Assembly (NCBI GenBank): GCA_964441745.1
Contig: CAYTYR010000003.1
Coordinates: 1 to 35,347, forward strand
Direction: 5' to 3'
DNA length: 35,347 bases
From: an uncultured Clostridia bacterium
GTDB lineage: Bacteria > CAYTYR01 > UBA6262
The notes beneath the pieces are model-generated. The model saw only the letters and a list, made by a program, of their open reading frames with translations, ran no database searches and was not told where the DNA came from. Positions 1 through 35,347 of the stretch are shown here, in pieces (the first letter of the stretch is position 1; each line of letters begins with the position of its first letter). The position numbers and the translations under genes are program-made.

Positions 1-53
1 ATAATGGCAACAATGTCCAGTACCAGAACGAGTAACCCTAATATCCCATACAT
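1..53 (-). CDS. Small membrane protein, PLDc_N-like (5' part only; runs off the window)
   Basis: Not in ORF track. Manual translation MYGILGLLVLVLDIVAI...; ATG at 53 preceded by AAGGAGG. Hydrophobic LDIxAI pattern resembles PLDc_N proteins. Confidence 0.7.
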   Translation of the reverse strand, partial: MYGILGLLVLVLDIVAI

Positions 54-70
54 AAATTCCTCCTTGCAGC

Positions 71-202
71 TTAGTCGGCAATATCCTCAACAGCTTTTCC
101 CGTATTCTTGATATCTGTACCTGCGCCTCTTAAGGTGTTGCAGCCTACTGTTACGGCCATTAGTACTAAAGCCAAGAGCAGCAATAAAAATAGTTTTCTC
201 AT
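71..202 (-). CDS. Entericidin EcnA/B family lipoprotein (43 aa)
   Basis: Not in ORF track. MRKLFLLLLLALVLMAVTVGCNTLRGAGTDIKNTGKAVEDIAD; lipobox plus CNTxxGxGxDI signature; AAGGAG SD. Confidence 0.92.
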   Translation of the reverse strand: MRKLFLLLLLALVLMAVTVGCNTLRGAGTDIKNTGKAVEDIAD

Positions 203-237
203 ATCATTCTCCTTTTCCTTAATTTATGGCTCCAAGG

Positions 238-543
238 CTATTTTAATTCGTTCTTGAATCCATCAATAGCCCCATGTGCCGCGTATTTCACTTTATCCCC
301 GATCTCTGCGCCGATCTCGTAGCCGATCTTTACTGCCCGGTCGGCCGCTTCAGAGACTGCCTGCTCCGCATCAACGCCGATATGTCTAGCTGAATGGAAA
401 ACTCCTTTGAGCAAATCTTGTGTAGCCACGGCCACATCCCCTCCGGTATGCACTGTAGTCTTGATGATTAAGCTGGCCAATGCTTCGACCGGGGAATGCG
501 CCGGCACTCCTGAAACATCCAATTCTTTTTTTGCTTTGGTCAT
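238..543 (-). CDS. Hypothetical protein (101 aa, Ala/Gly-rich, probably helical)
   Basis: ORF 238..573 trimmed to ATG 543 (MTKAKK), which has an AGGAGG SD and avoids overlap with the BON gene. Confidence 0.7.
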   Translation of the reverse strand: MTKAKKELDVSGVPAHSPVEALASLIIKTTVHTGGDVAVATQDLLKGVFHSARHIGVDAEQAVSEAADRAVKIGYEIGAEIGDKVKYAAHGAIDGFKNELK

Positions 544-556
544 AACCAACCTCCTG

Positions 557-1324
557 CTACTTCTTATTCTCAATAGTCATGTTATTTACCACCTTGGTCA
601 CGCCATTGACATCACTGGCCACTTTGGTAGCTATTTCTTTTCCAGCTCCGCTGGTTGTTTTGCCGCTTAACGTAACAATGCCTTTATTTGTCTCCACACT
701 GGTTTTAAAAGCACTGGTTGATTGATGCGTTAAGAAAGCCATCTTAACCTGGGCGGTGATGGAGGCATCATCGATTTTTTCTCCCATGGTTTCTTTCGGC
801 TTATCGGCAGCTTTTGCGACAGTCATTTCATTTTTTACGTCTTTTACGCCATTGATGTCCTTGGCATATTCACCGGCTAAATCTTTTTCCGCCTGGTTCT
901 CGGCTTCACCGCGCAGTATGACACCACCATCGGTGACGAATACCTGGGTATTAATGCCGCTCACATACCGGTGGTAAAGAAGCGAATATTTCACCTGCAT
1001 GCTGATCCAGCCATCAGATTTTTCAGCTGGGCGCTCACCTTTTAGGGTCAGTTGATTGTTTACGCTTTTGACTCCCGGCAGGCTGGCCACAGTTTCTTTC
1101 GCTAATGCTTTGTGGGATTCTTCAGATACCGTCCCCGTCAAAGTGACAAGGCCATCCTTTGACTGGGTTTTAATAGTATCATCCTTGAGATACGTTTTGA
1201 ATACATAGGATTGCTTGGCGGATGATTCAATACGCTTATCAAGTTCAGAAGCGCACAGAGACGCGCTCGCGAGCAATACAACGGCCATAACCGCAACTAA
1301 TATTTTCAGATACTTTTGGTTCAT
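557..1324 (-). CDS. Periplasmic BON-domain (OsmY-like) protein, three BON repeats
   Basis: Signal peptide; three repeats of GxVTLxG...GVxxVxNxL/M; IDDASITAQVK motif; GGGAGG SD. Confidence 0.92.
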   Translation of the reverse strand: MNQKYLKILVAVMAVVLLASASLCASELDKRIESSAKQSYVFKTYLKDDTIKTQSKDGLVTLTGTVSEESHKALAKETVASLPGVKSVNNQLTLKGERPAEKSDGWISMQVKYSLLYHRYVSGINTQVFVTDGGVILRGEAENQAEKDLAGEYAKDINGVKDVKNEMTVAKAADKPKETMGEKIDDASITAQVKMAFLTHQSTSAFKTSVETNKGIVTLSGKTTSGAGKEIATKVASDVNGVTKVVNNMTIENKK

Positions 1325-1356
1325 AAAACACCTCCCTTATTTATGGTAATTCTGTA

Positions 1357-1743
1357 CTATTTATCTTTCTCCTTTCTGTTCACCGCGCTACTAATAAGGT
1401 CGATCAAGGCCTGATCAGTAAACGGTTTTTGTAAATATCCTGTTGCCCCTGCCTGCAAAGCCCGCTTAGTATTCCCCTGGGTTACCTCCACTGAGATCAT
1501 AATAACCGGACATTTGGAGTTTGCTTTAATAAACCGCCTTAACGCTTCCCAGCCATTCAATCCCGGCAAATGAATATCCAAGATCAAACAATCCGGAGCA
1601 ATTATCTGCCCAGAGCTGAAATAATCCTCTGCGGAAAGGAAAGTGCTCACCTCGAACCCATACGTCATTAATAATATTTTAAGTGAGCGGCATATCGACT
1701 CGTCATCATCAATAATAAATATGTGTATTTTTTCCTTGATCAT
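1357..1743 (-). CDS. Single-domain response regulator receiver
   Basis: IIDDD, LILDIHLPGLNG and YLQKPF receiver motifs; no output domain; paralog of 3890..4285. Confidence 0.92.
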   Translation of the reverse strand: MIKEKIHIFIIDDDESICRSLKILLMTYGFEVSTFLSAEDYFSSGQIIAPDCLILDIHLPGLNGWEALRRFIKANSKCPVIMISVEVTQGNTKRALQAGATGYLQKPFTDQALIDLISSAVNRKEKDK

Positions 1744-1766
1744 CTACCTATCCTCTGTTTGCTTGC

Positions 1767-1812
1767 AGTATAGGCTTGATCATGAATAGAGTCAATTGTA
1801 CCTGGGTATAAT
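1767..1812 (-). promoter_or_regulatory. Sigma70-type promoter with 18-bp palindromic operator (copy 1)
   Basis: Minus strand TTGACT (1795-1790), 17 nt, TATACT (1772-1767); palindrome ATTGTACCTGGGTATAAT at 1795-1812 abuts the -35. Confidence 0.8.
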
Positions 1813-1864
1813 CGTAAAACGCAGGAATTAAGTGTGGTTTTTGGGGATTATTACTGGGAAATGT

Positions 1865-2491
1865 TTAGTGCTGGGAGGAAGTAAGGCCGGCTAGTTGAGC
1901 GAAGCGGATGAGCTCGGTAACGGTTCCAGCTTGCATTTTTTGCATGACCCGGCTGCGATGGATCTTGATCGTCTGCAGGGAGGTTCCCCGCTTGTAAGCG
2001 ATCTGCTTGCTTAGCATCCCTTTGGATACGAGCCTGAACACTTCCAGCTCGCGCGGAGATAAAGTCTTGATGCGGCGTTTTATTTTTTCTATTTCAGCTT
2101 GTCCTTTAAGTTGAGCCATGCTTTTGGAGATAGCCAGGGTAATAGCATTAAGCAGTTTCTGCTTAGTAACCGGCTTGGGAAGAAAATCAATGGCTCCGGC
2201 CTTCATAGTTTTTACGCTCATCGGGATATTACCATGTCCGGTGATAAAAATGATTGGAATATTGATGCCCTGCTTTGCCATCATCTCTTGCAAGGTAAGA
2301 CCGTTGATATCCGGCAGGCGGATATCCAGAACCAGACAGGCCGGCTGCTTGGGATGTTTATAGGCCAGGAAGCTTGCCGCATGCGGGAATGTTTCAACTC
2401 TAAAGCCGTATGCTTTTAGCAGCAATTTAAGGGCCCGGCAGATAGAGACGTTGTCATCAACGACATAGATAAGCGGCTGGTGATTATTCAC
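1865..2491 (-). CDS. FixJ/NodW-type response regulator (receiver + LuxR HTH)
   Basis: VVDDN, CLVLDIRLP, ITGHGNIPMSV, FLPKP; LSPRELEV...SKQIA...TIKIHRSRVMQKM HTH. GTG start adjacent to the kinase stop. Confidence 0.93.
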   Translation of the reverse strand: MNNHQPLIYVVDDNVSICRALKLLLKAYGFRVETFPHAASFLAYKHPKQPACLVLDIRLPDINGLTLQEMMAKQGINIPIIFITGHGNIPMSVKTMKAGAIDFLPKPVTKQKLLNAITLAISKSMAQLKGQAEIEKIKRRIKTLSPRELEVFRLVSKGMLSKQIAYKRGTSLQTIKIHRSRVMQKMQAGTVTELIRFAQLAGLTSSQH

Positions 2492-3778
2492 TCAAGCATC
2501 CTTCGCGCTGATCGGAATGGTGAAATAAGACGTAGCACCGCGATCAGCATTGTTTTTGACATCCAAGCGCCCGCCATGCGATTCAACAATAGAGCGGCTA
2601 ATAGACAATCCCATACCCAAACCATCAGGCTTGCTGGTAAAAAACCGGGTGAAGAGCTTCGGTATATTCTCCGCCGGCAGGCCGCCTCCTGAATCCTTCA
2701 CTTCTACAATAATCGTGCCGTTATCTTGCCGCGCGGTGCGGATCAATATTTCACGGACATCGCAACTGCTATCCAACGCTTCAAAACTATTACTGATCAG
2801 ATTCAGTAGGACCTGTTGCAGCTGTATCCGGTCTCCCTGGATCAACGGCAGGTCACGAGCAAAATCTCTTTTTAAAACGACATTCCTGACCGTGGCATCA
2901 GTAGTTACTAGCTCGACCGTGTCATTAATAACAGTATTGATATCGAGCGGTTTCATTTCAGGTTCACCCTTCTTCAGCAGTGAACGCAAGCGATGGATGA
3001 CTTCAGCCGCCCGTTGGTCATCATCTATAATATACGAGAGGATCTCCCGCAGTTTAGGTTCCCGGTCTGCCAGTAAGCGTTGGCCGGCTTGGGCGTAAGA
3101 AAGTATAGCCGTCAGCGGCTGGCTGATCTCATGAGCCAGGGACGAGACAAATTCCGCCAATTTTCCCACTCTGGTGACGTGCAAAAGCTCTTCGCGTTGT
3201 TCATCGATCTCTTTTTGCTTCTCCCGCATCAAGGAAACATCTGTCTGGATCCCGACATAATGGGTAATATTCCCGCTATTATCACAGACCGGGGCAATGC
3301 GCAATAAATTCCAATGTTTCTGGCCATTCTTTTTATAATTAGGCATTTCTCCGTGGTAAGATTTATCTTGTTTTATCTTTTGTTTTATCTTCTCAATGAC
3401 CTGATGGTCAGCATTAGAGCCATACAATAAGAAATAATTAGTGCCCAGAATTTCCCTTTTGGTATAACCAGTCATCTTTTGAAATGACTGGTTGACATAG
3501 ATAATAGGATAATCCGGTTTCTGGGCATCAATAATAAAAATTCCGTCAACAGCGGATTCCATCGCCTTCGTCCGGATGTGGATCTGCTCTTCCGCCCGTA
3601 TTTGTTTCTCTGCCCCATTCTTTAACTGTCCATTTTTTGTCTTTAACTCTATTTTTTGTTTCCGGATTTTCTCTTCCAACCCGGTATGGTTTTTTCGTAA
3701 ACCAGCAACTTCCCCTTTGAGACGCACGCGCTCATCGTTTCGGGTTTTATGTATGGACACCCGTTTTTTATTTTTCAT
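2492..3778 (-). CDS. Cytoplasmic PAS (LOV-like) sensor histidine kinase, FixL/NodV-type
   Basis: H-box AHEISQPL, N-box QQVLLNLISNS, G1 DSGGG, F box FFTSK, G2 GLGMGL; one PAS domain; no transmembrane segment. Confidence 0.93.
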   Translation of the reverse strand: MKNKKRVSIHKTRNDERVRLKGEVAGLRKNHTGLEEKIRKQKIELKTKNGQLKNGAEKQIRAEEQIHIRTKAMESAVDGIFIIDAQKPDYPIIYVNQSFQKMTGYTKREILGTNYFLLYGSNADHQVIEKIKQKIKQDKSYHGEMPNYKKNGQKHWNLLRIAPVCDNSGNITHYVGIQTDVSLMREKQKEIDEQREELLHVTRVGKLAEFVSSLAHEISQPLTAILSYAQAGQRLLADREPKLREILSYIIDDDQRAAEVIHRLRSLLKKGEPEMKPLDINTVINDTVELVTTDATVRNVVLKRDFARDLPLIQGDRIQLQQVLLNLISNSFEALDSSCDVREILIRTARQDNGTIIVEVKDSGGGLPAENIPKLFTRFFTSKPDGLGMGLSISRSIVESHGGRLDVKNNADRGATSYFTIPISAKDA

Positions 3779-3889
3779 TTACCTTTTCCTTTATAGTTAT
3801 TTAAAGGAGCCAGAACCTCTCCACTATAATTTAATATACGCCTAATCAAATTGTCAAGATTATTCACCTTGCTTTATTCATCTTGCGAT

Positions 3890-4285
3890 CTAACTTGGGG
3901 GGGGGGGGGCAGTTTTCTTCTCAAGAGCTCCCTGAATAAGGTCAACCAAGGCCTGGTCTGTAAACGGTTTAAGTAAATACCCTACCGCCCCTGAATTTAA
4001 AGCCCGCTCATTATTCCCGCCAGTCTTATTGGCTGAGATCATGATAACCGGACGTTCGACCCCCAGGGCAATGCTCCGTTTTAACGCTTCCCAGCCGTTC
4101 AATCCAGGCATATGTATATCCATGACCAAACAGCCCTGGTCATTGTTCGGCACAGCACTGAAATATTCTTCCGCGGAAAGGAAAGTGCTCACCTCAAACC
4201 CGAAAGTCATTAACAGCAATTTAAGCGAGCGGCATACTGACGCGTCATCATCGACAATATATACGTGTTGTTGTTCTGCAGGCAC
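3890..4285 (-). CDS. Single-domain response regulator receiver
   Basis: IVDDD, LVMDIHMPGLNG, YLLKPF; GTG start with AGGAGG SD; ends in a C13 tract encoding PPPP. Confidence 0.92.
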   Translation of the reverse strand: MPAEQQHVYIVDDDASVCRSLKLLLMTFGFEVSTFLSAEEYFSAVPNNDQGCLVMDIHMPGLNGWEALKRSIALGVERPVIMISANKTGGNNERALNSGAVGYLLKPFTDQALVDLIQGALEKKTAPPPPS

Positions 4286-4322
4286 CTGCGTATCCTCCTT
4301 TAAAGCTAATTAATAGGCTTAA

Positions 4323-4368
4323 AGTATAGCCCTAACTAAAAAAAGCGTCAATTATACCTAGGTATAAT
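4323..4368 (-). promoter_or_regulatory. Sigma70-type promoter with perfect 18-bp palindromic operator (copy 2)
   Basis: TTGACG (4351-4346), 17 nt, TATACT (4328-4323); ATTATACCTAGGTATAAT at 4351-4368. Confidence 0.82.
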
Positions 4369-4427
4369 ATTAGTATGGATTTGAGACGAATACAAGGAGC
4401 GACGCCGCCGGCGTATTTTTAGATACG

Positions 4428-5612
4428 TCATGGTACGATTTTAATCAATACCATATCATATCCGCCTTGATTGATATTGCCATCAAGATTACCATTGGTC
4501 CAGCCAGTGACATAAACACTCCCGGCGGCATCAGTGGCCACGCCCAAGCCCTCATCATCAACGCTGGTGCCAAGCTGTCTGGTCCAGAGCTTGATCCCGT
4601 TGGCATCATACATTGTTGAAAATATATCATACCTGCCTTGATTTATATTACTATCCAGATTACCCAACGTCATCCCAGTGACATAAATATTCCCGGATTG
4701 ATCAGTGGCCACGCCCAAACCGGCATCATCAACGCTGGTGCCAAGCTGTCTGGTCCACACCTTGGTCCCGTTAGTATCATACTTGGTTAAAAAAGTATCC
4801 CCGGAACCCTGATTAGTATTGTGATCAAGATCGCCAAAGGTATAGCCAGTGACATAAATATCGCCGGAAGAATCGGTAGCCACGCCCCAGCCCTGATCTG
4901 AACCACTAGTGCCCAGTTGTTTGGTCCAAATCCTGGTTCCAGCGGCATTATATTTGGTTAGAAAGATATCCGTAGACCCTTGATTAGTATCGCCATTTAG
5001 AGCACCATTAGTATAGCCAGTGACATAAATATCGCCGGCTGGATCGGTAGCCAGCCCCAAGCCCTCATCGATATTATTGGTACCAAATTGCCTGGCCCAG
5101 AGTTTGGCCCCGCTGGTATCATACTTTATTAGAAATATATCATACCAGCCTTGATTTATATTGTCATCAAGATTGCCAAAGGTATAGCCAGTGACATAAA
5201 TATTCCCGGAGTGATCAGTGGCCACGCCCAAACCGGCATCATCAACAGTGGTGCCAGGTTGCCTGGTCCAAATCCTAGTACCGTTGGTATCATACTTTAT
5301 TAAAAATATGTCCCCGGAACCCTGATTGGCATTGCCATCAAGATCGCCAAAAGTACAACCAGTGACATAAATATTTCCTGAAGGATCGGTAGCCACGCCC
5401 CAGCCCTGATCTGAACCACTGGTGCCCAGTTGTTTGGTCCAAATCCTGGTTCCAGCAGTATCATACTTGGTAAGAAAGATATCCGCGGACCCTTGATTGG
5501 TATTGCCATCAAGATCACCATTAGTATAGCCAGTGACATAAACATTTCCAGAGGCATCAGCAGCTACTCCTACACCTTCATCAAGAGTACTAGTACCAAA
5601 TTGTTTAGTCCA
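4428..5612 (-). repeat. Seven coding tandem repeats of 171 bp with a 513-bp higher-order period
   Basis: About 65 nt starting at 4879 and at 5392 differ at only one base (offset 513). Confidence 0.9.
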
Positions 5613-6095
5613 AGCTAAAGGAGTGACTGCTATATTCACACTTTTCTGCGTTGTACCGCTTTTGCCATCTGATACTGCGCAGTAAATTGTATATAAGCCG
5701 ATGGCGGCGGGCGCTGTCCAGGTAATTTTTGAGCCGGTTCCGGCAATTGTCCCACTGGTCACGCTCCAGCTATACGCCAGGGGGTCATTATCAGGATCTG
5801 AAGCGCTGCAGGTAATTGTTGTAACCGCGGCTATGGGAATCTTTAGGTAATTTGCTGTTAATGATGAAATTACCGGCAGTTGATTGATCTCATCATCATT
5901 ACTGATAGTGATGGCTATGCTTTCTTCCTCTTTCTTTTCTTTTTCCTCTTTTAACTGCTGCACCCTGGATTTAACGGCATCGGCCAGTCCCAGATGAGTG
6001 CCAGCAAAAGAATCCAAACATAAGCAGGACATTAATACCGCAAAAATTAGCCCTAAAGGGATGATTTTATAGTATTTTCTAATTTGCTCATTCAT
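4428..6095 (-). CDS. Secreted SBBP-repeat beta-propeller protein with an Ig/PKD-like domain
   Basis: Start moved to ATG 6095 (MNEQIRK; AAGGAG upstream). Hydrophobic N-terminal segment, ASDPDNDPLAYSWS Ig-like module, seven 57-aa repeats containing DxxGNIYVTGxT. Confidence 0.88.
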   Translation of the reverse strand: MNEQIRKYYKIIPLGLIFAVLMSCLCLDSFAGTHLGLADAVKSRVQQLKEEKEKKEEESIAITISNDDEINQLPVISSLTANYLKIPIAAVTTITCSASDPDNDPLAYSWSVTSGTIAGTGSKITWTAPAAIGLYTIYCAVSDGKSGTTQKSVNIAVTPLAWTKQFGTSTLDEGVGVAADASGNVYVTGYTNGDLDGNTNQGSADIFLTKYDTAGTRIWTKQLGTSGSDQGWGVATDPSGNIYVTGCTFGDLDGNANQGSGDIFLIKYDTNGTRIWTRQPGTTVDDAGLGVATDHSGNIYVTGYTFGNLDDNINQGWYDIFLIKYDTSGAKLWARQFGTNNIDEGLGLATDPAGDIYVTGYTNGALNGDTNQGSTDIFLTKYNAAGTRIWTKQLGTSGSDQGWGVATDSSGDIYVTGYTFGDLDHNTNQGSGDTFLTKYDTNGTKVWTRQLGTSVDDAGLGVATDQSGNIYVTGMTLGNLDSNINQGRYDIFSTMYDANGIKLWTRQLGTSVDDEGLGVATDAAGSVYVTGWTNGNLDGNINQGGYDMVLIKIVP

Positions 6096-6564
6096 GCTCT
6101 TCATCTCCTTCTGTCTTGCCCCCAAAATGCAAATAAAGACCAATATTTGCCACAAATTCAATGCCGTGGACATTAATAGAGGAATCATCGGCATGCCTTA
6201 ATGATATAAATGTGGGCGCAAAATCCAAGAGTAAGGAAAGCCAATTGGTTAAAAAATATTCCCCGCCGATAAATAAGGCCCCTTCATAACCAGTCCCGTT
6301 TGTATCCAGGGTATTAAAGCTGATATACCCGCCTTCTAAACCGGTGAACCCTTTCAGGGTATCATGGTCATAATAATTCCAGTAGCCCCGGCCAGAATAT
6401 GCTTTAATTCCTGAGGCAGTCACAAACCTTCCCTCTACGGATAAAACAGGGAAATCATATTTTAGTGAAGCATAGGGATACCCCAGCCCGAGACTTAAGC
6501 CTCCAGCATAACCAATAGATGAAAAAGATAGCAATATAAGTAACAAAAATATAATTTTTTTCAT
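6088..6564 (-). CDS. Small outer-membrane beta-barrel-like protein
   Basis: Signal peptide (GYA|G); alternating aromatic/Gly strands (FIGGEYFL, NIGLYLHF). Confidence 0.7.
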   Translation of the reverse strand: MKKIIFLLLILLSFSSIGYAGGLSLGLGYPYASLKYDFPVLSVEGRFVTASGIKAYSGRGYWNYYDHDTLKGFTGLEGGYISFNTLDTNGTGYEGALFIGGEYFLTNWLSLLLDFAPTFISLRHADDSSINVHGIEFVANIGLYLHFGGKTEGDEEHE

Positions 6565-6594
6565 TTTATACCTTTCCTTGCGCCAGCTTTTGCA

Positions 6595-6620
6595 CGGTAT
6601 CAGGGGTACCCCTGATACCG
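6595..6620. other. Perfect 26-bp palindrome / stem-loop downstream of the PEP-CTERM gene
   Basis: CGGTATCAGGGGTACCCCTGATACCG; no following U-tract on the transcribed strand. Confidence 0.85.
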
Positions 6621-6660
6621 CACATATCGTACGATTTAGTTAATGGCCATCAACTAAATC

Positions 6661-7281
6661 TTAAGCTTTTTTGCCGAATCTTACTTTACCGTAACCGATC
6701 ATACCCAGTAAGCCAGTGCCTAACAGCATCATCGTACCTGGTTCCGGGATTGCCGGAGCATAGGTCTGGATATTTGCTATTCCACCATCGATGAGCGATG
6801 TGCTTCCAATGCCATAGTATTGAGCATCGGTCTGGATCCATAATAAGCTGCTGGTTTTACCTTGTGCCATTACATAATGCGCCGCACTCACTGTTGAACC
6901 ATCGGAACTTCTCTCAAAAGAGAGAGGCCAAGGATCACCAGCGGTCTGAAGCGAATCCACATTGGTTGTCCAACCACTAAAATCAATAGTGGACAATCTT
7001 TCGATCACATTTACCGATTCAGAATCGCTGCTAAACAGATACGTAAAAAGCATACCTGTCGAGTTGTAATACACCCACTGATTCAGGGTTCCAGTGAACG
7101 TGATATTACCATTGGCATCTACACCCGTAAATGGGGCATCAATAATGGAAGCTACCAAATCACCAGTCGGAGCTGCTGCTCCAGTCGTAGACACTCCAAA
7201 AGTGCCTGGCAATAACGGTATGGCAAAAGCCGTTGATGCCATCATCAAACCTAACATTGCTATTAAAATCGCTTTTTTCAT
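6661..7281 (-). CDS. PEP-CTERM sorting domain protein
   Basis: ATG 7281 with AGGAGGT SD; signal peptide (AFA|I); Ser/Thr-rich body; C-terminal IPEPGTMMLLGTGLLGMIGYGKVRFGKKA. Confidence 0.95.
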   Translation of the reverse strand: MKKAILIAMLGLMMASTAFAIPLLPGTFGVSTTGAAAPTGDLVASIIDAPFTGVDANGNITFTGTLNQWVYYNSTGMLFTYLFSSDSESVNVIERLSTIDFSGWTTNVDSLQTAGDPWPLSFERSSDGSTVSAAHYVMAQGKTSSLLWIQTDAQYYGIGSTSLIDGGIANIQTYAPAIPEPGTMMLLGTGLLGMIGYGKVRFGKKA

Positions 7282-7356
7282 AATTTTCACCTCCTCTCTT
7301 TTCTAACATGCCTTACTCAACTATATAAATAAAATCTGTTTTGCTTTACGTTCTTA

Positions 7357-7391
7357 CTGCCGTCCGCCATCTGCGAACCGCCATCTGTCTT
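7357..7391 (+). repeat. Degenerate heptamer tandem repeat
   Basis: CTGCCGT CCGCCAT CTGCGAA CCGCCAT CTGTCTT. Confidence 0.6.
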
Positions 7392-8254
7392 TACCGTGCG
7401 CCCTTACCGGTCAGCATCACCACAAAGGTACCAAAAATGATCCTGAGGTCCATTAGCAGGCACATCTTCCTTATATATAATAGGTCATAGTGGACTTTCT
7501 TCTTCACATCGCTCAGGGTAGAATCATAGTGCTGGCGTACTTGCGCCAACCCGGTAATGCCTGGCTTTACTCTCAGCCGCTTGCTATATTTCTTGATCGA
7601 TTGATTCAAGGTAGGGATGATCTGGGCTCTTTCCGGCCTTGGCCCGATCATGCTCATTTCGCCTTTTAGCACATTGACAAACTGAGGGAGTTCATCCAGA
7701 TGGGTTTTTCTTAGCACTCTGCCAAGCGTGGTGATCCGGGGGTCATTTTCCTGGCACCAGACAGCGCCGGTTTCTTTCTCCGCGTCTATGTTCATGGTCC
7801 TGAATTTATACATGGTAAAGGAACGGCCAAAGCTCTGCCCTGCCCTGCGGTCAGTGCCACGGCTCTCTTTGCGTCTTTCACGGTAGCGCTTGTTTTCCCC
7901 AACCCGGTCTTGCTTAAAGAACACCGATCCTTGGGAATTCAACTTGATCGCTATGGCGATCACTATCCATAAGGGAGCAGTGACTACTATGGCCAAGCCA
8001 GCCATTACTATATCCATACTTCTTTTGATCTGCCTGAAGAATCTCTTGAACGAAGCAGCTAGTAAACCAAAGATACCACTGCCGAACAATACCATCGTCC
8101 CAGGCTCAGGTATCGATATTGGTGGTTCTGCTGATGACCCCACTGGCAAGTTATGGCTAGGGATAGAAGCAAACCCCGCTGTGGCGCTATAAAGAACCGC
8201 GGCCAATATCACGATCAACAATATTATAGTATGTGCTGTGTTTATTCTTTGCAT
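7391..8254 (-). CDS. Priming sugar (phosphoglycosyl) transferase, Bac_transf family, with N-terminal signal peptide and internal PEP-CTERM-like segment
   Basis: KRSMDI, YKFRTM, DPRIT, LDELPQF, GEMSMIGPRP, KPGITGLAQV motifs; IPEPGTMVLFGSGIFGLL...KRFFR precedes them; ATG 8254 lies 6 nt after the -10 box. Confidence 0.92.
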   Translation of the reverse strand: MQRINTAHTIILLIVILAAVLYSATAGFASIPSHNLPVGSSAEPPISIPEPGTMVLFGSGIFGLLAASFKRFFRQIKRSMDIVMAGLAIVVTAPLWIVIAIAIKLNSQGSVFFKQDRVGENKRYRERRKESRGTDRRAGQSFGRSFTMYKFRTMNIDAEKETGAVWCQENDPRITTLGRVLRKTHLDELPQFVNVLKGEMSMIGPRPERAQIIPTLNQSIKKYSKRLRVKPGITGLAQVRQHYDSTLSDVKKKVHYDLLYIRKMCLLMDLRIIFGTFVVMLTGKGAR

Positions 8255-8260
8255 GGACGT

Positions 8261-8306
8261 AGTATAGGCGGAAGCCAAATGACAGTCAATTGTACTGAGG
8301 TATAAC
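8261..8306 (-). promoter_or_regulatory. Sigma70-type promoter with palindromic operator (copy 3)
   Basis: TTGACT (8289-8284), 17 nt, TATACT (8266-8261); ATTGTACTGAGGTATAAC at 8289-8306. Confidence 0.78.
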
Positions 8307-8442
8307 CTGGGAATTTTAAGGGATTTAGAGGAAATTATTGACGAGAAAATAAAAAGCGGCGTTTGGGGAGAAGCGGATTTACCAAGAATAAGAAAAACCG
8401 GGGGAAATGGGAAAGGAACACCGGGAGAATGTTTTTATTCTT

Positions 8443-9159
8443 TTAAAAATTGTATTCCGTATTCTTTATATCAAAGTCTTTATCAGTTAATCCGGTATTT
8501 ATTTTCATTTTTGAATAATGATACATTTCCAGAAATTCACCCTGCCACCCGTATATCTCCGTTTTTATGGGCAGATAGGTCTTGGCATCAATGCTGATCA
8601 TCATCCGATGGGCATAATATCCTTGGCCTTTAGGGAAAATAGCCTTAAAAAGCATTATTTTCTCCCCAGCCAAAGCCTGCATCCCTTCATAAGTGATACT
8701 GCCGGCCTGGGATTTTTTATACAAGTCGTAATTATCTTTGATAAGATAGACGATCTGTCCGATATAAGCCTCGGTAATATTGTGCCGGTTATTCTTCATG
8801 GCTAATTTGCCCTTGGGATCAAGACTAAAGTTATATATATTAAGGAAGCCACCCATGTGGACCTGCAGTTCATTCTTATATTTCCCTTGCACATAAATGG
8901 CTTCATTACCCTTATCTGAACCTTCGGTCCATTTAAGGTAGATGCACAGGGGTTTCTTGAATTTAACCATAATATTCTTCTGCTCCAGGATTTTCCCCTT
9001 AACCAGCTCCCTCTTATTCAAGAGGCAGGTATAATCATGTAATTGCTCATAGGAAGCTATGGTCTTAGTGAGAATAGTATCAATAGAGATCTTTTCTTCG
9101 GCCATAAGCTCAGTGCAGAGAAGCCCCAGTGCTAGCAGAGCCAAAATTATCTTTTTCAT
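8443..9159 (-). CDS. Exported DUF1571-like / LolA-fold protein
   Basis: Start at ATG 9159 (MKKIILALL; GGAGG SD); DYTC...KRELVKG...KPLCIYLKW...G.EAIYV and C-terminal NTGLTDKDFD pattern. Confidence 0.75.
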   Translation of the reverse strand: MKKIILALLALGLLCTELMAEEKISIDTILTKTIASYEQLHDYTCLLNKRELVKGKILEQKNIMVKFKKPLCIYLKWTEGSDKGNEAIYVQGKYKNELQVHMGGFLNIYNFSLDPKGKLAMKNNRHNITEAYIGQIVYLIKDNYDLYKKSQAGSITYEGMQALAGEKIMLFKAIFPKGQGYYAHRMMISIDAKTYLPIKTEIYGWQGEFLEMYHYSKMKINTGLTDKDFDIKNTEYNF

Positions 9160-9193
9160 GATTCCTCCAGAACTATGCGTGATAGAATAGGTT

Positions 9194-9766
9194 TTAGCCG
9201 AGTTTTTTTCCAAAGGCAACCACTTTGGCTCGGATACCGGGTATTTTCTTGACTTCGCCTGATTCCCCGGCATTGGGTACCAGCAGTGACTTGAATTTCA
9301 TGCCCGCATAATCAGCGGTAATGGCAAAAGGCCTCTCCAGGTCTTTTAAACCGATATCTTCATACGCGCTGGCTACCAGGGCTAAGGTCTTGCCGGTCAA
9401 GCGGGTGGTCATGGTATCATTTTTATTATCCCATTTGAAAAGGGAGAACATCCGGTCCATGACCAGCTTGAGCTGGGCGCTTGGACCGTAAAAATACAAC
9501 GGGGTAGCCATAACGATCACGTCAGCTTCATTCATTTTGGCTAAAACAGGTTTGGCGTCATCACTGATCACGCATTCGTAAACAGCGGTTTTCTGGCACC
9601 GGCGGCAGGAAACGCAGCCATTAACTTTATATTTAAGAAAAGCGGTATTAATAATTTCCACCTGGGCGCCTTTAGCGCGGGCTCCCGCGGCAAACCAGTT
9701 AACGAGAATAGCAGTATTACCATTTTTTACGGGGCTGCTGGAAATGACCAATATTTTTTTTGACAT
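9194..9766 (-). CDS. Flavodoxin-fold iron-sulfur flavoprotein / NADPH-dependent FMN reductase family
   Basis: SSPVKNGNT, CVSCRRC-x7-C, ADVIVMATPLYF, LKLVMDR. Confidence 0.88.
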   Translation of the reverse strand: MSKKILVISSSPVKNGNTAILVNWFAAGARAKGAQVEIINTAFLKYKVNGCVSCRRCQKTAVYECVISDDAKPVLAKMNEADVIVMATPLYFYGPSAQLKLVMDRMFSLFKWDNKNDTMTTRLTGKTLALVASAYEDIGLKDLERPFAITADYAGMKFKSLLVPNAGESGEVKKIPGIRAKVVAFGKKLG

Positions 9767-9783
9767 AAACGCTCCTATTTCAT

Positions 9784-10524
9784 TTAGATTAATTCGTCTT
9801 GAAGAATAGCGAAAAAATTATCCCGGGCCTGTTTTTCCTGCCAGGGTTTGTGGCCGCAGTGCTGGAGTAAATGAAACTTGAAATCCTTGAGAATAGCAGA
9901 AAGCGGTTTTTGTATACCCTCAGACGGATGAGGATCATAGTCGCCATGCAGGGCTACGACCGGGCATTGGATCTGTTGAGCCAAGGCCAGCAGCTTGCCG
10001 CTTTTCCTTAAAGCCGCGGCTTCCGGCCACACTTTATTAAAAATGCCGCCATTTAACATTATTCCGCCGGGGGCCTCTGGCCAGGGATCATAACTATCAG
10101 CTTTTGAGAACAATTCACCAAAACGCGCGAAGGACGCGACTTTGATTTCCTCCTGCTCCTGCGCGTTAAGACGGGACATCCGGGTATTTTGTATCTGCGC
10201 GGCATATTCTTCCGTAAAAGGTCCGCTGCTGACCAGGATAAGCTTATTGACCAGGGCCGGATATTGGGCAGCCAGGATCAAACTAAGCCAGGCTCCCCAG
10301 GAGTAGCCAACCAGCGTGACTGGCAGTTCGCCGTATTTTTCCAGGACAGCTTTTAATTCTTCCACCTGGCCGTTGAGTGACTGCGCGGTTTGCAGTGGTT
10401 CCAGTATGCCCCGGTTATTGGCCAGTATTTGCGCTACCAGAGCCATTTCCCCGGCAGCGCCGGGACCACCGTGGATCACAGCTACGGTATATGGCGCGCG
10501 GCCATGCTTTCGGCAATTATTAAT
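9784..10524 (-). CDS. Alpha/beta hydrolase (start probably ATT 10524; first canonical start GTG 10479)
   Basis: HGGPG, GYSWG nucleophile elbow, HGDYD, CGHKPW. Confidence 0.88.
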   Translation of the reverse strand: MNNCRKHGRAPYTVAVIHGGPGAAGEMALVAQILANNRGILEPLQTAQSLNGQVEELKAVLEKYGELPVTLVGYSWGAWLSLILAAQYPALVNKLILVSSGPFTEEYAAQIQNTRMSRLNAQEQEEIKVASFARFGELFSKADSYDPWPEAPGGIMLNGGIFNKVWPEAAALRKSGKLLALAQQIQCPVVALHGDYDPHPSEGIQKPLSAILKDFKFHLLQHCGHKPWQEKQARDNFFAILQDELI

Positions 10525-10535
10525 ACCTGTGCTCC

Positions 10536-11249
10536 TTATTTCTCCATAGCCAGTTTTTTTAACCGGGGGGACATTTTTTCCAAGGCATATCTGAAGGCAG
10601 TCCGGGGAATGGTTTTTTTATATTTCATCAGGTAGGCAAAGACTTCCGGCTCATGCTGCCGGCTGGCTTCTTTGAGCAACCACCCGTATCCTTTTTGGAC
10701 CAGGTCATCCTGGTCCTCGAGCAGGATATCCGCGATCCCAAATACCTCTTTGAGGAACTTCCCTCTCCGGGCTGGCAGGATCAAGGTGACGGCGGCAGCC
10801 CGTTTGACCCACCGGTTATCAGCTTTGGCCCATACTTTTAATTCCGGCAGTAAGGCCGGATATTTTTCTACTAAAGCGCCGACCGCGTGGTTACAAAAAG
10901 TATCGCATTTGGCCCAATTATTTATGTATTCTTTGACCCATTTCTCAAATAACCGGAAATCCTCCGGCGCATATTTCTTTTCCAGGCGAAAGGCCCAATC
11001 CGCGGCAATAAATGCTTCTTCGCTGTAATCTGAAGCGAATAATTCTTCACACAAGGTAAATATTTCTTTTTTATCCAGGTTTTTTGCCTGTTGAAAAAAA
11101 GCCCCGGTGATCTTCTTCACCAGGGCTGATTTAACCCCGTAAAAAATGGCTTCTTCTTTAAAAAATCTCTGCGCGCTTTCCCTGGTCTTTTTATCGGCCT
11201 GTTTTTTCAGCTCCGCCCTGACTCCGGCTACTATCGGACTGGTCATCAT
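10536..11249 (-). CDS. DNA alkylation repair protein (AlkD-like)
   Basis: NNWAKCD, NRWVKRAA, DDLVQKGYGWLLKE, RTAFRYALEK. Confidence 0.9.
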   Translation of the reverse strand: MMTSPIVAGVRAELKKQADKKTRESAQRFFKEEAIFYGVKSALVKKITGAFFQQAKNLDKKEIFTLCEELFASDYSEEAFIAADWAFRLEKKYAPEDFRLFEKWVKEYINNWAKCDTFCNHAVGALVEKYPALLPELKVWAKADNRWVKRAAAVTLILPARRGKFLKEVFGIADILLEDQDDLVQKGYGWLLKEASRQHEPEVFAYLMKYKKTIPRTAFRYALEKMSPRLKKLAMEK

Positions 11250-12064
11250 TATTTCCCGGGTTCCGGCGCAGGCGCGGCAATAGGCGCGATAGTGACCGCA
11301 TCCAGCGGAACCAGGACTATTTCGATCCGCCGGTTCTTGGCGCGGCCTTCCGGAGCGGCATTATCCGCTACCGGACGGGTATCAGCGTAACCAGTGATGG
11401 CTACGAGCTTTGGGTCCAGCCCTGTTTTTTCGATCAAATAGCGGGCGACGTGGGTGGCCCTGGCAGCGGAAAGTTCCCAGTTAGTTTCGTATTTAGCCTG
11501 TAATTCCCGGCTGATGGGCTTGTTATCCGTATGCCCTTCGATGCGAAATTGTTTATCCTTGATACTCTTCAGTATGGCCCCGACTTTTTCCAGTGTTTCC
11601 TGTCCCTGCTTGTTGACCTCAGCTTCACCGGAATTGAACAGGATCCGGTCCACCATATTCACGGTCAATTTATCTTTTAGCTGGGTGATCTGGATCTCCC
11701 CGCTTTTGATCTCTGACTGCATGTTTTGCATCAGGTTATCATATGTTTTTTTCAAGCTGGAGATGGAATCTTCCTTTTCCTTGTTTAAAGCATTGATCTT
11801 ATCCTGGAGCGTTTGCTTCTCTTGGGCCAGGTCGCTGATCATAGCGTCTTTCTTATTTTTCGTGGCCTTAAGGGCTTCGGACAGGTTTTTATTATTACTT
11901 TCCTGCTCCGCTACGGTTTCCTCCAGCCTGGCTACTTTGCTGTTCAGGTCTTGTGTTTCCGCCTGATACCGTACCGCTTCGTCAGCCTTTATTTTATATT
12001 TACCGCTGGAAACACAACCTGCGGTCACCACTATCATCAACCCAAAGAAAAATAACCGGCGCAT
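11249..12064 (-). CDS. OmpA/MotB-family lipoprotein with coiled coil
   Basis: Lipobox TAGC; IEGHTDN, NWELSAARA, GRAKNRRIEI. Confidence 0.9.
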   Translation of the reverse strand: MRRLFFFGLMIVVTAGCVSSGKYKIKADEAVRYQAETQDLNSKVARLEETVAEQESNNKNLSEALKATKNKKDAMISDLAQEKQTLQDKINALNKEKEDSISSLKKTYDNLMQNMQSEIKSGEIQITQLKDKLTVNMVDRILFNSGEAEVNKQGQETLEKVGAILKSIKDKQFRIEGHTDNKPISRELQAKYETNWELSAARATHVARYLIEKTGLDPKLVAITGYADTRPVADNAAPEGRAKNRRIEIVLVPLDAVTIAPIAAPAPEPGK

Positions 12065-12073
12065 GATCTCCTC

Positions 12074-12580
12074 CTACCAAAGATTATATCGTTCTCCCCA
12101 GCTGGTATCTTCCGGGGAACTGCCAATGATCGAATTATCAATAGTTGAATGGTAATTGGCGCACACCCGGCCAACGCGGGAATCAAAAGCCCAACCACCG
12201 CCACCCGAGATCTTGCCATCCCGGGCGTTGACCGAATCAGACGGATCAAGAGGAAAAGCGGCAGTGACCTGGTAAACCGTTTTTTTCCGGAAGAATGGAT
12301 CGATCGGGATCCTTTCCAGGAAAGTTTTACTATCCACATCAAGAGCAGTGCCATCCCACAGGTCATCAAGAACCGTGGGATAACAATTACTATGGGAATT
12401 AGCTTTATACGCCTCTAATGAAGCGCGAATAGTCTTTAAATTACCTTTTAGGCTCGCTTCCCTGGTTTCCCTGGTGGCTCCGCCGAACCGGGCAATGACT
12501 ACCGCGGCCAGTATGCCCAGGATAACGATCACGATCAATAATTCAACCAGGGTAAATCCCGCATGATGTTTTGATCTCAT
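12074..12580 (-). CDS. Prepilin-type / GspG-like pseudopilin
   Basis: G|FTLVELLIVIVILGILAAV; YPTVLDDL...IPIDPF. Confidence 0.9.
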   Translation of the reverse strand: MRSKHHAGFTLVELLIVIVILGILAAVVIARFGGATRETREASLKGNLKTIRASLEAYKANSHSNCYPTVLDDLWDGTALDVDSKTFLERIPIDPFFRKKTVYQVTAAFPLDPSDSVNARDGKISGGGGWAFDSRVGRVCANYHSTIDNSIIGSSPEDTSWGERYNLW

Positions 12581-12595
12581 TATTTTTCCTATGCC

Positions 12596-12844
12596 TTACA
12601 TGGGTGTATTGATCGCCTGGTGAATGATCATCACCATCGGATGCCGGCCAGTGACTATAGCGTAAATCCCGGATAAAAATATTACCAGGGCGCAAACCCA
12701 GAGCAGGAATACCACGAAATTACCAAAACTCTTCAATCCCCGGGTCTCTATTTTATTCAGGGTCAACATTACGAAGTAACTGATGGCTAAAAATATCGTA
12801 GCCGGTATAATGGTATAAATGCCCAATAACCTGAAAATCTGCAT
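12596..12844 (-). CDS. Small two-helix membrane protein
   Basis: Two hydrophobic segments; AAGGAG SD. Confidence 0.75.
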   Translation of the reverse strand: MQIFRLLGIYTIIPATIFLAISYFVMLTLNKIETRGLKSFGNFVVFLLWVCALVIFLSGIYAIVTGRHPMVMIIHQAINTPM

Positions 12845-12861
12845 TTTTCGCTCCTTTATTT

Positions 12862-13641
12862 TTATTCCTGATCTTCCGCCAGAGGCTGTGTCTTTATCTG
12901 AGCGGACTGTTCCACACGTTCTTTAATGCCCTCCAGCATTGACCGTTGCCGGGACGTGTTCCCGAGCGTCACTAAATATTGGCTGAACCCGGTCGGCTGA
13001 TCAGGCCCTATATCAGACCTGGTCCGCATTACCAGGCGGGTACTGTTTTTATCGATCGGTTCAAGGATAAAAGCCCAACTGGCGGAGACAGGGCCTGCTG
13101 TCGTCGAATATAGCACCAGGGCCCGGTATTGGTAGAACATTTTAACGGTCCAGGCTCCTTTTTTCTTATTACTGCCGGGACCGGAGAATAAAATATCGCC
13201 AATTTTTAATTGCTGGTATTCAGGCTTGATCTGCTTCGCGCTTTCAATTTTCAAGCCATATTCCTTATCCCCGCTCAAAGGCGACCAGGCATACCAGCCG
13301 GCCCGCCCATATCCCAGTTGTATCAGCCAGGGCCAAATACTTTTTGCCGGAGCCTCAATAGTGACCGCCCGCGTCGACTGTATTTTGGCCGCGGGCACAA
13401 GTTTATCCCCGGGCAAAGGTAAAGTGGCTTCCGCGTTGTTCGTACCGGAAGAAAGAAGATGAGGATGCCATACACCATGGCCTACTTGTCCCAGATATTC
13501 CCCGGTCTCGGAAAAGCGGAACTGGCGGAACCAGTCAGGCTCAAACTCCGGTTGCGGATTACCCATCAGCAGGAGAAAGAGCAGTCCCAGTCCCAGCGGT
13601 ACAGCGAGTAGTTTAAAAAACCACTTTAACATTTCAGCCAC
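12862..13641 (-). CDS. Membrane-anchored SRPBCC-like hypothetical protein
   Basis: LPGD...TRAVTIEAP..IWPWLIQLGYGRAGWY...SWAFIL...TRL...MLEGIKERVE. Confidence 0.75.
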   Translation of the reverse strand: MAEMLKWFFKLLAVPLGLGLLFLLLMGNPQPEFEPDWFRQFRFSETGEYLGQVGHGVWHPHLLSSGTNNAEATLPLPGDKLVPAAKIQSTRAVTIEAPAKSIWPWLIQLGYGRAGWYAWSPLSGDKEYGLKIESAKQIKPEYQQLKIGDILFSGPGSNKKKGAWTVKMFYQYRALVLYSTTAGPVSASWAFILEPIDKNSTRLVMRTRSDIGPDQPTGFSQYLVTLGNTSRQRSMLEGIKERVEQSAQIKTQPLAEDQE

Positions 13642-13661
13642 CTGTTTCTGTGGACAGGTAC

Positions 13662-14120
13662 TTATTTTAGTTCAGAAGTGCAGTGCGGACAGCGAATCGC
13701 TTTGATCGGTATGGTTGACGCGCAGAACGGGCATTCCTTGGTAGTCGGCACTGCCGGTCCTGCAGCGGGCTGTTTTCTTAGTTTATTGATATTGTAAACC
13801 AGGATAAATACGGCAAAAGCCACGATGATAAAACTGATGATCTGGTTCAGAAATAAACCATAATTGATAGTGATCGCGCCGGCCGTCTTGGCCGCGGCGA
13901 CTGAATTATACGGCCCCGGGACAGTAACACCCTCTTTGAGCACAAAAAACAGGTTGGAAAAATCTACCCGGCCCAGCAATAACCCTATCGGTGGCATAAG
14001 CACATCCGCTACCAAGGAAGAGACAATGGTCCCGAATGAAGCGCCCACTATGATACCCACCGCCATATCTACTACGTTGCCTTTGACCGCGAAATCCCGG
14101 AATTCTTTCACCATAGACAT
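13662..14120 (-). CDS. mscL: Large-conductance mechanosensitive channel with C-terminal zinc ribbon
   Basis: [21 protein letters not shown]...INYGLFL...FIIVAF; tail CPFC-x10-CPHC. Confidence 0.96.
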
Positions 14121-14154
14121 GGTCTTTACCTCCTGCTGACTATTCTATAATTTT

Positions 14155-14697
14155 TTATTGGGCGTTGGTGACGTAGATCGCTGAACCGGGAGCGTTAACT
14201 ACGCCGGCCAGGCTGACCGTACAGTTTATATTGACCCGGTTAAGGCCATTGGACCAGATAATATAATAACCACGGGTATTAACATAATATCCATATTCCA
14301 GGCTGGTACCAGGAGGGCAGAAAGGATCAAGGAGCTCGGTCGGGGCCATGATCGGACCGGTGGTGCCAAGAGAATTACCCCCTGTCTGTACCATCAGGTG
14401 GGTAGTTTGCCAACCCGCGCCTTCAGCGCGCGGGCCGACATAGTTTCCCTGGGTGCCAAGATCAGAAGCGTCGGGGAATTTACTCACCCCGTTAATACGG
14501 GGAGCCGCGGCATATGCTTCAACCGCTTTGCGCAGGGTATCAAGATTGGTCTTAACCTTGGTTTTTTGCCCTTCCAGCGCGGCGTTCCGGAAGTAAGGCA
14601 ATGACGCGCTAAGCAACAGGCTGATCAAAACAGCGACGATCAATAATTCGATCAAGGTTACGCCGGCCTGGTGCTTTTTCGCAGGATGCCGAATCGT
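14155..14697 (-). CDS. Prepilin-type / pseudopilin-like protein (no canonical start before the cleavage site)
   Basis: The frame upstream of TTG 14655 reads TIRHPAKKHQAG|VTLIELLIV; later LLDPF...YYIIWSNGLN is GspG-like. Confidence 0.78.
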   Translation of the reverse strand, partial: TIRHPAKKHQAGVTLIELLIVAVLISLLLSASLPYFRNAALEGQKTKVKTNLDTLRKAVEAYAAAPRINGVSKFPDASDLGTQGNYVGPRAEGAGWQTTHLMVQTGGNSLGTTGPIMAPTELLDPFCPPGTSLEYGYYVNTRGYYIIWSNGLNRVNINCTVSLAGVVNAPGSAIYVTNAQ

Positions 14698-14698
14698 G

Positions 14699-15595
14699 CT
14701 AATAAGATAATTTATAAGTCACTCCCAAAGCCAGGGTTTCTTTAAACCGTCCGCCTAAAGCGATCTCTTTATCATAGAGCCACTGGGCATAAAAATTAAC
14801 CATGATGTATTTACTGATACTGACCGAAAGTATATGTTCCCAGTTCACGTCTATCGCCCGCCAATAATTCTCATTGGTCTGGCCTTTTAGACTCTCTGCT
14901 TCCGAGTTTACCAAAGCCTGGTAAACGGTCAGGTTATTGGCGTAGGTTATCTTGTTTTCCGCATAGGGAGAAGTAAAATTGCTGATTAATTGGACACCGG
15001 CGCTGCTTTGGGTTTTATTTTTGCGTTCCAGGGTATTTGGATCAAGATGGTCGCGGTCGGTCCTTTGTTTTAAAGCCACTCCCAGCCGGGTGAGCCATTC
15101 CCTTTTGTCCTTTTTGATGATCTCTTTAGCGATACCGGCGCTTTCCGTAAAAGTCGTCGGATTGATATAGCGCTTCTTGGCTGTATCCGAGGAATCATAA
15201 AATTGCGATTCAAAACGCAGTGAGGTGTACGGATCCACAGGTTTGCCCAGGGTGAACCGGAGTATGGATTCAGCGTCGATCAAGTCAGTGGATTTTACCG
15301 GGGCTCCCCATTTATTAGTGATCTCATTTTGGGAATAAGTCAGGCCGTAAGACAATTTAACCGTATTCCGGCTATTCAATTTGGAGGTCATTTGCTTTTC
15401 AGCCAATGTATTGGAATTTGCCGTCCAGGAAAGCGAGCCTGCTTCGCTGCCGGCCCAATTGCTGCTATACGCGTTCTGGGTGACCATCAGATTGTCTTCA
15501 ATAGTCAACTTCCAGGACTCTGCTGCCGCGGGAACCACGGCCAAAACAGTGACCGCTAACGTGGATAAATAAAGAATTACTTTTTTCATATCCAT
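14699..15595 (-). CDS. Outer-membrane beta-barrel, DUF3078-like
   Basis: Signal peptide; TQNAYSSNWAG, KSTDLID, C-terminal KETLALGVTYKL. Confidence 0.78.
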   Translation of the reverse strand: MDMKKVILYLSTLAVTVLAVVPAAAESWKLTIEDNLMVTQNAYSSNWAGSEAGSLSWTANSNTLAEKQMTSKLNSRNTVKLSYGLTYSQNEITNKWGAPVKSTDLIDAESILRFTLGKPVDPYTSLRFESQFYDSSDTAKKRYINPTTFTESAGIAKEIIKKDKREWLTRLGVALKQRTDRDHLDPNTLERKNKTQSSAGVQLISNFTSPYAENKITYANNLTVYQALVNSEAESLKGQTNENYWRAIDVNWEHILSVSISKYIMVNFYAQWLYDKEIALGGRFKETLALGVTYKLSY

Positions 15596-15598
15596 CTC

Positions 15599-16705
15599 CT
15601 ACTTTTTGGTAGTAGTGTCTGCTTCTATCCCGTCACTGGTTTTAGTCATGGTATCTGCCTTGACCGCGGCTAAAGATTCTTCTTTCTTTTCCGCTGTTTC
15701 TTGCAAGGCTTTCAGTTCAAAGATCCGCCCGTGGTAATAAGCCGCTGTTTTTTGCAGGTCAGGCAACCCGATCACCAGTAGATACTTTACCACTTGGGCC
15801 GCCCTAACCTGGCTTAAGTCCTTTTCTTCATTCTTTATGATCCGGTCAAGATATTGCCGGTTCACTTCTTTTAATTCCTGGCGTAAGCCGTTCTTTTCCC
15901 TTTCGACAGCCGCGAACAGGTCCTGGTTGCCGGGATCGGTAGCATCAGCGATCAAATTGTAATATTTATCGGCCAGCGTATTAGCTTCCTTCACGAATTC
16001 TTTTTTAAAGGTCGAGTCCGGAGCCAGTTTATCAGTGATCGTTTTGACGCTGGAGAGGAATAAAGCTTTTTCATCGGCTACTACCTTGCGGATGGTAAAA
16101 TGGTCCTTGAGATAATCTCGCAGATAATCCGCTATTTCTTCCGCGTCTTTCTTATTCGCTCTTTTATTGACAAAATCACGGATGATCGGGGTGACCCGTT
16201 CTTCTATCTGCAAGGCGGACAATTTGGAAATAGTGGCTACATCCAACGCCAACTGCCGGGCTACCTGCAGGGAATTAAAATAATTAGTCAGCGCGGTCCG
16301 GGGCTTGTCCTTTCCCTCCAGATACCGTCCGTGCAAAAGAAATAAATTCGCCAGGCGCATAACCTTAGCCAGGGGCGGGGTTTTCTTTTCAATCAAATAG
16401 GAATAGCGCCGGCCGAAATCAAAATCACATTTATCCAGTTTTAATCCTTCCACCACCTCATTTAACGCCGGTTCGTTGTCAATGACGAATTGTTCCATTT
16501 CAGGATCTTTACCCTGCCATCCTTTACGAATGACTTTCTGCATCCGTTCCTTCAATTCAGCGCTTTCATTATATTTCTGCAGGTCAAAAGCTTTGCTATA
16601 ATAAATCGCGGCATTATCCACTTCCACCGCATAAACCAGGACAGGAAGATTGACTATACCAAAGAAGACCAGGAACACGATCATAGTAGTTAAGGTTTTT
16701 TTCAC
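15599..16705 (-). CDS. Exported helical hypothetical protein
   Basis: Start set at GTG 16705 (GGAAGGA upstream) followed by a signal peptide; the longer ORF overlaps a terminator and a promoter. Confidence 0.75.
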   Translation of the reverse strand: MKKTLTTMIVFLVFFGIVNLPVLVYAVEVDNAAIYYSKAFDLQKYNESAELKERMQKVIRKGWQGKDPEMEQFVIDNEPALNEVVEGLKLDKCDFDFGRRYSYLIEKKTPPLAKVMRLANLFLLHGRYLEGKDKPRTALTNYFNSLQVARQLALDVATISKLSALQIEERVTPIIRDFVNKRANKKDAEEIADYLRDYLKDHFTIRKVVADEKALFLSSVKTITDKLAPDSTFKKEFVKEANTLADKYYNLIADATDPGNQDLFAAVEREKNGLRQELKEVNRQYLDRIIKNEEKDLSQVRAAQVVKYLLVIGLPDLQKTAAYYHGRIFELKALQETAEKKEESLAAVKADTMTKTSDGIEADTTTKK

Positions 16706-16774
16706 CTGATTATCCTTCCCGCCATTCAAGGCGCTGTATTTCTCAGTATGAGTTTTCTGTTTCCCGTTAGCAGT

Positions 16775-16804
16775 ATTATAATCTCTCTCCAGGCCATAAG
16801 TCAA
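16775..16804 (-). promoter_or_regulatory. Candidate sigma70 promoter
   Basis: TTGACT, 18 nt, TATAAT just downstream of the gdhA terminator. Confidence 0.6.
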
Positions 16805-16817
16805 GACTGAACCTGAC

Positions 16818-16858
16818 AAAAAAAACAGGCTGGACACTAAAAGTGACCAGCCTGTTTT
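16818..16858 (-). terminator. Intrinsic terminator of gdhA
   Basis: CAGGCTGGTCAC-TTTTA-GTGTCCAGCCTG followed by T8. Confidence 0.88.
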
Positions 16859-16878
16859 CTTAGTTCTATCCGGTAATG

Positions 16879-18216
16879 TTATACTAATCCCTGATCGATC
16901 ATCGCGTCAGCTACTTTTACAAATCCGGCGATATTCGCGCCTTTTACGTAATTCACAAATTCGCCTTCCTTGCCGTATTTGACGCAGGATTTATGGATAT
17001 TGATCATGATATTATGCAGCATCTCATCTACCTGTTCCCTGGTCCAGGACAGCCGTTCACTGTTCTGGGACATTTCCAACCCGCTGGTAGCGACGCCACC
17101 GGCATTGGCAGCCTTGCCAGGGCCATAGAGGATCTTAGCCTGCAGGAAAATCCTGACTGCTTCCGGGGTAGAGGGCATATTAGCGCCTTCAGACACGCAG
17201 ATACAACCGTTCTTGACCAATTTCTTGGCATCAGCTTCATTGATCTCATTCTGGGTAGCGGAGGGGAAAGCCACATCGCACTTCACCTCCCACGGCCGTT
17301 TACCCTGGACATATTTACAACCGTATTTAGCGGCATATTCTTTGATCCGGCCGCGTTTGACATTCTTTAACTCCATGACATAGGCCAGCTTCTGGGCATC
17401 GATCCCGTCGGCATCATAAATATAACCGTCAGAGTCAGAAAGGGTCACGCATTTCCCGCCTAGTTCATTTACTTTTTCCACGGTATATTGGGCTACATTA
17501 CCTGATCCGCTCACGACCACGACTTTCCCTTCCATTGATTCGCCGCGGGTTTTAAGCATTTCCTGGGCAAAATAAGTCGAACCGTAGCCAGTCGCTTCCG
17601 GCCTGACCAGGCTGCCGCCCCAGTTGAGGCCCTTGCCGGTCAATACGCCGGTAAATTCGTTGCGCAGTCTTTTGTATTGCCCGAACATGAAACCAATTTC
17701 ACGTCCGCCTACGCCTATATCTCCAGCCGGTACATCAGTATCCGGGCCGATATGTCTTTGTAATTCAGTCATGAAACTCTGGCAGAATCTCATTACTTCA
17801 TTATCAGATTTTCCTTTGGGGTCAAAATCAGAACCGCCTTTGCCGCCGCCCATAGGCAGCGTGGTCAAGCTGTTTTTGAATACCTGTTCAAAAGCCAGAA
17901 ATTTTAAAATACTAAAGGTCACGCTGGGATGTAAACGCAGTCCGCCCTTGTACGGGCCGATAGCGCTGTTCATTTCAATGCGATACCCGCGATTGATCTG
18001 GATCTCGCCTTTATCATCCAGCCAGGGAACGCGGAAAATGATGGTTCTTTCCGGCTCGACCATTCTTTCGAGGATCTTATGCTTTTGATATTTGGGATTT
18101 TTTTCGATGAAGGGCATCACTGATTCTGCTACTTCCTGTACTGCCTGGTGAAACTCTGGTTCATTGGGGTTCTTGGTTACTACTAACTTCATAAATTCTT
18201 CTACTTTTTTAGACAT
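16879..18216 (-). CDS. gdhA: NADP-specific glutamate dehydrogenase
   Basis: EPEFHQAVQEV, GPYKGGLR, GGGKGGSDFDP, DVPAGDIGVG, GSGNVA, PGKAANAGGV; start ATG 18216 with AAGGAG SD. Confidence 0.97.
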   Translation of the reverse strand: MSKKVEEFMKLVVTKNPNEPEFHQAVQEVAESVMPFIEKNPKYQKHKILERMVEPERTIIFRVPWLDDKGEIQINRGYRIEMNSAIGPYKGGLRLHPSVTFSILKFLAFEQVFKNSLTTLPMGGGKGGSDFDPKGKSDNEVMRFCQSFMTELQRHIGPDTDVPAGDIGVGGREIGFMFGQYKRLRNEFTGVLTGKGLNWGGSLVRPEATGYGSTYFAQEMLKTRGESMEGKVVVVSGSGNVAQYTVEKVNELGGKCVTLSDSDGYIYDADGIDAQKLAYVMELKNVKRGRIKEYAAKYGCKYVQGKRPWEVKCDVAFPSATQNEINEADAKKLVKNGCICVSEGANMPSTPEAVRIFLQAKILYGPGKAANAGGVATSGLEMSQNSERLSWTREQVDEMLHNIMINIHKSCVKYGKEGEFVNYVKGANIAGFVKVADAMIDQGLV

Positions 18217-18252
18217 CTTTTGCTCCTTTGCAAAAATACTTGCGTATAAAAC

Positions 18253-18333
18253 AAAAAAAAAGACCATAAAGAAACTGGTCTTTTGTCCCGGACTCCCTTG
18301 TCCTGTACAAAACATTTGGCACGCCATTGTGCC
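18253..18333 (-). promoter_or_regulatory. ANTAR-type dual hexaloop RNA element plus leader terminator of gdhA
   Basis: GGCAC-AAUGGC-GUGCC, 14 nt, GGAC-AAGGGA-GUCC, then AAAAGACCA-9nt-UGGUC-U9. Confidence 0.85.
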
Positions 18334-18350
18334 GCTGATTTATTATAAAA

Positions 18351-18379
18351 CTTATATCACAAAAAACAATACCTGTCAA
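18351..18379 (-). promoter_or_regulatory. Candidate sigma70 promoter of gdhA
   Basis: TTGACA, 17 nt (ending TGA), TATAAG. Confidence 0.7.
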
Positions 18380-18399
18380 TACAGTATAATATATTGTTT

Positions 18400-19110
18400 T
18401 TATCTTTTTATCGATTTTGACAAGATGACCGCTTCGGCTATTTCCCGCATGCTTTTGCGGGCATTCATGCTTTGTTTTTGCATCCGCCGGTAAGCTTCTT
18501 CACCGCTGATTTGCGCGTCCCTGGACAGCATATCCTTGGCTCTTTCCACCAGCTTACGGGTTTCCAATTCTTCCTGGATGGACCGGGACTTTTCCAGCAA
18601 ACCATGATGATCGATCACCATGGCAGCCTCGGCAGCCACAGTGGAGACGATGGCGATCTCGGTCGCGGTAAAGTTATGGATAGCCTGGGTATAACAGTTC
18701 AGGACACCGATAATTTTCCCCTGGACAGCCAGGGGGACGCTGAGGAGGGAACATAATCCTTCTTTGATGGCAATATCCGTGTTCCGGTACCGGGGATCCC
18801 TGCGGACATCCAGGACGCTGAGTGGTTTTGACTCTTCCACTACCCGGCCGGCGATGCCCGCGCCTAGTTTCAGGTTTGGTTTTTGATTATAATCCGCGCT
18901 GATCGACTGGGTGGCCCGGACCACCAGTTCTTTTTTCTTTTCATCCACCAGCATCAGAGAACATATTTTTGAATCCATAACCTCGGCCAGGACCATGACG
19001 ATCAGGCGCAAAACATCTTCCAACAGCAAATCGCTGGATACGGCCTGGCTGATCCTGGAAAGCGCGGCTATTTGCTTCTTAAATGTTACTATTTCTTTGC
19101 TGGGAGGCAT
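18400..19110 (-). CDS. GAF and ANTAR domain RNA-binding regulator
   Basis: GAF (GIAGRV...SLLSVPL...IIGVLN); ANTAR (LETRKLVERAKDML...EEAYRRMQKQSMNARKSMREIAEAVI). Confidence 0.95.
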   Translation of the reverse strand: MPPSKEIVTFKKQIAALSRISQAVSSDLLLEDVLRLIVMVLAEVMDSKICSLMLVDEKKKELVVRATQSISADYNQKPNLKLGAGIAGRVVEESKPLSVLDVRRDPRYRNTDIAIKEGLCSLLSVPLAVQGKIIGVLNCYTQAIHNFTATEIAIVSTVAAEAAMVIDHHGLLEKSRSIQEELETRKLVERAKDMLSRDAQISGEEAYRRMQKQSMNARKSMREIAEAVILSKSIKR

Positions 19111-19168
19111 AAAAAATCCACCTTAGGTATTTGGTGGACAACATAGTCCGGATAGCTTCTTTGCTATC
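19111..19168 (-). promoter_or_regulatory. Candidate autoregulatory ANTAR element overlapping an SD-sequestering / terminator hairpin
   Basis: GAUAGC-AAAGAA-GCUAUC, GGAC-UAUGUU-GUCC, overlapping UCCACC-10nt-GGUGGA-U6-AUG. TTGACA at 19218-19213 upstream. Confidence 0.68.
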
Positions 19169-19220
19169 TTTTATTGTTGCTTTACAGTATAAATAACATA
19201 TACCAGAGCAGGTGTCAAGG

Positions 19221-22200
19221 TTATTTCTTTCTGATGATCAGATGGATATTGCAGTCTTTTAACTCGACCGGATCCGGGCTGGAAACGATATTGACTTTCC
19301 TGGGCAATTCGATCGGTTGATATGATGGCGGGATATAGTTCAGATCTACATCCAGCTTGTAGTCTCCAGGCTTGATCTCCCCGATATAAAAACTGCCGTC
19401 ATCAGCAGTGATAGAATCCCTCACCGTGGTTTTCTGGTCTTCGCTCATTAACAAGACACGTACCCCTGGTACTCCTTTTTCCCCGCCGCTATACGTCCCG
19501 ATCTTGACCGTACCGGAGATGGCATTGGTGACGCATACGCCCAACGCCGCCTTGGAAAAGGCCCCTTCCTGCCAATATACTTTCTGCTGTCCCTGGGTGG
19601 GCGTATATATAGCGGGGAGGGAATTTTCATCCAGGCTGACCGTGACAAATTCCTTGCGCTGGTCACGCGGGACAAAGAAATAACCATTACCATCGGATTC
19701 GCCATAACTGCGGTTATTGACCTTGATGCTGATATGCGGCAGGTTAGGCTCTCCCTTATCCCAATGCCCGTTGCCATTCACATCCAGATATACTTTCCCT
19801 TCGATACCGCCCTGGTCCGGGGCAATACCGCTGCGGCTCACCCGTTTGAACCGGTAATCACTAACACTGAATAAGCCATTTAAGGAAAGATACAGTCCAT
19901 AATAATATTCCCGGCCGTTATCATTACTGCCGGCTTTAAAACCCAGGCGATTGTAGCCGATTTCATCAAGTTTGAATTCGAGATACCCGCGGCTGTAATA
20001 CTTGCCGGTGGTATAGGTCTTCCCCAGGTCGACCCGTGAATCCCAGATATTTTTACCGGCCCGGTTGTAGTATTTATGGTCATGTGAGAATTCCGCCTGC
20101 TTCTGGGTATCTGTCTTCCAATACGTGACGGAGAAAGAATTACGCGGGGATAATCGATAATTGGCCCGATACCTGGCCCCGTAAGAAAAATACTGGTCGA
20201 TCCCGGCAATAGATAAACCAGTGGTCAGGCTTTCCGGAGCCAGAAAATCAGCTTTATCGCCAAAAACATACCTGCCTTCCAGGCTTAACGACCTGGTGAC
20301 CTGGCTTTCCAGTTCAGTCATATGGGTCCGCGTAATACTGCTCTCACTGATCCCGGTCCCATCGTCACGGTCAGTGTAATAGGTGCGCAAGCGTAAAACT
20401 GTCTTGGGGATAATATTGGGGATACCCAGGCTGGCGCTGGCTATATTTTCAGACCGGGTAGCGGTCAAGCTATGGTCAAGATTATTATAGACATGCAAAC
20501 CCATACCGTTCATGAACCAGCTTTTGAAAAACCGCCAGTTCGCGGAAACCAGGGTGCCCCGGCGGTCGTAGATACTGGTCACGCCATTAGTGTAGTTGGG
20601 ATCATAGGAGAACCATTGTGTTTCCAATTTCAGGCTTTTCCAGCAATATTCCAATCCGGCTTTATATGCCTCGGCATTGGTTTTTGTCTTGGTATTTGTG
20701 CTGGAAGCGGCTTCCCCTTTCATCAATAATTGGTCCAAAAGTTTGATACTGGCTTGTTGACCGAAATGATAACTGGTCGACGCTTTAGAGAAAACACCGG
20801 CCTCATCCGCCGTCAGCGCGTATTTATTCTGCCCCGCCGCGGTCAAACCCAGGGTCACATTACTGGACAATCCATAGTTCAACTGCAGACCGTAAAAAAC
20901 CCCTTCGGTATTAGTATTATCCTCGACTACATTTTTCTGGCGCCTGGTCCCGGCTCCGCTTAATACCGCCCATTGTTTTGCCGGCAGCAAAGCGCTGGTG
21001 CCCAATACCTGGCGGTAAAATTCTTCCACTACCCCGTCTGTACGCTTGACCACGATCTTGATCTCATTGGCTGTTTTTTCCAACAGGCCGACACTCTCGA
21101 AACGGTATACGCCAAAGCCTGGTTTGGCCAGCACCGGCTCTTCCACCAGTTTAGTCTGGATGAGACGGTTATTCACCCAGAGCTCAACCGTAGCGCCAAG
21201 CTGGGCGATCCCTTCAAAAGTACCCTCGCTCAGGAATCCCGCGGTGCGGCGGTTTAAATAGCGGTCTTTCAGCTGGCTCTTTTCTTTTTGGGGTGAAATA
21301 TATTTAACACTGCCGCCGAAAACATTTACCCCTGGAGCAACCAGGTCGCTTAAACCGAAATTCGTATCGCCGATCCTGGTGACCATATTCTCCGATCGGG
21401 AGGTCCAGACCCCTTCATCAACCCAACTGAAAAACCCGGGGATCTTGGCAGCGGGATAATTAATATTCTGGCTTAGTTTCAAGCGGTAAGAACCAGCCAG
21501 GATATTACCCCATAAAGTAAGAGCCGGGCGGATCGTTGTTTCTACATGGTGCTCGTTCCGTACCCGGTGTAATTGGCTGTCACCCCGTAATTGGGCCTGG
21601 ATAAATGAAAGTAATGGTTTCTTTTGTCCGGGATGCGCCGGAGCTTCGGTTTCCGGGAGCGGAGAGAAAACAGCCTGGACATCAGTGGATAGCAAGGAAG
21701 GACTTTGTGTTTTGAGGCGTTTAAATAATTCCAGGTTTTTGTCTGTCGTGGCTACATATTCATAATTTTGTTCACTCCAGGTATAGTCAAATCCGAAAGC
21801 TTCTTTCAGGATGCTTTCCGAAACATACATTTCACCCTGCCCGGTGACATCAGAGTTGCCGGTCTTGATCTCCACTGGTATGGTCTTACCATTCACCTGC
21901 AGAGTATTGGCAGAAATGTCCAACCTGGCTTCTGGCCCGGTTTCTATCTGGAAAACCAGTCCGGTGTCCTGGCGCTGGCCGGTAGCCATCAATAAGCGCA
22001 ATAAACGAAAGAGCGGCACCAAACGATGCTCCGTTTTGGACAGGGCCATATCAAAATCAGCCACATAGATCCGCTGGGTGCGTTTTTTGCCCAGTAATTG
22101 GAAACCGACGACAAAAGTCTGCTGGACATTTTTTTGTGACGGGAATTCCCACAATTGAGCTGGAGGAGAAGCTGGTTGGGGTTCAGCTGACAGGGAGGTT

Positions 22201-22232
22201 AGGGGAAAATAATGCAAAAAAAAACAGACCAT
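19221..22232 (-). CDS. Large outer-membrane usher-like protein with C-terminal SdrD-B / carboxypeptidase-regulatory-like domains; probable true start 22264 is out of frame by 1 nt
   Basis: RIGD, G..VELWVNNRL, beta-strand-rich body (YGLSSNVTLG), GKVYLDVNGNGHWDKGE, TADDGSFY...PGDYKL; follows a chaperone-like gene. Confidence 0.75.
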   Translation of the reverse strand: MVCFFLHYFPLTSLSAEPQPASPPAQLWEFPSQKNVQQTFVVGFQLLGKKRTQRIYVADFDMALSKTEHRLVPLFRLLRLLMATGQRQDTGLVFQIETGPEARLDISANTLQVNGKTIPVEIKTGNSDVTGQGEMYVSESILKEAFGFDYTWSEQNYEYVATTDKNLELFKRLKTQSPSLLSTDVQAVFSPLPETEAPAHPGQKKPLLSFIQAQLRGDSQLHRVRNEHHVETTIRPALTLWGNILAGSYRLKLSQNINYPAAKIPGFFSWVDEGVWTSRSENMVTRIGDTNFGLSDLVAPGVNVFGGSVKYISPQKEKSQLKDRYLNRRTAGFLSEGTFEGIAQLGATVELWVNNRLIQTKLVEEPVLAKPGFGVYRFESVGLLEKTANEIKIVVKRTDGVVEEFYRQVLGTSALLPAKQWAVLSGAGTRRQKNVVEDNTNTEGVFYGLQLNYGLSSNVTLGLTAAGQNKYALTADEAGVFSKASTSYHFGQQASIKLLDQLLMKGEAASSTNTKTKTNAEAYKAGLEYCWKSLKLETQWFSYDPNYTNGVTSIYDRRGTLVSANWRFFKSWFMNGMGLHVYNNLDHSLTATRSENIASASLGIPNIIPKTVLRLRTYYTDRDDGTGISESSITRTHMTELESQVTRSLSLEGRYVFGDKADFLAPESLTTGLSIAGIDQYFSYGARYRANYRLSPRNSFSVTYWKTDTQKQAEFSHDHKYYNRAGKNIWDSRVDLGKTYTTGKYYSRGYLEFKLDEIGYNRLGFKAGSNDNGREYYYGLYLSLNGLFSVSDYRFKRVSRSGIAPDQGGIEGKVYLDVNGNGHWDKGEPNLPHISIKVNNRSYGESDGNGYFFVPRDQRKEFVTVSLDENSLPAIYTPTQGQQKVYWQEGAFSKAALGVCVTNAISGTVKIGTYSGGEKGVPGVRVLLMSEDQKTTVRDSITADDGSFYIGEIKPGDYKLDVDLNYIPPSYQPIELPRKVNIVSSPDPVELKDCNIHLIIRKK

Positions 22233-22250
22233 ATTAATAATAGGAAACTT

Positions 22251-23057
22251 TTATTTCTTTTCATAAATAAAACTTGTTTCCCGGGACAAGGATATTTTCT
22301 CTTCTTTGTTATGCAGGATGATCTTCGCCGTATATTTACCCGGCGCCAGTTTTTCCTGGATATGCACGGCATTTGACCGTTCTATTTTCGGGAAAACAGC
22401 CACATTCTTGACCGGTACTTCTTTAACCATTTTACCGGCGCTATTCATTATTTGACAGGTACCGGACAGGCGCAAAACGCCCTCATTAGTATTCTTAATT
22501 TTAAACAGCATGGCCAGGTCATCTTTATCCTGCTTGGCTTCGAGACTGGTGAATTCCCCGGAAAATTTTGTCCCCTCCACCAAGCCATAGATCGGTACCA
22601 GGATAACGCTCAGGACCTCCAATTTCAAGTCCCGCCCATCTTTGTCCTTAGAGGTCACTTTCTGGCCTTTTAATGGGACAAACTGGATAGCGCACCAGTA
22701 TTCACGATCTTTCAGCTTCCCTTGGGGGATAATGGAATACCTGACCATCCGGCTGGATTTTGGCGGTAAAACAAATTCCGTGGGATTAAATTTGATCCAT
22801 TTGGCCAGGGAACGATCATCCGGCGGCAGTACTTGCAGGCTCCCTTTCTCATTGACGATGAAATGGACCGCGGTGGCGCGGTACCGTTCTTCCTGGGCGC
22901 CGACATTGCGCAGGTAAAAGACCCCGGAAATACGTTTCTGGGTCAGTTTCTGCTGGATCCAAGCAGGCTCTATAACTAACGCTGCTTCTGCCTTTAGGGC
23001 CAGAGCACCCGGTAAAAGGAGAAGCAGGATTAGTAAAAACATGGCAGCGCGTTTCAA
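22251..23057 (-). CDS. Periplasmic fimbrial chaperone-like (PapD-like Ig) protein
   Basis: Signal peptide; LVIEP...LRNVG...SLAKWIKFNPTEFVLPP...VRY...EYW...KNT.EGVLR...L.PGKY. Confidence 0.72.
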   Translation of the reverse strand: MKRAAMFLLILLLLLPGALALKAEAALVIEPAWIQQKLTQKRISGVFYLRNVGAQEERYRATAVHFIVNEKGSLQVLPPDDRSLAKWIKFNPTEFVLPPKSSRMVRYSIIPQGKLKDREYWCAIQFVPLKGQKVTSKDKDGRDLKLEVLSVILVPIYGLVEGTKFSGEFTSLEAKQDKDDLAMLFKIKNTNEGVLRLSGTCQIMNSAGKMVKEVPVKNVAVFPKIERSNAVHIQEKLAPGKYTAKIILHNKEEKISLSRETSFIYEKK

Positions 23058-23153
23058 GGTTTTTCCTTTCAGACACTATCTATAAGAAAATTGAGGTTGG
23101 CATTAAGTACTGGTTTATTATACTACATTCATATTACACGCACAAGAACATTA

Positions 23154-23735
23154 TTAGTCAGCAGAGCCACCACCAACGACTGCGGCATACAGCACAACAT
23201 AACCACTGTATTGTCCAACGGGCTTCTCATCATCAGAATTGCTCCAGGAAGGAACAACTTCTACATCCTGGCTGAAATGACCATTTTGGGAACTTTCAAA
23301 GATAACTTCTTCGGTCAATGAACCTACGAAGGTTCCTTTTTCAGTGGTAATACTGCCAGCTGTGTGGAATTCAGCGAACCCGTCTCCGCCGTTCATTTCA
23401 TTGGCATTAGCTGGATCGATCAAGACTCCGCCACCCGCTTCGTCAATCGGTGCTACTTCTGTTCCCGCCGGATCATCGCCTTTATAGAGCTTGGTGACCA
23501 ATACTGACAGATCTACTGCTTCAGTATTAGCATCAACTCTGAAGGTGATCGGGAGGGATACTTCGCCGGTCTGCAGATTCGCAGCAGCTATGTTAGCATC
23601 AATAGCTGATACAGCGATGTTTTCAACGATGTTCAAAAATACATGAGAAACTGCGTTATCGGTCGGATCGGCCATTGCGGTGCCGGCAAAACCGAGTAGA
23701 GCGAGAATTGCTAGTGCGATGATACTCTTTTTCAT
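23154..23735 (-). CDS. Secreted putative fimbrial / pilus subunit
   Basis: Signal peptide (AMA|D); Cys-free, beta-rich; C-terminal GQYSGYVVL resembles the GxYxGxV strand of alternate chaperone-usher pilins. Confidence 0.62.
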   Translation of the reverse strand: MKKSIIALAILALLGFAGTAMADPTDNAVSHVFLNIVENIAVSAIDANIAAANLQTGEVSLPITFRVDANTEAVDLSVLVTKLYKGDDPAGTEVAPIDEAGGGVLIDPANANEMNGGDGFAEFHTAGSITTEKGTFVGSLTEEVIFESSQNGHFSQDVEVVPSWSNSDDEKPVGQYSGYVVLYAAVVGGGSAD

Positions 23736-23925
23736 TATTGTTCCCCTTTTTCATTTCTGTTATTACAGTCAATGTAATTTTGATTTCCAGCATTCATGCC
23801 AACCTCAAATGGCATGGTAACAGTAATTACTTCTGACCAGTCATCACCCCCTGTCTTTTAAGATGACCCGCCTGGGAGAACTCCCTAAGAGGAAAACTAA
23901 TGCGGGATGAAAGTTAATACTAAAT

Positions 23926-23965
23926 AAAAAAAGCTACAACAATGTGTTTATCACATCATTATAGC
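23926..23965 (-). terminator. Intrinsic terminator within the leader of the fimbrial-like operon
   Basis: GCTATAATGATGTG-ATAAA-CACATTGTTGTAGC followed by T7. Confidence 0.72.
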
Positions 23966-24032
23966 CTGTAAATGGTTTACTCAACTATAGTTCGAAAAAA
24001 TACTATTCTGTGCTTTAGCTAAGTTTAGCTAT

Positions 24033-24061
24033 ACTATACTCCTTTACCCGCTTTTTGTCAA
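24033..24061 (-). promoter_or_regulatory. Sigma70 promoter about 290 nt upstream of the subunit gene
   Basis: TTGACA, 17 nt, TATAGT. Confidence 0.75.
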
Positions 24062-24122
24062 GTACTTTTTTTGAACTTATATGCCTTTTCCCTTGTTTAT
24101 ATGTCTTTATGCGATGCGCACC

Positions 24123-24539
24123 TTACTCCGGACCTGGCCGCCAGGACCGTTGGGCTTTTTTCACTGCCTGCGCATGTTTTTTTTGGAGCATTTTTTCCTT
24201 GGCGCGTTTAGACCGCTTCCGTTTTTGCCGCCTGATCTTTTCAATCCGGCGTTGCTCGGCAGATCTCTGACCCAGGATCAAAGCTTCTATTTTATCAGCC
24301 AATAACCGCCGAGCCAGGAACCGGTTCATTACTTGCGACCGTTCTTGCTGGCACTTTATTTCCACACCAGAGGGAAGATGTTTTAAATAAACCGCGCTGG
24401 ATACTTTATTGACATTTTGCCCGCCTTTACCCTGGGAACGGACAAAATGTTCGGTTAAATCCTGTTCTCTGATGCCTAAACGGGCCATTTTTTCAGCTAA
24501 GGCTTTTTCTTTTTCTAAACTTACGCCAAATAACCCCAT
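24123..24539 (-). CDS. Peptide chain release factor-like protein (GGQ, codon-independent type)
   Basis: FVRSQGKGGQNVNKVSSAV, CQQERSQVMN, basic C-terminal tail. Confidence 0.9.
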   Translation of the reverse strand: MGLFGVSLEKEKALAEKMARLGIREQDLTEHFVRSQGKGGQNVNKVSSAVYLKHLPSGVEIKCQQERSQVMNRFLARRLLADKIEALILGQRSAEQRRIEKIRRQKRKRSKRAKEKMLQKKHAQAVKKAQRSWRPGPE

Positions 24540-24547
24540 CTGCGCTC

Positions 24548-24886
24548 CTACCAGGGTTTTCCTGCCCGCACGGCTTCAACATAACTGCGTACTTCATTCC
24601 TCTTGAGCAGGTCAGTTTCCGTAAAAATAGCCGAATAGCATTCTTTGGTCCCTTTAAAATACTGGGCGATGATCTGGGCAGTCACCTTCATCTTTTTTGA
24701 CCGTAAGTATCCCAGGACAATAAGATATTTGCCATTAATGTCCAGGGTCGCGGCTGATTCAAAGCTGATCCCTTTAATACTGATATCGATGGTTTCTGCT
24801 TCAGCGATCAGCCTATTATCGGCCAGGGATAGGATCCCGATCCTTTCCCGGGCCTTAAATCTTGGTAACATTCTTTTATTGGTCAT
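24548..24886 (-). CDS. PilZ domain protein
   Basis: Start ATG 24886 (GAGGTG SD); RxxxR (RMLPR) and DxSxxG (DISIKG). Confidence 0.85.
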   Translation of the reverse strand: MTNKRMLPRFKARERIGILSLADNRLIAEAETIDISIKGISFESAATLDINGKYLIVLGYLRSKKMKVTAQIIAQYFKGTKECYSAIFTETDLLKRNEVRSYVEAVRAGKPW

Positions 24887-24896
24887 ACACTTCACC

Positions 24897-25340
24897 TCAT
24901 GGCTCAAGCAATTCGAAACCAGTAGCCGCTTCTTTTCTGCGCTGGGCATTATTATTGATGATTTCCAGCAGGATAACTTCGCCAACTTTCCAGGTCTCTA
25001 TCCCTAAACGGATACAGCCGGTAATGGTTTCCTGATCCCGTCCTAAAGCAGCATGCATATGCAGCTTGGGCTCCCCCTTTTCATCAGGGAAGATAGCCCC
25101 GATAGCCACAGTTTCATGAATTCCGTCCAGGATCTTATTGATTGTTTCAACCGGGATCGTTTCTCCCTGTTTGGGCCCCGCAACAATATTACCACCGCTT
25201 TTAACACCGCCGATCAGAAAGCAGATCCCCCGTTTTACGGCCTTTTCATTGGCCAGGGTTTCTAGTGACTGTGGCAACCGATCCCCATCTTCCAGTCGTA
25301 TTACAAAAATACGTCCGATATTACCTTCTGAATATTTCAC
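24897..25340 (-). CDS. PPC / DUF296 domain protein
   Basis: GRIFVIRLEDGD, LHMHAALG, TGC. Confidence 0.88.
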   Translation of the reverse strand: MKYSEGNIGRIFVIRLEDGDRLPQSLETLANEKAVKRGICFLIGGVKSGGNIVAGPKQGETIPVETINKILDGIHETVAIGAIFPDEKGEPKLHMHAALGRDQETITGCIRLGIETWKVGEVILLEIINNNAQRRKEAATGFELLEP

Positions 25341-25361
25341 TCCGGCTTATCCTCTAGTTTC

Positions 25362-25850
25362 CTATAATTTTTTCTCCATCACGGTCGCTAATAATACTGT
25401 ATCTGCCACAATATCCTGTTTCTTACCTGTTTTTTTAAAGCCCAGCTTGGTACAAAAACTAAGACCGCGCAGATTACTCTCCTCCACCTCAGTCCGGATA
25501 GTCTTAATATAATCCAGCTTTTTTGCCACCTGTTCCAGTAGTAATGTGCCTATACCTTGTCTTTGTTTTTTAGGCAAGACAAATAAATGTACCAATTGCA
25601 AGGTTGTTGGTTCGATATGCAGGGCAGTGGCTACTCCGACAATAGTGCCAGTTTCATCTTTAGCGGCCAGGAAAATCACTTCAGGGTCTGAAATCTGATA
25701 GGCTAATATATCCGGATCCAGCCAAAACTCAGTCACCTTCATACTTGTTTCCGGAGATAAGTATTCATGGTATGTGTCCCGCCAGGTGGTTTTAATGACG
25801 TTACTTACGGCCGGGATATCTAATACTTTGACTTCATCAATTGTAATCAT
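25362..25850 (-). CDS. GNAT N-acetyltransferase
   Basis: LFVLPKKQRQGIGTLLL, N..GLSF..KLGF. Confidence 0.9.
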   Translation of the reverse strand: MITIDEVKVLDIPAVSNVIKTTWRDTYHEYLSPETSMKVTEFWLDPDILAYQISDPEVIFLAAKDETGTIVGVATALHIEPTTLQLVHLFVLPKKQRQGIGTLLLEQVAKKLDYIKTIRTEVEESNLRGLSFCTKLGFKKTGKKQDIVADTVLLATVMEKKL

Positions 25851-26620
25851 CTGCGAGCATCCTTTAAGAGAGAATAGTAGTCAAAAGGCTTAAGGTTGTT
25901 TTCCTGATACTGTAATACCATCAGATGAAGATGGGTAGGACTGTCCTTTTTTTCGGCTGAAAAACCAGTGCGGCCAATAGTGCCGATCACTTCCCCGGCT
26001 TTGAGAAATTGCCCGGATTTGACCATGACTTTATCCAAATGGGCGTAATAAAAGATCATTTGCACATTTGGATTGTAAAGCCAGGCGGCATTACCACTGC
26101 GGAGCGTACGGCCAGATTGCCAGCCGGTATGTGTCCCTAAGACCAGGCAATCCACTGGAGCGACAGCTGCTACTGGTTTATGATTGCGGTCATCAAGACA
26201 ATCTTGGTCAGCATCCCGAATAAAAATATCTTGAGCCGGATGCCCGCCATGTTTATTACCATCAAAAAAATCATAGCCCTTAATTGGGCTGGCTCCATAC
26301 ACAATATCCGGTTGATAGAAATTACCATTTTTACCGGCAATAGCTTTTAAATCATACCCTTGCACCGGAAAAATCCACTTTGGACCATAAGCATAACTAT
26401 ACTGCCGCGCCAGAGTCTCCAGCTGCGACATAATGCCCGGCAGCTTTTTTCGAACCATAGTTTTGTCAATGGCTCCATCCCGGACCGCCAGTTCAAATAT
26501 TTGCCATGCTTCGATCGGATCAGTTTTTAAAGTTTTATGGATAGAAATATAATAAAACAAGGAGGCATAAGCTAAAATAACCAGGAAAAATATTGTTTTT
26601 AATATCGCGCGTTGATTCAT
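25847..26620 (-). CDS. M23 family metallopeptidase
   Basis: HPAQD, YYAHL, G.VIGTIGRTG, HLH; N-terminal TM; start ATG 26620. Confidence 0.9.
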   Translation of the reverse strand: MNQRAILKTIFFLVILAYASLFYYISIHKTLKTDPIEAWQIFELAVRDGAIDKTMVRKKLPGIMSQLETLARQYSYAYGPKWIFPVQGYDLKAIAGKNGNFYQPDIVYGASPIKGYDFFDGNKHGGHPAQDIFIRDADQDCLDDRNHKPVAAVAPVDCLVLGTHTGWQSGRTLRSGNAAWLYNPNVQMIFYYAHLDKVMVKSGQFLKAGEVIGTIGRTGFSAEKKDSPTHLHLMVLQYQENNLKPFDYYSLLKDARR

Positions 26621-26630
26621 GAATCCCTTT

Positions 26631-27215
26631 CTACTGAATAAAATCAAAGACAGGGTCAGGCGCAGCTGCTACTTTTTCCCGTAAAATTTTTAGATCAACT
26701 TTTTTTAAGTAACGCCGCAAATTAAAGAAATATTCATGGAATCCATAGATAGACAATTCTCCCAAAGCTTTTTGCCTGGGCCATCCTTGCACATACATCC
26801 GATACAGGGCGATCATGGTGCCGGTACGGTCAGATCCATGCTGGCAATGGACAAAATATGGTTTATGCCGTTGATCAGTGATCACTTTCAGGAAAGCCGC
26901 GGCTTCTTTATCACCTATATTGTTGGCTTCCATGGGTACACTAATATAATAAAATCCCAGCCCATCCAGCCATTTTTCATCAGAGTGATTAGCACGCAAA
27001 TTAATAATAGTTTTAATACCCATTTTTTTAAGTTCAGTAAATCCAGCCGGCTCTGGCTGAGCGCCGCGGTATACATCTTCTGAAACTTTTGCAAAATTAC
27101 TCAGTCCCGGAAGATCATTCCGCGGCAGAGCTGACTTTTCCACCGCTGCTACCGGTAGAACCAGCATTCCTACTATTAATAAAGCAATAACGATCTTATC
27201 TACTTTCTTAAACAT
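26631..27215 (-). CDS. Exported cysteine-based tyrosine / dual-specificity phosphatase
   Basis: YRGAQP, GIKTIINLR, HCQHGSDRTG; signal peptide. Confidence 0.9.
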   Translation of the reverse strand: MFKKVDKIVIALLIVGMLVLPVAAVEKSALPRNDLPGLSNFAKVSEDVYRGAQPEPAGFTELKKMGIKTIINLRANHSDEKWLDGLGFYYISVPMEANNIGDKEAAAFLKVITDQRHKPYFVHCQHGSDRTGTMIALYRMYVQGWPRQKALGELSIYGFHEYFFNLRRYLKKVDLKILREKVAAAPDPVFDFIQ

Positions 27216-27240
27216 AATCCCTAAGAGGTTTTTGACCTTG

Positions 27241-28476
27241 TTAGAGACCTCCCTTAGTGAATGTTTTCGCCCAGAGCCCGCGGTCTAGTATCGGTTGTAC
27301 TAATTTGCGCTCACTTTTCATCATGGCGGCCCGCATGATACGAAACTCGCCGTATTTTTTATTGATCCGGTCCATTACCCGGTCTACGGCCTGGGTGCTG
27401 GTCAATTCATCCAACAGGTATAACTGCCGTGTCCGGCAGACCAGGTTGGAGACACTGATCCCGATCAGGCGGACAGCCCGGCCTTGCCAGTCAATCCTGG
27501 TAAAGATCTTCCAAGCCTGCTGGTATATATCATAACCGCTATCCAAAAAATAATCAACAGTTAAATGACGGCTAAACGTAAAAAAATCACTATAACGCAG
27601 GATGAGGCAAACTGTCCGGCCGCAATAATTATCCTGGCGCAGGCGGACCGCTACCTGCTCACTTAAAGAAAAAATATTCCGGCGGATCTCGGCAAGATCA
27701 GCAGTGTCGCGCGCCAGCGTATGGGTGTGGCCCATGGATTTGACTGGTAGTTCATCGTCGCTGTAATGCACCGGGGTACTATCCAAGCCTAATCCCATAT
27801 TATGCAATACTTCCCCGATAATGCCAAAGTGCCGGCGCAAAATACTGACCGGATAGCGGCCCAGGTCGCCGCAGGTATAGATGCCGAGGGCGTGCAGGTG
27901 CTTCTCCATCTGGCGGCCCACGCCGCACAGGTCCTTGATAGGAAGACTTTCCAGGGTACTGCGCACCTGCTCCGGCGGGACCAGGACCAGGCCGTCAGGC
28001 TTTTGCATGTCGCTGGCCAGTTTGGCGATCAGTTTATTCGGCCCGATACCGACAGAGCACGTCAAACCCATTTCTGTGACAATAGCTTTTTTGATGGCTT
28101 GTCCGACTTTAAGCGCGTCGTCATACGACAGACAGGTATCAGTGATCTCTAAAAATGCTTCGTCAATGGAAAAAACTTCTGTTTTTACCGAGAACCGTCG
28201 TAAAATACGGAATATCTGGCGGGAAGTGTCCACGTATTTAGCTAAATTGCCGATCACAAAGATCGCTTGCGGACAAAGCCGGCGCGCTTCGCCGATGCTC
28301 ATGCCGGCTTTAATGCCGAAGGGCTTGGCTTCGTAGGAGGCCGCGGAAACAACCGTGCGGGTTTCGGGGTTGCCGCAGACAATGACCGGGCGGCCGCGCA
28401 AAGCAGGATTGGTTTTCTGCTCAACCGAGGCGAAAAACGCGTTCATGTCGATATGTAAGACAATGCGATTGTTCAT
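27241..28476 (-). CDS. dinB: DNA polymerase IV (Y family)
   Basis: LHIDMNAFFASVE, AASYEA, SIDEAF, SVGIGPNKLIAKLASD..KPDG; QLYL clamp motif. Confidence 0.95.
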   Translation of the reverse strand: MNNRIVLHIDMNAFFASVEQKTNPALRGRPVIVCGNPETRTVVSAASYEAKPFGIKAGMSIGEARRLCPQAIFVIGNLAKYVDTSRQIFRILRRFSVKTEVFSIDEAFLEITDTCLSYDDALKVGQAIKKAIVTEMGLTCSVGIGPNKLIAKLASDMQKPDGLVLVPPEQVRSTLESLPIKDLCGVGRQMEKHLHALGIYTCGDLGRYPVSILRRHFGIIGEVLHNMGLGLDSTPVHYSDDELPVKSMGHTHTLARDTADLAEIRRNIFSLSEQVAVRLRQDNYCGRTVCLILRYSDFFTFSRHLTVDYFLDSGYDIYQQAWKIFTRIDWQGRAVRLIGISVSNLVCRTRQLYLLDELTSTQAVDRVMDRINKKYGEFRIMRAAMMKSERKLVQPILDRGLWAKTFTKGGL

Positions 28477-28480
28477 ATGC

Positions 28481-28539
28481 CAGCGATCTGCGTTCAGCAG
28501 TCAGTTGTCAGTTGACAGCGGTCAGCGTTCAGTAATCAG
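28481..28539 (+). repeat. Heptamer tandem repeat array (CAGYNNT x8)
   Basis: CAGCGAT CTGCGTT CAGCAGT CAGTTGT CAGTTGA CAGCGGT CAGCGTT CAGTAAT CAG. Confidence 0.85.
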
Positions 28540-28577
28540 AAAAACTTTAGTAAGAGTGGTACTTGCTGTACGCTGAT

Positions 28578-29183
28578 TTAATATTTGCGAAACACTCCCA
28601 CTACTTTACCGACTATTTGTATCTCCGGGTTAATGATGGGCTGGTACGCGGGATTAGCTGCTTCCAAGCGGAGTTGGCTATGTTTGGTATCGCAGTATAT
28701 TTTTTTGACCGTGACTTCCTCACCGATACGGGCCACGACGATCTCGCCGTTCTCGGTATGGCTGTTAATACGCACCAGGACAAAATCTCCCTCATAGATC
28801 CCGGCGCCGGTCATGCTGTCGCCTTTTACCCGCAGGGCAAAATCAGCGCCATTTCCCAACAGCGACTGATCCAGGTTGACATACCCTTCAATATTTTCTA
28901 TGGCCAGGATCGGGACACCGGCGCGCACCTGCCCCAAGACCGGAATATTTAACAGTCTCTTGGCAGTAAGCCCGGTAATTTCCAGAAAACGCGCTTTAAA
29001 TTTGCCCCGCTTGCGGATATAGCCCTTGGCTTCCAGTATCCGCAGGTAATCCTGCACCGTGCCGATAGATTTGAAGCTGAATTCCTTCATGATCTCCCGC
29101 AAAGTCGGCGGTGTCCCGTTCTCTATTTGAGTATTTTTTATAAAATCTAAAATGGCTTTCTGTTTCTCAGTAAGATTTTCCAT
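28578..29183 (-). CDS. lexA: SOS repressor LexA
   Basis: LTEKQ..IL, PPTLREI, L..KGYI, VRAG cleavage site, GDSM Ser, VTVKK Lys. Confidence 0.96.
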   Translation of the reverse strand: MENLTEKQKAILDFIKNTQIENGTPPTLREIMKEFSFKSIGTVQDYLRILEAKGYIRKRGKFKARFLEITGLTAKRLLNIPVLGQVRAGVPILAIENIEGYVNLDQSLLGNGADFALRVKGDSMTGAGIYEGDFVLVRINSHTENGEIVVARIGEEVTVKKIYCDTKHSQLRLEAANPAYQPIINPEIQIVGKVVGVFRKY

Positions 29184-30031
29184 TAACTTCTCTTTTTCTC
29201 TAAAAGCTTTTTATTTTGAGGGCTTTTAAGATAGTTCTCTTGGGAAACAACTTTTTTGCCGCTTTTGCGCTCTAATTCTTTGCGCGCATTACCAGCCACT
29301 GCCCCACCTTCACAAGCTGCCTTTTTATTCTCATTAAATCCTTGCGCGTTTCTATTAACCGTAATCTCTTTCGTAGAAGCCTCTCCCAGCATAGAGAAAA
29401 TCAATTCCAGATCGTTCATATGGTCCCTGAGGTTCTCTCTCTTTAACCTTTTTAAATTCTTATGTTCGGAAGGAGTCAAACCGAAGGTCGCTCTAGAGAT
29501 TTCCGCAGTCAGGATTTCATACTCTTTAGGTTCTTTTATTTCACGATTTTTCCATTGGTCTGTCAGTTCTTCCCGTATAGCAATCCCACGCATCCGTTTT
29601 TCAATCCAAGCATCGCTATATCCTTTGGCTTTATACAAAGCCCGCGTCCGTTTAGTTGCCAACTCAGGGTCTTCAATCTCCTGAACTCTTTCATAGCCTA
29701 CTTTCGCCAGCCATCTTTTAAACGGTTCAGCTTTAGGGGAAGGGATAGACTGAATAATGCGAAAAATCCCTTCAGTATTAGCACAATCTGTTTCATACTT
29801 TTTGCCATCAGATGACTCTAATTTCAGTCCGTGACAAAACGTCACGATCTCACTTCCTTCTTCTTTTAATCTTTGTTTCAGTTTTCTCCAATATGCACCA
29901 GCGTCAACACTCTCGGTCAATGCCTCGCATACATCTACTACCGAAAACCACCATTCATTATTATACAAAATCTTCCTGATCTCTTTTTTCCTGAAAATAG
30001 CTATCTTGGTAACAGTTATATTTTTGGTCAT
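29183..30031 (-). CDS. Bro-N domain (antirepressor-like) protein
   Basis: EWWFSVVDV, YW.KLK.R, RIIQSIPSPKAEPFKRWLA, NLRDHM; start ATG 30031 with SD; TAATG overlap with lexA. Confidence 0.88.
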   Translation of the reverse strand: MTKNITVTKIAIFRKKEIRKILYNNEWWFSVVDVCEALTESVDAGAYWRKLKQRLKEEGSEIVTFCHGLKLESSDGKKYETDCANTEGIFRIIQSIPSPKAEPFKRWLAKVGYERVQEIEDPELATKRTRALYKAKGYSDAWIEKRMRGIAIREELTDQWKNREIKEPKEYEILTAEISRATFGLTPSEHKNLKRLKRENLRDHMNDLELIFSMLGEASTKEITVNRNAQGFNENKKAACEGGAVAGNARKELERKSGKKVVSQENYLKSPQNKKLLEKKRS

Positions 30032-30117
30032 GTAATCCTTCCTTTTGAGGTGACAATTTGGCACCTCAAGTTTTTAAATTCATTTTCGGGTTTCGACACC
30101 GTTTACCGTCACCCGAG

Positions 30118-30146
30118 CTTTTACCATACAAATGTATGGTTGTCAA
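30118..30146 (-). promoter_or_regulatory. Promoter of the Bro-lexA-dinB operon with palindromic operator in the spacer
   Basis: TTGACA, 17 nt, TAAAAG; ACCATACA-AA-TGTATGGT at 30123-30140. Confidence 0.78.
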
Positions 30147-30148
30147 GT

Positions 30149-30185
30149 AAAAAATAAAGGAGGCGCTTAAAAGCGCCTCCTTTAT
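30149..30185 (-). terminator. Intrinsic terminator (possibly bidirectional)
   Basis: ATAAAGGAGGCGCTT-TT-AAGCGCCTCCTTTAT followed by a T-run. Confidence 0.9.
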
Positions 30186-30197
30186 ATATAGAGAATA

Positions 30198-31175
30198 TTA
30201 GATAGCGGTTACTACTCCGGTGGCAGAATTCGTGTAGGAACCTGTACCATCAGCATTAATATGGATGGTAGCCACTGTGGCGCCGGCTTTAGAAATCGTG
30301 CCGTCCATGGTCTTATCAGCCTTGAAAGTCAGAGCGCCGCTAAACCCGCTCGTAGAAGTGAAGGTTTGGGTTCCGCCGATCGGTCCGGTGGCGCCAATAG
30401 TCACTTCTGAAACTATGGTCAGGACTTCCCCGGCACTGGTAGTGATCGTCCCGGTACCAGCCTGAGTCGAAGGATTAGCATCTGTTGGTTTATCAACCAT
30501 GGTCGAAGTCAGGATCAGAGAGATCGTTCCGGCAGGAATAGCGCCGCTAACTGTATTGATCATTGAAGTAGGAAAATTATCATTGATGAATGTCGCTATC
30601 CCCGTACTAAGATCAGCCATCTCTCCCGCTGTGTTGATGGTAAACCAGGCTACTGGCTTACTATCTGACAGCTTGCAGAACATAGAAGGGATGTATCTTG
30701 GGAACAAGGCCGCAGCGCTGGCATCCTGAGGAATATCAGCAGTTGTGATCTTGCTGGCAGTCAGGAGCTGGTCAGAATATAGCTGTAAGGCATCAGCATT
30801 GGCGCCAAAAGCAGCGTCTTGATTGAAATACACCACATCCGTGCCGCTCAAGAATTTTACTTTACAGACCATACCAGTGACGCCGGTATTGGTAACTGTG
30901 TATTCACCGGTAGTATCATCAGCGGCGCCAAGATCCCCCATCGTCGAACCTACATAGTAACGGCCCCGCACGCCAAAACTGGTCGTACCTGCTCCTGCTC
31001 CCACTTTGGTCACATCATACAACGCTTCTACAGAATCAGCCAGGGCCGCATCGGTTACGGTCGTGGTAGTAGTAGTTCCTGTATCGGTTACGGTATCTTC
31101 ACTGTCTTTACTGCAACCATTAAGCAATAATAATCCCATGAGCAACAAACTGGCCAGCACTACAATTTTTTTCAT
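30198..31175 (-). CDS. Thr/Gly/Ala-rich hypothetical lipoprotein
   Basis: Lipobox LNGC, poly-Thr linker, GGAGG SD. Confidence 0.82.
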   Translation of the reverse strand: MKKIVVLASLLLMGLLLLNGCSKDSEDTVTDTGTTTTTTVTDAALADSVEALYDVTKVGAGAGTTSFGVRGRYYVGSTMGDLGAADDTTGEYTVTNTGVTGMVCKVKFLSGTDVVYFNQDAAFGANADALQLYSDQLLTASKITTADIPQDASAAALFPRYIPSMFCKLSDSKPVAWFTINTAGEMADLSTGIATFINDNFPTSMINTVSGAIPAGTISLILTSTMVDKPTDANPSTQAGTGTITTSAGEVLTIVSEVTIGATGPIGGTQTFTSTSGFSGALTFKADKTMDGTISKAGATVATIHINADGTGSYTNSATGVVTAI

Positions 31176-31251
31176 TACCTGGACCTCCCTTAAATTAAAT
31201 ACTTACGATTTGAACAAATTACGTAATGAAATAATGAAAGTGACACCCCCT

Positions 31252-31722
31252 TTATCGCGCAATGTCTATGATCTTATATTTCAGGATCCCCGCCGGGATC
31301 TTGATCTCTACGATGTCATCTTTCTTAAAGCCCAGCAACCCCTTGCCGATCGGCGAATTGATGGAGATCTTACCAGCGGCGTAATTAGCTTCCATTTCCG
31401 AAACCAGGGTATAGCGCTCTTCTTCATTGCAGCCGAGGTCCAGTAATTTTACGATCGAGCCGATGGAAACCTTGTCTTTAGGGATCCTGGATTCATCAAG
31501 TATCTCCGCCCGGCCCAATTTACCTTCCAGCTCATTGATCTTGTTCTCATTGAGAGCTTGCGCTTCTTTAGCCGCGTCATACTCGGCATTTTCTGAAATA
31601 TCGCCTTTTTCCCTGGCCTCACCGATCTCTTTGGCTAATTGTTTGCGTTTGGTCGTTTTCAGGAAATCAATATCTTCTTTGATCTTTTGGTACGCTTCCC
31701 TGGTCAGATAAATCTTCTCCAT
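31252..31722 (-). CDS. greA: Transcription elongation factor GreA
   Basis: GDISENAEYDAAKE, ISINSPIGKGLLG. Confidence 0.97.
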   Translation of the reverse strand: MEKIYLTREAYQKIKEDIDFLKTTKRKQLAKEIGEAREKGDISENAEYDAAKEAQALNENKINELEGKLGRAEILDESRIPKDKVSIGSIVKLLDLGCNEEERYTLVSEMEANYAAGKISINSPIGKGLLGFKKDDIVEIKIPAGILKYKIIDIAR

Positions 31723-31740
31723 GATTACAGCCTACTCCCC

Positions 31741-32049
31741 TTATTGCTCTTTAATAGTTATTTTAAAATAAGTCCGTCCAATAAAAACAACATCTCCTTC
31801 CTTCAACGGTTCCCGGCCGCGCACCTGTATCTTGCCGATAAAGGTACCGTTGGTGCTGGACAGGTCCGACACATAAGCCTTACCCTCTTGTAAACCGATA
31901 ATGGCATGTTTGCGGGAAGCGCGCTGGTCATCAGCTATGCACAAACCTGCCTCTTCCCCGCGGCCGATGATAATAGAAGAATTATCCGCCACAAAAACAA
32001 TTTCACCTTTACGACCGCCATTAGTGATCGTGATCGTCATTAATTTCAT
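31741..32049 (-). CDS. Stand-alone FHA domain protein
   Basis: IIGR, ASRKHA, DLSSTNGT, GD...IG. Confidence 0.92.
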   Translation of the reverse strand: MKLMTITITNGGRKGEIVFVADNSSIIIGRGEEAGLCIADDQRASRKHAIIGLQEGKAYVSDLSSTNGTFIGKIQVRGREPLKEGDVVFIGRTYFKITIKEQ

Positions 32050-33239
32050 ACCAGCAGAGCCTTAACAAATTTTTGTCCAAATCCCCTGGCCGCGTCTAAA
32101 TCCGTTTCCGTCGGAGTAAAGTTCACTTTATAGCCAGGTTCAAAGGTTTTAAGTTTCAGGCTTTTGAACCTTTCTTCGATCATTTTAACTGCTTCCCCGC
32201 TCCAGCCGAATGAACCATAAGCAGCGGTTAATTTTAAATCAAGGCTCACTGTCTGGAACAGCCCAAGCACATCCCAAACCGGTTTAGGTATATCCCGGTT
32301 GATAGTAGGCGAACCGACCAGTAAACCATCTGCTTTTTCCAATTCATCCCGGATCTGGTCCAGGCTTACTTCCGGTATATGGATAACTTTTACTTCGGTT
32401 TTTTCTGTTTTTAACCCGGCGGCTATCTGCCGGGTAAGCTTGTCCGTATTTTTATGCGCGGAGAGATAAAGAACGAGAATACTTTTTTTCCCGCCGGGCA
32501 GTTTTTGCACCGTAGAAAATTCCTGGTATTTTTTTACATACTGCAGCGGATTGTCCCGGTGGATCGGACCATGGCTGGAGGCAATGACCTTGACCGGCAC
32601 ATCTTTAACCTTAGCAATGGCCAGCAGCACCTTTTTCTTGAACGGCCGGACCAGGCAATCAAAATAATAAGCAAAATCTTCGCAAAAGTCTCCGGCTGTA
32701 TCATTAAACATCCCGGTCTCACTGTAATAATGGCTGCCAAAAGCGTCACAAGGAAATAATATCTGGTCCTCGGCTAAATAAGTAAACATGGTGTCAGGCC
32801 AATGCAGGAACGGGGCAATGACAAATTTAAGAGTACGGCCGCCCAGGTCTATAGTCAGGTCGTCACTGGCTTCTAACACATTGAATTTACTGTTGGTCAG
32901 CTCCTGGAGAAAAAGCGAGCCAGGCTTGGTAATGACTATGGTTATGTTGGGATTAATCCTAAGGAATTCCTTGATCGACCCGGAATGATCAGGTTCTGTA
33001 TGGTTAACTATCAAATAATCGATCTTGGCCGGATCGCAGACAGTTTTCAGATTAACTATAAAATCCTGATAAAATATCCCTTTTACGGTATCGATCAGGG
33101 CGGTCTGATTCTGGCCCTTCACCAGGTAAGAATTATACGTGGTCCCGTGCGCGGTTGGGAACAGGTCATCAAAAAGGCGTAAATCGGGATGGATCGCTCC
33201 CACCCAGTGCACATTTTTAGCTATTTCAAACGGTTTCAT
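32046..33239 (-). CDS. fprA: Flavodiiron protein (FprA / A-type flavoprotein)
   Basis: GTTYNSYL, NHTEPDHSG, HWPDTM, DAFGSH, SHG, GSFGWSGEA. Confidence 0.94.
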   Translation of the reverse strand: MKPFEIAKNVHWVGAIHPDLRLFDDLFPTAHGTTYNSYLVKGQNQTALIDTVKGIFYQDFIVNLKTVCDPAKIDYLIVNHTEPDHSGSIKEFLRINPNITIVITKPGSLFLQELTNSKFNVLEASDDLTIDLGGRTLKFVIAPFLHWPDTMFTYLAEDQILFPCDAFGSHYYSETGMFNDTAGDFCEDFAYYFDCLVRPFKKKVLLAIAKVKDVPVKVIASSHGPIHRDNPLQYVKKYQEFSTVQKLPGGKKSILVLYLSAHKNTDKLTRQIAAGLKTEKTEVKVIHIPEVSLDQIRDELEKADGLLVGSPTINRDIPKPVWDVLGLFQTVSLDLKLTAAYGSFGWSGEAVKMIEERFKSLKLKTFEPGYKVNFTPTETDLDAARGFGQKFVKALLV

Positions 33240-33253
33240 AAGTATTCCTCAAA

Positions 33254-33330
33254 ATAGTCGCTGGTCGCTAGTTTCTAGTCGCTGGTTTTTAAGGTTTTAC
33301 TAGTTACTAGCGACTAGTAACCAGCAACTG
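33254..33330. repeat. Inverted pair of heptamer arrays (CTRGTYN)
   Basis: ATAGTCG CTGGTCG CTAGTTT CTAGTCG CTGGTTT ... TTACTAG TTACTAG CGACTAG TAACCAG CAACTG. Confidence 0.82.
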
Positions 33331-33334
33331 CATT

Positions 33335-33493
33335 TTAGATTTTTTCAAACTGGTCTTTTGGCGCGCCGCACTCTGGGCAGACCCAATTTTCCGGTAATTG
33401 TTCAAAAGAAGCACCCGGGGCAATACCATTATCAGGATCACCTTTAGCCGGGTCATAGCTGTACCCGCAAACTAAACATTTAAATTTATCCAT
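33335..33493 (-). CDS. Rubredoxin (52 aa)
   Basis: Not in ORF track. [52 protein letters not shown]. Confidence 0.97.
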
Positions 33494-33510
33494 ACTCCCT
33501 CCTTCGGAGG

Positions 33511-33542
33511 AAATTCGAAACCCGAAATCCGAAATACTAAAC
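33511..33542 (+). repeat. Heptamer tandem repeat
   Basis: AAATTCG AAACCCG AAATCCG AAATACT AAAC. Confidence 0.75.
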
Positions 33543-33573
33543 TTTCTGGCTTCAAATCCCTATTTATTTCTAT

Positions 33574-33762
33574 TTATTCTTCGATAGTAATTGCTTCTAC
33601 GGGGCAATTTTGGGCAGCTTCCCTGGCGGTATCTTCTGCATTAGATGGGACGACATCAACAATAACCGCTGCTAAATCGCTTTCCATTTTAAAAACATCA
33701 GGACAATTATCAGCACATAAACTGCAACCGATACATGTATCCTTGTTCACTTTCGCTTTCAT
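33574..33762 (-). CDS. Monocluster ferredoxin
   Basis: CIGCSLC...CP and C-terminal CPVEAI. Confidence 0.93.
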   Translation of the reverse strand: MKAKVNKDTCIGCSLCADNCPDVFKMESDLAAVIVDVVPSNAEDTAREAAQNCPVEAITIEE

Positions 33763-33777
33763 GCCGCTATCCCTCCT

Positions 33778-34290
33778 TTATTTAATCCCTAATTCTCTTA
33801 ACCGGCCTTCATAATCCTGCTCCCCGCCGGAAGTACGCCACTTGATATTCCGTTTTTGGTCCAAATAAATGATTGTAGGTAAGCCCAATACTTTATACTT
33901 ACCGGTTATTTCACCTTTTTCATCAAGCAGTACCTGATAGGGGATTTTATATTTATCTACCAGCCGCTGTACGCGATCCCTGCTTTCTTTGGGATCGATA
34001 TGGATAATTTCTACCCCTTTATAATTATATTTATTATAAATGGTTTTCAAGGCTGGGATCTCTTGGACACAATAAGGACACCAGGTCGCGCTGAAGACCA
34101 GGATAATGACTTTCTTTTTGGTAAAATCTTTCATTAAATTGACCTCTTTGCCAGCCAGGTTTTTTAAAGTAAAATCAATAGCCTGCCCCCCGGGACTGCC
34201 AGCCGGCGGGAGAGGACTCTGCGCCATACAGGCTAAAGCAAATCCTGCCACAAAAACAAACGCTCCAATTACGGAAACTACTTTCTTCAA
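33778..34290 (-). CDS. Exported TlpA/ResA-like thiol-disulfide oxidoreductase
   Basis: Signal peptide, DFTL, ATWCPYC, GLPT. Confidence 0.9.
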   Translation of the reverse strand: MKKVVSVIGAFVFVAGFALACMAQSPLPPAGSPGGQAIDFTLKNLAGKEVNLMKDFTKKKVIILVFSATWCPYCVQEIPALKTIYNKYNYKGVEIIHIDPKESRDRVQRLVDKYKIPYQVLLDEKGEITGKYKVLGLPTIIYLDQKRNIKWRTSGGEQDYEGRLRELGIK

Positions 34291-34322
34291 TGCCTTTCCT
34301 CCTTTTTAATCTGTGTAATCCT

Positions 34323-34436
34323 AGAAAGCCCCCAAACCCCGCTCAAAGGGGCTCCTGCCCCTATTGCGTTCGGCCGGCGATTTTACTCCGTAAAATCTAG
34401 AGCTTCGGCCTCACTGTTACCCCTTGGGGTCTTTCT
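34323..34436. repeat. 114-bp intergenic element with terminal inverted repeats (MITE/REP-like)
   Basis: AGAAAGCCCCCAA ... TTGGGGTCTTTCT (12/13 match) enclosing several hairpins. Confidence 0.6.
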
Positions 34437-34443
34437 CAAAGCT

Positions 34444-35148
34444 CTAGAGTAACAGTTTTCCCATTTGTATTAAGAAATATTCTCCCACAAAGATCATGGC
34501 CCAGGCGAGCAGTTTTTTAGTCCGTTCCATCCAAATTCCCGGTTTGGGCAGATTCACCAGTAAGCCAGAAAAAGTGCCGGCCAGGATCAAGACAGTATTC
34601 ATGCCTATGGCAAAGACAAACAGGGTTAAAGCCCCAAAGAGAATATTCTGTTTGCTATAAACAAAGGCGAGCAGAACGGCCAGGACCGGAGCAGTACAAG
34701 GCCCCATCACTAATCCAGCGACCAATCCCATCAGGAAACTGCCGATAAAACCAGACCTGGTTTGTGGCAATTGTTTGATCACCTTAGGCCAAGGGAATGA
34801 AAATACTCCGAACATCGCAAGGCCCATGATGATAAAAATATTACCAATAACCAAAAATACCAGCGGACTGTTTTGAATTTGGCCAAAGAGGCTTCCTGAC
34901 AAACTGGCAACCAGTCCCAATGTTGTATATGTTATCGCTATGCCAAAAGCATAAGCCAGCGATAAGAAAAAGGCCTTTTTGCGTGAACCGCTGGAACGTG
35001 CCCCGATGAACGTAATAGTTATCGGCAGTAAAGGATAAACACAGGGCGTAAAACTAGTCATGATCCCGCCCGCCAATACCGCTAATAACGCTAAGGGAGA
35101 TGAAGCTTGTAAATATACCTGTAAATTACGAACTAATTCCTGCAGCAT
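34444..35148 (-). CDS. CcdA / DsbD-type transmembrane electron transporter
   Basis: SFTPCVYPLLP and GPCTAPVL; about six TM segments. Confidence 0.92.
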   Translation of the reverse strand: MLQELVRNLQVYLQASSPLALLAVLAGGIMTSFTPCVYPLLPITITFIGARSSGSRKKAFFLSLAYAFGIAITYTTLGLVASLSGSLFGQIQNSPLVFLVIGNIFIIMGLAMFGVFSFPWPKVIKQLPQTRSGFIGSFLMGLVAGLVMGPCTAPVLAVLLAFVYSKQNILFGALTLFVFAIGMNTVLILAGTFSGLLVNLPKPGIWMERTKKLLAWAMIFVGEYFLIQMGKLLL

Positions 35149-35194
35149 AATCTTCTTTATAATGATATTTAATATTTTGTCAAGATGTTATATG

Positions 35195-35347
35195 TTACCA
35201 TTTGATCCTGACCCGGTATTCCACTTTGGTTTCCCCGTTTTTCGGCACCTCAATGACATATTTCAGCGTGTGGGCTTCCACTTTTTCGGCTTGATGCGAA
35301 GCCTGTAGTATTTTCCAGTCACCGGGAACAGGCTCAATAATGCTCAC
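35195..35347 (-). CDS. 3' end of a gene, DUF4139-like protein (partial)
   Basis: Open frame VSIIEPVPGDWKILQASHQAEKVEAHTLKYVIEVPKNGETKVEYRVRIKW*. Confidence 0.7.
   Translation of the reverse strand: MSIIEPVPGDWKILQASHQAEKVEAHTLKYVIEVPKNGETKVEYRVRIKW

Follow-up and report, generated by a model that had tools for sequence, protein, structure and literature searches.

The gene for the NADP-specific glutamate dehydrogenase (GDH) of an uncultured Clostridia bacterium, gdhA, is preceded by a leader with two short hairpins and lies beside a gene for a GAF-ANTAR regulator. This locus raises the question whether the leader is a target of ANTAR proteins and in which direction such proteins would act on it. 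ANTAR targets are dual hairpins with stems of 3 bp or more; they are defined by 6-nt loops with A at position 1 and G at position 4 (A1/G4) and by a C-G closing pair (PMC7496416, PMC3369931). In the targets of EutV, NasR and AmiR the second hairpin is buried in the terminator and the bound protein excludes the terminator (PMC3369931). We analysed the window (the whole stretch of 35,347 nucleotides) together with its 2.07 Mb genome, which is 98% complete, and related genomes.

Architecture and conservation of the gdhA leader

The promoter, the two A1/G4 hexaloops (P1 and P2), the terminator and the upstream GAF-ANTAR gene were all found on the minus strand where the original prediction had placed them, and the downstream gene is gdhA as it had been named, scoring above the NCBIfam cut-off for NADP-GDH (Table 1). 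It encodes the only full GDH of the genome. The promoter has an extended TG at 18359-58, and a perfect TATAAT is also present at 18347-42. In 4/4 genomes of the genus the -10 box lacks its final T and the -35 box is located 46 nt upstream of P1; in three of them the shared sequence starts at the predicted +1. A consensus scan listed neither the gdhA promoter nor the gdhA terminator, since the sixth base of the -10 box is G and the terminator loop, at 9 nt, exceeds the limit of the scan. A lineage-specific seven-base -10 was considered and not seen, with T at position 6 in 52% of 201 TTGAC[AT] sites.

Table 1. Coordinates of the features discussed in the text (window positions unless a contig is given)
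Feature	Position	Strand	Details
Sigma-70-type promoter	18351..18379	-	-35 TTGACA 18379-18374; 17-nt spacer; TATAAG 18356-18351
Predicted +1 of the gdhA leader	18344	-	
Segment 1, 5' end	18334..18344	-	weak pairing with linker (P1 extension), -2.3 kcal/mol
P1, GGCAC[AATGGC]GTGCC	18333-18318	-	5 Watson-Crick pairs; C-G closing pair
Segment 2, 14-nt linker	18304..18317	-	pairs with segment 3 (P2 extension)
P2, GGAC[AAGGGA]GTCC	18303-18290	-	4 Watson-Crick pairs; loop AAGGAA in relatives
Segment 3 and putative vestige of old P2	18271..18289	-	GGAC, 9-nt expanded loop with terminator 5' arm, GTTT
Terminator hairpin	18284-18258	-	AAAAGACCA/TGGTCTTTT; 9-nt loop
Terminator U9 (T9 in DNA)	18261-18253	-	predicted weak intrinsic terminator, 5-bp core plus A-tract
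P3, TTTTTGC[AAAGGA]GCAAAAG	18236-18217	-	Shine-Dalgarno in loop; last base directly before ATG
gdhA, NADP-specific glutamate dehydrogenase, 445 aa	18216-16879	-	ATG 18216; NF006929, 783 bits (cut-off 536)
GAF-ANTAR one-component regulator, 236 aa	18400..19110	-	GAF 30-167, ANTAR 178-229
Autoregulatory leader of the GAF-ANTAR gene	19111..19168	-	P1 loop AAAGAA; P2 loop UAUGUU (U1, G4)
Canonical dual-hexaloop switch before glnA	G000 C11:3296-3200 (L056)	-	
Two identical long leaders, before glnK-amt and before urea uptake/urease operon	G000 C11:18830-18590, 27800-27480	-	

Folding of the 133-nt leader recovered P1, P2 and the terminator as predicted (z -3.48, 0/200 shuffles), with predicted probabilities of 0.97-1.0 for the P1 and P2 hairpins. 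Rfam gave no match anywhere in the window. A leader peptide starting at the ATG in the P1 loop (482-aa ORF, 18327-16879 on the minus strand, in register with gdhA) was rejected in view of in-frame stops 9 and 19 codons upstream in the relatives G003 and G004.

We assessed how often such an arrangement occurs in the genome. Dual A1/G4 hexaloops with stems of at least 4 bp were present in only 2 of 1063 upstream regions, those of gdhA and of a type III-like glnA, while 60 dinucleotide shuffles of the upstream regions gave a mean of 0.017 and a maximum of 1. A looser whole-genome scan yielded 8 matches, again including gdhA and glnA. The leader is also strongly conserved. Five of nine genomes of the class contain a gdhA of the window type, and the leader is found in all four that belong to the genus; in the fifth, gdhA sits inside an operon. 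From P1 to the terminator 5' arm the four genomes of the genus show 0-2 changes in 59 nt, although their gdhA genes differ at 28-43% of four-fold sites, so that on this sequence comparison the element is under purifying selection. Loop A1, G4 and the C-G closing pair are kept in P1, P2 and the third hairpin P3 (see below) of 4/4 genomes, and the P1 stem (10/10), the linker (14/14) and the spacer with the terminator 5' arm (14/14) are invariant.

The alignment of relatives' leaders thus bears out the predicted loops at all sites except position 5, which in P1 and in P2 accounts for the only variable positions of the 59 nt. It does not add covariation: we found no compensatory change in any leader helix among the four near-invariant copies, and since the stems are invariant they provide no covariation evidence. 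No RNA data set was listed among the sequencing runs that contain the genome, which has no bearing on expression. Contigs from three sequencing runs cover the leader; the differences listed comprise the known change at loop position 5 and single-base gaps. One of these gaps trims the A-tract to a canonical AAAGAC, in a single contig at a depth of 3.6, and is possibly an error. The linker between P1 and P2 measures 14 nt, a length that reduced induction of eutP (PMC3369931); natural relatives fill the whole range of 8-25 nt permitted by our pattern.

Chance hairpins, or inverted repeats in the DNA that serve a repressor, might produce a similar picture. The NrpR box is GGAA-N6-TTCC, which the DNA of P2 resembles. 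The stems are short and match no Rfam family, and invariance without covariation equally fits a DNA operator. We nevertheless regard this explanation as very improbable, given two matches where 0.017 are expected, a P1 that fits a widespread ANTAR-linked consensus, and two variable positions that both fall on loop position 5. NrpR itself was rejected, no NrpR domain being found in the genome at its 98% completeness. As judged from these sequence features, the hairpins of the gdhA leader are genuine, conserved ANTAR-type sites with predicted ANTAR binding.

Terminator and linker

It had been cautioned that P2 stops about 5 nt short of the terminator stem. This was confirmed and is the key point for the mechanism: a gap of 5 nt separates P2 from the A-tract, and 9 nt lie between P2 and the G-C core of the terminator. 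We modelled the bound state by forcing P1 and P2 in a partition-function model (clamp), which for gdhA covers G000, G004 and G001; the gdhA row of G003 was left out owing to a wrong U-tract. In these three genomes the pairing of the gdhA terminator core is 0.94-1.0 whether the leader is free or clamped. For four glnA leaders the pair adjoining the U-tract falls from 0.96 to 0.00-0.05 upon clamping. Likewise, the probability of P2 in the free state is 0.99-1.0 in gdhA leaders versus 0.00 in glnA leaders. The gdhA leader thus lacks two hallmarks of a canonical antiterminator, namely an overlap between P2 and the terminator 5' arm and a P2 that is unfolded when free. According to the model the canonical "on" mechanism fails for this leader, and since the overlap is lacking we class it as an ANTAR variant rather than as a EutV-type switch.

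The likeness to the EutV-responsive eutP/G/S/A leaders of Enterococcus faecalis (PMC3369931; PMC8934654) lies in two short hairpins with A1/G4 6-nt loops and C-G closing pairs, a predicted downstream intrinsic terminator and most of the RNA-contact residues of the protein. The differences are a P2 that forms without help and stays clear of the terminator core, a third hexaloop on the Shine-Dalgarno sequence (SD), a GAF input instead of a phosphorylated receiver, and gdhA as the target.

The predicted terminator is weak. Its core contributes -4.8 kcal/mol and core plus A-tract -9.1 kcal/mol, nearly double; both arms are invariant, the loop is variable and a U8-9 tract is conserved. Terminator strength models give weight to A-tract features (10.64898/2026.01.22.701115). 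The linker, identical at 14/14 positions in gdhA leaders versus 11-20 of 20-22 in glnA linkers, can pair in two ways: with spacer and A-tract on the 3' side of P2 (-5.2 kcal/mol, matched by 66/2000 linker shuffles) or with the 5' end (-2.3 kcal/mol, reached by 434/2000 shuffles and alone not significant). Pairing between A-tract and U-tract is 0.66-0.71 in the free leader, 0.52 with the 5' end blocked and 0.88-0.91 with the linker blocked, a small shift that makes little difference where only two U are free. The linker balance is, in the model, poised with a small predicted range, and the model is without power to give the sign. A supposed covariation of the helix between 5' end and linker in G001 was rejected: the promoter region there is a deletion junction, and upstream of the -35 box its DNA corresponds to the GAF-ANTAR gene's own promoter.

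These values leave room for a non-canonical form of activation. An ANTAR protein at P2 would stabilise a long P2 (linker with GGACAAAAGA) or break the helix between 5' end and linker, keeping the A-tract out of the terminator, whose 5-bp core would then fail to stop transcription; P3 would be an incidental hairpin that tunes translation. The P2 extension is invariant and overlaps the terminator A-tract, and its energy of -5.2 comes close to that of its two competitors taken together (-2.3 and -4.3), yet a clamp on P1/P2 alone is without effect and the G-C core never opens. Blocking of the 5' segment does lower A:U pairing from about 0.7 to 0.52, but the predicted swing is small. Experiments with EutV can be cited on both sides: a 3-nt linker, as the 5'-end helix leaves, abolishes induction (PMC3369931), and the protein touches only the loop and the closing three pairs (PMC8934654). 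Moreover, P2 and its extension form unaided ahead of synthesis of the terminator 3' arm (P 0.91-0.95), so protein binding would add little towards read-through. An on switch as ancestral state, seen in other lineages, and the positive autoregulatory leader of the neighbouring gene speak for activation, which leaves the lost overlap and the specificity of P3 unexplained. Altogether we consider it plausible but rather unlikely.

A fixed attenuator that is blind to ANTAR, whose terminated RNA of ~90 nt with pre-folded P1 and P2 titrates ANTAR protein, seems improbable to us. GDH would then stem from leaky read-through, and the same terminator may double as the 3' end of the GAF-ANTAR mRNA, no terminator being listed from the stop codon of the regulator to the gdhA promoter. 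P1 and P2 do fold unaided alongside the terminator, G001 retains the leader despite having lost the gene beside it, and sequestration has a precedent in EutX (PMC8934654). A decoy of this kind would need neither an invariant linker nor a hairpin on the SD, and the element was found before gdhA only (4/4 P1 matches of its type). In the known decoy RNAs EutX and Rli55 (PMC8934654) pre-folded hexaloops are similarly presented, including an extra single one; here the hairpins lie in cis in an mRNA leader, and no riboswitch was found by Rfam in the window.

The hairpin over the Shine-Dalgarno sequence and the ANTAR proteins

P3 encloses the SD of gdhA in a third hexaloop. Its stem has 7, 7, 5 and 7 bp in the four genomes, with a C-G closing pair and the loop AAAGGA, and it is kept in all of them despite differing upstream spacers. 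P3 was identified after the fact, and an AAAGGAG SD gives A1 and G4 for free. Still, hexaloop hairpins of at least 5 bp that enclose the SD occur in only 3/407 AGGAG-ATG genes (6/1357 by a looser test), and of 243 SD-upstream 8-mers a single one, its own, pairs with the P3 3' arm over at least 4 bp. The same loop AAAGGA is also the P1 loop of a dual element in locus L175. Formation of P3 costs 0-2.9 kcal/mol as compared with about 5 for P2 of glnA. On its own the hairpin is no more stable than shuffled sequences (34/200), and it is a minor state (0.01-0.05) in 3/4 full-leader ensembles, in which the SD is taken up in pairing by the U-tail. A close partner is lacking: the nearest hexaloop is P2, with its end 53 nt upstream of P3 on the far side of the terminator hairpin.

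ANTAR hairpins over a ribosome-binding site (RBS) are known as Rv1626/PdtaR targets of mycobacteria and other actinobacteria, where they are taken as translational repression (10.1101/660928; PMC8164766), and ANTAR on the RBS halves translation in mycobacteria (10.1101/660928). P3 overlaps the RBS as well. It differs in that the RBS lies inside the dual stem-loop in the mycobacterial type, whereas here a separate third hairpin follows the terminator and the other targets are antitermination switches. Single hexaloops bind ANTAR (PMC8934654); for NasR the affinity of a single hexaloop is about tenfold weaker (12 uM versus 1 uM; PMC7496416). The claim that gdhA is switched on by antitermination was accordingly not upheld: with P1 and P2 clamped, terminator pairing is undiminished, and P3 over the SD points to repression. 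An SD-enclosing AAAGGA loop on a 6-bp stem, lacking a partner hairpin, was also noticed before a purF-like glutamine amidotransferase gene (G000 C8:33610-33629, plus strand), which by its sequence is a second candidate for ANTAR repression.

The genome encodes two ANTAR proteins, the neighbouring GAF-ANTAR regulator and a GAF-GAF-ANTAR paralog. The structure model of the neighbour (pLDDT 88) shows a single long helix that links GAF and ANTAR. PMC8934654 names 11 residues of EutV that contact RNA, of which 7 are identical here (R142, K143, K149, Y164, M172, N173 and R175, mapped with an inferred 2-residue numbering offset); K147 is replaced by R, and E160, R168 and R177 are changed. Its closest named relatives, at 83-92% identity, come from MAGs that carry the title Elusimicrobia bacterium UBA6262 or just bacterium, followed by Planctomycetia and Omnitrophota MAGs at 56-59% identity.

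Protein class and contact residues agree with the proposal that this one-component protein reads the gdhA leader, but its role as the reader is not secure, because G001 keeps the leader without the gene at the locus. There the gdhA leader is intact and the DNA upstream of the -35 box matches the GAF-ANTAR gene promoter, for which reason we conclude that the gene was deleted between two TTGACA promoters. A protein of the GAF-GAF-ANTAR type is the only ANTAR protein found in G001 (91% complete) and in G002. In G003 the GAF-ANTAR copy beside gdhA is truncated and located behind a transposase-like gene, a full copy is present elsewhere, and the leader is intact.

Sensing of a metabolite by the GAF domain had been proposed, and its nearest relatives fit this. 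The best sequence match is EI-Ntr's GAF domain (E 2e-18), and the best fold matches are the PtsP GAF domains 3trc and 3ci6, with the cAMP-binding GAF 5w10 ranking just behind. The top fold matches included no structure with a bound ligand, and those listed none with glutamine. Glutamine inhibits enzyme I-Ntr via its GAF domain (PMC4848567), and since the GAF domain is closest to that of EI-Ntr in sequence and fold, the ligand is probably glutamine or 2-oxoglutarate; the likeness to EI-Ntr (PtsP) amounts to 29% identity only. In 17 sequences the GAF residues S51, T67, Q68, Y74, K81, S121, N138, Y140 and T141 are invariant. A further related system is NasR at the nasF leader of Klebsiella oxytoca (PMC7496416), likewise a one-component ligand-sensing ANTAR protein on nitrogen genes and with a loop consensus (SELEX) identical to the one found here, although its sensor is a NIT instead of a GAF domain and the geometry in our leader is non-canonical.

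The GAF-ANTAR gene has an ANTAR-type leader of its own. Its terminator overlaps P2 and carries on the 3' arm an SD-like AAGGTGG 6 nt before the ATG; the two stems of the leader stand a single base apart. In this leader the pairing at the base of the terminator drops upon clamping. A1 and G4 of P1 are kept in 3/3 genomes, while the other loop bases vary.

A nitrogen regulon and the direction of gdhA control

Canonical switches were found in the same genome by a scan for the motif. A G4 hexaloop overlapped by a terminator occurs 8 times versus a shuffle mean of 0.7, and 6 of these 8 matches precede nitrogen genes (regulator 1, glnA 1, glnK-amt 2, urea/urease 2). In G002 and G003 the same leader is followed by a gene run with glnA, an amidotransferase gene, gltB and gltD. 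The view of the gdhA leader as an ANTAR-type target within a nitrogen regulon was supported; canonical switches lie before glnA(-gltBD), amt-glnK, urt-ure and the regulator. The two identical long leaders consist of tandem hairpin-over-terminator modules with the loops GAUGAA, AAAGGC and GCAGGC, two of which have G1. Part of the duplicated leader has no exact match in 5 genus relatives, which suggests, from sequence comparison, a recent duplication or import. GS-GOGAT, Amt, urease and Urt are all encoded in the genome.

Several observations from the surroundings are recorded here. The nitrogen cluster at G000 C11:13555-27481 comprises urt, urease, two Amt and four PII genes and adjoins an A/V-type ATPase operon; between amt and the next PII gene it contains a lone A1/G4 hairpin with the loop AAGGAA. 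A second glnA paralog (75% identical, G000 C15:43135-40943) has a short leader in which no ANTAR motif was seen. In the window, genes for BRO-N, LexA and a DinB-type polymerase lie in a row at 27241-30064 (minus strand), possibly an SOS mutagenesis cassette.

We compared the leader with other lineages. In metagenomes, among the matches listed (at least 110 distinct ones), the P1-P2 pattern has a terminator that overlaps P2 in 65 cases and no terminator in 43; none of the matches listed has a detached leader as found here. Two that the script had called detached turned out on inspection to be misassigned, L109 because of a U run that comes early and L138 as a chance match in coding sequence. 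Among the matches listed, the window P1 loop AAUGGC is shared with 8/65 canonical elements, and 25/65 have a GAF-ANTAR gene in the locus. Many of them (L059-L177) represent a widespread, highly conserved ANTAR element with the P2 loop AAAGGC in 44/65 of those listed; in 35/65 it precedes a glutamate-synthase-like FMN protein of ~520 aa without NCBIfam family, often beside a GAF-ANTAR gene.

The canonical terminator overlap is present at 15 of 31 gdhA loci; 30 of the 31 belong to the phylum of an Omnitrophota MAG. A credible detached leader was not found in any of the 31, three "detached?" calls of the script, whose pattern leaves out U1 loops and so mislabels autoregulatory leaders, being rejected by eye, and three phylum searches gave no gdhA with a detached-type leader (0/2, 0/31, 0/6). 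At least three metagenomic gdhA loci among the matches listed also carry canonical on switches. We considered whether canonical on leaders before gdhA are confined to genomes without GOGAT; this was refuted, as 10 of the 15 genomes also encode a full GltB, and physiology therefore does not force repression of gdhA. Comparison of the window leader with the canonical gdhA leader L195, in which P2 reads GGAC[AAAGAC]GTTC, suggests that the old P2 may survive as GGAC with a loop that grew from 6 to 9 nt, now the terminator 5' arm, and that the present P2 is a new hairpin upstream.

Our preferred reading, which we hold tentatively and at somewhat short of an even chance, is that the gdhA leader is an ANTAR target in which a formerly canonical antitermination switch was rewired into an off switch. 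We favour repression because the canonical on switches found here sit on nitrogen-scavenging genes and the regulator, because only gdhA departs from this pattern, with its overlap gone and an SD hexaloop acquired, and because reciprocal control of gdhA is known. Increased A:U pairing upon blocking of the linker and a P3 that is rare, conserved and cheap to form count in the same direction. The strongest point against repression is the occurrence of canonical on switches before gdhA in other lineages, 10/15 with full GltB, which makes joint activation of gdhA and GS-GOGAT a common arrangement; in addition P3 is post hoc, a minor state and without a close partner, and the effect on termination is small.

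The repression model makes two assumptions: the ANTAR dimer requires the linker to be unpaired, and it becomes active at low glutamine. With plentiful nitrogen the ANTAR proteins would be inactive, the linker would keep the weak terminator short by pairing the A-tract as soon as it is made, and with much read-through and a loose P3, GDH would be produced. When glutamine falls, an active GAF-ANTAR dimer (either the neighbour or the GAF-GAF-ANTAR paralog, or both) would antiterminate glnA-gltBD, amt-glnK, urt-ure and its own gene. On gdhA it would load P1/P2 and free the A-tract, giving somewhat more termination, and as its main effect it would clamp P3 over the ribosome site. The net result would be that one RNA-binding regulator swaps GDH for GS-GOGAT. 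Expression of glnA/amt with gdhA off in nitrogen limitation, as proposed here, is also found for GlnR of Streptomyces, Nac of Klebsiella and GnfM of Geobacter, which repress gdhA reciprocally (PMC10704036; PMC2995071). These are DNA binders; the gdhA leader would be a counterpart at the RNA level.

A wider reading, which we put forward with more reserve, is that a single ANTAR system acts with both signs on RNA: it would antiterminate scavenging genes, while the gdhA antiterminator became a three-hexaloop repressor through P2 duplication and loop expansion, favouring termination and blocking the ribosome site, driven by a glutamine-type GAF domain. The open-access papers searched contained no ANTAR-controlled gdhA leader, no pro-terminating ANTAR protein, no regulon with both ANTAR signs and no characterised GAF-ANTAR ligand, though gdhA may be among the targets tabulated in the supplements of PMC8164766 and of the bioRxiv papers. 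The string "gdh" is absent from PMC3369931 as far as its main text and seven supplements are concerned.

The ANTAR proteins of most phyla have been described as antiterminators, those of actinobacteria as repressors of translation. If the gdhA leader is activated in a non-canonical way only, it represents a modest geometric variant. An inverted sign would reveal how such a switch on RNA comes to change direction, and dual-hexaloop matches should then not be taken as activation by default. If one system indeed works with both signs, this would be a pro-terminating use of ANTAR and an RNA counterpart of the GlnR/Nac logic, with the steps of the sign change still legible. With two small proteins and four leaders in one genome, the canonical glnA leader among them serving as a built-in control, the locus offers a compact system in which these possibilities may be told apart.
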